In this document: positions 1 through 8,684 of the stretch, piece after piece
How positions within the stretch are numbered: the stretch's first letter is position 1
How the letters are laid out: every line of letters starts with the position of its first letter
Source: a virus
Taxonomy: Duplodnaviria; Heunggongvirae; Uroviricota; Caudoviricetes
Length of the DNA stretch: 8,684 nucleotides
Reading direction: 5' to 3' (one strand)
IMG/VR virus record: IMGVR_UViG_2909246061_000003
Location: 1 to 8,684 of that record
Translations under genes and position numbers: made by a program
The notes under the pieces: generated by a model
The model's database searches: none
The model's input: only the letters and a program-made list of their open reading frames with translations
Told to the model about the DNA's origin: nothing

Positions 1-192
1 TCAGGAGCATTTCTGATTAACACCACCGTTAAGAATCCACCCCTCAACAGCTTCACGAAGGTATGATTTGGGGTGGGTTCTGACTGGCTTCGGAAATCCG
101 TGCCGTTTGGTATAGTTCCAGATTGTCTGACGTGATGAAACACCGAGCTTGTTCATCACTTCTTTCTCAGGAATCAGGCTGGTATCGGTCAT
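1..192 (-). CDS. Excisionase-like small DNA-binding protein (lambda Xis / AlpA-like), 63 aa
   Basis: Complete ORF on the minus strand: ATG at 192-190, TGA at 3-1. GGAG lies about 7 nt upstream of the ATG (revcomp of 201-204). The motif W-x-Y-x3-G-FPKPV-x-Y-x3-V-x-W resembles the winged-helix core of lambda Xis and AlpA-type regulators, from memory. Position at the prophage edge fits int lying further left, off-window. Confidence 0.55.
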   Translation of the reverse strand: MTDTSLIPEKEVMNKLGVSSRQTIWNYTKRHGFPKPVRTHPKSYLREAVEGWILNGGVNQKCS

Positions 193-204
193 CTTAATTC
201 TCCA

Positions 205-231
205 GGCAAAAAGAAACCGCCATCAGGCGGC
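205..231 (-). terminator. Intrinsic terminator-like hairpin between the 55-aa ORF and the excisionase-like gene
   Basis: Minus-strand reading: stem CCGCC, loop TGAT, stem GGCGG, then TTTCTTTTT (plus 217-221 pairs with 226-230; A-run at plus 208-216). The stop codon of the upstream 55-aa ORF sits in the loop. Confidence 0.45.
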
Positions 232-390
232 TTGGTGTTCTTTCAGTTCTTCAATTCGAATATTGGTTACGTCTGCATGCGCTATCTGCGCCCATATCAT
301 CCAGTGGTTATAGCAGTCGTTGATGCCCTCTGCTTCGATAACTCTGTTGAATGGTTCTCCATTCCATTCACCTGTGACTCGGAAGTGCAT
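223..390 (-). CDS. Hypothetical small protein, 55 aa (below the ORF-track length cutoff)
   Basis: Hand translation of the minus strand: ATG at 390-388, TGA at 225-223, GGAG about 7 nt upstream. Product MHFRVTGEWNGEPFNRVIEAEGINDCYNHWMIWAQIAHADVTNIRIEELKEHQAA. No family recognised. Confidence 0.3.
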   Translation of the reverse strand: MHFRVTGEWNGEPFNRVIEAEGINDCYNHWMIWAQIAHADVTNIRIEELKEHQAA

Positions 391-403
391 TTATCATCTC
401 CAT

Positions 404-427
404 AAAACAAAACTCGCCGTAGCGAGT
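404..427 (-). terminator. Intrinsic terminator-like hairpin (proximal of a tandem pair)
   Basis: Plus 412-417 ACTCGC pairs with 422-427 GCGAGT, loop CGTA. On the minus strand the hairpin is followed by TTTTGTTTT. Confidence 0.45.
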
Positions 428-440
428 TCAGATAAAAGAA

Positions 441-459
441 AACCCGCACTCGGCGGGTT
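441..459 (-). terminator. Intrinsic terminator-like hairpin (distal of a tandem pair)
   Basis: Plus 441-447 AACCCGC pairs with 453-459 GCGGGTT, loop ACTCG. On the minus strand the 7-bp GC-rich stem is followed by TTTTCTTTTAT. Confidence 0.5.
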
Positions 460-479
460 CGCATTCGTTCAAATTGCGT

Positions 480-578
480 TTACTTCTTGGCGTTCTGTTC
501 ATCCATATCGATATACCATGGGTTGCTTCCCTTGGGCATGTTTAACGACTGCTCGCGATAGTATCTGATGCGCTCCAT
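480..578 (-). CDS. Possible cIII-like micro-ORF, 32 aa (very tentative)
   Basis: Hand translation: ATG 578-576, TAA 482-480. Product MERIRYYREQSLNMPKGSNPWYIDMDEQNAKK. Loose resemblance to the ERI...LN.PG.PKNGSN stretch of lambda/P22 cIII from memory. No convincing SD. Lies in the leftward operon where cIII would be expected. Confidence 0.2.
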   Translation of the reverse strand: MERIRYYREQSLNMPKGSNPWYIDMDEQNAKK

Positions 579-738
579 GAAATACTCGCGTGAGTGCTCA
601 GGTTGCTCTCATGATACCTGCTCAGTGATAACAGGTATGTTAAGGCGCTCTCTGTACTCCATGCCTGATGCTGCAAGGTCAACGTTTACCTTGTTCTGTT
701 TTTCTTTCGATTTCTCGGCGATGTTATGCCTGACATTG

Positions 739-981
739 TCAACCCGCCTCCTTCTGAACATAACGGTTATAAATCAGTCCCTGAGGGCCATAAGGAAGCG
801 GGATGTGCAACTCCTCTGGTTCAGAAACTATCCATTCTCCGGCCATCTCCGCTGGAGAGGTAATGATAAGTTGTTTGCTAATAAAAGGACCACTCCTCTC
901 AACAACAAGCTTACCATCTTCATTAATAAAAGCTTGGATGTCAGGTGTGCTTCCACACTTGGTGATGCAGCGTTTGAACAT
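739..981 (-). CDS. Hypothetical protein, 80 aa (ORF-track frame 739..1023; internal ATG with SD preferred)
   Basis: Minus-strand ORF. The ATG at 981-979 is preceded by GGGGGA at about 6 nt; the upstream ATG at 1023 has no SD. Product begins MFKRCITKCGSTPDIQAFINEDGKLVVERSG. No family recognised. Confidence 0.4.
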   Translation of the reverse strand: MFKRCITKCGSTPDIQAFINEDGKLVVERSGPFISKQLIITSPAEMAGEWIVSEPEELHIPLPYGPQGLIYNRYVQKEAG

Positions 982-1107
982 TTTGTGTCCCCCCATTTTA
1001 TGTACGGGGTAATTATAACACATTGAAATATAGTAATATTTGACGTAGATTTCTTTTGATCTATAAGCGATTTTTTAATGCTTTTAAGTTATAAATACTT
1101 GTTTTCA

Positions 1108-1524
1108 TCACCCATCTTGCTGCGGTGCTACTATTGAAAAGTGCTCACACCCTTTAGCCCAAATAGTTTTGATAGTTGTCCAACTGACTGGAACCTTGAT
1201 TTCGATTCTCCCGCTACAGTCACAAGTTTCGCAATCATCATCACCAAAGCATTCCGGGCAGCTTATAAACGTAGTTTCTGAAAATTCACCGGATAGCACA
1301 CCCTTAGCGCCGTTCTCGGCTGTTAGTCTCTTCGGCACCATGACCCAACCATCCGGAATTACCGGAGAGTTGCCGGGTTCTTTAATGTGCAAGCGAGGCT
1401 CACCATCTTTTGGCTCAGGCCACTGGCGCTCCATGTTGATCTTCAATTTATCTTCCATAGCAGCGGTAATTTCAGCATCGCTGATGCCAGCACGGCGCTG
1501 TGCATCCCACAACAGGAAATGCAT
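1108..1524 (-). CDS. Hypothetical Cys-rich protein, 138 aa, possibly the 3' remnant of a longer gene
   Basis: Minus-strand ORF with protein-like composition, whereas the overlapping plus ORF 1169..1558 is Ser/Leu-rich and starts on TTG. C-terminal CPEC-x6-CETCDC cluster suggests metal binding. No SD before the ATG at 1524. The frame is open upstream only to a stop at 1557-1555, right at the junction where lambda-like sequence begins. Confidence 0.4.
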   Translation of the reverse strand: MHFLLWDAQRRAGISDAEITAAMEDKLKINMERQWPEPKDGEPRLHIKEPGNSPVIPDGWVMVPKRLTAENGAKGVLSGEFSETTFISCPECFGDDDCETCDCSGRIEIKVPVSWTTIKTIWAKGCEHFSIVAPQQDG

Positions 1525-1566
1525 ACAGTACGGAACTAAACGCGGAAAAGCCGCTTAAGACATTCC

Positions 1567-1598
1567 CGCTCTTACACATCCCAGCCCTGAAAAAGGGC
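1567..1598 (+). promoter_or_regulatory. nutR-like N-utilisation site: boxA CGCTCTTAC (1567-1575) and boxB GCCCTGAAAAAGGGC (1584-1598)
   Basis: Seen directly. Matches lambda nutR boxA/boxB as I recall them, with about one mismatch in the spacer. The following leader down to the cII ATG also looks lambda-like. Confidence 0.8.
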
Positions 1599-1677
1599 AT
1601 CAAATTAAACCACACCTATGGTGTATGCATTTATTTGCATACATTCAATCAATTGTTATCTAAGGAAATACTTACAT

Positions 1678-1956
1678 ATGCAACTTACAAGTACTCGCAA
1701 GAAAGCGAATGCAATTACAAGCAACATCCTGAATCGAATTGCTGTACGTGGTCAGCGAAAGGTTGCCGACGCGTTAGGGGTTAATGAATCGCAAATTTCG
1801 CGATGGAAAGACAGCTTCATCCCCAAAATGGGAATGCTTCTGGCTGTTCTTGAATGGGGTGTTGAAGACGAGGAGTTGGCGGAACTGGCTAAGCAAGTAG
1901 CCAGAATGCTGACAAAAGAAAAAGCCCCGAAGAACGGCGAATTCTTCGAGGCCTGA
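1678..1956 (+). CDS. cII: Transcriptional activator CII homologue, 92 aa
   Basis: The stretch SQISRWK...IPK..MLLAVLEWGV.D...A.LA.QVA..LT..K.P is collinear with lambda CII. ATG at 1678 is preceded by AAGGAAA. The ORF-track start at 1618 is an upstream non-ATG extension and is not used. The N-terminal 25 residues differ from lambda while the leader matches, indicating a mosaic. Confidence 0.85.
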   Translation: MQLTSTRKKANAITSNILNRIAVRGQRKVADALGVNESQISRWKDSFIPKMGMLLAVLEWGVEDEELAELAKQVARMLTKEKAPKNGEFFEA

Positions 1957-1990
1957 TGTAGAAAGACTGGATCAATCCACAGGAGTAATT

Positions 1991-2152
1991 ATGACAAAAC
2001 GTCGTAAGAAATACCAGGAAAAAGAAGAGATTCGACACCCTGATTCACCTGAGGGATTAGTGGTAGCCGCAGCAAATAACAGGGCGTTCGCAGAACGCCT
2101 TGTTGGTGTTTACAGACTAGCCAAAGCAGGAGTGAAACATGGGCGTCGTTAA
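1991..2152 (+). CDS. Small basic ORF, 53 aa, using a lambda-O-like RBS and start context
   Basis: AGGAG at 1981-1985, then ATG at 1991. Product MTKRRKKYQEKEEIRHPDSPEGLVVAAANNRAFAERLVGVYRLAKAGVKHGRR. Overlaps the O-like start by 14 nt. Could be a real small gene or a by-product of a recombination junction. Confidence 0.3.
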   Translation: MTKRRKKYQEKEEIRHPDSPEGLVVAAANNRAFAERLVGVYRLAKAGVKHGRR

Positions 2153-2936
2153 GTTAGCTGATTACAGGCCTCAACTGGAGGTCGTGGAGCATCGCGTGGC
2201 AGATACCGAAGATGGTTTCATGCGCATTGCTAACGAGATTACCGACAGTCTGCTGATGGCTGATTTAACCGTCCGGCAGTTGAAGGTGATGCTCGCTATC
2301 ATGCGCAAGACATACGGATTCAATAAGCCGATGGATCGACTCACAAACACGCAGATAGCAGCCATGACAGGTATTCATCACACTCATGTTTGCGCTGCCA
2401 AGCGCCAGCTTATCGAGCGTAAATTCCTCATTGCTGATGGCGTGAAAATCGGAGTGAACAAGGTGGTTTCTCAGTGGATTAGCCAGGACAGCTTAACATT
2501 AGCTAAAACAGCTAATAAAACATTAGCCAAGTCGGCTAATGGGTATAAGCCAAGTCAGCTAAACACAAAAGACAATATACAAAAGACAATAAATACAAAT
2601 ACCCCCTTACCCCCTAACGGGGGCGGCGATGGGCAGGTTAAACCTGAACGTCGCAAGGCAGAACGAATCGACTACGAATCCTTCCTGAACGCCTACAACA
2701 CCGAAGTCGGTGACAGACTGCCACACGCTGTTGCGGTCAACGAGAAACGCAAACGCCGCCTGAAGAAAATCATCCCGCAACTGAAAACGCCAAACGTGGA
2801 CGGTTTCAGAGCGTATGTCAGGGCGTTTGTGCATCAGGCCAAGCCGTTTTACTTCGGAGACAACGACACGGGCTGGACGGCCGATTTTGATTACCTGCTG
2901 AGGGAAGACTCGTTAACGGGAGTTCGGGAAGCGTAG
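2139..2936 (+). CDS. Replication initiator, lambda O-like N-terminal domain, 265 aa
   Basis: AGGAG at 2128-2132, ATG at 2139, in-frame stop immediately upstream. N-terminal half is collinear with lambda O (RVAD.EDG...L...L..ADLT.RQ.KV.LAI.RKTYG.NKPMDR.T..Q). C-terminal half is not recognisably lambda O. Internal iteron-like repeats are listed separately. Confidence 0.8.
   Translation: MGVVKLADYRPQLEVVEHRVADTEDGFMRIANEITDSLLMADLTVRQLKVMLAIMRKTYGFNKPMDRLTNTQIAAMTGIHHTHVCAAKRQLIERKFLIADGVKIGVNKVVSQWISQDSLTLAKTANKTLAKSANGYKPSQLNTKDNIQKTINTNTPLPPNGGGDGQVKPERRKAERIDYESFLNAYNTEVGDRLPHAVAVNEKRKRRLKKIIPQLKTPNVDGFRAYVRAFVHQAKPFYFGDNDTGWTADFDYLLREDSLTGVREA
2477..2603 (+). repeat. Origin-like array inside the O-like gene: four iteron-like repeats followed by an AT-rich tract
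   Basis: Repeats of about 21-24 bp, each with internal dyad ATTAGC...GCTAAT: 2477-2497, 2497-2520, 2521-2544, 2545-2568. Then an A/T-rich tract to about 2603 (AAAAGACAATATACAAAAGACAATAAATACAAATAC). Same architecture as ori-lambda inside O. Confidence 0.5.
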
Positions 2937-2962
2937 CTAAATTTCATTCGCCAAAAAGCCCG

Positions 2963-3541
2963 ATGATGAGCGACTCACCACGGGCTACGGCTTCTGACTC
3001 TCTTTCCGGTACTGATGTGATGGCTGCTATGGGGATGGCGCAATCACAAGCCGGATTCGGTATGGCTGCATTCTGTGGTAAGCACGAACTCAGCCAGAAC
3101 GACAAACAAAAGGCTATCAACTATCTGATGCAATTTGCACACAAGGTATCGGGGAAATACCGTGGTGTGGCAAAGATCGAAGGAAATACTAAGGCAAAGG
3201 TACTGCAAGTGCTCGCAACATTCGCTTATGCGGATTATTGCCGTAGTGCCGCGACGCCGGGGGCAAGATGCAGAGATTGCCACGGTACAGGCCGTGTGGT
3301 TGATATAGCAAAAACAGAGCAGTGGGGGAGAGTTGTTGAGAAAGAGTGCGGAAGATGCAAAGGTGTCGGCTATTCAAGGATGCCAGCAAGCGCCGCATAT
3401 CGCGCTGTAACGATGCTAATTCCAAACCTCACCCAACCCACCTGGTCACGCACTGTTAAGCCGCTGTATGACGCTCTGGTGGTGCAATGCCACAAAGAAG
3501 AGTCAATCGCAGACAACATTTTGAACGCGGTCACACGTTAG
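2963..3541 (+). CDS. Q: Late antiterminator Q, lambda-type, read from the first in-frame ATG (192 aa); native start codon apparently lost
   Basis: Product has the Zn-binding CRDCHGTG...CGRCKGVG module and is collinear with lambda Q as I recall it. The frame is open upstream to 2891 and encodes ...VAKFHSPKSP before the Met-Met at 2963, matching lambda Q residues about 6-15, but no ATG/GTG/TTG or SD is present there. Only 26 bp separate it from the O-like stop. Confidence 0.75.
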   Translation: MMSDSPRATASDSLSGTDVMAAMGMAQSQAGFGMAAFCGKHELSQNDKQKAINYLMQFAHKVSGKYRGVAKIEGNTKAKVLQVLATFAYADYCRSAATPGARCRDCHGTGRVVDIAKTEQWGRVVEKECGRCKGVGYSRMPASAAYRAVTMLIPNLTQPTWSRTVKPLYDALVVQCHKEESIADNILNAVTR

Positions 3542-3583
3542 CAGCATGATTGCCACGGATGGCAACATATTAACGGCATAATA

Positions 3584-3612
3584 TTGACTTTTTGAATAAA
3601 GTTGGGTAAATT
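3584..3612 (+). promoter_or_regulatory. pR'-like late promoter (-35 TTGACT 3584-3589, 17-bp spacer, -10 TAAATT 3607-3612) with adjacent qut-like region
   Basis: Hexamers and spacing seen directly. The surrounding sequence closely resembles the lambda pR' region from memory, up to about 3640, where similarity ends. Confidence 0.6.
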
Positions 3613-3646
3613 TGACATCAACGATGGATAAATGCACTCGTTAAAT

Positions 3647-3685
3647 AAAGCCCTGAGTTAATAGCTCTGGGCTTTTTGCGTTTTA
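3647..3685 (+). terminator. Intrinsic terminator closing a short leader transcript from the pR'-like promoter
   Basis: Stem 3650-3657 GCCCTGAG pairs with 3665-3672 CTCTGGGC (one T-T mismatch), loop TTAATA, then TTTTTGCGTTTT. Confidence 0.5.
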
Positions 3686-3958
3686 AGCACGGCCTTTCTG
3701 AAAGCACATCAAACCAAATACCAGACAGACAATACCCTCACCTTATAGGGACACTTGCTTCAACAGGAGGGACGGTTAGGACCGCCATCCTATATGGGAC
3801 GACCGCCAATAGAACCACGGCCACGGTAATAGAACTCTTCAGAGATGGCACAGTCGCTGCCGGGCATACTTTTACGCTGAGAGATATTTCTTTTGGAGAC
3901 AGCAGGGCTCTAGGGGCTGATTTTGGAGGCTCCTTCGGGAATCTGTATAAGTTCTAAT

Positions 3959-3976
3959 CGGCCGCATCAGCGGCCG
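3959..3976. terminator. All-GC hairpin just past the gtrC stop, a possible operon-end or bidirectional terminator
   Basis: CGGCCGC (3959-3965), loop ATCA, GCGGCCG (3970-3976). A U-rich tract follows on the plus side only (TATCTCTTT). On the minus strand it lies 8 nt after the gtrC stop without a clean T-run. Confidence 0.35.
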
Positions 3977-3983
3977 TATCTCT

Positions 3984-5585
3984 TTACAGATAAGCGACGA
4001 AATAGCCGTCAATTTTCTTTATTTTAAGTTTGTCGCCATAGATGGATAGGGGCTTCTTGAGCCATGTATCGTCTGTGGCGACATATATCTCATTATTCCT
4101 TAGCGTACCCTTAGCCTTAATTTCGGCTATATATCTTTTGTTATTATCTATCGCTGCTTTGTCTGCTCTAGCAAAATACCCAAAATTAAGTTTCATTTTT
4201 TCTGAAGAAGCAAATTCAGCAAATGGGAGCCAATGTCTTAAGCTGAACTCATCGTAATCAGTGGTTATGATAGTGTCCTTCCCTTTGGAGATGACTTCCC
4301 ACTCTTTACTCAACATTTGAGAGCTGTATGGCTTACCAGTATATATCTCTCGAACGGCTTTGAAAAAGTTGCTTTCATCCGCCACTGATATTAATAGAAT
4401 AGGGAGCAAGACATAAGCAGAACTTTTCGAGGTTTTTGCTAAGTATGCCAAAACAATCAACATCAAGATCATCGTCACCGGCCAGAAGAACCGACCAGAA
4501 GAGCGAAAAACGCCACCAACCTTCATGAGAAAGTCATTCATTGGAATTTCAATGAGATTAAATCCATAAAAGTTAATTCGATAAGTTATAGAAACGGCAG
4601 CCAGAACTAAACAGAAGTACAATACAGGAGATTTTATAATTCTCCTGAAATCTATGGACTTTCTTAAAGAGGAGTCTATCAGCATAAACAAAAATAGCGT
4701 GATGATGCCTAATCCTAGATAATTTATACCCTCAAAGTTAGCCTGTTGACTCCCATGACTCAAGATAAGATGTGAGTATCTCTGGTCTCCTGGGTTGAAC
4801 CAGCCGGCAAGATCCATGTTAAGGAATCCGAATCCAGGGTATGGGTCAGAGCCTTTAATAACAAAGTATCCGGTAGCATACATTGCGAGAAATATTAACA
4901 CAGAGTAACACGCGAAAAAGAATGCCGATCTTTTTAAAGATAAACGGTTTGTGTTCAGTTTGTTTAAAATGTCAAATGCAAAAATTAAATACACCATTAT
5001 CAGCAAATATGCATGAATGGTGACTGAGAGAACTAAAATAGCAGCCCATCTTTTAAAGCAAAAAGACCTATTGATATAAAGGTAAAATCCAAAAAGAATT
5101 AGCCACTGAGCGCCTAATGCAAAGTGACCACCGGCACGATTTAAGAATATTGGTGCAATGCAGAAGAAGCATGAACCTATTGCAGAGAATATCTCATCCT
5201 TTGTTAACTTACGAAGAACCAAATACGCAGAAAACGTCATAAGCACAAAGCAAAGATACATCCAAAGCCCGTGATATTGAAATCTGGCGGGGAGAAAGTC
5301 GCTAAAAGGCTTGAATATGAAGGCCATAATTGGGATTGAGTCGGTGTAAACGATAGACCCACCTACACCCATCCCATAGTTATAATTTAGGCCAAGGGGC
5401 CACTGCAACAACGGAGTATTTCGGAAGAAATTCCATCCTGACCAGCTTTGACCAGGATCACCTATCATAAGCCATCCAACTCTTTTGAAGTCCAGCACAT
5501 TCACACCAACATACATAGCAAACATTGATGTCGTGAATATAAACATAAATAAGGACGCTAAAATCCTTTTTTGTGCCTTAGTCAT
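3984..5585 (-). CDS. Serotype-specific O-antigen glucosyltransferase, GtrC-type polytopic membrane protein, 533 aa
   Basis: Third gene of a gtrA-gtrB-gtr(type) operon. The ATG at 5585 overlaps the gtrB stop by 8 nt (ATGACTAA). N-terminal two-thirds has many hydrophobic segments; C-terminal hydrophilic domain of about 130 aa. Markedly AT-rich codon usage compared with neighbours. No close relative recognised from memory. Confidence 0.7.
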
Positions 5586-6501
5586 TGTGTTTATTCCTTA
5601 AGATGTAACGAGGCCTAGCCTTGACTTCAATATATATTCTTCCGATATATTCACCAAGAACGCCAATGCCGATAAGTTGAATCCCGCCCAAGAACAGGAT
5701 TGAAACAAGGAGTGAAGGATATCCTCTCACGGCATTTCCAAATGCAATAGTATCGATGATCATCCAGGCTCCGTAGATAAATGCAAGCCCAGCGACTAGT
5801 AATCCAATATAAGTCCACATACGTAGAGGGAATGTAGAAAAGCTAGTAATCCCTTCTAGAGCTAAATTCCAAAGCTTCCAGCCATTAAACTTTGTGCAAC
5901 CAGCGACTCGCTCAGCTCTGGCGTATTCTACTACATCTGTTTTCCCGCCAACCCAAGACAAAACGCCCTTCATGAACAAGTTTCTTTCTGGCATTAGTTT
6001 GATATTTTCTACCACTTCTCGTGACATTAAACGGAAGTCACCGACGTTCTCTTCAATTTTGGGATTGCTGATTTTATTGTGTAGCTTATAGAACCACTCA
6101 GCTGATTTTCGCTTTAAACGACCGTCAGTAGACCTGTCTGTACGTTTGGCCAGAACCATATCCGCCCCAGCCTGCCACTTCTCAATTAGGTGGGGGATTA
6201 CTTCAATTGGGTCCTGCAGATCTACATCAATCGGAATGACCGCGTCGCCTGTAGCTTGGTCAAGGCCAGCAAACAAAGCCGGTTCCTTTCCGAAGTTACG
6301 CGTGAAGGAGAGAGGAACTACGAGTGGGTCAGCAATGGCAAGCGCGTTAATAATTGATTCTGTAGCGTCTTTGCTACCGTCGTTAATGAAGACTATTTCG
6401 ACTTCATGCTGCTGAAGCCCTTCAAATTCCCGCACGGTTTTATAGAAGATTGGAATTGCTTCCTCTTCATTAAACACAGGAACGACCAGAGAAATTTTCA
6501 T
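5578..6501 (-). CDS. gtrB: Bactoprenol glucosyltransferase GtrB (GT2 family), 307 aa
   Basis: Near-collinear with Shigella/Salmonella phage GtrB from memory ([23 protein letters not shown]...FINDGSKD...DVDLQDP...). ATG at 6501 overlaps the gtrA stop (ATGA). Confidence 0.9.
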
Positions 6502-6860
6502 TTCACATCCCTAAAGACAATGAACTTTGAATAAATAAACCCGCACACCAGACTGATGGCGGAGAACAGAATTAAGGTGATGATTGGTGCCAGACCAGAT
6601 TTATCCGCCGCCCAACCCACAGCTGCGCTAAGCGTCCCCATAAAGCCGACGTAAAGCATGTATCGCATGGTTGTTGTGGATGACTTAAACGTGAATCTGG
6701 CATTTGCGAAGAAGCTAAATGACACAGCCACAACGAACCCGGCAAAGTTGCCAAGGGCCTGTCCTGTATGGAATGCATAGATGCAAATTGCGAACACTAC
6801 CCAGTGAATGAGCGTGTTAATGACACCTATCGATGTGTACTTGGCGAATAACTTTAACAT
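6498..6860 (-). CDS. gtrA: Bactoprenol-linked glucose translocase (flippase) GtrA, 120 aa
   Basis: From the internal ATG at 6860 the product [23 protein letters not shown]... matches GtrA at its usual 120-aa length. The ORF-track start at 6923 is a GTG extension and is not used. Confidence 0.85.
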
Positions 6861-6936
6861 TATAGAAATCAGTGAATTCGGAAAGGTCTGAAGTGTAGCA
6901 CCACAAACGCTATTGATCGACACCGCCGATCAGTAC

Positions 6937-6950
6937 TACTGTATTAATAT
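6937..6950. promoter_or_regulatory. Left half of an interrupted LexA (SOS) box: TACTGT plus the ATTAATAT centre
   Basis: Joining 6937-6950 to 8275-8280 (removing the IS and one copy of the duplication) gives TACTGTATTAATATACAGTA, i.e. CTGT-N8-ACAG with an AT-rich centre, close to the TACTG(TA)5CAGTA consensus. Confidence 0.6.
6943..6950. repeat. Target-site duplication ATTAATAT, left copy
   Basis: Identical 8-mer directly abuts both IS termini (6943-6950 and 8267-8274). Confidence 0.75.
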
Positions 6951-8266
6951 GGGTCTTCCCTTGTTGTGGTGGCTGAAGGCATGATAATGGTGTATTTAAT
7001 CGCCAGAGGTCACCGCCATGGACGAAAAGTCCCTCTACGCTCATATTCTCAACCTGTCCGATCCGTGGCAGGTAAAGTCCCTTTCTCTCGATGAAAATGC
7101 CGGTTCTGTTACTGTCACTATTGAGATCGCTGAAAACACCCGGCTAGCCTGTCCGGCCTGCGGTAAATCCTGTTCTGTTCACGATCACCGTCATCGTAAA
7201 TGGCGCCATCTTGATACCTGCCAGTTCACCACTATTGTTGAAGCCGATGTTCCACGAATTATGTGTCCGGAGCATGGCTGTCAGACGTTGCCTGTTCCGT
7301 GGGCTGGCCCCGGAAGCCGGTATACGTTGCTGTTCGAATTGTTCGTTCTCTCATGGCTGAAAATCAGCACCGTTGATGCTGTCAGGAAGCAACTTAAGCT
7401 CAGCTGGAATGCGGTTGACGGCATTATGACCCGGGCAGTTAAGCGAGGTCTTGCCCGGATAAAAAAGCCATTATCCGCCCGTCATATGAATGTGGATGAG
7501 GTCGCCTTTAAAAAAGGACATCGTTACATAACGGTGATCTCCGATCGCGATGGTCGGGCGCTGGCCTTAACGGATGATCGCGGCACAGAGAGTCTTGCCG
7601 GCTATCTTCGCACACTCACTGATGGGCAGTTGCTGGCTATCAAAACGCTCTCAATGGACATGAACGCGGGCTATATAAGAGCAGCGCGCATCCACTTACC
7701 CAGCGCGGTTGAGAAAATCGCCTTTGACCGCTTCCATGTGGCGAAGCAACTGGGCGAGGTAGTTGATAAAACCCGTCAGAATGAACATCCGCACCTCCCT
7801 GTTGAAAGCCGACGCCAGGCAAAAGGAACCCGCTTCCTGTGGCAGTACAGTGATAAGTGGATGACTGAATCCCGGCAGGAAAAGCTGATGTGGCTGCGTG
7901 CACAGATGAAGCTGACGAGCCAGTGCTGGGCGCTGAAAGAGCTGGCAAAGGATATCTGGAACAGGCCATGGAGCGAGGAAAGGCGGAGTGACTGGCAGAG
8001 ATGGCTGGCGCTGGCGGCTAACAGTGACGTTCCCATGATGAAAAATGCTGCGAAAACGATAGGAAAAAGGCTGTACGGGATCCTGAATGCGATGCGACAC
8101 AGTGTCTCAAACGGAAATGCGGAGGCACTTAACAGCAAGATAAGGTTGCTGAGAATAAAAGCCAGGGGATACCGAAACCGGGAGCGCTTTAAACTGGGAG
8201 TGATGTTCCACTACGGTAAGCTGAATATGGAGTTCTGAGCCTTCCCACCATGATCGGGGAAGACCC
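6951..8266 (+). mobile_element. ISL3-family insertion sequence, about 1.3 kb, with imperfect terminal inverted repeats
   Basis: Left end GGGTCTTCCC...GGTGG..GAAGGC (from 6951) mirrors the reverse complement of the right end (...GCCTTCCCACC...GGGGAAGACCC ending at 8266). Contains a single transposase ORF and is flanked by an 8-bp direct repeat. Confidence 0.75.
7018..8238 (+). CDS. ISL3-family transposase, 406 aa
   Basis: ATG at 7018. N-terminal Cys/His zinc-ribbon (CPACG...C..H.H) followed by a long catalytic region, typical of ISL3-type transposases from memory. The three antisense ORFs within it are taken as artefacts. Confidence 0.85.
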   Translation: MDEKSLYAHILNLSDPWQVKSLSLDENAGSVTVTIEIAENTRLACPACGKSCSVHDHRHRKWRHLDTCQFTTIVEADVPRIMCPEHGCQTLPVPWAGPGSRYTLLFELFVLSWLKISTVDAVRKQLKLSWNAVDGIMTRAVKRGLARIKKPLSARHMNVDEVAFKKGHRYITVISDRDGRALALTDDRGTESLAGYLRTLTDGQLLAIKTLSMDMNAGYIRAARIHLPSAVEKIAFDRFHVAKQLGEVVDKTRQNEHPHLPVESRRQAKGTRFLWQYSDKWMTESRQEKLMWLRAQMKLTSQCWALKELAKDIWNRPWSEERRSDWQRWLALAANSDVPMMKNAAKTIGKRLYGILNAMRHSVSNGNAEALNSKIRLLRIKARGYRNRERFKLGVMFHYGKLNMEF

Positions 8267-8274
8267 ATTAATAT
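8267..8274. repeat. Target-site duplication ATTAATAT, right copy
   Basis: See left copy. Confidence 0.75.
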
Positions 8275-8280
8275 ACAGTA
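8267..8280. promoter_or_regulatory. Right half of the interrupted LexA box: ATTAATAT centre plus ACAGTA
   Basis: See left half. Sits about 18 nt upstream of the RBS/ATG of the UmuD'-like gene; TAATAT within it could serve as a -10. Confidence 0.6.
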
Positions 8281-8297
8281 ACTATCGGAGGTGAGTT

Positions 8298-8684
8298 ATG
8301 GGATTCCCGAGTCCGGCTCAAGACTATGTTGAAGAGCGCGTATTGCTCGACAAGCGCATCATAAGCAGACCAGCGGCCACGTATTTCATGAGAGCGGGTG
8401 CAACGCATCACCGCGAAGGCATCCTGAATGGTGCTCTTCTGGTAGTGGATGCATCGCTATCACCATGTGACGGCTCGTTGCTGGTTTGCAGAATGGAAGG
8501 TGAGCTGAGGATTAAGCGATATCGCAAATCACCAAAGCCTCACCTGGAGGATTTGCAGACGGGAAGGCGTGAGGAGATACCGGCACACGATGACGGCACG
8601 AGTCCGGATGCGATATTTGGTGTGATCACCTACATCATAAACGATGCACGCTCTGGCGAGTTTGATGATTGTCTGATTATGTGA
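8298..8684 (+). CDS. UmuD'-like protein (peptidase S24 fold, natively lacking the N-terminal arm; phage P1 HumD-like), 128 aa
   Basis: GGAGGTGA RBS, ATG at 8298, in-frame stop at 8292-8294. Product begins MGFPSPAQDY, which corresponds to the GFPSPA segment immediately after the RecA-mediated cleavage site of UmuD/MucA. The rest is collinear with UmuD/MucA from memory, including the conserved Lys (RIKRY), but the GDSM Ser motif is replaced by GATHH. TGA ends exactly at the window edge. Confidence 0.75.
   Translation: MGFPSPAQDYVEERVLLDKRIISRPAATYFMRAGATHHREGILNGALLVVDASLSPCDGSLLVCRMEGELRIKRYRKSPKPHLEDLQTGRREEIPAHDDGTSPDAIFGVITYIINDARSGEFDDCLIM

Follow-up and report, generated by a model that had tools for sequence, protein, structure and literature searches.

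A terminator-bounded copy of the lambda orf55 cassette ahead of an excisionase-like gene in a remnant prophage of Escherichia coli

What are three intrinsic terminators doing in a row on one strand of a prophage, where they bracket a reading frame of 55 codons ahead of an excision gene? The question is posed by 8,684 nucleotides of DNA from a virus of the Caudoviricetes (positions 1 to 8,684 of IMG/VR record IMGVR_UViG_2909246061_000003), the whole of which we refer to as the window. A first reading of its letters, made without database searches and called the original prediction here, had proposed this layout on the leftward (minus) strand. The features of the locus, with the hairpins labeled T1, T2 and T3 in leftward order and with stems and tails as described by a pattern scan, are these:

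1-20, plus strand: last 20 nt of int, with stop codon TAA at 18-20; convergent with the AlpA-like gene, which it overlaps by 20 bp
1-192, minus strand: AlpA-like excisionase/regulator gene of 63 aa, downstream of T3, with ATG at 190-192 and GGAG at 200-203
204-233, minus strand: predicted terminator T3, overlapping the end of orf55; stem 214-233 (8 pairs, 5 of them GC, loop of 4) and T tail 204-213 (CTTTTTGCCT)
223-390, minus strand: orf55, 55 aa, with ATG at 388-390 and TGA at 223-225; homologue of lambda lambdap35/orf55
398-401, minus strand: orf55 ribosome-binding site GGAG, 7 nt before the ATG
400-429, minus strand: predicted terminator T2, second of the tandem; stem 410-429 (8 pairs, 4 of them GC, loop of 4) and T tail 400-409 (TGTTTTATGG)
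430-460, minus strand: predicted terminator T1, the upstream-most; stem 440-460 (8 pairs, 5 of them GC, loop of 5) and T tail 430-439 (TCTTTTATCT)
480-761, minus strand: DNA polymerase III theta-like (HolE/HOT-type) pseudogene, interrupted by an internal stop; its own stop codon, at 480, precedes T1

The scan positions match those of the original prediction (441-459, 404-427 and 217-230), and the rest of the layout that it described is also present: a ribosome-binding site and then a 55-aa frame whose stop lies within the loop of the third hairpin (TGA 223-225 in loop 222-225), followed by the ribosome-binding site of the excisionase-like gene. Folding of the minus strand, a check that had been proposed along with it, gave free energies of -12.0 (T1), -11.9 (T2) and -13.0 kcal/mol (T3), with z-scores against dinucleotide shuffles of -3.3, -4.7 and -3.5, respectively. 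The stems terminate in UUU and continue on the minus strand as UCUUUUAU (T1), UGUUUUAU (T2) and CUUUUUGC (T3), so that 8 T fall within the 10-11 nt after each hairpin, and when the whole 286-nt stretch was folded (z = -2.7) all three hairpins were retained in the centroid structure. In shuffled sequence the scan reports 8.4 such sites per window, both strands counted, which corresponds to an expectation of 0.13 sites per 260 nt of one strand and to a Poisson probability of about 3e-4 for three or more. The plus-strand versions of the hairpins are weaker (-9.0 to -11.4 kcal/mol), and no T run follows on that strand at T1 and T2. Each of the three sites combines a G+C-rich stem, a short loop, a stable fold and a U run; judged from sequence, their anatomy is that of canonical, strand-specific intrinsic terminators. 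From this anatomy, the strand specificity and the retention of the hairpin positions despite replacement of the stems (described below), we infer that T1-T3 would stop unmodified polymerase.

On alignment, the arrangement of terminators and orf55 is an already known one. The window block is ~95% identical to lambda 29,100-29,350, and an alignment with lambda 29,078-29,385 and phage HK140 has a mean column identity of 91%, with everything from the T1 tail through the T3 tail nearly invariant among the three and the T1 stem different. Lambda orf55 is lambdap35 (NC_001416, 29118-29285), which lies between xis and ea8.5 and matches the window frame at 95% of DNA and 96% of protein positions. The order of elements is likewise the same: an upstream gene, two hairpins, a ribosome-binding site, the 55-aa frame, a hairpin with TGA in its loop and an excision gene. 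The stem and loop of T3 are identical in lambda and the window, T2 differs by one stem base (A/G) with pairing kept, and T1 differs in both sequence and register (AATCCTCGC/GCGGGGATT in lambda versus GAACCCGC/GCGGGTTT in the window). The neighbors differ as well: ea8.5 stands upstream in lambda and the theta-like pseudogene in the window, whereas downstream Xis is replaced by an AlpA-type protein with which int is convergent. The identity of the block with that of lambda orf55 was not recognised in the original prediction; a near-copy of a described stretch of lambda makes the finding an ordinary one.

Much of this had indeed been noted before. For lambda, Bloch et al. 2014 (PMC4195576) predicted the T1, T2 and T3 sites with ARNold and numbered them t3, t4 and t5. 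In the GenBank record of phage 434 (M60848), ORF55 is annotated together with two terminators, "t-L4" at the T1 position and "t'-I" before xis, so that the elements already have names in the lambda nomenclature. T3 of HK140 is annotated as "rho-independent terminator", and in all two of the three terminator positions are annotated in these public records. As a discovery the locus therefore carries little weight, its elements being present in lambda, named for 434, predicted in 2014 and, for the protein, modeled in 2021. The present analysis makes modest additions: roughly every second complete E. coli genome carries the cassette, which behaves as a mosaic module with terminators at its edges, and to this come the retention of hairpin positions while stems are replaced, the purifying selection on orf55 and the repetition of a stop-codon-in-loop layout in distant orf55 relatives.

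The original prediction had also asked whether the frame is conserved, and orf55 homologues are found in lambda, 434 and E. coli prophages. The dN/dS ratio is 0.13 against lambda and 0.08-0.10 against a Klebsiella type, and the GGAG ahead of the start codon is conserved in all cassette copies. These patterns of substitution indicate that orf55 is a real protein-coding gene under purifying selection. Its product belongs to PHROG 676, of unknown function, and is acidic and hydrophilic (net charge -5, GRAVY -0.51, longest hydrophobic run of 5 residues), with a confident AlphaFold2 model (pLDDT 89.8) of beta-beta-alpha-beta topology. No Pfam family matched it and a sequence profile search of the PDB found no relative. 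A word-indexed search returned 97 clusters, nearly all from Escherichia and many of them chimeric or truncated; many of the chimeric proteins retain only the C-terminal half. An exhaustive profile search of 1.84 billion representatives returned 54 clusters, which apart from a few weak matches to longer proteins consist of the Orf55 family and its fragments; with only 54 clusters from such a search, the family is a narrow one. Seven distant full-length relatives have the motif F.xTGxWNGExFxRVIEAED in common. On the basis of these properties and the model, Orf55 is predicted to be a small, soluble, acidic early protein of a kind typical of phages, and not a membrane toxin.

These data bear directly on the suggestion of a concealed small RNA or toxin-like peptide. 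Short frames between terminators near integration genes can be toxins, and in Salmonella phage ST160 the same T1, T2 and ribosome-binding site stand ahead of a hydrophobic 45-aa frame. Yet Orf55 itself has no membrane-like segment, its globular model is confident, its dN/dS is about 0.1, and neither a Pfam family nor, by sequence, a solved structure resembles it. With no hydrophobic helix of at least ~18 residues and no antisense promoter found, a type I toxin was rejected. For a small RNA, no sigma-70-like promoter was detected on the minus strand between 1 and 1100, and the best Rfam match, rsmX, scored 24 bits where the gathering score is 56. We regard a small RNA or toxin as very improbable, and neither half of that suggestion found support here.

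The fold of Orf55 has been discussed before in a different connection. [quoted passage not shown] T7 Gp2 and the Gram-positive epsilon/YkzG subunit are small RNA polymerase-binding proteins of beta-beta-alpha-beta fold. Although reproduced, the match was judged generic and a Gp2-like inhibitor was not retained as an explanation; a profile search of the PDB up to E 10 detected no sequence relationship to Gp2, and the published model of Orf55 docked to RNA polymerase is speculative (PMC8614690). In a CRISPRi essentiality screen orf55 could not be targeted (PMC10695390), and earlier work, cited in PMC9239242, implicated a four-gene stretch including orf55 in the arrest of host replication initiation. 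The searchable literature yielded no direct experiment on Orf55 or on T1-T3, and no experimental 3' ends or read-through data for the latter.

How could genes behind three terminators be expressed? In lambda, the leftward early operon is read by polymerase that has been modified by N at nutL and that ignores terminators. The cassette occupies the corresponding place, far down the leftward early operon and immediately ahead of the excision gene (here the AlpA-type candidate), and its order is a tandem pair (the tL4 site and a second hairpin), orf55 and a terminator before xis (the t'I position). We therefore favor, at a probability of roughly 0.75, the view that window positions 204-460 copy the cassette with which the exo-xis region of a lambdoid PL operon closes, and that its terminators would gate orf55 and xis. 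By analogy with lambda, unmodified RNA polymerase would stop at T1-T3, and only polymerase that has acquired N at nutL after loss of the repressor would pass T1 and T2 to transcribe orf55 and then T3 to transcribe xis. Both genes would in this way stay off in the lysogen, shielded from stray upstream transcription. The same logic is described for other mobile-element operons, in which internal terminators curb spurious transcription and only modified polymerase passes (PMC8955417; the Tn916 insulator, PMC11658703). Those are Gram-positive conjugative elements with other antitermination factors, whereas a lambda-type N would serve here.

The original prediction had offered two ways past the terminators, antitermination or a local promoter. 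The first agrees with what is known of the lambda PL operon. For the second, the scan of the minus strand from 1 to 1100 gave no sigma-70-like promoter, and the best candidate picked out by eye, CTGAAC-18-TTTTAT with ~7/12 matches, lies within T2 and would leave the ribosome-binding site leaderless. A reading of orf55 as a phage "moron" was rejected for the same stretch, as a promoter of its own was not found above the scan threshold. The downstream genes also need to be separated: xis and int had been treated as a single unit, yet in this prophage type int is read from the plus strand toward xis, and the two genes share 20 bp. A transcript of int would run antisense along the whole of xis before arriving at the T3 hairpin.

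In the window itself the cassette has most likely become a silent relic. What the window holds is the remains of a lambdoid E. coli prophage, matched best (99.9% identity) next to sbcB in E. coli PSS-10; the window lacks a further 3590 bp, and PSS-10 is itself missing the region between a truncated recT and cII. PL, N, nutL, cI, cro and cIII are absent from both the window and this closest relative, unlike in lambda, where PL, nutL and N serve the operon, and the opposite strand retains only nutR, tR1, cII, O and Q. Because PL, N and nutL have been deleted, the cassette is probably not expressed here. For this copy the question of gating is moot.

At least five versions of the T1 stem, those of the window, lambda, 434 (ATCCTCG/CGAGGAT), ST160 and locus L085, stand on one and the same T tail, which in all of them is ATTTCTTTTATCT or a near variant. 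The site before xis likewise occurs in two hairpin versions, since 434 has ORF114 inserted between ORF55 and xis and places before xis a different hairpin (GCCGCA/TGCGGC, its t'-I) that has the tail and xis leader in common with lambda T3; the T3 copy left behind ORF55 in 434 (L106, 536-560) has a stem mutation, GGCGG to GGAGG, and folds at -7.3 kcal/mol. In T2 all cells pair across 13 variants (100%), and the changes at its three variable positions are one-sided and wobble-compatible. A Klebsiella homologue (L103) retains the arms of T3 despite saturated synonymous sites (pS 0.72). Covariation was statistically undetectable as the copies are too similar: scores for the 13 T1-T2 variants were reached by 152-174 of 500 shuffles and that for the whole structure by 152 of 500, in an analysis whose single column structure is unable to describe T1 versions that differ in pairing register. 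In place of covariation, it is the exchange of entire stems, at T1 and ahead of xis, that supports the idea that pairing has been maintained. The upstream pair is dispensable, given that T1 is missing from ~15 and T1 and T2 together from ~7 of ~100 cassette copies.

Stems that are kept might also act after transcription, chiefly as barriers to 3' exonucleases that would set the half-lives of the orf55, upstream and xis segments once the PL transcript is processed. Stable stems do stand at both ends of the small cistron, and if the N-modified complex reads through terminators, any role of the hairpins in the lytic cycle would have to be post-transcriptional. Stability hairpins need no T runs, yet conserved T runs follow all three stems and every stem variant, and for this reason we consider improbable the proposal that RNA stability is their main business.

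The cassette is extremely common in E. coli prophages. Of 5426 complete E. coli genomes, 2569 (47%) have it, with up to four copies per genome, and it is found in 285 phage records. When species-representative genomes were examined for divergent copies, nearly all of the hits were lambda DNA in unrelated taxa (Shewanella, Bacillus, Streptomyces and others), almost certainly spike-in or control-DNA contamination that is useless for assessing diversity, and the source was set aside. The near-identical lambda sequences L004-L022 include contigs of ~48.5 kb and are labeled Shewanella, Pseudomonas, Oceanobacillus, Kitasatospora, Bradyrhizobium and others.

Among 72 distinct copies, the majority-base identity rises from ~0.45 to more than 0.9 between window positions 470 and 440 and falls from 0.99 to ~0.6 at 213-205, that is, at the T3 tail. 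The DNA flanking the cassette comes from many unrelated modules on both sides, and ungapped clustering sorted it into some ten larger classes ahead of T1 and some five behind T3, in up to ~40 combinations. By these profiles the cassette is a sharply bounded mosaic module with its edges at T1 and at the T3 tail. Among the loci examined, the T1 stem of the window type was seen only with a theta-like upstream flank (three PSS-10-like loci and the window). Isolated pieces of the cassette are present at other junctions: in P22, T3 and the last 40 nt of orf55 lie between eaG and eaC; in ST160 (L118, 1190-1392), T1, T2 and the ribosome-binding site precede a different, unannotated hydrophobic frame of 45 aa (MVLVIGATYLCRRGDIDDVVYAGIAIFGFIELLVEIALLASVLGR), which takes the place of orf55 directly upstream of xis; and in VT2phi_272, T1 and a tail-less T2 precede an antirepressor gene.

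Such a distribution raises the possibility that the conserved block is mainly a recombination linker, near-identical DNA at a module boundary where lambdoid phages would exchange integration modules against early-left accessory genes by homologous recombination, and in which the hairpins are incidental or secondary. The abrupt identity changes at both edges, the many flank combinations, the isolated pieces in P22, ST160 and VT2phi_272 and the chimeric proteins with only the C-terminal half of Orf55 are all as a linker would produce them. It would not account for three hairpin and T-run junctions on a single strand, for the retention of different stems at the same place or for the purifying selection on orf55, and the conservation of the block may be a result of exchange rather than its purpose. 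We hold the linker as a tentative alternative, the strongest of those considered and clearly less probable than a terminator-gated cassette. The two are not exclusive, a linker role being compatible with terminator function.

The position of the orf55 stop codon in the loop of T3 suggests a further possibility, in which T3 is a bidirectional gate that responds to translation. A ribosome at the loop stop would cover the 5' arm, which encodes the conserved C-terminal Ala-Ala of Orf55 (GCC GCC), such that translated transcripts would be read into xis and untranslated ones would stop, and on the opposite strand the same hairpin would end the int mRNA or the aI RNA of P22. The P22 record (BK000583) is suggestive here: the last 64 nt of the cassette (the 3' end of orf55 and T3) are 97% identical, the remainder of orf55 is missing, and the annotation places the hairpin on the other strand, where it is listed as terminating the C1-activated antisense aI RNA. 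In the window, int is convergent, T3 is the strongest hairpin past the int stop on the plus strand, and the scan marks the plus-strand hairpin at 217-230 as terminator-like.

The layout recurs beyond the E. coli type and the Klebsiella homologue L103. Six of the seven distant orf55 homologues were looked up for genomic context. All are genes of early operons: those of L110 and L114-L116 come right behind N or cI (at 2430-2680 in L110, 2140-2190 in L114 and L115 and 1950-2000 in L116, with ~40-50% identity), that of L107 is near xis and int, and that of L113 follows replication genes. Several of those behind N or cI have hairpin and T-run sites at their flanks; the homologue in L110 is bracketed by terminators, as in the window, and in both L110 and L114 the stop codon, there TAA, lies in the loop of a hairpin with a T run whose 5' arm contains the Ala codon GCC. 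This codon is present in the 5' arm in every one of these cases, doubled as GCC GCC in all except L114. Flanking terminators were absent at the homologues in L107, L113 and L117.

Working against a gate of this kind, the plus-strand T3 hairpin is weaker (-9.4 kcal/mol, z -1.9), as a G.U pair becomes an A.C mismatch on that strand, and its tail CUUGGUGUUC has only 5 U in 10; furthermore, at the ends of genes an overlap of terminator and stop codon is commonplace and calls for no special role. We therefore think it unlikely that T3 acts as a translation-sensitive gate. Slightly less likely still is the extension of this thought, in which a two-way, translation-sensitive excision gate at T3 and a swappable upstream pair would together form a portable "port" before integration modules. 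If that were true, an int mRNA ending at T3 would create an RNA antisense to xis, and different small genes would be inserted into the port, such as orf55 or the hydrophobic 45-aa frame of ST160. A lambda-type cassette whose terminators are passed by N-modified polymerase remains the reading that we prefer.

The rest of the window records the decay of the prophage. Its other genes include cII, O, Q, gtr, an ISL3 transposase and an S24 fragment. The deletion joint relative to PSS-10 lies at 1524-1528, where a truncated DUF550/dATP-dGTP pyrophosphohydrolase gene is fused to nutR. Beyond it, 1545-1956 on the plus strand carries a lambda-type nutR (boxA CGCTCTTA, boxB GCCCTGAAAAAGGGC), the tR1 region and cII, with PR absent. 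A PRE-like CII box (TTGC-N6-TTGT) with a -10 element AAGTAT lies on the minus strand near 1655-1700 and would now face the leftward genes. The strongest terminator-like site in the window, at 1922-1954 on the minus strand (14 pairs and TTTCTTTT), is antisense to the 3' end of cII; it gave no significant Rfam match and sits at the position of the lambda oop RNA terminator. Positions 3984-8684 hold a set for O-antigen modification on the minus strand (DUF6311, a family-2 glycosyltransferase and GtrA), then an ISL3-family transposase at 7018-8238 and a Peptidase S24 fragment at 8298-8684; the O-antigen genes, transposase and S24 fragment are further evidence that the prophage is a remnant.

Follow-up and report, generated by a model that had tools for sequence, protein, structure and literature searches.

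An orphan lambda-type nutR beside a very probable deletion scar in the remnant of an O-antigen-converting lambdoid prophage

How does a lambda-like nutR come to stand without the immunity region that normally precedes it? The question is raised by the window, the whole 8,684-nt stretch of viral DNA analyzed here (IMG/VR record IMGVR_UViG_2909246061_000003). The initial annotation described the sequence from about position 1566 as lambda-like (boxA, boxB, tR1, cII leader). Immediately upstream it found the 5' end of a minus-strand, Cys-rich ORF in place of cro and the operators, and it proposed a deletion junction. Our comparisons make it very probable that the window belongs to an 8.8-kb remnant of a decaying Sf6/Sf101-like, O-antigen-converting lambdoid prophage at the Escherichia coli sbcB att site.

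The same element is located between sbcB and dacD in E. coli PSS-10 (NZ_AP027685; record L002). A 13-bp att core, CGTAATCGTGAAA, has been published for phages 2851 and Sf101 at sbcB (PMC4159516). This core is found at both ends of the remnant, in PSS-10 (L002 2496 and 14924) and in record L005, and both cores are outside the window. The att-to-att span between the cores in these records sets the size of the remnant, 8.8 kb. The remnant contains int, xis, small ea genes, a truncated eaA (eaA'), a cro fragment (cro'), cII, orf53, a 3'-truncated O (O'), a 5'-truncated Q ('Q), gtrCBA and humD. Genes for morphogenesis, lysis, the replication helicase, N and the repressor are missing from the whole 8.8 kb. 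The att repeats, the loss of essential lytic genes, the truncated genes at the junctions and the presence of the missing DNA in relatives are the features of a defective prophage. The following features were assigned in the window.

1-20, plus strand: 3' end of int, its last 20 nt (annotation of PSS-10 and SFAD3)
1-192, minus strand: xis/AlpA-like gene (PHROG 66 excisionase), its 3' end overlapping int by 20 nt
460-440, 429-410 and 233-214, minus strand: three leftward intrinsic-terminator-like hairpins between the ea genes and xis (terminator scan)
223-390, minus strand: 55-aa gene (ORF list)
about 480-761, minus strand: DNA polymerase III theta-like pseudogene (ORF list and domain scans)
739-1023, minus strand: 80/94-aa gene (ORF list)
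1108-1524, minus strand: 5'-truncated eaA-like gene, 138 aa, with a Cys-rich C-terminus (Pfam PF04447)
1524-1525, no strand: very probable deletion junction at TA (three-way alignment A2)
1526-1558, plus strand: cro remnant, last 10 codons and TAA (match to Sf6 gene 40)
1567-1598, plus strand: orphan nutR (lambda alignment A1; transfer of the Sf6 annotation)
1620-1648, plus strand: tR1-equivalent region (Sf6 coordinate transfer; identical to lambda in A1)
1668-1696, minus strand: predicted pRE-equivalent promoter (Sf6 coordinate transfer)
1687-1700, minus strand: predicted CII-binding site, TTGC-N6-TTGT on the minus strand (Sf6 transfer; sequence read directly)
1678-1956, plus strand: intact cII of the P22 c1/Sf6 gp41 type (Pfam Phage_CII)
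between cII and O, plus strand: 53-aa gene, orf53 (ORF list)
2139-2936, plus strand: 3'-truncated replication protein O (Pfam Phage_rep_O; alignment A3)
2929-2931, no strand: second deletion junction, AAG microhomology (alignment A3)
2963-3541, plus strand: Q antiterminator of the lambda/HK97 type, native start lost (Pfam Antiterm, 1.1e-57)
3984-5585, minus strand: gtrC of the DUF6311 type, followed by gtrB and gtrA, also on the minus strand
6951-8266: ISL3-family insertion sequence (domain scans)
8298-8684: humD, umuD'-like (HumD equivalog)

The int/xis end matches Sf101, 2851 and HK140 at 97-99%. Sf6, Sf101 and 2851 are inducible phages with complete genomes of 38-62 kb, in which N, cI, pL/pR and morphogenesis genes are present; all of these are deleted here. 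The N homologue of Sf6 (gene 37) is located to the left of nutL, in the segment that is deleted in the remnant. Sf6 and Sf101 carry oac/oacB, whereas the remnant carries a gtrA-gtrB cluster with a DUF6311-type gtrC. In the literature searched we found reports on the sbcB att site of Sf101 and 2851 and no description of the present remnant. A scan of the whole window at Rfam gathering thresholds, the junction and nutR included, returned no families.

The breakpoint was defined by three-way alignment (A2). It is a TA at 1524-1525, a 2-bp microhomology common to both parental sequences. The left parent (PSS-10, L002 5406) ends in GGAAATGCATA at the breakpoint and continues with TCAGCC. The right parent (L002 9002) has GGTTTGGTTA up to the breakpoint and CAGTACGG after it, and the window reads GGAAATGCATACAGTACGG across the junction. 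In phage and E. coli sequences alike, matches to the left flank stop at 1525-1528 and those to the right flank start at 1524, which is also where the match to Sf6 gene 40 (cro; L001 2320-2535) begins. The surviving part of cro is a 33-nt stub of the 434/Sf6 type at 1526-1558, encoding QYGTKRGKAA*. The right breakpoint is thus inside cro, at nucleotide ~182 of the 216-nt gene, and the first ~182 nt are deleted. The proposed junction next to nutR is confirmed by this alignment and by sister copies that hold the missing DNA, with the correction that its right end is within cro and not directly upstream of nutR.

Neither cI, N, pR, pL nor an intact cro was found in the window or in the att-to-att remnants of records L004-L006 and L009, which are 100% identical. 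The initial annotation was therefore right that cI, N and pR are absent, and went too far only for cro, since its 3' stub survives. An immunity region displaced to another position in the prophage had been considered as well, and none is present in the remnant. The S24-peptidase gene at 8298-8684, the only one of its kind in the element, was considered as a displaced repressor. It scores 207 bits as a HumD/UmuD' equivalog (cut-off 120) and has no HTH domain, so we rejected this reading.

The missing DNA is found in PSS-10. Window positions 1-1528 and 1524-6950 match PSS-10 at 99.9-100%, but the two matches are 3,596 bp apart there. The additional 3,596 bp contain a full-length eaA, an ea22-like gene, gp157 and a truncated recT fused to a cro remnant. 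A 41-mer across the window junction occurs in L004-L006, L009, L011, L013 and L014 but in none of L001-L003, and the strains that carry the junction include GCA_014942485.1. Except for the IS, which they lack, L004-L006 match the window at 100%. In 5,426 complete E. coli genomes, neither the window-type junction nor the junction of another sister copy, L010, was found, and PSS-10 is the only one with the same remnant. In the assembly collection, 83 blocks index the 138-aa protein, and 23 contigs were read.

Lambdoid phages are highly mosaic, and natural homology boundaries are located nearby, at about window positions 445, 1547, 1565 and 1661. The junction could on these grounds be a natural module boundary of a functional phage whose immunity region lies elsewhere. 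Such a boundary should have intact genes on both sides and belong to a complete phage. Instead, both genes at the junction are truncated, the 8.8-kb att-to-att element has no structural, lysis, repressor or N genes, and near-identical sister copies hold the missing DNA in canonical order. The mosaic explanation is effectively refuted, and we give it a negligible probability. In all likelihood, positions 1524-1525 are the scar of a deletion in a decaying prophage.

IS-mediated deletion is common in the decay of Shigella and E. coli prophages. An IS could have made the present deletion, either adjacent to itself or by recombination between two IS copies. Its candidates are the ISL3-family IS in the window (6951-8266) and an IS21-family element in the theta pseudogene of sister copy L012. 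The sbcB locus itself adds to the case, as the Sf101 paper (PMC4159516) reports IS elements upstream of sbcB in each of the ten sequenced Shigella flexneri genomes that it examined. At and near 1524, however, there is no IS sequence or IS end, only a clean phage-phage join at TA. The ISL3 element is 5.4 kb away, is flanked by its own intact 8-bp target duplication, ATTAATAT, and is missing from 100% identical copies that already carry the junction. Because it is absent from every sister copy, its insertion is a later, unrelated event. We rejected IS-mediated deletion, which we regard as very improbable.

The junctions of the remnant family all have microhomologies of 2-5 bp (TA, TA/ATA, AAG, TCTTC, TA and CA), and an IS is found at none of them. 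Short microhomology without IS is typical of illegitimate recombination that does not depend on RecA, for example by replication slippage or microhomology-mediated end joining. A mechanism of this type probably produced the junctions. At the window junction, a RecA-independent deletion at the TA microhomology would have fused the leftward eaA-like gene, at codon 55, with the rightward 434-type cro, at nucleotide ~182. This deletion and an earlier or overlapping loss would between them account for the absence of the recombination genes, N, nutL, pL, cI, pRM/OR/pR and most of cro.

The ORF to the left of the junction also carries the mark of the deletion. The initial annotation described it as a Cys-rich minus-strand ORF without a Shine-Dalgarno sequence, open only to a stop at the junction and cut by the same event. 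Each of these points was borne out. Reading by eye, we found no AGGAG-like sequence in the 20 nt before the ATG, and the frame is closed 11 codons upstream of the ATG by a TAA within the cro remnant. The 138-aa product is identical to residues 55-192 of the 192-aa EaA/DUF550 protein of PSS-10 and starts at a native internal Met. It scores 69.6 bits against PF04447 (cut-off 23), the dATP/dGTP pyrophosphohydrolase family. Its domain is incomplete, as residues 1-52 cover profile positions 45-96 of 97 (2.8e-19), versus 1-96 of 97 for the PSS-10 parent.

The possibility that the protein is complete and has homologues of its own size was not borne out. The full-length parent matched 457 phage records (tblastn), and among the 25 matches listed, which include P22 EaA, all align from parent residue 1-8. 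The conserved core therefore includes the 54 residues that were lost. Compared with P22 EaA and the PF04447 family, the ORF matches the C-terminal half of a longer protein, as had been suspected, and lacks 44 profile positions (54 residues), the start region and the promoter. It is a gene fragment that has lost half of its sole conserved domain, its start region and its pL-driven transcription.

To the right of the junction, the lambda-like character noted at the outset is confirmed by alignment A1 and by transfer from Sf6. Positions 1565-1680, from CCCGCTCTTACACAT to the cII ATG (1678-1680), are identical to lambda (NC_001416) except for one base, a T/C mismatch in the spacer between boxA and boxB. 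The boxA, CGCTCTTA at 1567-1574, and the boxB hairpin, GCCCTGAAAAAGGGC at 1584-1598, are both identical to lambda. Over a longer stretch, 1524-2169 is 99.2% identical to the cro-nutR-cII-orf42-O region of Sf6. The cII protein covers the complete Phage_CII profile (1-91 of 91, 1.7e-42), and cII is 99% identical to Sf6 and HK446.

The nutR sequence has a consensus boxA and a 15-nt boxB hairpin with a GAAAA-type loop, as expected for a lambda-type site. As in lambda, it is located just upstream of the tR1 region and cII. It has tR1 and cII on its 3' side and the cro stub on its 5' side, but pR and OR, which would place it on a pR transcript, are deleted. No N-like gene is present between the att sites of L005 and L009, both 100% identical copies. 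Judged by its sequence, nutR is a bona fide lambda-type nut site outside the context of a working one. Since there is no pR upstream and no N gene in the element, it cannot perform its known function in cis. The pRE-equivalent promoter formerly faced cro and cI and now faces the truncated eaA gene. This predicted promoter would require CII, which the remnant can hardly make.

A second junction is located in the same block. The AAG at 2929-2931 joins the 3' end of O to codon 5 of Q, and the helicase gene and the nin region are gone. A 41-mer, CGTTAACGGGAGTTCGGGAAGCGTAGCTAAATTTCATTCGC, defines this O'/'Q junction. Alignment A3 with the end of the SFAD3 O gene shows that the last 9 codons of O are missing. 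Q has lost 4-5 codons at its start, and its DNA is 97.6% identical to the HK97 Q gene. The HK97 protein begins with MRLESVAKFHSPKSPMMSD, and the ORF in the window begins with MMSD; this 192-aa ORF starts at Met16 of the 207-aa protein. Met16 is the only point at which translation of Q could restart. A promoter-like site and a terminator-like hairpin are found 3' of Q.

These losses suggest that the region around the junction is inert, with nutR unfed by transcription and without N, and with cII, O' and 'Q without a promoter. Transcriptional silence of the cII-O-Q block, which the initial annotation predicted, is a reasonable expectation from the layout, and beyond the loss of the promoter, O and Q are themselves truncated. 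Only one promoter-like site faces nutR, a weak one at 1023-1051 on the plus strand with 9 of 12 consensus matches, and the whole scan gave fewer promoter-like sites than shuffled sequence. Residual transcription could come from this site, from read-through of int on the plus strand, or from pRE activated in trans. Both xis and int had been placed behind three terminators. The hairpins are present and xis is behind them. In the annotation of PSS-10 and SFAD3, however, int is on the plus strand and convergent with xis, so it is not behind the terminators; int presumably has its own promoter next to attL.

Sister copies provide information about the order in which the modules were lost. These variants were found through contigs encoding the truncated O protein and the 55-aa protein, and their prophage DNA is otherwise identical. 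The arrangement of the window, or W type, is found in 21 of the 23 contigs read. In the P type (PSS-10 and L012), a 5'-truncated recT (Pfam RecT, positions 44-186 of 198) is joined to the last 98 nt of cro. L010 (ERZ28628934) joins window position 434 directly to 1526, with the junction sequence TTCAGATACAGTACGG. L018 has the W arrangement but has additionally lost window 1755-3785, at a CA microhomology. The O'/'Q junction and the junction downstream of Q are common to all variants except L018, which has no junction downstream of Q because its extra deletion removed it.

The immunity region is retained in L017, a metagenome contig (ENA ERZ27235348). Its nutL, pL, gene 38, cI, OR/pR and complete cro occupy their canonical position and are 99.7% identical to Sf6. 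At window position 1455 this block meets eaA, through a TCTTC microhomology that ends in the nutL boxB. L017 shares the O'/'Q and Q/gtrC junctions with the window. Because it has both of these junctions as well as the immunity region, the ancestor with both deletions kept an intact immunity region.

Comparison of these sequences indicates at least two deletions of the immunity region, one in the P type and one in the W type. The W type may descend from the P type, through a nested deletion of 3,596 bp, or straight from the ancestor with intact immunity, and the two histories require equal numbers of events. The junction in the window may reflect two nested deletions, of which it is the second, and not one event. 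Across the variants, the prophage DNA is invariant and has no informative SNPs; the difference is confined to a recombined chromosomal block, sbmC-yeeA.

All six variants (W, P, M, L017, L018 and the window with its IS) have int, xis, gtrABC and humD. This retained set suggests that selection maintains O-antigen modification and not phage function. The remnant follows a known pattern, ordinary prophage decay, with no departure from known biology. Loss of regulatory and lytic modules through short homologies, with retention of cargo that benefits the host (here the O-antigen glucosylation genes), is well known. The cryptic lambdoid prophages DLP12, Rac and Qin of K-12 have lost large blocks and are fixed at chromosomal att sites. 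Like the remnant, they still have int/xis, parts of the early region and a Q-type antiterminator left as an orphan. Unlike them, the present remnant is Sf6/Sf101-like (P22-like) and serotype-converting, is located at sbcB and keeps gtrABC and humD. It is also much smaller (8.8 kb), and several stages of its decay are found in near-identical sister strains. At sbcB it occurs in at least five deletion states, from one that keeps cI-pR-cro to one from which cII-O-Q is also gone. Such a natural series can be used to follow the order of deletions in prophage decay, their endpoints and their use of microhomology. It also provides a warning for annotation, as what is called cII, O, Q and 'DUF550' here consists of relics or fragments and not of a working circuit.

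One observation counts against this explanation. The W-type and L010 junctions have the same right endpoint to the nucleotide, TA followed by CAGTACGG. Under a model of random endpoints, this sharing is at about the 0.6-3% level. The 3' end of cro, TTA followed by CAGTACGG, might be a deletion hot spot, with the W type and L010 arising independently from a PSS-10-like parent. L010 joins 434 to 1526 through the same TA, chance reuse of which is about 1 in 175 TA sites, and its chromosomal SNPs in sbmC-yeeA group it with the PSS-10 type and not with the window type. This grouping mildly favors independent origins, but recombination of the flank explains the SNPs equally well. The L010 junction is known from one contig only, a metagenome scaffold. 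L010 could instead be derived from the W type through ATA at the existing junction, which needs a 1-in-29 coincidence among ATA sites plus flank recombination. Inspection of the sequence by eye showed neither a hairpin or repeat nor a known recognition site at the shared endpoint. Considering both sides, we think a hot spot unlikely, and ordinary decay remains our preferred explanation.

A pattern scan for a non-T three positions before CAGTACGG gave no hits in JGI metagenome contigs, GTDB species genomes or IMG/VR, where the lineage is absent. The recurrent, nucleotide-precise endpoint might point further, to a break or template-switch mechanism with a site preference that shapes the loss of immunity in lambdoid phages. 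We consider this improbable. Weaker still is the idea that the retained pRE-cII-nutR stub acts as a sensor of CII or N from a superinfecting Sf6/434-type phage. If it were true, transcription would be driven leftward toward xis or rightward into cII-O'-'Q.

Comparison with public assemblies revealed at least five deletion states of the same remnant, including those in the sister contigs L010, L017 and L018. Three features concern L010 and the early region of the window.

L010 9385-9387: junction in L010, window position 434 joined to 1526
1169-1558, plus strand: 129-aa open reading frame that begins with TTG and lies opposite (antisense to) the eaA remnant
1922-1954, minus strand: strong terminator-like hairpin inside the 3' end of cII

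L010 and the window type differ at the left endpoint, but the right endpoint in the cro stub, TA|CAGTACGG, is identical in both. By SNPs in the chromosomal flank, L010 groups with the type found in E. coli PSS-10, which carries a longer sister remnant. The shared right endpoint reflects a deletion hot spot or else a coincidence at the 1-3% level. The 129-aa antisense frame continues in frame through the cro stub and shares the stop codon of cro. The fusion most likely produced this open frame by chance. The hairpin in cII occupies the position of the oop RNA terminator in lambda. A putative oop-like antisense RNA may be the only early-region transcript that the remnant could still make.

Additional material has been lost on the other side of the replication gene.

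2929-2931: second deletion junction, where O' meets a Q of the lambda/HK97 type at codon 5 through an AAG microhomology

The last nine codons of O are gone at this fusion, and the helicase/P gene and the entire nin region are missing. Q could restart only at Met16, which would give a protein of 192 aa compared to 207 aa. Downstream of Q, homology to the HK97, HK022 and mEpX phages stops at window ~3746-3747, before the holin gene, and the 3' end of gtrC is reached through the following 240 bp. At this third deletion junction, the lysis, morphogenesis and tail genes were removed. It is common to PSS-10, L010, L012 (a copy of the PSS-10 type) and L017.

The HumD-family gene and gtrABC are kept in all variants.

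3984-5585, minus strand: gtrC, serotype-specific, a 533-aa DUF6311-family membrane protein (PF19830, 5.9e-64)
8298-8684, plus strand: HumD-family gene (phage P1 HumD/UmuD'-like), 128 aa
6951-8266: ISL3-family insertion sequence of 1,316 bp, with a 406-aa transposase (NCBIfam transpos_ISL3, 323 bits)

gtrC would specify the form of O-antigen modification. The HumD-family gene is located close to attR, at that end of the remnant, without a umuC partner. The ISL3-family element is inserted between gtrA and humD, whose intergenic region measures 113 bp, and lies upstream of gtrA at a distance of about 90 bp from its start. Its terminal inverted repeats begin GGGTCTTCCC, and it is bracketed by an 8-bp target duplication, ATTAATAT, at 6943-6950 and 8267-8274. 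The element was not found in any sister copy (L002, from PSS-10, and L004-L019). The promoters of gtrA and humD, which are divergent, could be influenced by its insertion.

Two further features are located at the left end of the window.

1-20, plus strand: end of the integrase gene, overlapping the 3' end of xis (1-192, minus strand) by 20 nt
480-761, minus strand: HolE homologue (theta subunit of DNA polymerase III) carried by the prophage, matching positions 2-39 of 70 in Pfam PF06440

The strand of int and its overlap with the xis 3' end indicate that the two genes are convergent. In lambda, by contrast, int and xis are co-transcribed leftward. The theta homologue is a pseudogene broken by an internal stop. 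The same pseudogene is found in PSS-10 and in the comparison sequence SFAD3, and the copy in L012 additionally carries an IS21-family insertion.

Follow-up and report, generated by a model that had tools for sequence, protein, structure and literature searches.

The open reading frame and its parts

The window, meaning the whole 8,684-nt stretch of DNA that was analysed, contains a multiply deleted lambdoid prophage remnant located beside sbcB. On the minus strand of this remnant, an open reading frame (ORF) at 1108..1524 starts with ATG and encodes 138 amino acids, exactly as listed in a preliminary description made from the letters alone. The ORF contains LLWDAQRRAGISDAEITAAMEDKLKINMER at aa 4-33 and a cysteine cluster of the form CPEC...CETCDC (CPECFGDDDCETCDC) at aa 89-103. 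Its parts are the following:

1108..1524, minus strand: 138-aa ORF, corresponding to residues 86-223 of an intact 223-aa gene for DUF550 plus a Cys module; a 5′-truncated remnant (ORF listing, blastn against the PSS-10 locus L001, translation of L001 6880-6209)
1369..1524, minus strand: C-terminal half (last two helices) of a PF04447/DUF550 MazZ-like domain, aa 1-52 (Pfam match, alignments to MazZ 7ODY)
1111..1377, minus strand: intact C-terminal module, aa 50-138 (relatives in 90%-identity clusters, partner domains, NT1N25 copy)
1207..1260, minus strand: putative single zinc site, aa 89-106 CPECFGDDDCETCDCSGR, with C89/C92/C98/C101 (invariant in alignments A4 and A5, motif counts)

Judging from its sequence, the 138-aa ORF is not a chance frame, since its residues 1-52 match Pfam PF04447 (dATP/dGTP pyrophosphohydrolase, formerly DUF550) with an E-value of 2.8e-19 (69.6 bits against a cut-off of 23), and since its product is identical to residues 86-223 of a protein from E. 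coli PSS-10. PHROG families without assigned function match both halves of the ORF, and elsewhere the 138-aa product is already known under the annotation "DUF550 domain-containing protein". Searches with NCBIfam and PADLOC returned no match for either the 138-aa ORF or the intact 223-aa protein. Some plus-strand ORFs also overlap the region (1169-1558 and others), and these were treated as antisense shadows of the real gene.

The intact parent gene in E. coli PSS-10

The best match for the whole window is E. coli PSS-10, whose locus is called L001 here. This strain has the same degraded prophage at the same chromosomal site beside sbcB, with the same neighbouring genes. In PSS-10, the frame (L001 6880-6209) remains open upstream to an ATG, giving a protein of 223 aa, and the Shine-Dalgarno (SD) sequence AAGGTG precedes this start codon. 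The 138 aa encoded in the window are 100% identical to residues 86-223 of the PSS-10 protein (WP_405000300.1). Thus, the window ORF is the back 62% of a 223-codon prophage gene, and the window copy differs from that of PSS-10 by the lack of residues 1-85 and of 3.6 kb of upstream genes, a lineage-specific deletion. The closest database homologues are likewise 223 aa or longer, which answers affirmatively the question, raised in the preliminary description, of whether homologues extend further at the N-terminus. The same description had placed the gene in the leftward accessory region of a lambdoid prophage, in agreement with the position of the parent gene in the early-left accessory region.

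Three segments make up the parent protein, namely a short N-terminus of helical character, a MazZ-like all-alpha dNTP pyrophosphohydrolase domain (DUF550/PF04447) and, at the C-terminus, a four-Cys module of 88 aa. In RefSeq, such proteins of E. coli prophages are named 'DUF550 domain-containing protein'; examples are the PSS-10 protein itself and the 223-aa relatives P0121-P0130. The RefSeq annotation of PSS-10 splits the 223-aa gene into a 'partial' pseudogene (L001 6761-6880) and a 192-aa CDS (6209-6787, in which the first codon encodes Ile), although the parent frame is actually continuous from the ATG at 6880.

A 3.6-kb deletion next to codon 86

In a pairwise comparison with PSS-10, window positions 1-1525 correspond without gaps to L001 5102-6626, while the sequence from window 1524 onward corresponds to that from L001 10221 onward. 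Thus, 3,594 bp of PSS-10 (L001 6627-10220) have no counterpart in the window. The two flanks meet here:

1524..1525, no strand: deletion junction with a 2-bp TA microhomology (ungapped comparison; identical junction in L002 and L003)

The junction sequence is GGAAATGCATACAGTACGGAAC. The ATG of the ORF (1524-1522) is the internal Met86 codon of the parent gene and lies directly on this junction. The loci L002 and L003 have not only the identical junction but also the same neighbours as the window. Window 900-1800, which covers the ORF and its downstream flank, was also compared by megablast with 5,426 complete E. coli genomes. It matched 1,567 of them, but no match crosses 1528, and the number of genomes in this collection that have the junction is zero. 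In an index of public draft and read-archive assemblies, the exact 138-aa product occurs in 83 blocks, a distribution that fits one widely sampled clone and that by itself is no proof of selection. One isolate with this allele is GCA_016686875.1.

The difference between both copies could in principle also be read as an insertion in PSS-10. This reading was rejected in favour of a deletion because 223 aa is the common form and because the right flank of the window continues into the cro gene of intact prophages. The deletion removed the native ribosome-binding site (RBS), the start codon and the first 85 residues of the parent gene, and with them helices 1-2 of the enzyme domain and both metal-binding motifs.

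Upstream context and expression signals

The sequence that now precedes the ORF comes from the other side of the deletion. It contains these features:

1526..1558, plus strand: 3′ remnant of a cro-like gene (window 1524 = L005 2501, within the cro-like HTH gene L005 2320-2535 of an intact prophage)
1567..1598, plus strand: nutR boxA CGCTCTTA and boxB GCCCTGAAAAAGGGC, then the tR1 region as far as cII (alignment with lambda 38199-38459)
1678..1956, plus strand: cII gene, 92 aa, divergent from the ORF (Pfam PF05269, E 1.7e-42)
1687..1700, minus strand: TTGC-N6-TTGT at the exact position of the lambda CII box and pRE -35 region (lambda alignment and sequence check)

Window 1524-1558 is the last 35 nt of the cro-like gene in the intact relative L005. 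Further on, window 1565-1680 is almost identical to the lambda nutR boxA/boxB, tR1, and the ribosome site and start of cII, with cII itself diverging. The cro remnant, nutR, tR1 and cII are all oriented away from the ORF, and cII has here lost its own promoter.

The ORF has no SD in the 12 nt before its ATG (GTTCCGTACTGT), and a consensus scan of the minus strand between 1525 and 2000 found no sigma-70 consensus promoter. Together with pL, the entire left operon upstream of the ORF has been deleted. Thus, the 138-aa ORF does not combine a start codon of its own with an RBS and a promoter or operon context. By analogy with lambda, the TTGC-N6-TTGT box would be the equivalent of pRE. No other candidate for a leftward promoter lies upstream of the ORF, and this one would depend on CII. 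Transcription from pRE would be expected to begin near 1661 and to proceed leftward into the truncated ORF. A second, perfect TTGC-N6-TTGC lies 24 bp deeper in cII (reverse complement of 1711-1724).

On the opposite strand at the 3′ end of cII, there is a terminator-like hairpin with a T-run (1922-1954, minus strand), located where the lambda oop RNA terminates. This hairpin has no match in Rfam, and a scan of the whole window at the Rfam gathering thresholds gave none either.

The remnant of the enzyme domain

The PF04447 match of the window ORF covers only profile positions 45-96 of 97, which does not amount to a complete domain, while the intact protein of PSS-10 covers positions 1-96. In the intact protein, EALE occupies residues 69-72 and EWAD residues 82-85, so that EWAD ends right before Met1 of the window ORF. 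These belong to a KExxE...ExxD (KEALE...EWAD) motif that was found in 121 of the 122 DUF550 homologues retrieved. The acidic metal-binding motifs ExxE ... ExxD are absent from the window ORF.

The counterpart of this domain with a known structure is MazZ of cyanophage S-2L (PDB 7ODY), to which the protein was aligned both as a single sequence (E 0.49) and as a family profile (E 0.004). In both alignments, E..D falls on E50/D53 of MazZ (numbering of the paper), and in that of the single sequence E..E also falls on E35/E38. In MazZ, E35, E38, E50 and D53 coordinate three catalytic metal ions (PMC8342488). Since EWAD ends at residue 85, just before Met1 of the window ORF, none of the metal ligands is left, nor are helices 1 and 2. 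What is retained in aa 1-52 is homologous to the last two helices of DUF550/PF04447 enzymes, such as the DUF550 protein of Acinetobacter phage SH-Ab 15497 and S-2L MazZ, and includes their K..N..R.W helix. Here, K26, N30, R33 and W35 of the ORF align with K76, N80, R83 and W85 of MazZ, residues that complete the active-site pocket of the neighbouring chain (PMC8342488). In contrast to these enzymes, the window ORF lacks the first half of the domain with its ExxE and ExxD metal ligands. The likeness of the N-terminus to the terminal helix of MazG/HisE-type pyrophosphohydrolases, which the preliminary description had suggested, is borne out in that this segment is the last part of the domain with that fold (PF04447, 7ODY profile).

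The family to which the parent belongs has members of known function. DUF550 proteins of Z-genome phages hydrolyse dGTP/dATP, and the only members for which this conversion to dNMP and PPi has been reported are those of Z-genome phages (PMC12884076, PMC8342488). The DUF550 proteins of lambdoid prophages are thus homologues, in phages with ordinary DNA, of the dGTP/dATP pyrophosphohydrolases of Z-genome phages. Unlike the latter, they have no link to purZ or to Z-genome synthesis, and the parent protein has an additional C-terminal Cys module that MazZ lacks.

These comparisons bear directly on the function proposed in the preliminary description, where the ORF was seen as a candidate for host takeover or anti-defence, i.e., as an active MazG/HisE-type pyrophosphohydrolase with a zinc module. 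The homology to PF04447, with its nucleotide-hydrolysing Z-phage members, and the early-left accessory slot of the parent gene speak for such a role. Nevertheless, the ORF has been left with the profile positions that follow both acidic motifs and the first two helices, its translation signals and operon promoter have been lost, and PADLOC gave no hit for it. The probability of an active enzyme is therefore close to negligible. For the enzyme part, the homology indicates an inactive fragment, an outcome that the preliminary description had itself foreseen.

A second possibility is a dominant-negative or regulatory role, in which the fragment would pair with full-length DUF550 proteins from lambdoid phages, either co-resident or superinfecting, and so poison these enzymes. 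It could be transcribed from pRE with a matching CII supplied in trans. The retained K26, N30, R33 and W35 are residues that would contribute to the active site of a neighbouring chain, a CII box is located upstream at the position of lambda pRE, and E. coli prophages frequently carry DUF550 genes, as illustrated by the frequent megablast matches to window 900-1800. This proposal is, however, purely inferential; the ORF lacks an SD, and a chance deletion junction is an unlikely origin for a regulator. We regard it as extremely improbable.

The C-terminal four-cysteine module

In contrast to the enzyme domain, the C-terminal module is complete in the window ORF. Its pattern is GNSPV.PDGW..VP..LTAENGAKG.LSGEFSET...CPECFGDD.C.TCDGSGRIE..VPV.WTTIK.IW.KG. 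A search of 90%-identity clusters gave 305 relatives, and at 50% clustering there are at least 1,322 representatives. The module is C-terminal in 363 of the 380 copies examined, and copies from proteins that are otherwise unrelated share about 75-100% identity. Among the recognisable partners are DUF551, Ead/Ea22, DUF550, Lar, ASCH and DUF3850, although most partners are without a Pfam match. There are also natural proteins of 92-130 aa (up to 150) that consist of a short unrelated leader and the module. In addition, the module is found in isolated temperate phages, for instance, in Sb31 of Salmonella phage ST64B and in genes labelled Ea22 or EaA. The module is a domain that is shuffled among early-left genes of enterobacterial prophages; a conserved CPEC...CxTCDGSG unit has been joined to many unrelated N-terminal domains.

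An example is found in E. coli NT1N25 (L006 1709-2461), where a 250-aa 'DUF551' protein has an unrelated N-terminal part of 160 aa followed by the identical 88-aa module. The DNA of this locus is 100% identical to window 900-1374. Consequently, the start of the module is a mosaic recombination boundary.

The module belongs to no curated family and has no solved structure; a Pfam search at E-values up to 10 gave no match for it, and no paper on this four-Cys module was found in the literature. Structure prediction with AlphaFold2 yielded models that were too poor to interpret, both for the 89-aa module (alignment of 101 sequences, pLDDT 63, pTM 0.30) and for the 223-aa relative P0121 (61 sequences, mean pLDDT 55); a likely cause is that the homologues share 75% identity or more. 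A Foldseek search of the PDB with the low-confidence model of the module returned one match, which at E 8.8 was unusable. When PDB sequences were searched with the module profile, the top matches were de novo designed TIM barrels; these were judged spurious, as they arose through a repeated W..K..W.KG string.

The cysteine motif compared with DnaJ and Ea22

The ORF has six cysteines, four of which (C89, C92, C98 and C101) are conserved in the family. These are the invariant cysteines of the family consensus CPECFGDDxCxTCDGSGRIE. As for the others, C103 stands where the consensus has the Gly of CDGSG (26 of the 380 module copies have this variant), and C126 is not conserved, being I or V in most relatives. 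The CPEC-x5-CxTCDGSGRIE stretch resembles two adjacent zinc-knuckle motifs of the DnaJ Cys-rich domain (PF00684, 1EXK), and some database entries label relatives of the module 'molecular chaperone DnaJ' or 'DnaJ-like'. In an hhalign comparison with the Cys-rich region of E. coli DnaJ, a probability of 74% was obtained over 24 columns, while an hmmsearch of PDB sequences with the module profile reached DnaJ 1EXK at only E 0.076. The PF00684 profile (DnaJ_CXXCXGXG) does not match the module even at an E-value of 10.

The module has two CxxC units (CPEC and CETC), and thus one possible Zn site, whereas DnaJ has four units and two sites. Only the second unit of the module has an xGxG tail in the consensus, and the window copy reads CDCSG instead of CDGSG at this point. 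Moreover, the module has no J-domain, and the likeness is limited to the motif. Because the four-Cys motif is conserved and has a DnaJ-type CxxCxGxG similarity, a single zinc site in the module is plausible. The CPEC...CETCDC cluster, which had been singled out earlier as a likely zinc-binding module, is the motif of the module.

A further relationship concerns the Ead/Ea22-like exo-xis proteins (PF13935), since the same module ends many proteins that start with an Ea22-type coiled coil. PF13935 matches only these other module-bearing proteins and has no match in the window ORF. Ea22 proteins carry a 'repertoire' of differing C-terminal domains (PMC7093339), and an NMR structure of the C-terminal domain of lambda Ea22 has been published (PMC10834534); the search of PDB sequences with the module profile did not retrieve this domain. 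The pro-lysogenic effect that has been reported for Ea22 is not known to depend on the module described here.

The intact state of the module raises the question of whether the fragment still supplies a working Cys module, in the way of the natural short 'leader + module' exo-xis proteins, for instance, by means of a zinc knuckle that would contact a partner from host or phage. None of the four conserved cysteines or of the invariant residues around them is missing, there are natural proteins between 92 and 150 aa with only a short unrelated N-terminus in front of the module, and the module is strongly conserved throughout its many representatives. By contrast, neither an SD nor a sigma-70 consensus promoter serves the ORF and pL is gone. 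The first 50 residues of the ORF represent one half of a helical bundle, which is likely to leave them exposed and unstable, and a minority replacement, G103C, lies within CxxCxGxG in the window copy. On balance, such a residual role is unlikely, and we consider the complete module to be part of a probably dead fragment.

A CxxCxGxG pair is also present in another protein of the window, the Q-type antiterminator (2963-3541, plus strand), as CRDCHGTGRV...CGRCKGVGY, with a sub-threshold Pfam DnaJ_CXXCXGXG match (E 4.2e-5). Since both this protein and the module carry one, this type of motif occurs twice in the window, in unrelated proteins.

A probable pseudogene fragment

Taken with the evidence above, the ORF is very probably a non-functional, at best weakly expressed, pseudogene fragment of an early-left DUF550 gene. 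In this account, the prophage had lost pL, N, cI and pR before the 3.6-kb deletion occurred. This illegitimate deletion joined codon 86 of the parent to the last 35 nt of cro, taking away the SD, the start codon, the first 85 residues and all metal-binding acidic residues (ExxE, ExxD). An internal Met codon lies at the junction by accident and, consequently, gene callers report a 138-aa ORF. Any product would be unable to form the four-helix catalytic unit. The truncation, the junction, the lost motifs and the missing SD and sigma-70 consensus are seen directly in the sequence; from them, we infer that the fragment is neither expressed nor active.

Some observations run against the reading as a remnant: the ORF is still open and has an ATG, its exact product recurs in the 83 indexed blocks, the module is complete, and there is a pRE-like CII box upstream that could allow conditional transcription in the leftward direction. 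If the ORF were translated, the module could thus have some residual function. Nevertheless, a module function, a half-subunit and an active enzyme are all much less likely than a dead remnant. A broader speculation, which we consider very unlikely, would be that the module is an autonomous adaptor that sends diverse early-left effectors to one host or phage partner, and that the ORF, expressed from the CII-dependent pRE, supplies either this module or a poisoning DUF550 half-subunit against superinfecting lambdoid phages.

For the annotation of the locus, this means that the "Cys-rich 138-aa protein" should be corrected to a 5′-truncated DUF550 pseudogene. Having lost the first 85 residues, the metal ligands, the RBS and the operon promoter, it is not a good candidate for host takeover or anti-defence. 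The role of DUF550 and that of the Cys module would be better studied in an intact copy, for instance, the 223-aa PSS-10 allele.

Decay and other cargo of the prophage

Losses are also observed elsewhere in the prophage. The genes cI and N, the promoters pL and pR, and most of cro are absent from the window prophage, and a recT fragment is adjacent to this region even in PSS-10. To the right, the Q-type antiterminator gene comes immediately after the replication gene O (2139-2936), with the helicase and nin genes absent. On the left arm (about 480-761, minus strand; L001 5581-5862), a homologue of DNA polymerase III theta (HolE/HOT-like) that has an internal stop is listed by RefSeq as a pseudogene in PSS-10, which is further evidence of decay in this arm.

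An apparently intact O-antigen modification cassette (3984-6923, minus strand) encodes a DUF6311 membrane protein (gtrC-like, 533 aa), a GT2 glycosyltransferase (gtrB/yfdH-like) and a GtrA-family flippase, and is probably the cargo that the remnant has kept. In relatives, the annotation includes a short tailspike-like fragment around 3676-3957. Finally, an ISL3-family insertion sequence of 1,316 bp (window 6951-8266) lies between gtrA and a umuD-like gene. Its transposase is encoded at 7018-8238 on the plus strand, its terminal inverted repeats are GGGTCTTCCC/GGGAAGACCC, and it is flanked by an 8-bp target duplication, ATTAATAT, at 6943-6950 and 8267-8274. This insertion is recent, as it is absent from PSS-10, L002 and L003.

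Follow-up and report, generated by a model that had tools for sequence, protein, structure and literature searches.

A lambda-type Q gene cut off from its start codon in a decaying prophage at the Escherichia coli sbcB-dacD locus

Cryptic lambdoid prophages of E. coli K-12 such as DLP12, Rac and Qin are the products of deletion-driven decay, which has left them with int and xis, fragments of early and late regulatory regions and cargo genes, as at the locus described here; DLP12 and Qin keep Q-family genes, quuD and quuQ, that are annotated as full-length. In lambda itself, the origin of replication lies inside the O gene. As for the late antiterminator, residues 1-44 of Q-lambda form an RNA-exit-channel torus in which residues 1-11 are helix 1 (PMC9388147), and free Q is disordered over residues 1-60 (PMC7171158). 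Two laboratory changes, a deletion of residues 1-38 and the substitution V6A, are described in PMC9388147 (citing Vorobiev et al. 2014 and the Guo 1999 thesis) as abolishing antitermination and leaving binding to the Q-binding element (QBE) in place.

The window, by which we mean the whole stretch of 8,684 nucleotides analysed here, is a prophage remnant, a decaying lambda-like prophage at the sbcB-dacD locus of E. coli. It carries a truncated O-type replication gene (O') joined to a Q gene that has lost its own start (Q'). An initial reading of the sequence, the first-pass annotation, had proposed that a deletion between an O-like gene and Q had decapitated the latter, and comparison with intact relatives allows this proposal to be followed to the nucleotide.

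The junction between O' and Q'

The features that define the junction are as follows.

2139-2936, plus strand: O', a truncated O-type replication initiator gene of 265 amino acids (PF04492 and comparison with M18)
2478-2562, no strand assigned: four 18-nt iterons inside O', one family with a spacing of 20-24 nt (repeat search)
2891-2962, plus strand: start-less open leader in the Q frame (translation, codon list and alignment with full-length Q)
2929-2931, no strand assigned: deletion junction A, a 3-nt microhomology, AAG, common to the O side and the Q side (alignment with M18)
2963-3541, plus strand: Q', an open reading frame of 192 amino acids corresponding to lambda-type Q residues 16-207 (PF03589 and alignments)

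When the sequence is read and translated, an in-frame stop (TGA, 2888-2890) is followed by a Q frame that remains open from 2891 to a TAG at 3539-3541, and its translation begins LPAEGRLVNGSSGSVAKFHSPKSPMMSDSP. The leader is composite: 2891-2929 is O-gene DNA in another frame, while 2930-2962 is Q codons 5-15 (SVAKFHSPKSP). Translation and alignment thus bear out the earlier observation that the frame upstream of the first ATG still encodes VAKFHSPKSP from the lambda Q N-terminus. The lambda N-terminus given there is correct, since Q in lambda, HK97, M18 and strain 1506 is in each case 207 amino acids long and starts MRLESVAKFHSPKSPMM; the full-length members listed for the Q cluster are likewise 207 amino acids long and start MRLES. 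The first ATG, GTG or TTG of the Q frame in the program-made list of open reading frames is at 2963, and in alignments with full-length Q proteins this ATG is lambda Q Met16. The 24 in-frame codons that precede it include no ATG, GTG, TTG, CTG, ATT, ATC or ATA, and a non-canonical start of the kind that would argue against decapitation is accordingly absent from this stretch.

Physically, Q lacks its ribosome-binding site and Shine-Dalgarno sequence, codons 1-4 and part of codon 5 (14 nt of the open reading frame). It retains 203 of its 207 codons, with Met16 as the first usable initiator, and the N-terminal segment of residues 1-44 is incomplete, codons 1-4 being deleted and codons 5-15 being left with no initiator. 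Because codons 5-15 are present with no start codon, the predicted product is short of 15 residues, in agreement with the loss of about 15 that had been expected of any Q made here. What remains is well preserved. Q' scores 192.6 bits against the Pfam profile PF03589 (Antiterm, antitermination protein Q; cut-off 26.7), and 189 of its 192 residues (98%) are identical to lambda Q residues 16-207. It keeps the DNA-binding body (residues 61-207), the four-cysteine zinc ribbon (CRDC...CGRC), the C-terminal helix and the RNA polymerase-contacting residues, and its alignment with the Q proteins of lambda, HK97 and M18 is free of gaps. Q' departs from lambda Q at three positions (L87I, A127V and L135Q); the full-length Q of strain 1506 shares all of these differences, which consequently predate the deletion; drift in Q' after the deletion was considered as their source and rejected on the same grounds.

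On the other side of the junction, O' scores 114.6 bits against PF04492 (Phage_rep_O) over residues 19-113, in its N-terminal iteron-binding domain, and is 99% identical to the 273-residue replication protein of the E. coli M18 prophage, with identity ending after residue 264. Residues 1-264 are native. The O' frame then continues for 5 nt into Q DNA, which supplies one foreign codon (GCG, alanine 265) and a TAG at 2934-2936 that spans Q codons 6-7 (GTA GCT) in another frame, and the last nine O codons are gone. The gap from this stop to ATG 2963 is 26 nt (2937-2962), exactly as the first-pass annotation had it. The iterons inside O' are followed, still within the gene, by an AT-rich tract at 2565-2600; iterons and tract together make up an ori-like arrangement resembling that of lambda and, by analogy with the position of the lambda origin, may have served as an origin. 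O' has no adjacent gene for a partner helicase or loader, the helicase gene that follows O in M18 and other relatives being absent.

Nucleotide alignment with M18 identifies a real homology breakpoint. Window positions 1524-2931 match M18 (locus L002) 1501-2908 at 99%, and positions 2929-3746 match the same locus at 7432-8249 at 96.6%. At the breakpoint the O side of M18 reads GTTCGGGAAG and then GGAAGTTTGC, the Q side reads GAGACTCGAAAG and then CGTAGCTAAA, and the window reads GTTCGGGAAGCGTAGCTAAA across it; lambda was also compared. Between the two matches M18 carries 4,526 bp of prophage DNA, comprising the last nine O codons, a gene for a DnaB-type replicative helicase, several small open reading frames, ninB, ninE, ninX, ninF, rusA, ninH, and the Q ribosome-binding site with codons 1-4. 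Illegitimate recombination at the 3-nt AAG microhomology has fused codon 264 of the 273-codon O-type gene, out of frame, to codon 5 of the 207-codon Q, at the cost of some 4.5 kb that included the O tail, the helicase gene, the nin region and the Q Shine-Dalgarno sequence with codons 1-4. The original claim that P and the nin region had been removed therefore stands for nin and has to be amended for P, since the gene after O in the closest relatives encodes a DnaB-type replicative helicase and not the lambda P loader.

Other deletions, the intact relative and the carriers

Junction A is one of three deletion junctions mapped in the element, and the features that accompany the other two are these.

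1567-1598, plus strand: lambda-type nutR, with boxA CGCTCTTA and boxB GCCCTGAAAAAGGGC, upstream of cII (sequence read)
3744-3746, no strand assigned: deletion junction B, a 3-nt overlap, ATA (alignment with strain 1506)
3745-3957, plus strand: 3' remnant of a tailspike gene, annotated as glycosyl hydrolase family 28-related (match to strain 1506)

At junction B, DNA downstream of the late terminator meets the final 70 tailspike codons. Window positions 2929-3746 correspond to 16198-17015 of the strain 1506 locus (L009) and positions 3744-6950 to 40882-44088, and the DNA that separates those matches in strain 1506, about 23.9 kb with genes for lysis, head and tail, was lost through this junction. 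The tailspike stub is 100% identical to the end of a 2,253-bp tailspike coding sequence in strain 1506, and is followed by a hairpin at 3959-3976 (a terminator-like hit) and then by a convergent gtrC-like gene. The third junction, at 1524-1525, lies in the left arm. In the annotation of E. coli PSS-10 a partial RecT gene abuts the 3' end of cro and cII, with no repressor genes; junction and annotation together show the loss of N and cI, of the 5' portion of cro, and of both pL and pR. The nutR site, with boxA and boxB identical to those of lambda, and the tR1-cII region remain as orphans of that loss; nutR is recognised here by the boxA and boxB consensus of lambda. The element as a whole retains int and xis, the orphaned nutR-cII-O'-Q' block, a late promoter with its qut site and terminator, the tailspike stub, gtrABC cargo and an S24 peptidase gene, and no known structured RNA was found in the window by Rfam at gathering thresholds.

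The element has the attributes of a defective prophage: it sits beside an integrase gene at a chromosomal site and lacks modules that an intact relative carries at the same site. This relative is a prophage of about 45 kb, complete in all modules, in strain 1506 (NZ_CP059288.1, 1754305-1799497), which shares with the window its integration site and its integrase end. Two stretches of its DNA match the window at 100% identity: one begins at Q codon 5 and runs on for 206 nt beyond the Q stop (window 2929-3746, no substitutions in 818 bp), and the other extends from the end of the tailspike gene, across gtrCBA, as far as the S24 peptidase gene (window 3744-6950). Such identity of the Q region to that of a full prophage implies that the decay is recent. 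Unlike the window, strain 1506 has a full-length Q, an immunity region, helicase and nin genes and, for lysis and morphogenesis, some 24 kb of genes. It carries another allele of the replication gene, and its cII region is only 93% identical to the window, from which it follows that the strain 1506 prophage is a close cousin of the parent rather than the parent itself.

The same DNA is found in the closed PSS-10 genome between the sbcB-side integrase and dacD, as is the element in two further loci (L005 and L006), and the window is the L005 variant with the addition of a 1,316-bp ISL3-family insertion. At each locus read, O', Q' and gtrCBA are arranged alike at sbcB-dacD, and variation is limited to the extent of the remaining left arm, which is greatest in L004, smaller in L005 and smallest in L006. 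The cII-O'-Q'-pR' block is unchanged in all three of these further-decayed variants and in the window with its insertion sequence, an observation that could suggest retention and to that extent speaks against simple decay. Junction A also occurs in independent NCBI isolate assemblies, and the pair of genes for 265 and 192 amino acids is present on an ENA metagenome scaffold. For the exact 192-residue protein there are 212 index blocks and 100 contigs on record and for the 265-residue O' 88 contigs, and the junction was found in one of 5,426 complete E. coli genomes. Both truncated proteins have RefSeq entries that are not flagged as partial (WP_072778255.1 and WP_338388825.1), the 192-residue product being named 'antitermination protein' and the 265-residue product 'replication protein'.

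The late control region and the expected output of Q'

Downstream of Q' lies a late control region with the following features.

3584-3612, plus strand: pR'-type late promoter, TTGACT and TAAATT with a 17-nt spacer and the QBE between the hexamers (promoter scan and alignment)
3620-3625, plus strand: AACGAT, the -10-like sigma-dependent pause element of qut (alignment with HK97, lambda and M18)
3647-3684, plus strand: hairpin and T-tract resembling an intrinsic terminator, in the role of tR' (RNA fold and conservation)

The QBE is the HK97/HK022 variant, with two mismatches to lambda, as judged by alignment with HK97, lambda and M18 and by the qut annotations of mEp and HK phages. As in HK97, the AACGAT pause element stands one base further from the -10 hexamer than it does in lambda, and its role is assigned through homology to lambda pR' (PMC9388147). 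Folding of the RNA from 3618 to 3700 gives an interrupted stem of 12 bp followed by UUUUUGCGUUUU, at -21.5 kcal/mol; this hairpin, which a simple terminator scan did not call, lies about 35 nt downstream of pR', is conserved in HK97 and M18 and is identical in strain 1506. Promoter, QBE, pause element and terminator are all identical to strain 1506, and, like the Q' open reading frame, they are perfectly intact, a point that counts against the decay reading. Beyond the terminator there are only the 70-codon tailspike stub, the 3959-3976 hairpin and the convergent gtrC-like gene, and the pR' module now controls no phage gene.

Translation of Q' would have to begin under poor circumstances. At ATG 2963/2966 the best duplex with the anti-Shine-Dalgarno sequence over positions -20 to -4 is -0.1 kcal/mol, a value that 70% of window positions equal or better, compared with -7.8 to -8.2 kcal/mol at native Q starts (n = 4) and -6.0 to -6.9 kcal/mol at the starts of O' (-6.9), cII and orf53. 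Internal ATGs at 3020, 3029, 3035 and 3062 were considered as starts with better ribosome-binding sites and rejected, all being weak (-1.8 to -3.3 kcal/mol). A programmed -1 frameshift fusing O' to Q finds no footing in the overlap at 2891-2936, where there is no slippery heptamer of the form X XXY YYZ. Shine-Dalgarno-independent reinitiation is known in E. coli and is inefficient; this, following the O' stop 26 nt upstream, or Shine-Dalgarno-independent initiation, appears to be the only plausible route to Q' translation. Reinitiation could yield some Q(16-207), a point that weighs somewhat against regarding Q' as dead.

Nor is a source of transcription apparent. A consensus scan of positions 1000-4100 gave two sigma-70-like sites, pR' and 1023-1051, where 4.3 would be expected by chance from shuffled sequence; it placed none inside O', which disposes of an internal promoter for Q' as a candidate. 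There is no recognisable promoter feeding cII-O'-Q'; what lay upstream of nutR and of the 3' end of cro has been deleted, and transcription of Q' would seem to be weak, if it occurs. The first-pass annotation had stated that Q' has neither a start codon nor a ribosome-binding site upstream of its first ATG and had described it as poorly initiated. Both statements are supported by the codon list and by the lack of a Shine-Dalgarno sequence at Met16, and the latter is probably an understatement because pR and the whole immunity region have also been deleted.

What Q(16-207) would do if made can be predicted from the structures of Q-lambda, according to which a protein without residues 1-15 should be defective in antitermination (PMC9388147). 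Q(16-207) lacks helix 1, including V6, and on our proposal would be unable to complete the N-terminal torus, by which terminator hairpins are blocked, and would therefore not antiterminate. Our literature search found no direct test of a 1-15 deletion, the changes tested being the 1-38 deletion and V6A. As they are described in that source, these laboratory mutants resemble Q' in having an N-terminal torus segment that is lost or damaged and a QBE-binding body that is kept, and differ from it in that the natural allele is missing residues 1-15 only. They are the best available predictor of its behaviour, and on this basis Q(16-207) is predicted to bind the QBE and fail to antiterminate. With no Shine-Dalgarno sequence at Met16, and with residues 1-11 being part of the torus, any Q' product is probably both scarce and inactive.

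Competing explanations and comparison with known systems

We think it very probable that the junction is the scar of a deletion, left in a lambdoid prophage at sbcB-dacD that has decayed recently, a case of ordinary decay in which Q' has only lately become a pseudogene. Elsewhere in the element, further deletions took the immunity region with pR and some 24 kb of late genes, and the intact state of the Q' frame would reflect how recently the deletion occurred rather than selection. The alternative that makes most of this intactness is that low-level Q(16-207) has been co-opted as a decoy, occupying the QBE of incoming phages with lambda- or HK97-type Q, failing to antiterminate there, dampening the expression of their late genes and so interfering with superinfection. 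Q' does retain a QBE-binding body, zinc ribbon and RNA polymerase-contacting residues, the published mutants without N-terminal function are described as still binding the QBE (PMC9388147), O' has a good Shine-Dalgarno sequence and stops close to ATG 2963, and none of the remnant variants seen shows a change in the block. Against this must be set the lack of a promoter for cII-O'-Q' once pR was deleted and nutR and tR1 were left without N, the lack of a Shine-Dalgarno sequence at ATG 2963, and the confinement of the junction to a single complete genome; zero divergence from the intact prophage makes retention uninformative about selection, and a full-text literature search found no precedent for a naturally truncated or decoy Q. 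We consider co-option of this kind very unlikely. The same low probability applies when the proposal is broadened to a choice between a beheaded Q serving as decoy defence and an orphan pR'-qut trans-activated by an incoming full-length Q; were the latter true, incoming Q at the orphan pR' would send terminator-proof transcription antisense into the gtrCBA O-antigen-modification operon.

It might also be asked whether the arrangement is native, that is, whether the element is a satellite or island streamlined by design in which Q naturally follows the replication gene and the Met-Met is its true start. The presence of int, an AlpA-like xis, an iteron-bearing replication gene and a regulator followed by its promoter lends the element a superficial likeness to a compact mobile island. 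However, on either side of each junction the sequence matches contiguous genes of complete prophages at 96.6-100% identity, and the open reading frames are cut mid-gene: O is without nine codons, Q without four codons and its ribosome-binding site, only the final 70 codons of the tailspike gene remain, and the RecT and DUF550 genes are incomplete. There is no helicase or primase gene and there are no packaging genes, and the full-length Q proteins compared or listed share the 207-residue length and MRLES start, leaving a design of this sort extremely unlikely. That the junction arose in the source contig through misassembly or chimera formation has nothing in its favour beyond general possibility and deserves almost no credence; independent assemblies already refute it, with an identical junction in the closed PSS-10 chromosome and in NCBI isolate assemblies, the gene pair on an ENA metagenome scaffold and the exact protein on 100 contigs.

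Taking the locus as a product of recent decay, its significance beyond annotation is small: lambda Q, the qut site and cryptic prophages are textbook matters, and no new system is present here. Both RefSeq products should be read as remnants. The locus does offer a clean and datable case of stepwise prophage decay by short-microhomology deletions, with an intact cousin at the same site in strain 1506 and intermediates in PSS-10, L005, L006 and the window with its added insertion sequence, and it supplies a natural Q allele without residues 1-15 that could be used to test the requirement of Q-lambda for its N-terminal torus helix.

Among described systems, the nearest is lambda gpQ with pR'-qut-tR', to which the window corresponds in its 98% amino acid identity over residues 16-207, its zinc ribbon and DNA-binding body, and the order of pR', QBE, AACGAT and terminator downstream. 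It departs from lambda in that Q has no ribosome-binding site or codons 1-4, its codons 5-15 are untranslatable and its product would lack torus helix 1, and in that the terminator is followed not by late genes but only by a tailspike stub and convergent gtr genes. The closest alleles of Q and the late region are those of HK97, HK022 and the mEpX phages, with the stretch of QBE and pause element identical between HK97 and the window. Compared with DLP12 and Qin, whose Q-family genes are annotated whole, the window has a decapitated Q and is a very young remnant, free of point mutations relative to its intact relative.

Deletion junctions in the remnant

The right endpoint of the left-arm junction, at window 1524-1525 (TA, then CAGTACGG), is common to two remnant variants whose left-arm deletions differ, as seen by comparison of the remnant loci L005 and L006. 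This suggests either that the position is a deletion hotspot, or that nested deletions have occurred at a former junction. A second junction lies further downstream:

3744-3957, second deletion junction and tailspike remnant

Here, the DNA immediately 3' of the pR' terminator is fused, with a 3-nt overlap, to the last 70 codons of the tailspike gene. In E. coli strain 1506, which carries a complete prophage at the same locus, approximately 23.9 kb of late genes separate the two points joined at window 3744.

Orphaned and decayed sequences

N, pR and cI have been deleted from the remnant, and cro has lost its 5' part. The cII gene is intact (1678-1956) and is still preceded by the tR1/cII leader and by a nutR identical to that of lambda (boxA, CGCTCTTA; boxB, GCCCTGAAAAAGGGC). 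The truncated O-like gene holds four 18-nt iterons, at a spacing of 20-24 nt, and after them a tandem AT-rich 14-mer; together these constitute an orphaned, ori-like region, the helicase gene being gone.

1567-1677, nutR and the tR1/cII leader
2478-2600, ori-like region inside the truncated O-like gene

There are further marks of decay in a truncated DUF550 ORF, matching only profile positions 45-96, and in a pseudogene, DNA polymerase III theta-like and interrupted by an internal stop, that is annotated in the closed E. coli genome PSS-10 across the stretch equivalent to window ~480-761. The window itself ends exactly on the stop codon of the S24 peptidase gene.

1108-1524, minus strand, truncated dATP/dGTP pyrophosphohydrolase (DUF550) ORF
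8298-8684, plus strand, S24 peptidase (UmuD/HumD-like) gene at the prophage right end, adjoining dacD

The gtr cargo and its insertion sequence

Some 90 bp separate the start of gtrA (6860, minus strand) from an insertion sequence on its upstream side. The element is bounded by imperfect terminal inverted repeats (GGGTCTTCCC...), and the 8 bp duplicated at its target, ATTAATAT, occur at 6943-6950 and again at 8267-8274. None of PSS-10, L005, L006 and strain 1506 has this insertion, which could cut off the gtr genes from the promoter or regulatory region that serves them.

6951-8266, ISL3-family insertion sequence, 1,316 bp
7018-8238, plus strand, its transposase gene
3984-6860, minus strand, O-antigen-modification cargo of three intact genes

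The cargo comprises a DUF6311 gtrC-like gene, a GT2 gtrB/yfdH gene and gtrA, and is likely to be the reason why the remnant has persisted; its counterpart in the complete strain 1506 prophage matches it at 100% identity.

Follow-up and report, generated by a model that had tools for sequence, protein, structure and literature searches.

The locus described here raises the question of whether a group of repeats and an A/T-rich stretch lying inside an O-like gene form a replication origin, and of what such an origin could still do where it now stands. The window, i.e. the whole stretch of 8,684 nucleotides analysed (IMG/VR record IMGVR_UViG_2909246061_000003), belongs to a decaying prophage of E. 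coli. We put at roughly nine in ten the probability that the element is the replication origin of an HK97-type module, of the lambda/P22 family in which the origin lies inside the initiator gene, with its cis-acting DNA intact and orphaned.

The O-like gene (2139-2936, plus strand) encodes a replication initiator of 265 amino acids. It matches Pfam Phage_rep_O (E = 3.1e-33, amino acids 19-113, corresponding to nt 2193-2477) and PHROG 345 'replication initiation O-like' (E = 2.1e-100, profile positions 1-286 of 297), and over nt 1-793 it has 99.1% nucleotide identity to the O gene of phage HK97, three observations that confirm the name given to the gene in the first-pass annotation. Codons 1-264 match HK97 O with two residue differences upstream of the truncation, and the last 9 of the 273 codons are replaced by one codon and a stop; the alignment to the gene of an intact prophage likewise diverges past nt 793. 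The Pfam limits delineate the N-terminal domain (2193-2477, plus strand), origin-binding by homology, which carries the motif H80-H81-T82-H83; an alignment and a low-confidence model place this motif in a putative recognition helix. The single-sequence AlphaFold model of the domain has a pLDDT of 42.5, a quality insufficient for fold searching, and no solved structure matches the O-like protein by sequence. The C-terminal domain (2624-2931, plus strand; PHROG 345 positions 185-286) lacks the last 9 codons and probably contacts the phage helicase. The C-terminal part is 96-98% identical to the O genes of BTP1 and of a Stx2a phage, the N-terminal parts of which differ.

The repeats start at 2478, inside the O-family coding sequence and between the Phage_rep_O domain and the C-terminal domain, so that their earlier placement in the O linker is correct. 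Repeat search returns a single family of four 18-nt copies (2478-2495, 2498-2515, 2522-2539 and 2545-2562), as the four tandem repeats first noticed in the sequence would predict, with start-to-start spacings of 20, 24 and 23 nt, about two helical turns, and identities to the reference copy of 78, 78, 100 and 89% for iterons 1 to 4. The consensus is ATTAGCCAAGTCGGCTAAT, with the dyad TTAGCC-N5-GGCTAA, and the copies measure 18-19 nt within 2478-2562. Taken as 19-mers without strand, they are iteron 1 (2478-2496, ATTAGCCAGGACAGCTTAA), self-complementary at 8/19 positions, iteron 2 (2498-2516, ATTAGCTAAAACAGCTAAT) at 14/19, iteron 3 (2522-2540, ATTAGCCAAGTCGGCTAAT), the best copy, at 16/19, and iteron 4 (2545-2563, ATAAGCCAAGTCAGCTAAA), which adjoins the A/T-rich tract, at 10/19. 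The ATTAGC/GCTAAT dyad originally proposed for the repeats therefore holds for the inner copies, while in the outer copies 1 and 4 it is degenerate. DNA hairpins are predicted for iteron 2 (-4.6 kcal/mol) and iteron 3 (-7.5 kcal/mol). A minus-strand terminator-like hairpin at 2541-2521, returned by the terminator scan, is iteron 3 plus the T-run complementary to TAAAAC and is not a separate feature.

The significance of the array was assessed with a statistic independent of any motif, the number of non-overlapping 18-mers with at least 14 of 18 positions identical within 120 nt. Four copies are observed, the only family in the window with at least three by this statistic, and three or more were reached in 0/500 dinucleotide-preserving shuffles of the open reading frame and in 0/500 shuffles of 2440-2640; the comparison with shuffled controls, named at the start as a possible refutation, comes out in favour of the repeats. 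The degenerate pattern TWAGCYN5RGCTWA has four matches, all within the array, against 0.23 expected. Tandem Repeats Finder reports only the A/T-rich tract and the TACCCCCT repeat, and misses the iterons because their spacing is irregular and their spacers are divergent. No DnaA-box-like TTWTNCACA was found on either strand in 2301-2800 by a regular expression search without mismatches.

To the right of iteron 4 stands the A/T-rich tract (2563-2599, no strand), recognised by its composition and a 14-nt direct repeat and containing two copies of ACAAAAGACAATA(T/A). Its G+C content of 0.216 over 37 nt compares with 0.499 for the whole O-like gene, as expected from the A/T-rich stretch reported to follow the repeats, and it is the probable DNA-unwinding element. 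Further right, 2600-2623 holds a direct repeat of two TACCCCCT copies (2600-2615, 8-nt period) and the palindrome CCCCC-TAAC-GGGGG (2610-2623; predicted DNA hairpin of -5.4 kcal/mol). The span of 2477-2603 first assigned to the origin is adequate for the iterons and the A/T-rich tract, and omits this direct repeat and palindrome. The palindrome is common to P22 and most relatives; in two of them (L073 and L054) the stems are altered and the pairing is kept.

A close likeness is to the origin of phage lambda (NC_001416, 39034 to approximately 39160, inside gene O), whose annotated iterons at 39034, 39054, 39078 and 39101 have the same 20/24/23 spacing as those of the window. Each origin is embedded in its initiator gene, where it separates the N-terminal from the C-terminal domain, and has four dyad-symmetric iterons of 18-19 nt; the two initiators share the Pfam N-terminal domain. 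Both origins have TAAAAC between iterons 2 and 3, and ACACAAAAGACA with the A/T-rich tract to the right of iteron 4, ACACAAAAGACA following that iteron directly in the window, lambda and P22 alike. The layout of ori-lambda is thus indeed present, as had been recognised at the start, and the spacing recurs in the annotated origin of P22. The iteron word differs, being TTAGCC-N5-GGCTAA in the window and TCCCTC-N6-GAGGGA in lambda, the N-terminal domains are 38% identical, and the partner is a DnaB-type helicase in the intact relatives of the window and the P loader in lambda. Lambda also has a palindrome to the right of its A/T-rich tract, with a sequence different from that of the window.

The origin of P22 lies in gene 18 (NC_002371, rep_origin 32840-32984), which has been described to contain four repeats of about 20 bp unlike those of lambda and to have as partner gp12, a DnaB-type helicase (PMC8022706). 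Its iteron spacing equals that of the window, its A/T-rich tract and C5/G5 palindrome are identical at 60/61 positions (98%), and its gene order (orf48-like, 18/O, DnaB-type helicase) is that of the module in the window; the annotation of the P22 origin reads only 'similar to phage lambda'. Unlike the window, P22 has the iteron arms TTTACC/GGTAAA, and DNA identity is 54% in the N-terminal and 58% in the C-terminal domain.

Gene O of HK97 (NC_002167, 29868-30689) contains the same element, 99% identical over nt 1-793. From iteron 1 onwards 190 of 190 nt are identical, a run comprising the iterons, the A/T-rich tract, the palindrome and 44 nt beyond; unlike the window, HK97 retains all 273 codons of O as well as its helicase gene and pR. 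HK97 and P22 are treated as different replication specificities by Villafane et al. (PMC2629481), and with an N-terminal domain and an iteron array essentially identical to those of HK97 the window is of the HK97 type. The HK97-type module is also found in ST104-like Salmonella phages and in the Stx phages 2851 and SH2026Stx1. In the HK97 record no rep_origin and no iterons are annotated, and neither the HK97-type iteron word nor a description of the origin is present in the literature searched, the scope of which lay outside the HK97/HK022 and P22 genome papers. To our knowledge the HK97-type origin has never been mapped experimentally.

Lambdoid origins are made up of iterons and an A/T-rich tract located centrally in gene O, and the number of iterons varies within one specificity class (PMC7466680). 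The Stx phages 933W and P27 have iterons and an A/T-rich tract inside O, as in the window, but these are of the lambda type, with six iterons and lambda P. Three relatives belonging to the class of the window (L089-L091) have six or more iterons.

Eighty IMG/VR loci encode an N-terminal domain 53-99% identical to that of the window, and almost all of them keep four TTAGCY-N5-RGCTAA units with the 20/24/23 spacing, which is also found in Yersinia phage 06.16; the array is furthermore present in 397 of 5426 complete E. coli genomes (about 7%). Among 28 distinct arrays from relatives with an N-terminal domain 53-76% identical, agreement with the window is 89% in the dyad arms, 68% in the spacers and 64% in the DNA between iterons; the coding DNA of the N-terminal domain in relatives reaches about 72% identity where it aligns best.

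The iteron arms can be set beside the motif at the putative recognition helix. The HK97-type phages and the Yersinia phage combine HHTH with the arm TTAGCC, P22 and a Providencia phage combine (A/D)(P/S)TK with TTTACC, KO-TP1 and 4A7 have the arm TTTACCTGAATCAGGTAAA and lambda has TCCCTC. Chimeras separate the two halves of the protein: BTP1 joins the N-terminal domain and iterons of P22 to the C-terminal domain of HK97, the Stx2a phage joins an unrelated N-terminal domain and different repeats to that same C-terminal domain, and among the 80 loci HK97-type N-terminal domains and their TTAGC iterons are combined with several C-terminal domains and partner genes unrelated to one another. As judged from these sequence comparisons, which cover five specificity classes, the iteron type tracks the N-terminal domain independently of the C-terminal domain and the partner gene.

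By homology with ori-lambda, dimers of the N-terminal domain of O would bind the four dyad-symmetric iterons at the half-site TTAGCC, the O-iteron nucleoprotein complex would distort the DNA so that the adjacent A/T-rich tract melts, and the C-terminal domain would recruit the phage DnaB-type helicase, encoded after O in intact phages. Binding, melting and helicase recruitment are all proposed by this analogy. The general logic is like that of the plasmid iteron origins (pSC101, R6K, P1 and F), in which repeats for the Rep protein stand beside an easily melted A/T-rich tract; plasmid iterons do not lie within the rep gene, mostly lack dyad symmetry, are bound by Rep monomers and also control copy number by handcuffing.

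What remains of the module in the window is defined by blastn comparison to an intact M18 prophage (L001). Window positions 1524-2931 correspond to L001 3001-4408, and positions 2929-3746 to L001 8932-9749, leaving an O-Q deletion joint with a 3-nt overlap (2929-2931, no strand) at which about 4.5 kb, containing the DnaB-type helicase gene and the nin region, are missing and codon 264 of O is joined to gene Q. A partner gene directly 3' of O, of either the lambda P loader or the DnaB-type helicase kind, is absent from the window; a helicase gene lies next to O in the intact M18 prophage, HK97 and P22, and its absence here is that of a deleted module and does not denote another kind of element. 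The first-pass annotation was right that a partner is lacking, but to judge from the intact relatives it would be a DnaB-type helicase and not a loader of the lambda P type. On the left side, homology with intact prophages begins at 1524, within the 3' end of cro, and pR, cro and cI are absent from the window. Rightward transcription from pR over or near the origin is consequently missing, a crude consensus scan finds no sigma-70-like promoter in 1400-3000, and the gene to the left of the O-like gene is on the opposite strand.

The oop region is retained upstream of O (1922-1999, minus strand), with a tO terminator-like hairpin (1954-1922) detected by the terminator scan and, recognised by its sequence, the pO/oop 5' box ACTGGATCAATCCACAGGAGTAATTATGACAAA (1967-1999), conserved in lambdoid phages as quoted in PMC3349717. 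An Rfam scan of 1400-3800 finds no curated RNA family; its ctRNA_p42d hit, which scores 19 bits where the gathering threshold is 50, overlaps the oop terminator and is a sub-threshold chance match. The O-Q joint is present in 1 of 5426 complete E. coli genomes, and compared to that genome the window has suffered an extra 3.6-kb deletion and an IS insertion.

The cis-acting origin proposed in the first-pass annotation has accordingly been kept as sequence, identical to HK97 over 190 nt, in a remnant that has lost pR, cro, cI and the final 9 O codons. With these and the helicase gene gone, we infer that in the window the origin is an inert orphan, and all factors for any activity would have to come in trans. 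To fire, it would need a phage of matching specificity, either resident in the same cell or infecting it, to provide O and helicase. The truncated O might itself be expressed by read-through and might have retained binding.

An alternative is that the segment from oop to the origin has been kept for use by the host, as a decoy titrating O, for interference with HK97-type phages or, once a helper phage has melted it, as a hairpin trigger of a defence system. Plasmid-borne oop plus ori-lambda provides a likeness in its reported 'inhibition phenotype', a 2026 preprint describes that OLD binds the iterons of ori-lambda and is activated by origin hairpins, and iterons 2 and 3 have the predicted hairpins given above. 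The inhibition was reported with pBR322-derived plasmids, however, whereas the chromosomal site is single-copy, and the rarity of the O-Q joint together with the further deletion and the IS insertion argues for ongoing decay and not for retention; host use is very improbable. The more specific proposal that the stranded oop-iteron segment is a single-copy decoy or sentinel against phages of HK97-type specificity, and not neutral debris, is in our opinion a very improbable one. If it were true, the O and helicase of an infecting phage would be drawn to the chromosomal orphan origin, or would fire it, and either replication of the phage would be hindered, as in the plasmid phenotype, or the exposed iteron hairpins would activate a resident defence that senses hairpins, for example OLD or Lamassu.

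A reading at the protein level would derive the repeats from a repetitive linker peptide of O (LAKTANKT/LAKSANG) under selection as protein, with no cis function for the DNA. It has in its favour that copies 2 and 3 are in the same frame, 24 nt apart, and encode LAKTAN and LAKSAN, and that the proline (CCN) and glycine (GGN) codons of PLPPNGGG could partly yield the palindrome. Copies 1 and 4, however, encode the unrelated ISQDSL and YKPSQL and still keep the DNA word. The four copies have reading-frame offsets of 0, 2, 2 and 1, i.e. one DNA word with three different translations, so that the repeat is maintained at the DNA level. The greater conservation of the arms (89%) than of the spacers (68%) across relatives fits a symmetric DNA-binding site and not a codon pattern, and the spacing is that of the annotated O-binding iterons of lambda. 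The palindrome of L054, CCCAC/GTGGG, is not composed of C and G runs and, judged from the DNA letters, cannot stem from Pro-Pro and Gly-Gly codons alone. We regard the peptide as a highly improbable explanation.

That the origin is autonomously active, with truncated O relying on host DnaB/DnaC instead of a phage helicase, merits hardly any credence. In its favour are an O frame that stays open through 264 of 273 codons and an intact cis site. Against it, pR is deleted, no promoter-like sequence was found in the region scanned, the left gene is on the opposite strand, O lacks its C-terminal end, such C-terminal domains precede a phage-encoded helicase in intact phages, and a second autonomous origin on the chromosome is expected to be deleterious. 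Chance, or low complexity in an A-rich stretch, could point to the AT skew of 0.4-0.7 in the array region and to the silence of Tandem Repeats Finder on the iterons, but it is refuted by the shuffles, none of which gave three copies against the four observed, and by conservation of the array in 80/80 related viral loci and in the 397 E. coli genomes.

The preferred reading, an orphaned origin of an HK97-type module, is of little weight as a discovery, since textbooks of lambdoid biology already place the origin inside gene O and the present copy does not differ from that of HK97. Its use lies elsewhere. The coordinates of the array can serve for annotating HK97-type iterons, with the exact 20/24/23 geometry of lambda, and the pairing of residues 80-83 (HHTH) with TTAGC arms, next to that of APTK with TTTACC in P22, amounts to a testable rule of specificity. 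Related phages might trans-activate orphan origins left in decaying prophages, and for this reason such origins should be kept in mind when local changes of copy number upon infection are interpreted.

The O-like gene (2139-2936) contains one family of four 18-nt repeats, detected by repeat search, with starts at 2478, 2498, 2522 and 2545 and a spacing of 20, 24 and 23 nt. Written as 19-mers the iterons are ATTAGCCAGGACAGCTTAA (2478), ATTAGCTAAAACAGCTAAT (2498), ATTAGCCAAGTCGGCTAAT (2522) and ATAAGCCAAGTCAGCTAAA (2545). The internal ATTAGC/GCTAAT dyad described in the first-pass annotation holds for the inner two copies, which are self-complementary at 14/19 and 16/19 positions respectively, and is degenerate in the outer two. 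By a motif-independent statistic, which counts non-overlapping 18-mers sharing at least 14 of 18 positions inside 120 nt, no other family anywhere in the window reaches three copies. Dinucleotide-preserving shuffles, 500 of the ORF and 500 of the segment 2440-2640, never gave even three copies, which excludes a chance origin and shows the repeats to be real. The degenerate pattern TWAGCYN5RGCTWA has four matches, all in the array, with 0.23 expected. A terminator scan flags iteron 3 and the following T-run (2521-2541, minus strand) as terminator-like; the dyad symmetry of the iteron most likely accounts for this, though the feature could hinder leftward transcription into the origin.

The 37 nt right after the iterons (2563-2599) have a G+C content of 21.6%, versus 49.9% for the gene, in agreement with the A/T-rich stretch noted at first reading, and hold ACAAAAGACAATA(T/A) twice. 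Extending past the right limit of the originally annotated interval are a direct repeat of TACCCCCT, present twice at 2600-2615, and a palindrome, CCCCC-TAAC-GGGGG, at 2610-2623 (DNA hairpin of -5.4 kcal/mol). The lambda record has four annotated iterons at 39034, 39054, 39078 and 39101, spaced 20/24/23 exactly as in the window, and P22, whose rep_origin (32840-32984) lies inside gene 18, has four TTTACC-N5-GGTAAA repeats with the same spacing. In register, lambda reads ATCCCTCAAAACGAGGGA-AA-ATCCCCTAAAACGAGGGA-TAAAAC-ATCCCTCAAATTGGGGGA-TTGCT-ATCCCTCAAAACAGGGGG-ACACAAAAGACAC... and the window ATTAGCCAGGACAGCTTA-AC-ATTAGCTAAAACAGCTAA-TAAAAC-ATTAGCCAAGTCGGCTAA-TGGGT-ATAAGCCAAGTCAGCTAA-ACACAAAAGACAA.... 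Judged from this shared spacing and register alignment, the array has the predicted ori-lambda architecture position by position, with another iteron word, as the layout first proposed would have it. P22 and the window are 54% identical in N-domain DNA, 54% in the iterons and 58% in C-domain DNA. In lambda, O binds the four repeats and nucleates the O-some beside the A/T tract, which is needed for unwinding and not for binding (PMC7466680). Gene 18 of P22 and of phage L carry different repeats (PMC8022706), and PMC2629481 gives HK97 a replication specificity of its own. Three IMG/VR loci (L089, L090 and L091) have six or more iterons of the same class instead of four, in line with reports on the lambda-type origins of the Stx phages 933W and P27.

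The O-like protein matches Pfam Phage_rep_O (aa 19-113, E = 3e-33) and, over its whole length, PHROG 345 'replication initiation O-like' (E = 2e-100). Its gene is 99.1% identical to HK97 gene O over nt 1-793, and the O genes of several P22-like Salmonella phages and Stx phages match it at 98-99%. From iteron 1 on, HK97 is identical to the window over 190 nt; the suggestion that a cis-acting origin may be kept is thus right as to sequence. The origin is a known kind of element, whose sequence is already in databases within HK97, where the record leaves it without annotation. The first-pass annotation had also pointed to a missing helicase loader gene. The partner is indeed gone, but it was a DnaB-type helicase and not a loader, as seen from gene order: the HK97 record labels the gene after O 'P: replicative DNA helicase, similar to DnaB', P22 has the likewise DnaB-like gene 12 next after gene 18 (record; PMC8022706), and an intact M18 prophage, 98-99% identical, carries cI, cro, cII, a small ORF, the replication protein (273 aa), a replicative DNA helicase, the nin genes and Q.

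Between sbcB and dacD of E. coli sits a decayed lambdoid (P22/HK97-like) prophage, of which the window is a part; strain PSS-10 matches the window in three pieces at approximately 100% identity. Read rightward, the region comprises the cro 3' end, nutR boxB GCCCTGAAAAAGGGC (1585-1599), a cII-family gene (Pfam Phage_CII), the oop terminator hairpin found by terminator scan (1954-1922, minus strand), the conserved pO/oop 5' box (1967-1999; box sequence as given in PMC3349717), a 53-codon ORF that corresponds to HK97 gp53 and P22 orf48 (PHROG 1331), the O-like gene and, immediately following, a lambda-type Q gene truncated at its 5' end (2963-3541; Pfam Antiterm). Window 1524-2931 aligns with 3001-4408 of the M18 locus and window 2929-3746 with 8932-9749, which places a deletion of approximately 4.5 kb between O and Q, with a 3-nt overlap at 2929-2931. 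This deletion cost O its last 9 codons (A-stop in place of GKFADRGIA) and took away the helicase gene, the whole nin region and the first codons of Q, whose ORF now begins at an internal ATG; as O is not in frame with Q, there is no fusion protein. A second joint, at 1524-1528 with a 5-nt overlap, marks the loss of a further 3.6 kb relative to PSS-10, from inside a DUF550 gene to the cro 3' end. Since leftward homology begins inside the cro 3' end, pR, cro and cI are absent, and this immunity region is missing from the window strain and PSS-10 alike. The left neighbour gene is on the opposite strand, and a consensus scan of 1400-3000 found no sigma-70-like promoter. An ISL3-family element (6951-8266, transposase 7018-8238), with terminal inverted repeats GGGTCTTCCC and an 8-bp target duplication ATTAATAT, lies between the gtrA-like gene and an S24-peptidase gene and is not in PSS-10. 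Intact in the remnant is a three-gene O-antigen modification cassette (3984-6923, minus strand) encoding a GtrA-family protein, a family-2 glycosyltransferase (yfdH/GtrB-like) and a DUF6311 membrane protein in GtrC-like position; it is probably this part of the prophage that gives the host a phenotype. The O-Q joint occurs in only one of 5426 complete E. coli genomes, that of PSS-10, and the origin sequence in 397 of the 5426, nearly always within an annotated 'replication protein' gene. The remnant is young and still decaying, and there is no sign of selection to retain the origin.

By homology with lambda and P22, in an intact module O dimers would bind the four iterons via the N-terminal domain, the complex would bend the DNA and melt the 37-nt A/T tract, and the O C-terminal domain would recruit the phage DnaB-type helicase. 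The window has an intact cis site and lacks the helicase gene, pR and a complete O. With promoter, helicase gene and O terminus missing, it is very unlikely that the origin retained here is active autonomously; it would be silent unless a phage of HK97-type specificity supplied O and helicase in trans. Even with such a helper the absence of rightward transcription could limit firing, if transcriptional activation is needed as in lambda (PMC7466680). The remnant could also be thought of as a decoy or exclusion element beneficial to the host. Having retained nutR boxB, the oop terminator and the pO/oop box upstream of O, it keeps the oop-to-iteron segment, which in lambda, when cloned on a plasmid, gives a replication-inhibition phenotype against rep-lambda phages (PMC3349717), and origin hairpins are reported in a preprint to activate OLD; however, there is a single copy of the site, in a remnant that is rare and still in decay, and we regard this role as highly improbable.

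Named phages define five iteron classes, four of them with their own motif in the putative second HTH helix of the O N-domain: GIHHTHVC with TTAGCC-N5-GGCTAA (HK97-type, Yersinia phage 06.16), (A/D)(P/S)TKCSTAK with TTTACC-N5-GGTAAA (P22, Providencia PSTNGR2lys), LPHKCSAAK with TTTACCTGAATCAGGTAAA (Klebsiella KO-TP1, E. coli phage 4A7), LPVKRCNEAK with TCCCTC-N6-GAGGGA (lambda) and, in Stx2a phage EH1965, an unrelated N-domain with CCGCACATGA at a 12-nt period. An IMG/VR scan with the N-domain alignment gave 80 loci, 53-99% identical to the N-domain of the window, almost all of which keep four TTAGCY-N5-RGCTAA units at 20/24/23 spacing. Among 28 distinct arrays from loci 53-76% identical in the N-domain, agreement with the window was 89% for the arms, 68% for the central spacers and 64% for inter-iteron DNA; for comparison, the best-aligning part of the N-domain coding DNA shows approximately 72% identity. 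Both this arm versus spacer pattern and the reading-frame offsets of the four starts (0, 2, 2, 1) contradict a repeat purely at the peptide level: copies 2 and 3 alone give a repeated peptide (LAKTAN/LAKSAN), and copies 1 and 4 encode unrelated residues although the DNA word is still kept, so that the repeat is maintained as DNA. In these relatives C-terminal domains and downstream genes differ; HK97-like helicases (26-100% identity) are among the partners, and at least two loci have a lambda-P-like protein there. The His-His-Thr-His of O codons 80-83 (window 2376-2387) goes with TTAGC arms, as APTK does with TTTACC in P22 and PVKR with TCCCTC in lambda. In three loci (L078, L079 and L089) an otherwise P22-like N-domain scaffold has KHHTH replacing MAPTK, and the arms are TTAGC-type, so that the link is valid in two backgrounds, HK97-like and P22-like. 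HHTH in the putative recognition helix is a candidate specificity determinant, and conservation and co-variation are as would be expected of a symmetric site for a dimeric N-terminal domain, with which the literature agrees.

The 61 nt of A/T tract and palindrome (2563-2623) are identical to P22 (1904-1964 of its locus) at 60/61 positions. The O-gene mosaic joints of BTP1, which matches P22 at 100% up to and including the iterons and the HK97 type at 96% beyond the palindrome, and of the Stx2a phage, 98% HK97-type only after the palindrome, are located in this island, and such natural chimeras separate the modules. The island is common to different specificities and is the site of module exchange; it looks like a shared cis element doubling as crossover point between an origin-recognition and a helicase-recruiting module. 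In the Stx2a phage the O-like gene fuses an unrelated N-terminal domain to the same HK97-type C-terminal domain, and where the iterons would be (1855-1997 of its locus) it has CCGCACATGA-type repeats of 12-nt period in two clusters, probably another origin type. In two IMG/VR loci the palindrome to the right of the A/T tract, approximately 50 nt after iteron 4, still pairs with altered stems, CCTCCC/GGGAGG (L073) and CCCAC/GTGGG (L054); reading frame aside, Pro-Pro and Gly-Gly codons cannot by themselves explain the latter, a hint that DNA structure may be under selection.

No paper writing out the HK97-type iterons was found in the literature library searched. The analysis also yields, in explicit form, the consensus and geometry of the iterons of the HK97-type origin, together with a specificity motif that can be tested, HHTH for TTAGC.

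Follow-up and report, generated by a model that had tools for sequence, protein, structure and literature searches.

A truncated lambda-type late cassette facing a gtr operon: the very probable scar of a 23.9-kb deletion in an Escherichia coli prophage

The late promoter and its neighbouring genes

We analysed 8,684 nt of a Caudoviricetes record (IMG/VR IMGVR_UViG_2909246061_000003, positions 1 to 8,684), and this whole stretch is referred to as the window. In the window, open reading frames and Pfam matches reveal part of a lambdoid early-right region and, after it, a gtr cluster; the remaining features are an insertion sequence of the ISL3 family and a umuD-like gene for an S24 peptidase. 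The genes on both sides of the locus are listed below.

1678-1956: cII (open reading frame and Pfam)
2139-2936: replication gene O (open reading frame and Pfam)
2963-3541, plus strand: Q', an N-terminally truncated gene for a lambda-type antiterminator (PF03589, E = 1.1e-57)
3984-5585, minus strand: gene in the gtrC position, encoding a DUF6311 membrane protein of 533 aa (PF19830, E = 5.9e-64)
5578-6501, minus strand: gtrB, encoding a bactoprenol glucosyltransferase of family GT2 (PF00535, E = 2.7e-30; annotated as yfdH)
6498-6860, minus strand: gtrA (PF04138, E = 1.7e-14; annotated as GtrA family protein)

The flippase-like gtrA, the GT2 gene gtrB and the polytopic third gene are overlapping or adjacent minus-strand reading frames in one operon, and family membership assigns them to the gtrABC operons predicted to carry out O-antigen glucosylation. 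The stop codon of the gtrC-position gene lies at 3984-3986 on the minus strand; as an earlier sequence-only reading of this DNA had it, the gene is convergent with the late promoter pR' and turns its 3' end towards it. The protein (WP_072778257.1) is identical in strains PSS-10, 1506 and TUM12357. In Salmonella, gtr operons have been described as adjoining tailspike genes and persisting in prophage remnants (PMC2629481).

Between Q' and gtrC, four elements of a late transcription unit were located.

3584-3612, plus strand: late promoter pR', with the -35 hexamer TTGACT (3584-3589), a 17-bp spacer and the -10 hexamer TAAATT (3607-3612)
3590-3610, plus strand: Q-binding element (qut/QBE) between the -35 and -10 hexamers, placed by alignment with lambda
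3620-3625, plus strand: sigma-dependent pause element AACGAT, -10-like and identical to lambda in the alignment
3647-3677, plus strand: tR', an intrinsic terminator of the HK97/HK022-type late leader (fold and homologues)

When the locus was aligned with lambda, identity ran from the end of Q through the -35 hexamer, the qut element, the -10 hexamer and the pause element. The hexamers, their spacing and AACGAT showed no differences from lambda pR', and 19 of the 21 qut positions matched; the two mismatches are the same ones that are annotated in HK542. The homologous stretch is annotated as promoter plus qut in the GenBank records of HK542, mEpX1, HK544 and others. A consensus promoter scan found one site in 900 bp, compared with 1.7 expected in shuffled sequences, which is not above chance; thus the scan alone is no evidence for pR', and the support comes from homology. 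Considering this homology and the +1 position of lambda pR', we take the transcript start to be at about 3619-3620. The similarity to lambda ends near 3642, approximately 23 nt past that start, which falls within the 20-30 nt proposed in the sequence-only reading, and the promoter that it had called pR'-like at 3584-3612 agrees with ours in both coordinates and lambda homology. Judged by these comparisons, the site is a late promoter of the Q-lambda type followed by a terminator.

The role of the sigma-dependent pause element is part of the published description of the Q cassette (PMC9388147). Among the components in that description, a Q-family gene upstream, a pR' with a QBE, the pause element and a downstream terminator are present here, whereas a full-length Q with residues 1-44 and the downstream late genes are absent (PMC9388147).

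The Q' gene begins at Met16 (ATG at 2963) and therefore encodes a protein without residues 1-15, and its residues 16-207 are identical to the 207-aa Q protein of the strain 1506 prophage. Identity with the strain 1506 gene starts at 2929, 11 nt into Q, and in place of Q codons 1-4 stands the 3' end of an O gene of the HK446 type, itself missing its last 29 nt. The Q frame contains a stop codon at 2888-2890 and has no in-frame start before ATG 2963. Neither a Shine-Dalgarno sequence nor any other recognisable ribosome-binding site was found upstream of the Q' start, and a search of 1500-3000 for sigma-70-like promoters gave none on either strand. Since the homology with HK446 begins only just after cro, the promoter pR and the genes cro and cI are missing.

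Residues 1-44 of Qλ, including helix 1 (residues 1-11), fold into a torus that narrows the RNA-exit channel and are needed for antitermination (PMC9388147). The two Qλ variants tested in the literature, V6A and a deletion of residues 1-38, abolished antitermination while QBE binding was unaffected (PMC9388147). By analogy, Q' would be a member of the gene family that is probably not functional, and the gene should be annotated as truncated. Because residues 1-15, a ribosome-binding site and pR are all missing, a Q-modified, terminator-resistant polymerase is unlikely to arise here, we infer. The geometry for read-through into the gtr operon does exist, as had been pointed out before, but the escaping Q-modified polymerase that was supposed to produce antisense transcripts there is the unlikely part of that proposal.

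The terminator and the DNA up to gtrC

The fold of tR' consists of a hairpin at 3647-3675 followed by a T-run to 3677, with a ΔG of -14.8 kcal/mol compared with -18.7 kcal/mol for the HK97 allele. The HK97 allele was flagged as a 13-pair terminator, whereas a strict terminator scan missed that of the window because of a single U.U mismatch within the stem (3654/3668). The mismatch results from a G-to-T change at 3668 that converts a U.G pair. T3668 is found in the window and in PSS-10 but also in the intact strain 1506 prophage, so that the change has nothing to do with the deletion.

HK97 is 97.6% identical to the window across 2929-3746. A pattern search in IMG/VR returned 19 contigs, and in every one of them this hairpin and T-run follow the pattern, so that tR' is present in 20 phage sequences (HK97 and the 19 viral contigs). 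Its occurrence in these phages indicates that tR' did not arise from a rearrangement. In two of the contigs (L016 and L022), the sequence is unrelated directly after the T-run, suggesting that tR' marks the end of an exchangeable Q-pR'-tR' module. As assessed from these homologues, the terminator that had seemed to cut the leader short is the native tR' of an HK97/HK022-type leader and not the product of a rearrangement. The leader was thus rightly said to end early, at a terminator that does exist at 3647-3677, but the arrangement is that of a normal pR'-tR' module. With a predicted length of about 58-65 nt, the leader RNA corresponds to the lambda 6S unit in its HK97/HK022 version. No specific account of the HK97/HK022 tR' turned up in the literature that could be searched, and an Rfam scan of the whole window (E <= 1) gave no match within 3584-3984. 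The sole Rfam match was rsmX at 407-542; its 24 bits fall short of the gathering score of 56, and we dismissed it as a chance match.

Four further features could be assigned between the terminator and gtrC.

3678-3746, plus strand: rest of the native late leader beyond tR', matching strain 1506 at 100% (L004, up to 22015)
3744-3746, unstranded: deletion junction with TAT microhomology (three-way comparison with both strain 1506 flanks)
3745-3957, plus strand: 3' remnant of a tailspike gene, codons 681-750 of 750, with the stop codon at 3955-3957 (matching the last part of the strain 1506 coding sequence at 100%)
3959-3976, unstranded: 7-bp all-GC hairpin (scan and fold), a candidate bidirectional terminator or 3'-end stabiliser

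The native leader stretch is 69 nt long and ends at the deletion breakpoint. Hence the roughly 300 bp that had been regarded as anonymous DNA without a convincing reading frame is composed of 69 nt of native leader and a tailspike fragment. The search of 3686-3958 against tail-fibre fragments that the sequence-only reading had suggested was positive, returning the last 70 tailspike codons at 3745-3957. In strain 1506, the tailspike coding sequence (750 aa) is annotated as glycosyl hydrolase family 28-related (GH28), and the full protein matches the pectate-lyase-like family PF12708. A 93-codon reading frame at 3676-3957 was considered as a missed gene and rejected, being a chimera of leader sequence and the 70 tailspike codons. 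It starts with a TTG inside the terminator T-run, has no recognisable ribosome-binding site and gave no Pfam match; it should not be annotated as a gene.

The tailspike stop codon (3955-3957) and the gtrC stop codon (3984-3986) are 26 nt apart, and the GC hairpin lies in this spacer. Its ΔG is -14.1 kcal/mol, and the fold around it has z-scores of -6.9 on the plus strand and -4.7 on the minus strand relative to shuffled sequences. The accompanying T-run is modest on the plus strand and poor on the minus strand. The same hairpin sequence is found at the same position in the intact prophage of strain 1506 (100% identity), indicating that it was inherited and is no feature of the rearrangement. 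We regard it as inherited along with the two convergent units, tailspike and gtrC, for which it is a candidate terminator or 3'-end hairpin. Of the suggestion that it insulates pR' from the gtr operon, the hairpin itself holds; it did not arise for that purpose, as it is already present in strain 1506.

A very probable deletion junction, resolved by an intact sister prophage

Strain 1506 carries an apparently intact E. coli prophage at the same chromosomal site, between sbcB and dacD, as the PSS-10 element described below. Because the closest cultured phage to the morphogenesis module missing from the window, Pantoea phage PA-1, reached just 76%, this prophage served as the reference. Its gene order begins with the integrase, the early genes, Q, holin, endolysin, Rz, terminase and head genes, and continues with a contractile-tail module of sheath and baseplate genes, the tailspike gene, the convergent gtrC-gtrB-gtrA and the S24 peptidase gene.

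Two blocks of the window are 100% identical to the strain 1506 prophage. The left block, 2929-3746, corresponds to L004 21198-22015, from Q codon 5 to 205 bp beyond the Q stop codon, and contains Q, pR' with qut, the pause element, the terminator and the first part of the late leader. The right block, 3744-6950, corresponds to L002 20001-23207 and runs from tailspike codon 680/681 through gtrCBA. A distance of 23,869 bp separates the two blocks in strain 1506 (the segment absent from the window is NZ_CP059288 1772015-1795883), and the parental sequences share TAT alone at the joint, a 3-bp microhomology. Inspection of the window reading frames and annotations revealed no holin, endolysin or structural gene after Q, in agreement with what had been noticed from the letters, and those genes fall within the deleted 23,869 bp. 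The late lysis and morphogenesis genes that should follow the terminator are thus absent, and only the 70 tailspike codons are left. The early region, including the O allele and the immunity region, differs between the window and strain 1506, with 100% identity only rightwards from 2929; therefore, the strain 1506 prophage is a sister copy rather than the parent itself.

Taken as a comparison of sequences, these matches make it very probable that a 23.9-kb deletion in a lambda-like E. coli prophage left this stretch as its scar, an instance of ordinary prophage decay. The ancestor would have resembled the strain 1506 prophage and would have been sited between sbcB and dacD. Illegitimate recombination at the 3-bp TAT would then have joined the late leader, 69 nt past tR', to tailspike codon 681.

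To see how widely the joint occurs, 5,426 complete E. coli genomes were searched by megablast with 3400-4100 as the query, which split at one point into a left part (3400-3746) and a right part (3744-4100). The left part matched approximately 1,240 genomes and many HK97/HK022-type phages at 95-99%, while the right part matched three genomes only, and both parts were contiguous in PSS-10 alone (1 of the 5,426). The complete genome of PSS-10 is 100% identical over 3400-4100 and 99.98% identical over 1524-6950, and the element lies there between sbcB and dacD, beside a phage integrase. The junction 35-mer CAATACCCTCACCTTATAGGGACACTTGCTTCAAC had no match in species-representative genomes and was present in one metagenome contig, OBZI01000637.1, which is 100% identical to 3146-6950 and does not have the insertion sequence.

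The early regions of these junction carriers are in different states. In OBZI01000637.1, a repressor-like gene is kept, and about 40 first codons of a cro-like gene are fused in frame to Q at residue ~78; both genes are presumably of the 434 type. PSS-10 has the same late junction as the window and also its O-Q' junction, and relative to PSS-10 the window misses a further 3.6 kb and has gained an insertion sequence. The junction of that insertion sequence had no match among complete E. coli genomes. The occurrence of the same junction together with differently decayed early regions indicates that the late deletion is genuine and preceded those of the early region. A copy of this prophage in TUM12357 has eroded on its own, through deletions at other places (baseplate and tailspike genes), and encodes identical GtrABC proteins. 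Lytic functions would accordingly seem to have been lost stepwise, while the gtr operon, being useful to the host, would have been kept.

Predicted behaviour, alternatives and related systems

In lysogens, pR' is constitutive and yields short RNAs terminated at tR' (PMC7547250). As in lambda and Stx lysogens, pR' of the window would still fire constitutively, and nearly all of its transcripts would stop at the native tR' to give an RNA of about 58-65 nt. Q' would probably be made poorly, if at all, and would be defective in antitermination, so that no terminator-resistant polymerase is expected. Rare read-through of the slightly weakened tR' would cross the tailspike remnant and meet the GC hairpin before gtrC. 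In principle, antisense transcripts into gtrC could arise; there is no sign that such transcription has been co-opted, and the same topology is found in the intact phage.

Two functional explanations were weighed, namely that the orphan pR'-tR' unit yields a stable, StxS-like small RNA of about 60 nt, or that a leaky tR' provides antisense control of gtr; even the pair of them together we consider improbable. Either role, if true, would explain why the block stays intact while the early regions of the sister copies erode. On the first, the leader RNA of about 58-65 nt would act in trans, in the manner of StxS, and the unit would owe its retention to this role. Leaders from pR' that end at tR' are abundant in lysogens, with StxS as a functional example (PMC7547250). 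Of what would define an StxS-like regulator, namely a stable short transcript that binds Hfq and pairs with a target, the sequence shows the promoter and the terminator. In addition, the predicted RNA ends in a terminator hairpin and a U-run, and the pR'-tR' module is 100% identical in the three known junction carriers although their early regions decay differently. However, carriers with 100% identity are too closely related for this conservation to indicate selection, a breakpoint 69 nt past tR' is equally explicable by chance, and the Rfam scan had no match in the leader region, so that we give the small-RNA role a very low probability.

The second explanation, an antisense switch in which Q'-boosted read-through from pR' runs against gtrCBA and tunes O-antigen modification, is less probable still. 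The relic late cassette of the Q-lambda type does point at the 3' end of gtrC, with pR' 367 nt from the gtrC stop codon, and the U.U mismatch weakens the tR' stem by the energies given above. Nevertheless, the intact prophage already has the same convergent topology, and it shares T3668, which is thus no adaptation to the deletion. Moreover, Q' has neither the N-terminal residues for antitermination nor a promoter or recognisable ribosome-binding site, two hairpins stand between pR' and gtrC, and the junction was found in only 1 of 5,426 complete E. coli genomes.

The joint could also be taken for an assembly artefact or for a natural mosaic boundary between two unrelated phages, given that lambdoid genomes are mosaic and that two viral contigs switch sequence just past tR', but this is the least credible alternative of all, as the junction occurs in three independent assemblies (the window, the complete PSS-10 genome and the ENA metagenome contig), a single intact prophage, which shares the chromosomal site and the orientation, matches both flanks at 100% identity, and the right flank begins mid-codon in the tailspike gene.

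Read as a deletion scar, the locus combines a cassette of a known and annotated type with a scar specific to one strain lineage. It provides a base-pair-resolved example of how a lambdoid prophage can be disarmed by a single microhomology-mediated deletion, with all lysis and virion genes removed, divergent erosion of the early region afterwards, and the gtr operon for O-antigen modification retained. Beyond annotation, its significance is small.

The nearest known system is the Q-lambda-dependent late cassette in its HK97/HK022/HK542 version, with which the window shares the lambda-type Q, the hexamers, their spacing and the pause element. In contrast to that cassette, Q here is without residues 1-15, the terminator stem has the G-to-T change, no late genes follow, and only 69 nt of leader are left beyond tR'. 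The 6S RNA of lambda is 194 nt long. By analogy, the pR' unit of the window would follow the same logic as lambda 6S RNA and StxS, in which a constitutive pR' is stopped at the first intrinsic terminator; in Stx phages, pR' and tR' are 258 nt apart (PMC7547250). Compared with these, the RNA predicted here is only about 58-65 nt, and its sequence is unrelated past about +23.

The operon resembles the gtrABC modules of P22-like and Shigella serotype-converting phages in having gtrA, gtrB and a variable gene in the gtrC position, convergent with a tailspike gene. It is situated near the dacD-side end of the prophage, opposite the integrase, and, like known gtrABC modules, is kept in degraded prophages (PMC2629481). 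Differences from those modules are that the gtrC-position protein belongs to DUF6311 and that the sister prophage has a contractile tail with a baseplate rather than a short tail of the P22 type.

DLP12, Qin and Rac are cryptic lambdoid prophages of E. coli that were formed by stepwise deletion. The remnant in the window is like them in its multiple internal deletions, its orphaned Q-pR', its inserted IS element and the few host-useful genes that are kept. It differs from them in its location at sbcB/dacD and in being a recent and rare remnant, whose intact sister copy permits an exact reconstruction.

Early-region junctions and the order of decay

The early region of the window contains the following joints.

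2929-2963: second deletion junction, HK446-type O gene fused to Q codon 5
1524-1598: third junction, joint at ~1524-1528, cro gene end beside a pyrophosphohydrolase-like gene

At the second deletion junction, the O gene without its last 29 nt was joined to Q at 2929-2931, and the helicase gene and the entire nin region were lost. After this junction, Met16 is the sole possible start for Q. At the third junction, the 3' codons of cro (1527-1559, translation ...QYGTKRGKAA*), which we take to be 434-type, adjoined the dATP/dGTP pyrophosphohydrolase-like gene located on the minus strand (1108-1524). Compared with the E. coli PSS-10 genome, the window lacked 3.6 kb here. The nutR boxB GCCCTGAAAAAGGGC was retained at 1584-1598, and despite its survival, no N gene, pR or cI gene was left in the window.

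The metagenome contig OBZI01000637.1 (L027; region 3958-5206) had the same late-region junction as the window and a different early region, indicating that the late deletion is older than the divergent decay of the early region. In this contig, a repressor-like gene was retained and Q residue ~78 was fused in frame to codons 1 to ~40 of a cro-like gene; the repressor-like and cro-like genes are both presumably 434-type. Such a fusion would generate a repressor-controlled Cro'-'Q chimera.

At the left end of the window, the equivalent of 480-761 (minus strand) was annotated in PSS-10 as a pseudogene for DNA polymerase III theta (holE-like) that contains an internal stop. Two terminator-like hairpins were present nearby, at ~209-232 and ~440-465, one of which overlapped a sub-threshold Rfam rsmX match (407-542) that probably arose by chance.

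The tR' allele and related prophages

A G-to-T substitution at 3668 in the 3' arm of tR', the terminator of the late leader, changed a U.G pair to U.U and weakened the hairpin by ~4 kcal/mol. The T allele was shared by the window, PSS-10, the intact prophage of strain 1506 and the metagenome contig, and was found neither in HK97 nor in any of 19 IMG/VR contigs (0/19).

The sister prophage in strain 1506 paired lambda-type regulation (cII, O, nin, Qλ and a lambda-family holin) with a module encoding a contractile tail and baseplate, plus a GH28-like tailspike. The closest phage record to its tail module was Pantoea phage PA-1, with only 76% identity. A further relative was located at the same chromosomal site.

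E. coli TUM12357 (L025), 3284-6240: a copy of the same prophage that eroded independently

Deletions inside this copy affected the baseplate and tailspike genes and ended at different points, and its GtrA, GtrB and GtrC proteins were identical.

Insertion sequence upstream of gtrA

6951-8266: ISKox3-like insertion sequence of the ISL3 family, 1,316 bp

This element, bounded by the terminal inverted repeats GGGTCTTCCC and flanked by the 8-bp target duplication ATTAATAT (6943-6950 and 8267-8274), was located between gtrA and the umuD-like gene, 90 bp upstream of the gtrA start codon. Among the sequences compared, it was not found in PSS-10, 1506, TUM12357 or the metagenome contig. The insertion may cut gtr off from some of the control region upstream of it; on the gtrA side, GATC was kept at two sites (6915 and 6928).

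Follow-up and report, generated by a model that had tools for sequence, protein, structure and literature searches.

A prophage gtr operon of O88-type Escherichia coli with a DUF6311 protein as its predicted type-specific transferase

Introduction

The closest described relatives of the locus studied here are the serotype-converting gtr cassettes of temperate phages. In Shigella flexneri the gtrA-gtrB-gtrI/II/IV/V/X cassettes (phages SfI, SfII, SfIV, SfV and SfX) consist of three tightly coupled genes that lie at the end of the phage genome by the tail or tailspike genes, with int as the neighbour of gtrA, in hosts whose O-antigen has the S. flexneri Y backbone. The Salmonella systems (GtrC families I-X, including the gtr genes of P22) follow the same operon logic. 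The third genes of such operons encode polytopic GT-C transferases, are AT-rich and are poorly conserved between types. Other three-component systems with a GT-C enzyme are ArnC/ArnT, the Citrobacter youngae ORF15/ORF14/ORF12 system (GT136) and mycobacterial AftA, in which the donor carries Ara4N or a pentofuranose.

The regulation of the phase-variable gtr operons has been described in some detail. Upstream of their promoters are two pairs of GATC sites, four in all, together with three OxyR half-sites (PMC2909390, PMC3688519). Transcription of the P22 operon begins 25 bp upstream of gtrA (PMC2909390), its -35 element encompasses GATC-4 (PMC3688519), and a P22 promoter that retains the OxyR(BC) site only is locked at a low level, i.e. 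9 Miller units as compared to 349 for the bare promoter (PMC2909390).

Here we analyse a prophage-derived stretch of 8,684 nucleotides (the window), for which the original prediction was a gtr operon whose third gene encodes an uncharacterised type-specific glucosyltransferase.

Results

Organisation and composition of the operon

The three genes are found on the minus strand of the window, where they had been predicted. gtrA (6498-6860, ATG at 6860) encodes a small membrane protein of the GtrA family with 120 amino acids; its open reading frame, when called mechanically, extends further, to a GTG at 6923. gtrB (5578-6501, 307 amino acids) encodes a GT2 bactoprenol (undecaprenyl-phosphate) glucosyltransferase, and the third gene (3984-5585, a gtrC by position, provisionally named gtrO88) encodes a protein of 533 amino acids with a DUF6311 and a DUF6311_C domain. 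Both predicted overlaps are visible in the junction sequences, i.e. an ATGA overlap between gtrA and gtrB (...GTGAAATGAAAATT) and an overlap of 8 nt, ATGACTAA, between gtrB and the third gene (...AATGACTAAGG); all three genes are translationally coupled. No frameshift or truncation was found in the third gene, which has no internal stop codon over 3984-5585. Each of the three reading frames is intact, and three other complete genomes carry all of them with 100% identity.

The GC content of the third gene is 38.8%, as compared to 44.0% for gtrB, 46.0% for gtrA and 46.2% for the whole window, and the lowest-GC stretch of 1600 bp in the window begins at 4001, within this gene. The suggestion that the third gene is more AT-rich than anything else in the window is therefore correct for gene-sized stretches, but not for short ones, since the 300 bp at 901-1200 (36% GC) are about equally AT-rich. 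This composition is normal for type-specific gtr genes and in fact milder than usual, as the GC content of gtrI, gtrII, gtrIV, gtrV and the P22-type gtrC is between 31.8 and 33.4%.

GtrA matches Pfam PF04138 (E = 1.7e-14) and the GtrA-like family of PHROGs (E = 1.6e-66), and BLASTP finds it 83% identical to GtrA of SfV. GtrB matches PF00535 (E = 2.7e-30) and the GtrB family of PHROGs (E = 1.7e-180), and is 88% identical to GtrB of SfII. The two proteins are thus conserved, as predicted, and closely orthologous to their counterparts in Shigella and Salmonella phages. GtrA is the proposed flippase of undecaprenyl-phosphate-glucose (Und-P-glucose), and we infer that glucose is the donated sugar because GtrB is so similar to its Shigella counterpart.

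The third protein

The third protein (RefSeq WP_072778257.1) is a strong member of the Pfam family DUF6311 (PF19830, E = 5.9e-64), membership being defined as a score over the Pfam gathering threshold across the full domain: the score is 217.2 bits with a cut-off of 27, and residues 18-297 cover positions 13-292 of the 303 in the profile. The C-terminal domain DUF6311_C (PF25853) is precomputed for an identical protein (P0001), and none of the NCBIfam models matches. The sequence had been regarded as unrecognised, which is right in the sense that none of the characterised Gtr types compared matched it, but the protein itself can be classified.

BLASTP comparison with GtrI, GtrII, GtrIV, GtrV and the P22-type GtrC gave nothing better than E = 0.75, and the hhalign profile-sequence probability was below 1% for GtrI, GtrII, GtrIV and GtrV. 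The Pfam assignments differ as well: the other types belong to Glucos_trans_II, show weak matches to PMT_2 or DUF2142, or have no family. In other words, high identity to a characterised type was not seen in any of these comparisons. Tblastn against 50,697 phage records produced no match at E <= 1e-3, and neither PHROGs (no family) nor the BFVD structures (no match) contained a counterpart. GtrX, GtrIc, Salmonella families II-X and E. coli YfdI were compared via these phage collections only, with no match; the negative results exclude every Gtr type present in the collections, but not types that are exclusively chromosomal. No description of this type was found in the literature searched on E. 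coli gtr operons and serotype conversion. On these comparisons the third protein represents a putative new Gtr type, so far uncharacterised, within a kind of system that is already known. We note that the third gene has so far been seen in prophages only and is absent from the sequenced phage isolates searched.

A confident AlphaFold model was available for the third protein, and its structural matches are exclusively glycosyltransferases of the GT-C fold. In the structural alignments the protein shares 9-12% identity with solved GT-C enzymes; no PDB entry was matched meaningfully by sequence, and only the fold comparison was successful. The high-confidence prediction is thus a GT-C fold, as would be expected if the protein is a Gtr type-specific enzyme. 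As for the membrane topology, a positively charged N-terminus is followed by the first transmembrane helix (residues 8-26) and a loop of 79 residues, which the positive-inside rule places in the periplasm. This loop contains two invariant aspartates, D43 and D82, the first of which is a putative catalytic base. The C-terminal alpha/beta domain, roughly 115 residues long, is probably periplasmic. Together with the adjacent GtrA and GtrB orthologues and the lack of similarity to the Gtr types compared, the predicted fold bears out the original proposal of an uncharacterised type-specific transferase.

Prophage context

The operon is carried by a lambdoid prophage that occupies the sbcB-dacD site in its E. 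coli host and has decayed: the cI/cro, P/nin and late regions have been lost. Beyond the 3' end of the third gene, a fragment of 214 bp on the plus strand (3744-3957) corresponds to the last 70 codons and the stop of a tailspike gene. It is 100% identical to L001 19761-19974, i.e. the end of the gene for the 750-aa tailspike in strain 1506, and it marks the right-hand edge of the deletion that took out the late region. The intact prophage of strain 1506 has the order tailspike, gtrC, gtrB, gtrA, humD, followed by the host gene dacD, and in strain A30 the order is tailspike, gtrCBA, humD, int, tRNA-Arg. The observation that the operon sits where late genes would be expected is therefore accurate as to position, but this is an artefact of the deletion, and the canonical place, as seen in strain 1506, is after the tailspike gene. 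The Q-adjacent position was also considered as an unusual phage architecture; this was rejected, the deletion junction being common to strain PSS-10.

The tailspike remnant and the third gene are convergent, and a GC-rich hairpin (CGGCCGC-ATCA-GCGGCCG, 3959-3976) separates them. The hairpin is terminator-like on the plus strand and has no T-run on the minus strand; it could conceivably serve as the gtr terminator.

On the other side of the operon, a 1316-bp insertion sequence of the ISL3 family (6951-8266, plus strand; transposase at 7018-8238) lies in the gtrA-humD intergenic region, between the gtr promoter and humD and 90 bp upstream of gtrA. Its transposase matches the ISL3 models of Pfam and NCBIfam, and 100% identical copies elsewhere are annotated as ISKox3. 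Strains PSS-10, 1506 and TUM12357 lack the element at loci that are identical in all other respects. The element is flanked by an 8-bp target-site duplication, ATTAATAT (left copy 6943-6950, right copy 8267-8274), located by the breaks in the alignment with L003, and the same 8-mer is the N8 spacer of a LexA box, TACTGT-ATTAATAT-ACAGTA.

Promoter region

A gtr promoter is predicted on the minus strand at 6885-6931, with a -10 element TACACT (6897-6892), a spacer of 17 nt and a -35 element TCGATC (6920-6915). The assignment rests on homology and was made by visual comparison with the gtr regulatory region of phage SPN9CC, which is P22-like; a generic promoter scan missed it because the hexamers match the consensus poorly. 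The P22-type region shares this promoter core and also a pair of GATC sites with a spacing of 9 nt, found here at 6915-6918 and 6928-6931 and homologous to GATC-4 and GATC-3 of P22, respectively. GATC-1, GATC-2 and the OxyR(A) half-site of P22 are absent, and the LexA box of the divergent humD is found in their place; in the relatives without the IS element, this box and the start of humD occupy the distal regulatory region. Phase variation of the full Dam/OxyR kind was rejected on these grounds, as only the proximal GATC pair is present upstream of gtrA.

Distribution and selection

Among 5,426 complete E. coli genomes, four carry the third gene and 29 have an O88-type wzx/wzy region; all four carriers are among the 29, and the other 25, including NCTC9088, are without the gene. 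The gene occupies two different prophage sites, the copy of strain A30 being at the argW/yfdC site. The association with O88 should be read as two independent acquisitions only, since three of the carriers belong to a single lineage. Nevertheless, because all carriers are O88-type and the gene is found at two prophage sites, the most likely acceptor is the O88-type O-antigen.

Nucleotide identity between the window and A30 is highest in the third gene (96.4%), followed by gtrB (91.3%) and gtrA (74.7%). The pN/pS of the third gene in this comparison is 0.12, a value that points to purifying selection on its lineage. Moreover, the gtr operon is 100% identical across three copies of the prophage that have decayed differently and independently.

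The DUF6311 family

DUF6311 comprises about 4,300 clusters at 50% identity, distributed over many bacterial phyla with one match in an archaeal metagenome-assembled genome (MAG). The third protein is approximately 30-39% identical to members from Proteobacteria, Acidobacteriota, Bacillota, Patescibacteria and the archaeal MAG; the enterobacterial prophage clade forms a 50%-identity cluster of its own, and the nearest other representative is 39% identical. Many members have about 700 amino acids as compared to the 533 of the third protein, and in some (P0037, P0054) a GtrA domain is fused to DUF6311. DUF6311 genes of other phyla are often neighbours of GtrB- and GtrA-like genes: a full-length GtrB-like gene was found within 5 kb at 22 of 77 DUF6311 loci from different species, and at least 13 of these 22 also have a GtrA-like gene. 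Many of the 77 are without a GtrB neighbour at this distance, and the family may also use other sugars, or donors made elsewhere in the genome. E. coli itself has a second DUF6311 type, 33% identical, in a P22-like prophage with the order int-gtrA-gtrB-DUF6311-tailspike. The literature searched contained no mention of DUF6311, PF19830, PF25853 or WP_072778257.

Discussion

The locus has the general features of a gtr operon: GtrA comes first and GtrB second, the AT-rich third gene encodes a protein with a predicted polytopic GT-C fold, and the operon type is found in prophages, by the tailspike gene and the attachment end. Gene order, tight coupling, the AT-rich third gene and the terminal location in a temperate phage genome are shared with the S. 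flexneri cassettes. The differences are that the third protein belongs to another Pfam family and has an extra C-terminal alpha/beta domain, that the host O-antigen is O88-type, and that gtrA is next to humD and not to int. With the Salmonella systems the locus shares the operon logic, although the third protein is unrelated to the P22-type (family I) GtrC. It likewise has no sequence-level relation to the ArnC/ArnT, GT136 and AftA systems, and its donor is presumably Und-P-glucose and not one of theirs.

We consider it likely that this is an intact, functional-looking three-component operon for periplasmic O-antigen glucosylation, most probably with an O88-type acceptor. GtrB would transfer glucose from UDP-glucose to undecaprenyl-phosphate at the cytoplasmic face of the inner membrane, GtrA would bring the Und-P-glucose to the periplasmic face, and the 533-aa protein would pass the glucose on to one particular sugar within the O-antigen repeat. 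The linkage is expected to be alpha, because GT-C enzymes normally invert beta-linked polyprenyl-phosphate sugars. Glucosylation of this kind would alter the serological epitope and block the tailspike of the cognate phage, i.e. it would cause superinfection exclusion.

Whether the operon is active in the window strain is a separate matter. With ISKox3 so close to gtrA its expression there is uncertain, and since only the proximal GATC pair is present and the OxyR(BC)-only construct of P22 is locked low (PMC2909390), the operon may be poorly expressed. It could be an intact but silent relic in a heavily deleted prophage, with no present O-antigen phenotype, if the insertion and the lack of an activating OxyR(AB) site keep the promoter weak or repressed; the LexA box replaces the distal GATC pair even in the IS-free relatives. 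We nevertheless regard it as rather unlikely. The -35, the -10 and the predicted start are untouched and at least 31 bp from the end of the IS element, the reading frames are intact and identical to those of the other genomes, the low pN/pS indicates selection on the lineage, and all three differently decayed prophages have retained the operon.

The DUF6311 enzyme might also use Und-P-glucose on an acceptor other than the O-antigen, such as enterobacterial common antigen, the LPS core, colanic acid or a periplasmic protein. The acceptors of GT-C enzymes are indeed very diverse (lipid A for ArnT, proteins for Pmt and PglB, arabinogalactan for AftA). In Pseudomonas oryzihabitans, homologues occur outside a gtr operon, in a polysaccharide locus that also encodes GT4 enzymes, an MBOAT protein and an ABC transporter, and GtrC families II and IV of Salmonella gave no O-antigen shift (PMC3688519). 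On the other hand, in each of two different prophages the third gene directly adjoins a tailspike gene of the O-antigen type, and it occurs in O88-type hosts only, although all E. coli make common antigen and core, which renders such an acceptor improbable. Finally, as the fold comes from a predicted structure with very low identity to solved enzymes, the third protein could in principle have a different role in the membrane, e.g. as a polymerase, ligase or transporter, and be co-transcribed with gtrA and gtrB by chance; we give this reading hardly any weight.

The glucosylation of an O88-type acceptor, if correct, implies a glucosylated form of the O88 O-antigen, so far undescribed, which bears on serotyping, on the design of O-antigen vaccines and on phage therapy; it would also bear on phage host range through tailspike recognition and superinfection exclusion. 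The general view of how gtr systems work is unchanged, the type-specific enzymes being already known as extremely diverse. With somewhat less confidence, we lean towards a broader reading in which the DUF6311 proteins as a whole are periplasmic GT-C glycosyltransferases that depend on polyprenyl-phosphate sugars and decorate surface glycans, a family so far unrecognised as such, with the O88 prophage enzyme as the member easiest to characterise. If so, this enzyme might become the founder of a new CAZy GT family and mark out a new glucosylated subtype of O88, and a large domain of unknown function would gain a concrete, testable function through a tractable E. coli operon whose other two components, GtrA and GtrB, are already understood.

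Organization of the gtr operon

The three genes lie on the minus strand, namely gtrA (6498-6860, 120 aa), gtrB (5578-6501, 307 aa) and the third gene (3984-5585, 533 aa). The ATGA overlap between gtrA and gtrB and the 8-nt overlap between gtrB and the third gene (ATGACTAA) were found as described in the original prediction. The AT-richness of the third gene was also borne out: its GC content is 38.8%, as compared to 44.0% for gtrB, 46.0% for gtrA and 46.2% for the window, and of all 1600-bp segments of the window, the one that coincides with it is the lowest in GC.

GtrA and GtrB match the Pfam families GtrA_DPMS_TM and Glycos_transf_2, respectively, as well as the O-antigen-conversion families of PHROGs (E = 1.6e-66 for GtrA, 1.7e-180 for GtrB). 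GtrA is 83% identical to its SfV counterpart in Shigella phages and GtrB is 88% identical to that of SfII. Given the latter value, GtrB is very likely an Und-P-glucose synthase, so that the sugar transferred by the system would, by orthology, very likely be glucose.

The third protein is a DUF6311 protein

The third protein matches the Pfam family DUF6311 (E = 5.9e-64), and the C-terminal domain PF25853 (DUF6311_C) is present in the database entry identical to it; the RefSeq name is 'DUF6311 domain-containing protein' (WP_072778257.1). In a BLASTP comparison with GtrI, GtrII, GtrIV and GtrV of Shigella phages and with the P22-type GtrC the best E value was only 0.75, and a profile of 43 DUF6311 sequences gave probabilities below 1% with all of GtrI, GtrII, GtrIV and GtrV. 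These enzymes, including the P22-type GtrC, belong to Pfam families other than DUF6311, or to none. The BLASTP, profile and Pfam comparisons rule out that the third protein is one of these characterised types, and they support the earlier reading of the locus as a gtr operon with an uncharacterised type-specific enzyme, here from a sequence family different from those of the five types compared. No tblastn match was found among 50,697 phage records, and the protein has no PHROGs family, no NCBIfam model, no sequence relative in the PDB and, for its predicted structure, no significant structural relative in BFVD. No mention of DUF6311, PF19830, PF25853 or WP_072778257.1 was found in the literature searched.

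From the 43-sequence alignment AlphaFold2 gave a high-confidence model (mean pLDDT 89, pTM 0.90). The positively charged N terminus (MTKAQKR) is followed by TM1 (residues 8-26) and by a 79-residue loop, which is periplasmic according to the positive-inside rule and which contains both D43 and D82, residues that are invariant in DUF6311. Beyond the loop there are about 10 more hydrophobic helices, followed by some 115 residues that form an alpha/beta domain. This predicted topology is what one would expect of a GT-C enzyme.

Association with O88-type O-antigen

The third gene is carried by 4 of the 5,426 complete E. coli genomes. It is 100% identical in strains 1506, PSS-10 and TUM12357, and the operon of strain A30 is 92% identical. 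An O88-type wzx/wzy region, in which PGAP labels an 'O88 family O-antigen flippase', occurs in 29 of the 5,426 genomes, and these include all four carriers. The chance of this would be ~7e-10 if the four were independent; since three of the carriers belong to a single lineage, whose O88 cluster is a variant, the gene was acquired independently only twice, and the chance is then roughly (29/5426)^2, ~3e-5.

The variant cluster (locus L091, 10818-14477) is common to 1506, PSS-10, TUM12357 and strain 582, the last of which lacks the third gene. It is only ~94.6% identical to the cluster of 25 other O88-type genomes, NCTC9088 included, and the wzy of the variant-cluster strains is not recognised by PGAP as 'O88 family polymerase'. 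These strains may make a variant O88-like O-antigen.

In A30 the operon resides in another prophage, one located at argW/yfdC, and adjoins a tailspike with 74% identity to the strain 1506 tailspike. Between the window (3984-6860) and A30 (locus L002, 15001-17877) the nucleotide identity is 96.4% in the third gene, 91.3% in gtrB and 74.7% in gtrA. The third gene, with 96.8% amino acid identity and a pN/pS of 0.12, is thus the most conserved module of the operon and is under purifying selection. This steep gradient of divergence points to modular recombination in which the specificity gene travels with the O88 host type, and we infer that the acceptor of the third enzyme is the O88-type O-antigen.

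DUF6311 in other genomes

DUF6311 comprises 4,343 cluster representatives (50% identity, E <= 1e-3), and the closest one beyond the third protein's own 50% cluster is only 39% identical to it. Close relatives (86% identical) are carried by Lelliottia and Huaxiibacter, with gtrA and gtrB immediately upstream in Huaxiibacter. Scanning one genome per species gave at least 545 DUF6311 loci, 77 of which were examined. A full-length GtrB-like gene (E < 1e-60) lies within 5 kb of DUF6311 in 22 of the 77, accompanied by a GtrA-like gene in at least 13 of these 22, and tandem DUF6311 paralogues are present at about 14 of the 77; all are lower bounds because many contigs are short. In some proteins (P0037, P0054) a GtrA domain is fused to DUF6311, yet the homologues of Pseudomonas oryzihabitans are within a polysaccharide locus without gtrAB. 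DUF6311 as a whole therefore probably represents a broad group of GT-C transferases acting in the periplasm, with gtr operons as one context among others.

Two to four tandem paralogues are found in many environmental genomes (loci L015, L023, L035, L051 and L064 among them), sometimes together with a single GtrB-like gene. The tandem arrangement suggests several acceptor specificities fed by one lipid-linked donor.

Another DUF6311 protein of E. coli, P0104 (552 aa), is 33% identical to the third protein. Its gene is the third of a gtr operon in a P22-like prophage at the yfdC/argW site (locus L012, 4726-9892), where the gene order is int-gtrA-gtrB-DUF6311-tailspike and the adjoining tailspike is of the P22 type. 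DUF6311 enzymes thus recur among the Gtr type-specific enzymes of E. coli, as a class that is not annotated as such.

Position of the operon and deletions in the prophage

The window is E. coli DNA, and its closest relative among complete genomes is strain PSS-10, which covers 85% of it at 100% identity; the part absent from PSS-10 is an insertion sequence. Strain 1506 has the same prophage in intact form, in the order terminase, head and tail genes, 750-aa tailspike, third gene, gtrB, gtrA, humD and host dacD, i.e. with the operon after the tailspike, as is canonical for gtr. Of this tailspike gene the window retains the final 214 bp (70 codons) at 3744-3957, preceded by the Q antiterminator gene (2963-3541) and a promoter-like site (3584-3612) read as pR'-like. 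The deletion junction (window ~3733-3744; PSS-10 locus L003, 19300-19580; strain 1506 locus L001, 19761) brings the tailspike end into contact with the sequence that follows Q. The whole late region, lysis and structural genes alike, has therefore been deleted. The junction is also present in PSS-10, so this deletion is older than the IS insertion. The TUM12357 prophage has another set of deletions, and all three prophages have kept the gtr operon at 100% identity.

The cI/cro/N region is absent from the prophages of both the window strain and PSS-10. Relative to PSS-10 (L003, 13529-17120), the window has a further deletion of ~3.6 kb at 1524-1528 that removes early-left genes from the DUF550 gene through recT; as a result, a 138-aa minus-strand ORF (1108-1524) with a partial dATP/dGTP pyrophosphohydrolase domain abuts the cII region. 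At 2139-3541 the replication gene O (265 aa) is followed almost at once by Q. In related lambdoid prophages the two are ~4.5 kb apart, with the nin region and a gene for a replicative helicase in between; the near-contact of O and Q is thus a further internal deletion.

The predicted gtr promoter region and ISKox3

Homology to the P22-type gtr regulatory region predicts a -35 element (TCGATC, 6920-6915) and a -10 element (TACACT, 6897-6892) separated by 17 nt; in P22, the gtr transcript begins 25 bp before gtrA (PMC2909390). Two GATC sites separated by 9 nt, at 6915-6918 and 6928-6931, are the counterparts of GATC-4 and GATC-3 of P22, respectively. Neither the distal GATC pair nor the OxyR(A) half-site is present, also in IS-free relatives, and where they would lie there is instead a LexA box, TACTGT-ATTAATAT-ACAGTA, of the divergent HumD/UmuD-like gene humD (8298-8684). 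The Dam/OxyR phase-variation signature, as defined in PMC3688519, was found neither in the window nor in the IS-free relatives. The bare P22 gtr promoter is active (349 Miller units), and with only OxyR(BC) it is repressed (9 Miller units) (PMC2909390).

ISKox3 (6951-8266, 1316 bp) interrupts the LexA box exactly at its 8-bp spacer, ATTAATAT, which is duplicated as the target site of the element. The otherwise perfect box is split into halves at 6937-6950 and 8267-8280, so humD has probably lost the connection to its SOS-regulated promoter. On the gtr side, the insertion point is 90 bp away from the gtrA ATG, upstream of it, and 31 bp past the -35, which leaves the predicted core promoter intact.

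Significance

Salmonella alone has ten type-specific Gtr families with very low mutual sequence identity (PMC3688519). The known enzymes of this type are already highly diverse, and another family is no surprise to the specialist. The analysis proposes for DUF6311 a specific function that can be tested, and it predicts a glucosylated O88 variant.

Follow-up and report, generated by a model that had tools for sequence, protein, structure and literature searches.

Two GATC sites upstream of a prophage gtrA gene as the probable promoter-proximal remnant of a Dam/OxyR switch truncated before the arrival of an ISKox3-like element

The window analysed here is the whole stretch of 8,684 nucleotides of a tailed-phage (Caudoviricetes) record, and its minus strand carries an operon in the order gtrA-gtrB-gtrC, as in the module of Broadbent et al. 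(2010). The first gene, gtrA (6498-6860, minus strand, with its ATG at 6860), encodes a protein of 120 amino acids and was assigned by Pfam (PF04138, GtrA_DPMS_TM, E = 1.7e-14) and by the RefSeq annotation of an identical allele. The second, gtrB (5578-6501, minus strand), encodes a yfdH-like family 2 glycosyltransferase (Pfam Glycos_transf_2, RefSeq), and the gene in the gtrC position (3984-5585, minus strand) a DUF6311 membrane protein (Pfam, RefSeq). Divergent from gtrA lies humD (8298-8684, plus strand), whose product of 128 amino acids is a umuD'-like S24 peptidase (Pfam Peptidase_S24) and scores 207 bits with the NCBIfam HumD equivalog NF051876, the cut-off being 120. No RNA family was returned by an Rfam scan of the whole window. 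A Q-like antiterminator gene is followed within approximately 440 bp by the end of gtrC (window 2963-3984), and the same layout is found in E. coli PSS-10 (L136 5676-6697), with 100% identity across window 1524-4100. As the Q-like gene adjoins the end of gtrC, the window was assigned to a prophage remnant that appears to be without late genes; this remnant adjoins dacD/sbmC. In E. coli strain 1506 (L001 1306-3585), the same gtr operon is preceded by a tailspike-like glycosyl hydrolase gene.

The space between gtrA and humD is occupied by an ISKox3-like element of the ISL3 family (6951-8266, plus strand, 1316 bp), the transposase gene of which (7018-8238) was recognised by the ISL3 models of both Pfam and NCBIfam. 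All the features of an ISL3 element are present, namely a DDE transposase, inverted terminal repeats (imperfect, GGGTCTTCCC...), an AT-rich 8-bp target duplication (ATTAATAT, at 6943-6950 and 8267-8274), and a matching empty site. The gap between gtrA and the element thus measures exactly 90 bp (6861-6950), the final 8 bp of which are the left copy of the duplication. When 6400-7400 was compared by megablast with the complete E. coli genomes, three chromosomes (1506, PSS-10, and TUM12357) were found to be 100% identical over 6400-6950 and to diverge thereafter, i.e. to be free of the element, and none of the genomes searched carried the gtrA-IS junction of the window. Annotated ISKox3 copies matched the left-hand 0.48 kb searched (6921-7400), from about 6921 on, at 97.7-98.8% identity. 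Over that same stretch, the best chromosomal copy was that of E. coli MY203L1 (98.8%) and the closest plasmid copies (97.7%) were located on 46-kb E. coli plasmids; ISKox3 has been tied to blaNDM-5 plasmids in the literature.

Removal of the element together with one copy of the duplication reconstitutes, base for base, the 113-bp gtrA-humD intergenic region of strain 1506. This IS-free region contains the same two GATC sites as the window and no others, and no extra GATC was found in the first 89 bases of humD in that allele, so the insertion did not remove a second pair. The suggestion of the preliminary description that the module might have been cut by the insertion sequence is therefore contradicted by the IS-free E. 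coli alleles; what the element did cut is a LexA operator, to which we return below.

The two GATCs themselves lie at 6915-6918 (proximal) and 6928-6931 (distal), and both these coordinates and the length of about 90 bp previously given for the gap are exact. Over its full length the window is poor in this tetranucleotide (22 sites where shuffling predicts 36.2, each of 200 shuffles having 22 or more), and at the window's own density the probability of meeting two or more in a given 90 bp is approximately 0.022. The only other tight pair in the window, at 7536 and 7543 (7536-7546), is situated inside the transposase gene. A stronger argument than density that the pair did not arise by chance is its homology with the gtr control region of phage P22, in which transcription was mapped to start 25 nt upstream of the gtrA ATG and GATC-1 to GATC-4 lie at -110, -97, -46, and -33, with GATC-1/-2 in OxyR(A), GATC-3/-4 in OxyR(C), and OxyR(B) between them (PMC2909390). 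The comparison with characterised gtr regulatory regions that had been proposed as a check was carried out on P22 (L003), which served as the positive control, the same script returning the published GATCs at -110, -97, -46, and -33. From -50 to +25 the window aligns with the P22 promoter without a gap at 62 of 76 positions (82%), the -10 hexamer TACACT and the core of the leader (5' UTR) being identical; from -115 to -51 the identity drops to 18 of 65, a random level, and the homology ends at about -50.

Counted from the inferred transcription start, with the P22 positions taken from PMC2909390, the proximal GATC falls within the -35 hexamer with its gtrA-strand G at -33 (6918), and the distal GATC falls at -46 (6931). 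The spacing of the pair (13 nt, start to start) and its distance to gtrA both match GATC-3/GATC-4. Since the ungapped alignment places the two sites at -33 and -46, the proximal GATC is taken as the orthologue of GATC-4 and the distal one as that of GATC-3; judged from the sequence comparison, the pair is the homologue of the two sites in OxyR(C) and not a chance occurrence. The four-site arrangement of two pairs, at -110/-97 and -46/-33, is found neither in the window nor in the IS-free allele; both hold the -46/-33 sites only, as the earlier remark that a single pair is visible correctly had it.

By colinearity with P22, the gtr promoter comprises a -35 hexamer TCGATC (6915-6920, minus strand) positioned 17 nt upstream of the -10 hexamer TACACT (6892-6897, minus strand), and a transcription start inferred at 6885 (minus strand), 25 nt upstream of the gtrA ATG, which was transferred through the ungapped alignment from the start mapped in P22 (PMC2909390). 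The window therefore has, by homology, the sigma-70 promoter with GATC-4 in its -35 that characterises the P22 module. Scans of the intergenic region for consensus sigma-70 promoters and for terminators returned nothing in either the IS-free or the actual sequence, and hence the promoter assignment rests on homology with the mapped P22 promoter. The lack of a consensus-grade sigma-70 match is expected for so weak a promoter, though it is not positive evidence.

Half-sites for OxyR were scored against the consensus ATAGnTnnnAnCTAT, bearing in mind that consensus counting is a crude predictor and that OxyR sites are degenerate. With the same script, the P22 half-sites A, B, and C scored 8, 10, and 8 of 10, respectively, with 17-nt spacers. 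The two GATCs of the window are part of an ATCG-N7-CGAT dyad within an OxyR(C)-like half-site, ATCGGCGGTGTCGAT (6916-6930, minus strand), which matches the consensus at 6 of 10 positions and is without T6 and A10; about 2.3% of the 15-mers in the window score at least 6/10. The earlier statement that clear OxyR half-sites could not be identified was accordingly nearly right, save that the pair does sit in this 6/10 match. At the positions of P22 OxyR(B) and OxyR(A), the window scores only 3/10 and 2/10. No partner 15-mer of at least 6/10 was found at a 7-nt or 17-nt spacing, except for a 6/10 match at -78 within the end of the insertion sequence (spacer 18, pair sum with C 12/20), and the 7-nt spacing of the oxidised form yielded no 15-mer of at least 6/10 on either side of C. 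In the actual sequence, we observe no A or B half-site and no GATC-1/-2 within 200 bp upstream of gtrA. On consensus scanning, then, the window holds no predicted OxyR tetramer site. Three half-sites of 8-10/10 separated by 17-nt spacers are absent from the window and from the IS-free allele alike. The latter has an A position of 0-3/10 and a B-like match of 8/10 at a 16-nt spacer. This OxyR(B)-like 15-mer, ATAGTTACTGTATAT (8271-8285, minus strand, 8/10), is one base out of the P22 OxyR(B) register; it lies at -76 in the IS-free allele, 16 nt from C, and 1.3 kb from C in the window. Half of its eight matches belong to the LexA box, and its ATAG is not constant, differing in 8 of 24 unique relatives.

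What adjoins the promoter in the IS-free allele is TACTGTATTAATATACAGTA (L001 6537-6556), a perfect palindrome of the CTGT-N8-ACAG type located 17 bp upstream of the humD ATG, which is a LexA SOS box agreeing with the consensus, TACTGTATATATATACAGTA, at 18 of 20 positions. Within 12.5 kb of strain 1506, CTGT-N8-ACAG occurs twice against 0.18 expected, here and just upstream of sbmC, itself an SOS gene. The IS-free allele thus has a LexA operator beside a HumD equivalog, whereas in the window the box is split into a left remnant, TACTGTATTAATAT (6937-6950, of which 6943-6950 are the left duplication copy), and a right remnant, ATTAATATACAGTA (8267-8280, of which 8267-8274 are the right duplication copy), with no intact operator left. 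The insertion point, at -66, is the AT-rich centre of the box. The element destroys the SOS operator and cuts humD off from its probable promoter, which is now probably directed into the element, toward the transposase gene; the gtr core promoter (-45 to +1) is spared. An independent ISKox3 insertion at the homologous LexA-box centre was found in a related prophage remnant of E. coli MY203L1 (L002, NZ_CP115186; 2500-2540 and 3835-3940), in the opposite orientation and with the target duplication ATGCATAT; both GATCs are present at that locus, and gtrA is truncated after about four codons. The MY203L1 case suggests that the AT-rich LexA palindrome is a hot-spot for ISKox3 insertion.

The two GATCs differ in how widely they are kept among relatives. 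The proximal site, as TCGATCAA at the -35, is retained in all loci examined. The distal site is retained in an Enterobacter phage, E. coli PI6, Citrobacter freundii, Candidatus Erwinia dacicola, and one misbinned contig, and is lost from E. coli XJ34, E. coli A30, Shigella phage SfI, and yfdG of CPS-53. The misbinned contig (L014, URFI01000227.1, 3 kb) is labelled uncultured Prevotella sp. and combines an enterobacterial-type gtr promoter, a LexA box, and both GATCs; its label is probably a binning or contamination artefact. In XJ34 (L006 380-470), an inverted copy of the humD 5' UTR stands in place of the distal GATC and gives a palindrome of about 40 bp (CCTCCGATAGTT.CTGTATATTAATACAG.AACTATCGGAGG) centred on the LexA box, which looks as if recombination had crossed the operator. 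No Pfam family was matched by the divergent ORF (79 aa) in loci L009 and L010.

An exact-pattern scan of species-representative genomes gave three loci, too few for a conservation test, and for this reason a looser pattern (LexA box-N20-GATCAA-N15-TAnACTTC) was applied to viral contigs, of which at least 120 matched (L016-L135). The 121 matches analysed comprise viral contigs and the three genome loci. They fall into a class 1 with an unrelated spacer, TATCGTCAAATATGAGGGTC, and without the distal GATC (93/121), and a class 2 beside humD with a P22-like spacer and the distal GATC (28/121). In L016 (1289-2945), the only class-1 locus inspected, the divergent genes resemble by eye an umuD/umuC (Y-family polymerase) operon. 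The LexA box is thus part of an adjacent module of SOS genes, one often placed beside gtr, and the distal GATC is the mark of a minority haplotype only. The constancy of the proximal GATC in the loci examined and the dispensability of the distal one fit a role in the -35 for the former and no essential role for the latter. Within class 2, all but one of the 24 unique sequences (23 of 24) retain the distal GATC, a conservation that could reflect some further function. No claim of selection is made for it, given that the neighbouring columns, -42 to -37, are about as conserved among these 24 unique class-2 relatives.

Taken together, the two GATCs are probably the promoter-proximal remnant of a Dam/OxyR switch, left in an ancestrally truncated and non-variable, constitutive promoter. 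The description of the region as a possibly truncated Dam/OxyR module hence stands insofar as the P22 alignment reveals a homologous but incomplete module, and falls insofar as the insertion sequence was considered as a possible cause, given the IS-free alleles. In this lineage, a recombination near -50 would have joined the gtr promoter to a divergent humD gene under LexA control, and OxyR(B), OxyR(A), and GATC-1/-2 were already missing from the IS-free progenitor. OxyR, which binds as a dimer of dimers, requires two half-sites, and its stable binding is not expected on a C half-site that is both alone and degenerate (6/10); Dam should then methylate both GATCs in every cell, and with full methylation we would infer uniform transcription from the intrinsic promoter without ON/OFF switching. 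This prediction draws on two regions that do not phase-vary, the P22 deletion to -45 and the S. Choleraesuis SCB67_I region. The P22 construct spanning -45 to +34, which contains the promoter and GATC-4, was uniformly Lac+ at 349 Miller units with its GATC methylated, and loss of dam reduced the activity of the P22 core promoter (PMC2909390), for which reason the promoter may here too gain a little in strength when the -33 GATC is methylated. The ISKox3-like element subsequently entered the LexA box at its centre (-66), leaving the gtr core promoter intact. At 1.3 kb from C in the window, ATAGTTACTGTATAT cannot cooperate with it, and the insertion may have completed the inactivation by separating any residual OxyR site.

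Several other readings should be given due consideration. That the pair is a chance co-occurrence sharing no ancestry with the P22 module is hardly credible: a probability of about 0.02 for two such 4-mers within 90 bp is all that speaks for it, and it is refuted by the ungapped P22 alignment, with 82% identity across the pair and the same spacing and distance to gtrA, while conservation of the pair in the Enterobacter phage, Citrobacter, and Erwinia loci also argues against it. That the locus is a still-working switch of the P22 type is very improbable. It does have the homologues of GATC-3/-4 and of the core promoter, but GATC-1/-2 and any A or B half-site within 200 bp are missing and the DNA from -66 on is that of the insertion sequence, and in P22 switching requires a 115-bp region that includes OxyR(A), the deletion of which abolishes it (PMC2909390); this reading was therefore rejected. 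A different proposal is that the pair mainly serves the divergent SOS promoter, with TTGATC (6913-6918, plus strand), a candidate deduced from the sequence that overlaps the gtr -35, acting as the -35 of humD, so that two -35 elements overlap on the palindrome TTGATCGA; competition between the promoters would couple gtr to humD, LexA would be bound at a distance of 20 nt, and Dam methylation would tune both genes. In at least 120 viral contigs the LexA box does lie 20 nt from the proximal GATC despite different intervening sequences, the divergent genes are umuD/umuC-like or humD, and the plus strand can be parsed as TTGATC-18-TACTGT. The constancy of the distance is, however, partly built in, because the search pattern fixed it; moreover, no promoter rose above the scan threshold, the distal GATC is unneeded in 93 of 121 gtr loci with a LexA box, and among the papers listed for gtrA with LexA, no bacterial study links the two and none describes the juxtaposition of gtr with SOS genes. 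We regard such a primary role in the SOS promoter as improbable.

The remaining alternative concerns the IS-free progenitor, which might have contained a weak but real OxyR tetramer site composed of the B-like 15-mer at -76 (B') and C at -45. OxyR would then have repressed gtr in competition with Dam, giving either a single-site switch of the agn43 type or a locked-OFF state, and the insertion would have severed B' from C and freed the promoter, in which case 'truncated by the IS' would be functionally right after all. In its favour, the IS-free ATAGTTACTGTATAT scores 8/10 one base off the P22 OxyR(B) position; in a background of 21,207 positions, a pair sum of 14/20 with spacers of 16-18 nt is attained no more than twice, and one of these two positions should be the site itself (strain 1506 being part of the background); and among the viral contigs a B-like motif (7-8/10) accompanies the P22-like C in 22 of 24 unique class-2 sequences and is missing (mostly 3-5/10) from the class-1 promoters, which lack the distal GATC. 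Much of this agreement has, however, another source: six matches of C are inherent in the GATC dyad and four matches of B' are supplied by the LexA box, so that only ATAG is left unexplained, and this is the part that varies among relatives. The spacer is one nucleotide short (16 nt against 17), C is without two consensus bases, and the co-occurrence of B' with C is explicable by linkage because B' is located in the humD 5' UTR. LexA would also compete with OxyR for the same DNA, and the P22 construct retaining only B and C (to -95) was uniformly repressed by OxyR at 9 Miller units without phase variation (PMC2909390). We therefore consider a functional B'C site unlikely. A combination of these ideas, whereby IS-free prophages wire O-antigen glucosylation to both the SOS response and Dam/OxyR through one 113-bp divergent region (comprising the LexA operator, a weak OxyR B'C site, two GATCs, and back-to-back gtr and humD -35 elements sharing TTGATCGA) and repeated insertion of ISKox3 into the centre of the operator rewires both genes, is offered as a speculation that is, on balance, quite unlikely.

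If the preferred reading of a truncated, constitutive promoter holds, phase-variable modification of the O-antigen cannot be predicted merely from two GATCs ahead of gtrA. The window carries only the promoter-proximal third of the switch, and its operon should be scored as constitutive, a distinction that matters for predicting O-antigen heterogeneity, the masking of phage receptors, and serotyping behaviour. A gtr operon should be called phase-variable only where all four GATCs and three OxyR half-sites are present. The cause of the truncation is likewise to be corrected, from the insertion sequence to an older recombination with an SOS-regulated humD/umuDC module.

Among the known Dam/OxyR-controlled genes, agn43 (flu) of E. 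coli has three GATCs in a full OxyR tetramer site downstream of the transcription start, and is the only known architecture that would allow a remnant with one site to go on switching; its GATCs lie within one promoter-near OxyR site, whereas the window has one half-site only. The nearest well-studied relative of the window is the module of P22, LT2_I (S. Typhimurium), and PT4_II (S. Enteritidis) described by Broadbent et al. (2010), with which it shares the -10, the GATC in the -35, the 25-nt leader, the gtrABC genes downstream, and the GATC pair, which at -46/-33 forms part of an ATCG-N7-CGAT dyad like that of OxyR(C). It differs in being without OxyR(A) with GATC-1/-2 and without the 10/10 OxyR(B), in the lower score of C (6/10 against 8/10 in P22), and in the DNA upstream, which is a LexA operator with divergent humD in the window and the attP/int side in P22. 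In a 2026 study, one substitution, C-34A, was enough to turn the switch into constitutive expression (PMC13505456). Promoters of the window's family, with TCGATCAA at the -35, are present in Shigella flexneri phages SfI, SfII, and SfV and in yfdG of CPS-53 in E. coli K-12, which have the proximal GATC only, whereas the window keeps the distal one too; there is no evidence of phase variation of Shigella gtr, according to Davies et al. (2013, PMC3688519). The same authors described S. Paratyphi C RKS4594_I, which lacks GATC-1/-2, and S. Choleraesuis SCB67_I, in which nothing but the -10 and the GATC-4-containing -35 remains and which does not phase-vary (PMC3688519). Compared by published description, these two resemble the window in that the promoter-proximal part has been kept and the distal part lost, and the phenotype expected of the window is likewise non-phase-variable. 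Truncated gtr regulatory regions are thus already catalogued, and the window adds one more, differing from the Salmonella variants in that it belongs to a prophage of E. coli or another enterobacterium and in that its upstream part has been replaced by an SOS-regulated divergent promoter.

Follow-up and report, generated by a model that had tools for sequence, protein, structure and literature searches.

Insertion of a mobile element into the centre of a repressor-binding site may reflect an accident of transposition or the choice of a target. The window analysed here, meaning the whole stretch of 8,684 nucleotides, raises this question, as it contains a recent insertion of ISKox3 in the predicted LexA operator of the prophage gene humD of E. 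coli E308. The element and the site that it divides comprise the following features.

6937 to 6942, no strand: left half-site of the LexA box, TACTGT; the box is intact in strain TUM12357.
6943 to 6950, no strand: left copy of the target-site duplication ATTAATAT, the N8 spacer of the box, from the sequence.
6951 to 8266, plus strand: ISKox3, ISL3 family, 1316 bp, from the RefSeq name, domains and repeats.
6951 to 6972, plus strand: left terminal inverted repeat GGGTCTTCCCTTGTTGTGGTGG, from an inverted-repeat search.
7018 to 8238, plus strand: transposase gene, 406 aa, with Zn ribbon, HTH and DDE_Tnp_ISL3 domains, from the ORF and a domain search.
8245 to 8266, minus strand: right terminal inverted repeat, from an inverted-repeat search.
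8267 to 8274, no strand: right copy of the target-site duplication ATTAATAT, from the sequence.
8275 to 8280, no strand: right half-site of the LexA box, ACAGTA; the box is intact in TUM12357.

The transposase contains the domains Zn_ribbon_ISL3, HTH_Tnp_ISL3 and DDE_Tnp_ISL3 (Pfam PF01610 at 5.9e-56, PF13542, PF14690) and scores 323 bits against NCBIfam transpos_ISL3, for which the cut-off is 180, placing the element in the ISL3 family. Consistent with this assignment, the terminal inverted repeats read GGGTCTTCCC...TGGTGG (6951-6972, 8245-8266), an 8-bp duplication flanks them, and the empty site is seen in IS-free strains. RefSeq labels the element at this locus as ISL3-like element ISKox3 family. 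Nucleotide identity is 98.4-100% over 1316 bp to plasmid and chromosome copies annotated as ISKox3, where the standard is the RefSeq-annotated copies and not the ISfinder reference. The copy in the window is 100% identical to that of plasmid pTB211. A search by sequence found no relative of known structure for the transposase.

The original state of the site can be read from alleles that lack the element. In E. coli strains TUM12357, 1506 and PSS-10, both flanks are 100% identical to the window and exactly 1324 bp are absent. The TUM12357 allele reads ...cagtacTACTGTATTAATATACAGTAactatcggaggtgagttATG, which is the 20-mer that a sequence-only reading of the window had rebuilt from the two flanks and proposed to compare with IS-free alleles. 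This 20-mer, TACTGTATTAATATACAGTA, is intact in IS-free E. coli genomes and has two mismatches to the consensus TACTGTATATATATACAGTA, in agreement with the 18 of 20 positions counted earlier; box quality is expressed here as mismatches to the consensus instead of a score from the published LexA matrix. It has the form of the LexA box of Gammaproteobacteria, a 20-bp palindrome TACTGT(AT)4ACAGTA with the core CTGT-N8-ACAG. The expected number of boxes with at most three mismatches is 0.00, as estimated from 200 shuffles of the 15.6-kb locus. The 20-mer ends 17 nt before the humD ATG, a position relative to the gene start that suits a LexA box; in Salmonella, the box-to-ATG distance is 15-21 bp for umuD, yebG, dinI and sulA (PMC8072944 Table 1).

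The insertion falls exactly between the half-sites CTGT and ACAG, and the 8-bp spacer is duplicated. The limits of 6951 and 8266 that had been drawn for the element are borne out by the inverted repeats, the duplication and the empty alleles. The proposal that the duplication is the centre of the box also holds, with ATTAATAT on both sides being the N8 spacer. Each flank retains one half-site only, as had been stated, and no intact CTGT-N8-ACAG is left within the window.

The same reading treated the event as a singular accident. This part does not stand, as a survey of flanks identifies insertion into SOS boxes as the normal behaviour of this IS clade. The survey set comprised 112 copies that share the exact 25-nt left end, drawn from viral, genome and metagenome collections; these yield 65 distinct left flanks when one symbiont genome (Candidatus Symbiopectobacterium) is left out. 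CTGT occupies positions -12 to -9 in 61 of the 65 (94%) and occurs in no other register (binomial P = 2.6e-138, background 0.0045), with base counts of C 64, T 65, G 65 and T 62. On the right, 29 distinct flanks carry ACAG (24), ACAT (3) or CCAG (1) at +9 to +12. In about 38 distinct complete sites, the 8-bp duplication is perfect and matches the spacer; about 33 of these are bounded by CTG and CAG. The cuts are staggered at the inner edges of the half-sites. Both orientations are used, 9 against 7 relative to the SOS gene, without bias. The target is shared, its register is fixed and its frequency is far above chance, as in a target-restricted IS. The bases outside CTG and CAG are closely LexA-motif-like, which targeting that depends on LexA would predict likewise.

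In aggregate, SOS boxes of the form CTGT-N8-ACAG are almost the only sites into which ISKox3 and its relatives insert. The boxes occupied in the survey include those of recA, sulA, uvrA/ssb, dinB, dinD, cho, ydjM, tisB, sbmC, umuD/humD and dinI-like genes, and uvrD is also among the genes beside occupied boxes. All eight annotated E. coli chromosomal copies that were sampled fit the rule, lying beside dinD, tisB and S24 peptidases. E308 itself carries two further identical copies, one 3.3 kb away in the sbmC box and the other in the dinD box; the window copy and the sbmC-box copy have 0 differences, and the sbmC box is intact in an IS-free strain. An IncX3 blaNDM plasmid copy occupies the box of a umuD-like operon, and the pTB211 copy, ISCfr12 and ISEc53 obey the same rule. 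A match to the element is present in 1712 of 5426 complete E. coli genomes, about a third. Because natural copies are survivors, the share of intergenic SOS boxes is inflated by selection against insertions inside genes.

The specificity is not absolute. Candidatus Symbiopectobacterium carries about 25 copies, including some in the recA, sulA, uvrA/ssb and cho boxes; CTG is absent in 9 of its 23 left flanks, and most of its flanks are scrambled by IS-IS recombination. Laboratory-recovered ISKox3 insertions are described in the capsule genes wzc, wza, wzy and wzi and in a glycosyltransferase gene, with A/T-rich duplications. For wzy, wza and wzc, the published duplications are ATACATAT, TTATAATT and ATTTGTAA (PRJNA1135710/PMC12057282; K54 phage-resistance mutants, PMC11836320); the flanks are not published in text form.

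The rule extends beyond ISKox3. Relatives at 86, 73, 71, 65, 48, 46, 45, 44 and 38% identity follow it, and the rule-following elements fall into one clade in an NJ tree, outside a sister group that holds P0090, L171 and P0112. In P0090 and L171, verified 8-bp duplications lack the motif. The tree thus points to a monophyletic targeting clade, with three non-targeting sequences as its comparison, that takes in ISCfr12, ISEc53 and ISSoEn4 as well as relatives from Providencia, of the Yersinia type and from metagenomes, with protein identity falling to about 44%. On the same comparison, the sister ISL3 elements appear to be without the SOS-box rule.

The sequences show the insertion into the humD operator and the clade-wide targeting of SOS boxes, and the reading as a whole, which adds direct read-out, is likely. 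The mechanism itself is proposed with less assurance, as more probable than not: a two-fold symmetric transposase complex would read CTG...CAG itself and prefer a flexible A/T-rich spacer, thereby mimicking the specificity of LexA. The transposase would, on this proposal, read CTG-N10-CAG directly. Direct read-out is favoured by a small number of in-gene hits whose spacers are GC-rich. Three such insertions within ORFs are at CTGT-CCTTCGGA-ACAG in a P450-like gene (L054), at CTGT-GCAAATGA-ACAT (L056) and at CTGT-AACTGCAA-CCAG (L131), each differing from the LexA consensus at 8-10 positions; in all, three or four sites outside operators bear on this point.

The strongest alternative makes LexA part of target choice. 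The transposase could recognise the operator-bound LexA dimer, acting as an operator hunter, or LexA could mask the boxes until it is cleaved in the SOS response, gating access to them. Consistent with either form, occupied sites copy the whole 20-bp motif, including its spacer of alternating A and T and the TA at positions 1-2; genuine but imperfect operators are also occupied, among them those of uvrA/ssb (CTGA...CCAG) and ydjM (CTGG); and vacant CTGT-N8-ACAG sites at the same loci are mostly not LexA-box-like. However, the GC-rich in-gene sites are, from their sequence, unlikely to bind LexA, and ACAT half-sites are tolerated although LexA requires the CAG that they lack. Bound LexA extends over the two half-sites and the spacer between them, which would hinder access to the cut positions. 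In addition, the transposase has no meaningful similarity to E. coli LexA in a sequence comparison, and a domain search found no known LexA-interaction module in it. Dependence on LexA is a possibility that we rate as doubtful. If gating were nonetheless true, DNA damage would open the way to transposition, and with every bout of stress one more SOS gene would permanently lose its link to the repressor. That LexA controls the IS itself is a separate proposal and was rejected, as no LexA-like site was found within ISKox3 or at its junctions.

Selection acting on random insertions would explain the pattern if persistence is limited to copies that lie outside genes or whose effect is to silence or derepress SOS genes. 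Survivorship must indeed purge insertions in essential genes, and SOS operators are tolerant places. Yet selection cannot produce a register that is exact to the base: in every case the N8 spacer is what is duplicated, beside unrelated genes and in both orientations, and the insertions that persist inside genes still bear the motif. This account is very improbable. Less credible again is a chance event in which an IS that prefers nothing more than A/T-rich DNA landed once in the box. The A/T-rich centre of the box would suit such an IS, and the 8-bp duplications of ISL3 elements are generally A/T-rich, but the flank survey refutes this reading, with CTGT in one fixed register in 61 of 65 independent flanks (P ~1e-138) and two further E308 copies in other SOS boxes.

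The notion that the half-sites belong to the element, with true ends at 6937 and 8280 and the box an artefact of a long inverted repeat, draws on a repeat search that stretches the inverted repeat to 6937-6972/8245-8280 and on a megablast match to Enterobacter phage BHUENT6 covering 6938-8280, but it is refuted with near certainty: IS-free alleles retain the full box at the humD and sbmC loci, the 8 bases flanking the IS vary among loci yet match on both sides of each copy, and the BHUENT6 match is long because the BHUENT6 copy occupies a similar box, with the duplication ATATATAT.

The insertion in the humD operator has possible consequences on both sides of the element, where the following features lie.

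8287 to 8291, plus strand: Shine-Dalgarno GGAGG of humD, read from the sequence.
8298 to 8684, plus strand: humD, a HumD-family pre-processed UmuD'-like subunit of 128 aa, from Pfam Peptidase_S24, NCBIfam and RefSeq.
6498 to 6860, minus strand: gtrA, bactoprenol-linked glucose translocase family, first gene of the divergent gtr operon, from Pfam GtrA_DPMS_TM (PF04138) and the RefSeq start.
5578 to 6501, minus strand: gtrB-type family 2 glycosyltransferase, annotated yfdH, from PF00535.
3984 to 5585, minus strand: third gene of the gtr cluster, in the gtrC position, DUF6311, 533 aa, from a domain search and RefSeq.

The humD product scores 207 bits against NCBIfam NF051876 (cut-off 120), with residues 1-128 aligned to a model of 129 positions. 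It starts MGFPSPA..., at the residue matching the UmuD cleavage product. The full-length match and the absence of an N-terminal cleavable segment place it in the HumD family. The transposase gene (7018-8238) and humD (8298-8684) share the plus strand, and a terminator scan found no terminator-like site between the transposase stop and humD, so that both earlier statements, of co-orientation and of a missing strong terminator, are sustained. The insertion would leave humD with only its Shine-Dalgarno sequence and one half-site, and would remove it from LexA control and from the promoter elements further upstream. Its expression would now depend on transcription exiting the co-oriented, terminator-free IS. 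A sigma-70 scan and a relaxed scan found no convincing sigma-70 promoter on either side of the insertion and no credible outward promoter at an IS end.

On the other side, PF04138, PF00535 and DUF6311 in three overlapping or adjacent minus-strand genes are consistent with a gtrABC O-antigen glucosylation operon. ISKox3 begins 90 nt upstream of the RefSeq gtrA start at 6860, matching the distance of about 90 bp given before. A block GTCGATCAA...GTGGTGCTACACT, conserved between this locus and an Enterobacter phage, lies entirely on the gtrA side of the insertion, and for this reason the core gtr promoter probably survives. It would be reasonable to expect that LexA control is lost, that humD is expressed by read-through and that gtr regulation suffers; as the humD and gtr promoters were not located, the effects on expression of both are conjecture.

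By homing to the binding site of the SOS repressor, this IS clade would act in nature as a recurrent editor of the SOS regulon. The genes affected include those for mutagenic polymerases (umuD/humD, dinB), recA, sulA, tisB and sbmC. Given carriage on globally spread IncX3 blaNDM plasmids and the match in about one third of E. coli genomes, arrival of the element may alter the mutability, persistence or prophage behaviour of clinical strains. SOS boxes would be intergenic and dispensable; every enterobacterial chromosome has them, and they are frequent on conjugative plasmids and prophages, which would make them safe landing sites that also favour horizontal spread. Such a safe-harbour strategy would rely on a short intergenic target that no host lacks and of which plasmids and phages are enriched carriers. 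Each hit would wreck the operator, making a box usable only once and capping the number of these insertions per genome at the number of boxes. The multi-copy case of Candidatus Symbiopectobacterium extends the relevance to symbiont genome decay. For annotation, half SOS boxes adjoining ISL3 ends are best read as split operators. For study, ISKox3 may offer a compact, single-protein activity for sequence-specific DNA insertion.

Several known systems place these observations in context. The humD of the window is a full-length member of the family of phage P1 HumD, a UmuD' analogue without the cleavable N-terminal peptide; it differs from P1 in lying at the end of a lambdoid prophage remnant, beside gtrABC. 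The element shares with ISKox3 and the ISL3 family a length of 1316 bp, one transposase, GG-initiated inverted repeats and an 8-bp duplication. In the literature, ISKox3 is widespread on IncX3 blaNDM plasmids and known to be active, and it features as one IS among others in the vicinity of resistance genes, or as a disruptor of capsule genes, with no SOS-box target rule. A literature search found no mention of LexA in any of 81 papers on ISKox3 and no link between ISL3 and SOS boxes; an SOS-box preference of the ISKox3 clade was not found described in the searchable literature.

Tn10 (GCTNAGC) and IS30 have palindromic hot-spot preferences that are statistical, with many usable sites. As with ISKox3, their target consensus is symmetric about the staggered cut; it is read by a symmetric transposase complex, as is proposed for ISKox3. 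In contrast to their many usable sites, ISKox3 has an exact tetranucleotide in register in 94% of independent flanks. Tn5053/Tn402 and Tn7 (TnsD/attTn7) choose a conserved functional site partly through a DNA-bound host or plasmid protein, and the res-site hunters Tn5053/Tn402 need res sites that are occupied by resolvase. They serve as the model for LexA-guided targeting, but they use dedicated TniQ/TnsD targeting proteins in multi-gene modules, whereas ISKox3 has one protein. The IS that target REP/BIME sequences (IS1397, ISKpn1, ISPpu9/10; Tobes and Pareja 2006) likewise home to a short, palindromic, intergenic, multi-copy sequence, and they avoid genes through their intergenic target (Tobes and Pareja 2006, PMC1525189). 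They belong to the IS3 or IS110 families and ISKox3 to ISL3. REPs are structural repeats of uncertain function, whereas the target of ISKox3 is the operator of a global repressor, so that every insertion would rewire a stress-response gene.

The insertion in the window is no accident: it is one case of a strong target specificity for SOS boxes. The window corresponds to positions 1840039-1848722 of the E. coli E308 chromosome (NZ_CP030281.1), where RefSeq annotates the element as ISKox3 family. The insertion has these parts:

6943-6950 and 8267-8274: direct repeat (target duplication), ATTAATAT
6951-8266: ISL3-family element of 1316 bp, with inverted repeats GGGTCTTCCC...TGGTGG at its two ends

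The element codes for a single transposase of 406 aa with Zn-ribbon, HTH and DDE_Tnp_ISL3 domains. In the complete genomes of three IS-free E. coli strains (TUM12357, 1506 and PSS-10), both window flanks are matched at 100% identity, and exactly 1324 bp is absent, the length of the IS together with a single repeat. The intact box read in TUM12357, TACTGTATTAATATACAGTA, has two mismatches to the LexA consensus; a match this good has an expectation of 0.00 in shuffles of the 15.6-kb TUM12357 locus. This comparison with IS-free alleles, proposed as a check by the sequence-only reading, bears out its IS limits, its 8-bp duplication formed from the box centre and its rebuilt near-consensus LexA box. 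Its structural statements are correct throughout. The UmuD'-like gene it placed beside the box is humD, whose ATG lies 17 nt past the box end and whose 128-aa product is a full-length member of the HumD family, i.e. UmuD' without the cleavable N-terminus (207 bits versus a cut-off of 120). On the other side, the distance of about 90 bp given to the gtrA start is 90 nt by the RefSeq start codon.

The wider survey used the exact IS left end to scan viral, genome and metagenome collections, and the flanks of all 112 copies were read; exact matches were required and duplicates were removed by flank. These are natural copies, and so survivors. Leaving aside one symbiont genome, the scan gave 65 distinct left flanks, with C at -12 in 64/65, T at -11 in 65/65, G at -10 in 65/65 and T at -9 in 62/65. 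The tetranucleotide CTGT is seen 61 times in this register and 0 times in any other (binomial P = 2.6e-138, background frequency 0.0045). Among the 29 distinct right flanks, the bases at +9 to +12 are ACAG in 24, ACAT in 3 and CCAG in 1. The 8 bases adjoining the element vary between loci and are the same on both sides of each intact copy; therefore, the duplication is always exactly the N8 of CTGT-N8-ACAG. Taking all fetched loci together, the duplication is perfect at about 38 distinct complete sites, with CTG and CAG present on both sides in about 33 of them. A second, independent event is found in Enterobacter phage BHUENT6, where the megablast match runs past the IS ends into the half-sites (aACTGTATATATAT-ISKox3-ATATATATACAGTA); this copy adjoins a gtrA gene, in the orientation opposite to that of the window.

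E308 itself contains two further copies. One, 3.3 kb downstream of the window end (16293-17608 of locus L175), has 0 differences from the window copy and splits the sbmC LexA box (TACTGTATATAAAA-IS-ATATAAAAACAGTA), which is intact in an IS-free strain; it is co-oriented with sbmC. The other occupies the dinD box (L180). The identical copies point to a recent burst in the strain. Plasmid pTB211, from another Chinese chicken isolate, likewise carries a copy with 100% identity to the window ISKox3.

As read from sequence, the occupied targets are genuine SOS operators. The genes starting within a few tens of bases of them encode UmuD/HumD (10 loci) and DinI-like proteins (7), as well as SulA, RecA, Cho, DNA polymerase IV, DinD, a YdjM-type hydrolase and SSB/UvrA; an ISKox3 relative adjoins uvrD. 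In complete E. coli genomes, 8/8 sampled annotated chromosomal copies lie in CTGT/CTGG-N8-ACAG: three strains have the copy in the dinD box, one copy is in the tisB box, two are in boxes ahead of translesion-polymerase-type genes (one annotated as DNA polymerase V, the other as S24 peptidase, UmuD-like) and two are in boxes adjoining prophage integrase genes. On an IncX3 blaNDM-5 plasmid, the box that ISKox3 occupies belongs to a umuD-like operon; the same target rule holds for ISCfr12, ISEc53 and the pTB211 copy. In E. coli MY203L1 (L184), a related prophage at the same dacD attachment region as the window prophage has a humD box that is likewise split by ISKox3, with a different duplication, ATGCATAT, and the element in reverse orientation. 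Independent hits on the humD operator have therefore occurred more than once in this prophage family. Seven phage contigs (L002, at 3260-3340, and L007, L011, L012, L013, L017 and L021) encode, immediately after a LexA box, a family of ~80-aa phage proteins (MPRTADIHAAFVAAIELNPKGYRYL...), unannotated and with no NCBIfam match, which is presumably an SOS-controlled phage gene.

Homologues of the window transposase were collected by protein search, and their loci were read for flanks. Relatives at 86%, 73%, 71% (ISSoEn4 of Sodalis; an E. coli element) and 65% (Providencia) identity show CTGN-N8-NCAG in register. The same rule holds for a distant relative at 48% (TACTGT ATGGATGA-IS-ATGGATGA ACAGGT) and for others at 46%, 45%, 44% and, in one case, 38%. 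The motif is absent from three: homologue P0090 (49%) and locus L171 (41%), with verified 8-bp duplications GCTTTTTC and AGAAAAGC, respectively, and homologue P0112 (46%), with a putative duplication. In a neighbour-joining tree all targeting elements group in a single clade, with the non-targeting elements as its sister group; SOS-box targeting is a property of a broad ISL3 clade. The E. coli element at 71% (L113/L114) has two extra right-flank bases (GTATATAT AT ACAG), giving a rebuilt site of CTGT-N10-ACAG; the extra AT could reflect slippage at an AT repeat once the element had inserted, or a target taken out of register.

Candidatus Symbiopectobacterium endolongispinus (L030-L052) has about 25 copies of the element. 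The motif is absent in 9/23 left flanks. The two flanks of a copy seldom match each other here, which makes recombination between IS copies a plausible source of these exceptions. Half-boxes adjoin recA, sulA, uvrA, ssb, cho and ydjM. At recA the IS divides the promoter immediately upstream of a TATAAT, and uvrA and ssb hold the two halves of one box, now at separate loci. This degenerating symbiont suggests an SOS regulon near-saturated with the element.

Target choice is shown to be made at the transposition step and to be sequence-specific to the base. We infer direct recognition by the transposase as the leading mechanism: a symmetric transposase complex would read CTG...CAG directly and would favour a flexible spacer rich in A/T. 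The strongest support is that the few non-operator insertions still keep the core, inside a P450-like gene (CTGT-CCTTCGGA-ACAG, L054), inside another open reading frame (CTGT-GCAAATGA-ACAT, L056) and, for a 46% relative, inside a 421-codon frame (CTGT-AACTGCAA-CCAG, L131). The transposase has no similarity to LexA, and a sequence search found no relative with a solved structure. Guidance or gating of insertion by LexA is the less likely mechanism. Occupied sites do reproduce the entire LexA motif, and imperfect yet genuine operators (e.g. uvrA/ssb) were used as the element expanded, as in the symbiont; however, the three non-operator sites are 8-10 mismatches from the LexA consensus, and ACAT half-sites are tolerated although they break the CAG essential for LexA. 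Random insertion followed by selection is rejected: selection could not set the register, and neither orientation is favoured (9 versus 7).

At the window locus, the two junctions and the IS interior are free of LexA-like sites, and the LexA operator of humD would be destroyed. The gene retains its Shine-Dalgarno sequence and one half-site only; any former upstream promoter elements would now lie 1.3 kb away, aimed into the IS left end in the direction of the transposase gene. Promoter scans located no credible sigma-70 promoter for humD, gtrA or the IS end. Transcriptional read-through into humD could occur because no terminator-like structure was found between the transposase stop and humD, in keeping with the strong terminator previously reported absent there. 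The core gtr promoter is probably untouched, since a block common to the window locus and BHUENT6 (GTCGATCAA...GTGGTGCTACACT) lies entirely on the gtrA side of the insertion. Inside this block are two GATC sites, 13 bp apart, at 6915-6918 and 6928-6931. Salmonella gtr operons have Dam/OxyR phase-variation regions, and the GATC pair upstream of gtrA may resemble these, a likeness we offer as a lead only.

The prophage at 1-3750 is a remnant, with these features:

480-761: DNA polymerase III theta-like pseudogene with an internal stop (RefSeq)
1108-1524: truncated dATP/dGTP pyrophosphohydrolase gene (RefSeq)
1618-1956: cII
2139-2936: replication gene O, followed directly by Q
2963-3541: antiterminator Q

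About 4.8 kb of HK544/HK97-type phages (P and the nin region) is missing, and gtrCBA comes after Q in place of lysis and structural genes.

ISKox3 is well known for travelling on IncX3 blaNDM plasmids and for actively disrupting capsule genes in Klebsiella, where insertions recovered under selection show A/T-rich duplications. The element matches 1675 plasmid records and 1712/5426 complete E. coli genomes; the number of places per genome has a median of 2 and reaches 9 at most. The searched literature, beyond which an earlier description may exist in subscription journals or ISfinder notes, gave no work joining ISKox3 and LexA and no description of SOS-box target specificity in the ISKox3 clade; work naming ISL3 and LexA together was unrelated to targeting. 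The closest known behaviours include target choice by Tn7 and by the res-site hunters, and the palindromic hot spots used by Tn10 and IS30. REP-targeting insertion sequences belong here as well (PMC1525189).

Follow-up and report, generated by a model that had tools for sequence, protein, structure and literature searches.

A HumD-family gene at the end of a degraded lambdoid prophage, with its SOS box split by an ISKox3 element

The window analysed here, i.e., the whole stretch of 8,684 nucleotides of viral DNA, contains two segments that are 100% identical to a single E. coli locus (L005), with an insertion sequence between them. Positions 1-6950 correspond to L005:3028-9977, and positions 8267-8684 to L005:9970-10387. 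The last 418 bases are also 100% identical in the ten loci that encode the identical terminal protein (L002-L011). In each of these ten contexts the gene order is gtrC-gtrB-gtrA on the minus strand, humD on the plus strand, 343 bp, and dacD-sbmC-yeeA. Besides humD and the insertion sequence, the window contains the following genes.

1-192, minus strand: AlpA/excisionase-like gene, 63 aa
1108-1524, minus strand: ORF of 138 aa
1618-1956: cII
2139-2936: replication gene O
2963-3541: antiterminator Q gene, with gtrC directly after it
3984-6860, minus strand: O-antigen-modification cluster of gtrA (120 aa), gtrB (307 aa) and a gtrC-like gene (533 aa, DUF6311)

Positions 1-3541 are a deletion remnant of the prophage, in which P, nin, lysis and structural genes are all missing; at the same site, related genomes have other remnants, for example tail and baseplate genes or recT. 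The 138-aa ORF, which contains a CxxC...CxxC pattern, has matches to several PHROG families of unknown function, confined in each case to the C-terminal part of the family, and is probably a truncated early-region gene. The gtr cluster is divergent from humD, and the two share an intergenic region of 113 bp in the IS-free allele; both are cargo of the lysogenic-conversion type beside attR.

The prophage is a degraded lambdoid element located in the 5′ end of sbcB, which encodes exonuclease I, and humD is its last gene, between gtrABC and attR. The 30-bp att core was defined by comparison with the empty site of K-12; a search for exact repeats alone gave only a 13-mer. One copy of the core lies at L005:1642-1671, in the 5′ end of sbcB and beside the integrase gene, and the other at L005:10474-10503, 87 bp past the humD stop codon. 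Repeats of GTACCAAAT are found within these 87 bp, and also adjoining the integrase gene; they look like arm-type sites of the integrase. The gene itself, together with its start signals and the residues considered below, is located as follows.

8287-8291, plus strand: Shine-Dalgarno sequence GGAGG, six bases 5′ of the ATG (direct reading; same layout in L005)
8292-8294, plus strand: in-frame TGA immediately 5′ of the start codon (direct reading)
8298-8684, plus strand: humD-family coding sequence, 128 aa and TGA (matches to NF051876, Peptidase_S24 and the UmuD′ structures; RefSeq naming)
8403-8405, plus strand: codon ACG for Thr36, at the position of UmuD Ser60 and LexA Ser119 (profile alignments, MAFFT)
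8514-8516, plus strand: codon AAG for Lys73, at the position of UmuD Lys97 (phmmer, MAFFT, profile alignment)
8652-8681, plus strand: C-terminal extension SGEFDDCLIM, with no counterpart in UmuD, whose last residue aligns with Arg118 (alignments)

The ORF begins with ATG, and its stop codon forms the last three bases of the window. The encoded protein matches the equivalog model NCBIfam NF051876 (HumD family translesion DNA polymerase) with 207.2 bits, against a cutoff of 120, and does so over its full length, with residues 1-128 on profile positions 1-129. The score with the UmuD model, NCBIfam NF007621, is 80.7 bits, which is below the cutoff of 110. Pfam Peptidase_S24 (PF00717) is matched with 31.9 bits (gathering score 23.3); the protein also matches the PHROG family ‘UmuD-like protein’, and the sequences of the UmuD′ structures are recovered with the family profile at E = 7e-26. 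In tblastn comparisons the protein is 82.8% identical to N15 gp26, 69.8% to P1 HumD, and 62-74% to its homologues in phiKO2, HK140, HK639 and P1-like phage-plasmids. An AlphaFold2 model, computed from a family alignment of 45 sequences, is of low confidence (mean pLDDT 51, pTM 0.41). The identical protein (WP_072778263.1) is already named as a HumD family member in a RefSeq E. coli genome, and it is found in 494 blocks of the protein collection; 607 clusters at 90% identity are related to it. The ORF does not arise by chance, with E = 6.6e-62 against the HumD model. Its dN/dS relative to the homologues of N15, HK140 and P1 is 0.06-0.15, except where saturated synonymous sites prevent the computation of this ratio. 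To judge by these values, humD is a constrained and functional gene of a known family. It is an ordinary, already catalogued prophage member of that family, which has been known since the characterisation of P1 HumD in 1999. According to the GenBank record of P1, HumD functionally complements E. coli UmuD′, and a LexA site is annotated 19 bases upstream of the gene; the title of a 1999 article by McLenigan and colleagues states the same functional complementation. Within the family, replacement of UmuD′ and binding to UmuC and to RecA filaments are known for P1 HumD only.

The preliminary description of this DNA had proposed that the ORF starts, with a strong ribosome-binding site and an upstream stop, exactly where UmuD and MucA are cut, and that the product is thus a natively truncated protein of the UmuD′ type, with P1 HumD as precedent. 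The alignments bear this out. Gly2 pairs with residue 1 of crystallised UmuD′ (1umu_A) and with Gly25 of full-length UmuD (8gmt_B); that is, the start of humD coincides with the Cys24/Gly25 cleavage site of UmuD. The in-frame TGA excludes an N-terminal arm or extension, and GGAGG lies six bases before this ATG. Among 123 close HumD relatives aligned with MAFFT, 119 begin with MGFPS. The scissile Ala/Cys-Gly bond of S24 proteins, along with the N-terminal segment that precedes it, is absent, the protein opening with Met1-Gly2 and a stop codon lying just upstream. As for the precedent, both the equivalog-level match and the identity to P1 HumD show that it was correctly chosen.

humD is a solo gene. 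In L002-L011 its stop codon is followed by non-coding DNA, by the arm-type repeats, by the attR core after 87 bp, and by dacD after 343 bp, and no Y-family polymerase gene lies beside humD in any of these ten contexts. The preliminary description had also predicted a umuC-like gene with an overlapping start in the terminal ATGTGA, and this prediction is contradicted by the downstream DNA: with the att core 87 bp past the stop codon and dacD beyond it, ATGTGA is not the start of such a gene. A umuDC-like operon continuing past the window is conceivable by analogy with phage umuD-umuC pairs, such as that of phage PHB10, in which a 139-aa UmuD is directly followed by UmuC. However, the homologues of P1, N15, HK140 and Aeromonas phages are all solo genes, without an adjacent umuC, and if the source of the window matches the ten loci past position 8684, the operon is effectively refuted; we accordingly give it practically no credence. 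Nor does the missing polymerase speak against the UmuD′ reading, as had been supposed, for the HumD family consists of solo genes, in P1 and N15 likewise; solo status is a trait of the family, and not a gap in the data. Because humD is alone both in this prophage and in the phage homologues, its polymerase partner would have to be the UmuC of the host.

Apparent traces of the gene occur in other phages. The records of Stx1- and Stx2-converting phages (H53-H58, including phage 2851) contain unannotated fragments, 75% identical to HumD residues 73-124, matching no other part of the protein and placed in the last ~250 bases of each record, and Sf101, mEp234 and EC.P3 give similar partial matches to residues 45-124. 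These fragments appear to be what is left of humD next to the att site. In HK140 (L018:1910-2890), a dinI homologue on the opposite strand and a small ORF lie ahead of the humD-like gene, and the stop codon of the small ORF overlaps the start of humD; this moron region thus carries dinI as a second cargo gene related to the SOS response.

In place of the UmuD motif ASGDSMIDGGI, the window protein has AGATHHREGI, which is shorter by one residue, and the placement of the gap decides which residue is aligned with the nucleophile of UmuD: a gap before the Gly puts Thr36 on Ser60, and a gap after the motif puts His37 there. His37 results from pairwise phmmer comparison with PDB sequences. We dropped this alternative in favour of Thr36, because the other alignments agree on the latter. 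Specifically, a profile of 47 family members places Thr36 on Ser60 when aligned with UmuD′ and, independently, on Ser119 when aligned with LexA, and the same residue occupies the nucleophile column both in MAFFT alignments that include P1 HumD and in an hmmsearch alignment of 150 representatives. With this gap placement, the D-S of the P1 HumD motif, ADSHH, falls exactly on the D-S of UmuD. Profile alignment, which the preliminary description had recommended for locating the two catalytic residues, therefore equates Thr36 with Ser60 and Lys73 with Lys97.

The Ser nucleophile of the Peptidase S24 motif G-x-S-M is not present in the window protein, which has G-A-T-H; the Lys general base is present, as Lys73. 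In the column of Thr36, the 123 close relatives have Thr in 102 cases, Ser in 18 and Ala in 3, i.e., a hydroxyl in 120 of 123. Position 73 is Lys in 119 of them, and invariant in the family alignment (A1). The view that the Ser-Lys dyad is half-degenerate therefore holds in part: the Ser is replaced and the Lys kept, but a hydroxyl is retained in Thr36, and P1 HumD keeps its Ser. For the window copy, as aligned here, ‘degenerate’ amounts to a change from Ser to Thr, with the hydroxyl not lost.

The pair is far more eroded in distant relatives. The family profile was run against 1.84 billion representatives, and the 150 best were aligned by hmmsearch; those classed as truncated begin at the position of the cleavage site and have a length of 115 aa or more. 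Ser and Lys are both retained in 3 of 32 truncated representatives, versus 40 of 61 relatives with an N-terminal arm; the latter figure is an underestimate, as several G-[DE]-S-M motifs are misaligned by one column, and all these counts are approximate, since the library includes fragments and frameshifted metagenomic ORFs. In the truncated representatives the Lys position is frequently Arg, Cys or Val. At the Ser column, the protein of Aeromonas phage pAEv1818 has Gln or Ala and that of Hafnia phage yong1 has Tyr or Cys, depending on the gap, with Arg replacing Lys in both; another relative, P0125, has Pro and Arg at the two positions. The proteins of pAEv1818 and yong1 keep the MG[FM]P start, and their genes have a LexA box 33-39 bases upstream. 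The loss of the pair among truncated relatives supports relaxed selection on the active site once the product is pre-cut, in line with the earlier suggestion that a pre-cut protein no longer needs it. The window copy would then represent a mild stage of this decay, with Thr for Ser and Lys retained, compared with the more eroded truncated relatives at greater distance.

Thr and Lys together could in principle still be catalytic. If so, HumD would be an active S24-type peptidase, in which Thr36 and Lys73 cleave in trans, acting for example on UmuD in a heterodimer, on LexA, or on a phage repressor. Intermolecular cleavage by UmuD-like proteins is established, P1 HumD retains the Ser, and the near-constancy of the hydroxyl and of Lys73 among close relatives speaks for such an enzyme. 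That conservation, however, is no higher than the mean column identity, which is 79%, and the pair is gone at ~40% identity, i.e., in pAEv1818, yong1 and P0125; of the 32 truncated representatives, only 3 have Ser together with Lys. Moreover, we know of no Ser-Lys peptidase that uses a Thr nucleophile. We thus regard trans-acting proteolysis as very improbable, and favour a pair that would be dispensable, with nothing left to cleave.

Upstream of humD, the window differs from L005 by an insertion sequence, whose boundaries and target site are as follows.

6913-6918, plus strand: candidate -35 element TTGATC, 18 bases upstream of TACTGT (proposed on sequence only; below the promoter-scan threshold)
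6937-6942, plus strand: left half-site TACTGT of the split LexA box, and likely the native -10 element of humD (intact box of L005; analogy with N15)
6943-6950: left copy of the target-site duplication, ATTAATAT, 8 bp (flanks overlap by 8 bp relative to L005)
6951-8266, plus strand: ISKox3 (ISL3 family), 1316 bp, with imperfect terminal inverted repeats GGGTCTTCCC.../...GGGAAGACCC (annotated copies; absent from L005)
7018-8238, plus strand: ISKox3 transposase gene, 406 aa, co-oriented with humD (Pfam DDE_Tnp_ISL3, HTH_Tnp_ISL3, Zn_ribbon_ISL3)
8267-8274: right copy of the target-site duplication, ATTAATAT, 8 bp (flanks overlap by 8 bp relative to L005)
8275-8280, plus strand: right half-site ACAGTA, the sole remnant of the box before humD (direct reading; L005)

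Inverted repeats at 6937-6972 and 8245-8280 flank the transposase gene, and the sequence from 6951 to 8266 is 100% identical to full-length copies annotated as ‘ISL3-like element ISKox3 family transposase’. The element is missing from the otherwise identical L005, which provides the empty site, so that the boundaries and the 8-bp duplication are exact. When the target is rejoined, it reads TACTGT-ATTAATAT-ACAGTA, a perfect SOS box, which is found intact in L005 as TACTGTATTAATATACAGTA (L005:9965-9984), 16 bases upstream of the humD start codon. In the window this box is reduced to two half-sites 1.3 kb apart, with ISKox3 in its AT-rich centre. LexA boxes also lie 32-39 bases upstream of the homologues in P1, N15, Aeromonas and Hafnia phages.

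By analogy with N15, in which the arrangement is TTGCAT-17-TACTGT, the native humD promoter would be TTGATC-18-TACTGT, at 6913-6942, with 8 of 12 consensus matches. A scan for the sigma-70 consensus found no plus-strand promoter in the native gtrA-humD intergenic region. The same scan found none at the right end of ISKox3; two plus-strand sites lie inside the element, at chance level. LexA control is expected to be lost in the window copy. The gene is now 1.3 kb from its probable promoter, and its expression would require read-through of the transposase gene. Such read-through is possible, since the two genes are co-oriented and a scan of the window found no terminator-like site between them. 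The exact junction between the element and humD is absent from 185,579 genomes, one for each species, and is not covered by any complete E. coli genome. The sequence alone is compatible with either a silenced or a constitutively expressed humD in the IS-bearing copy.

These data bear on whether, in this genome, humD is a silenced passenger, cut off from its promoter by ISKox3 and making no protein, with an ORF that is still intact because the insertion is recent. The position of the element, between the probable -35/-10 pair and the gene, points in this direction, as do the lack of a consensus promoter at its right end, the absence of the junction from the genomes searched, and the 100% identity between the flanks and IS-free genomes, from which a recent insertion follows. 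On the other hand, the ribosome-binding site of humD is intact, the transposase gene could supply read-through transcripts, and there is a weak promoter-like site within ISKox3 at 8129-8156, although such sites are no more numerous than chance would give. We consider silencing a plausible outcome, while leaning somewhat against it. It is compatible with the identification of the gene as humD.

Taken together, it is highly probable that the gene encodes a prophage HumD, i.e., a ready-made UmuD′ for host UmuC, which is under LexA control when its upstream region is intact, and whose operator has been broken here by ISKox3. The function assigned to the window protein is transferred from P1 HumD, at 70% identity. 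By homology with P1 HumD and UmuD′, HumD would dimerise and bind host UmuC, to form a translesion polymerase resembling Pol V, namely HumD2-UmuC. Self-cleavage stimulated by RecA*, which usually delays the activation of UmuD, would not be needed. With no cleavage step, control in the intact allele would rest on LexA repression through the perfect SOS box. In the window copy, insertion of ISKox3 into the central ATTAATAT of the box would have destroyed this operator.

The C-terminus of HumD has a feature that this reading leaves without a role. HumD proteins extend about ten residues past the end of UmuD, usually with the tail SGEFDDCPVM; the window protein has SGEFDDCLIM, without the Pro. The family consensus is E-F-D-D-x-P-x-hydrophobic-COOH, and the family alignment shows no variation at E121, F122 and D124. 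The tail is better conserved than the Ser-Lys pair: it persists in homologues of ~40% identity that lack both Ser and Lys, as SEWDDLPVI, SEFDDNPCM, GEFDDTPF, FEFHDNLPF and DEFDEIPCI (relatives of this kind include P0123, P0157, L015:2486-2881 and L016:2501-2878). The motif pattern occurs in 10 of the 32 truncated representatives, with several near-variants in addition, and in 0 of the 61 relatives with an N-terminal arm. It resembles the C-terminal tip of SSB, MDFDDDIPF (PMC5872125), and the endings of P0123 and P0157 are EFDDTPF or NLPF. No relevant account of a UmuD-like or phage protein that mimics the SSB tail was found in the literature searched.

These observations could mean that HumD is a modulator of host DNA metabolism, whose tail docks on the proteins that bind the SSB tip, and thereby either recruits the polymerase or competes with SSB. 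The invariant residues, the persistence of the tail after the loss of Ser and Lys, its absence from the 61 relatives with an arm, and the SSB-like endings of P0123 and P0157 would all fit. However, the link to SSB is one of motif resemblance: the last residue of the tail is mostly Met, Ile or Leu, and not Phe, its Pro is shifted by one position, and the window tail, CLIM, has no Pro. Furthermore, the reported complementation of UmuD′ by P1 HumD makes a plain UmuD′ role sufficient. A modulator role of this kind is therefore unlikely in our estimation. We are similarly doubtful of a related proposal, namely that the defining trait of the HumD family is neither the truncated start nor the decayed pair, but the C-terminal tip N-D-x-x-x-x-E-F-D-D-x-P-x-hydrophobic-COOH. 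If it were true, the tail would dock HumD, or HumD2-UmuC, on host proteins recognising the SSB tip, or would compete with SSB, and temperate phages and plasmids could steer translesion synthesis in a way that host UmuD′ cannot.

The identification of a ready-made UmuD′ carries little weight as a finding, as it re-identifies a known family, and the identical protein already has its name in RefSeq. In this respect the preliminary description was essentially right, and only its prediction of a downstream polymerase was wrong. The ISKox3 split of the LexA box and the conserved tail, both of which it had missed, are of modest value. The family as a whole illustrates an evolutionary rule: when a self-cleaving protein comes to be encoded in pre-cleaved form, its catalytic pair drifts. 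An insertion sequence within the SOS operator of a mutagenesis factor could alter the mutability of the strain, and a conserved tail resembling the SSB tip provides a concrete handle on the question of why phages carry a UmuD′ of their own.

Among named systems, P1 HumD (AAQ14073.1) is similar to the window protein in most respects. The two proteins are 129 and 128 aa long, respectively, and 69.8% identical over their full length; both start with MGFPSPA at the cleavage site and have the same type of tail, SGEFDDCPVI in P1, and both are encoded by solo genes without umuC, with a LexA box just upstream, which for the window gene is intact in the IS-free allele. They differ in the catalytic motif, which has Ser in P1 (ADSHH) and Thr in the window (GATHH), and in their setting: the P1 gene lies on a plasmid-prophage beside phd-doc, whereas the window gene is in an integrated lambdoid prophage beside attR, with its operator split by ISKox3. 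The closest homologue from a characterised phage is N15 gp26 (AAC19062.1, annotated as ‘UmuD’), at 82.8% identity. It shares the Thr motif, GATH[HY], and the tail, and has a LexA box 32 bases upstream. Unlike the window gene, it is carried by a linear plasmid-prophage, between a tail-fibre gene and sopB, with no insertion sequence.

The module around HK140 gp028, i.e., the humD-like gene, attP, a 392-aa integrase and a 63-aa HTH protein, is a circular permutation of the prophage order seen here, and the sbcB-integrating int module of HK140 is shared with Stx phage 2851. The HK140 protein is 73.6% identical to that of the window, and its gene differs in three respects: dinI and a small ORF come before it, a LexA box of its own is lacking within 120 bases, and gtrABC is missing from this position. 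Lastly, the window protein is homologous to E. coli UmuD′ (PDB 1UMU, 1AY9, 1I4V) from Gly25 to the C-terminus of UmuD′, with Lys97 conserved, and would share its role as the dimeric accessory subunit of Pol V. UmuD′, however, is the RecA*-stimulated cleavage product of a 139-aa precursor, is encoded in an operon with umuC, and has Ser60, whereas the window protein has Thr36, one residue fewer before the motif, and 10 additional conserved residues at its C-terminus.
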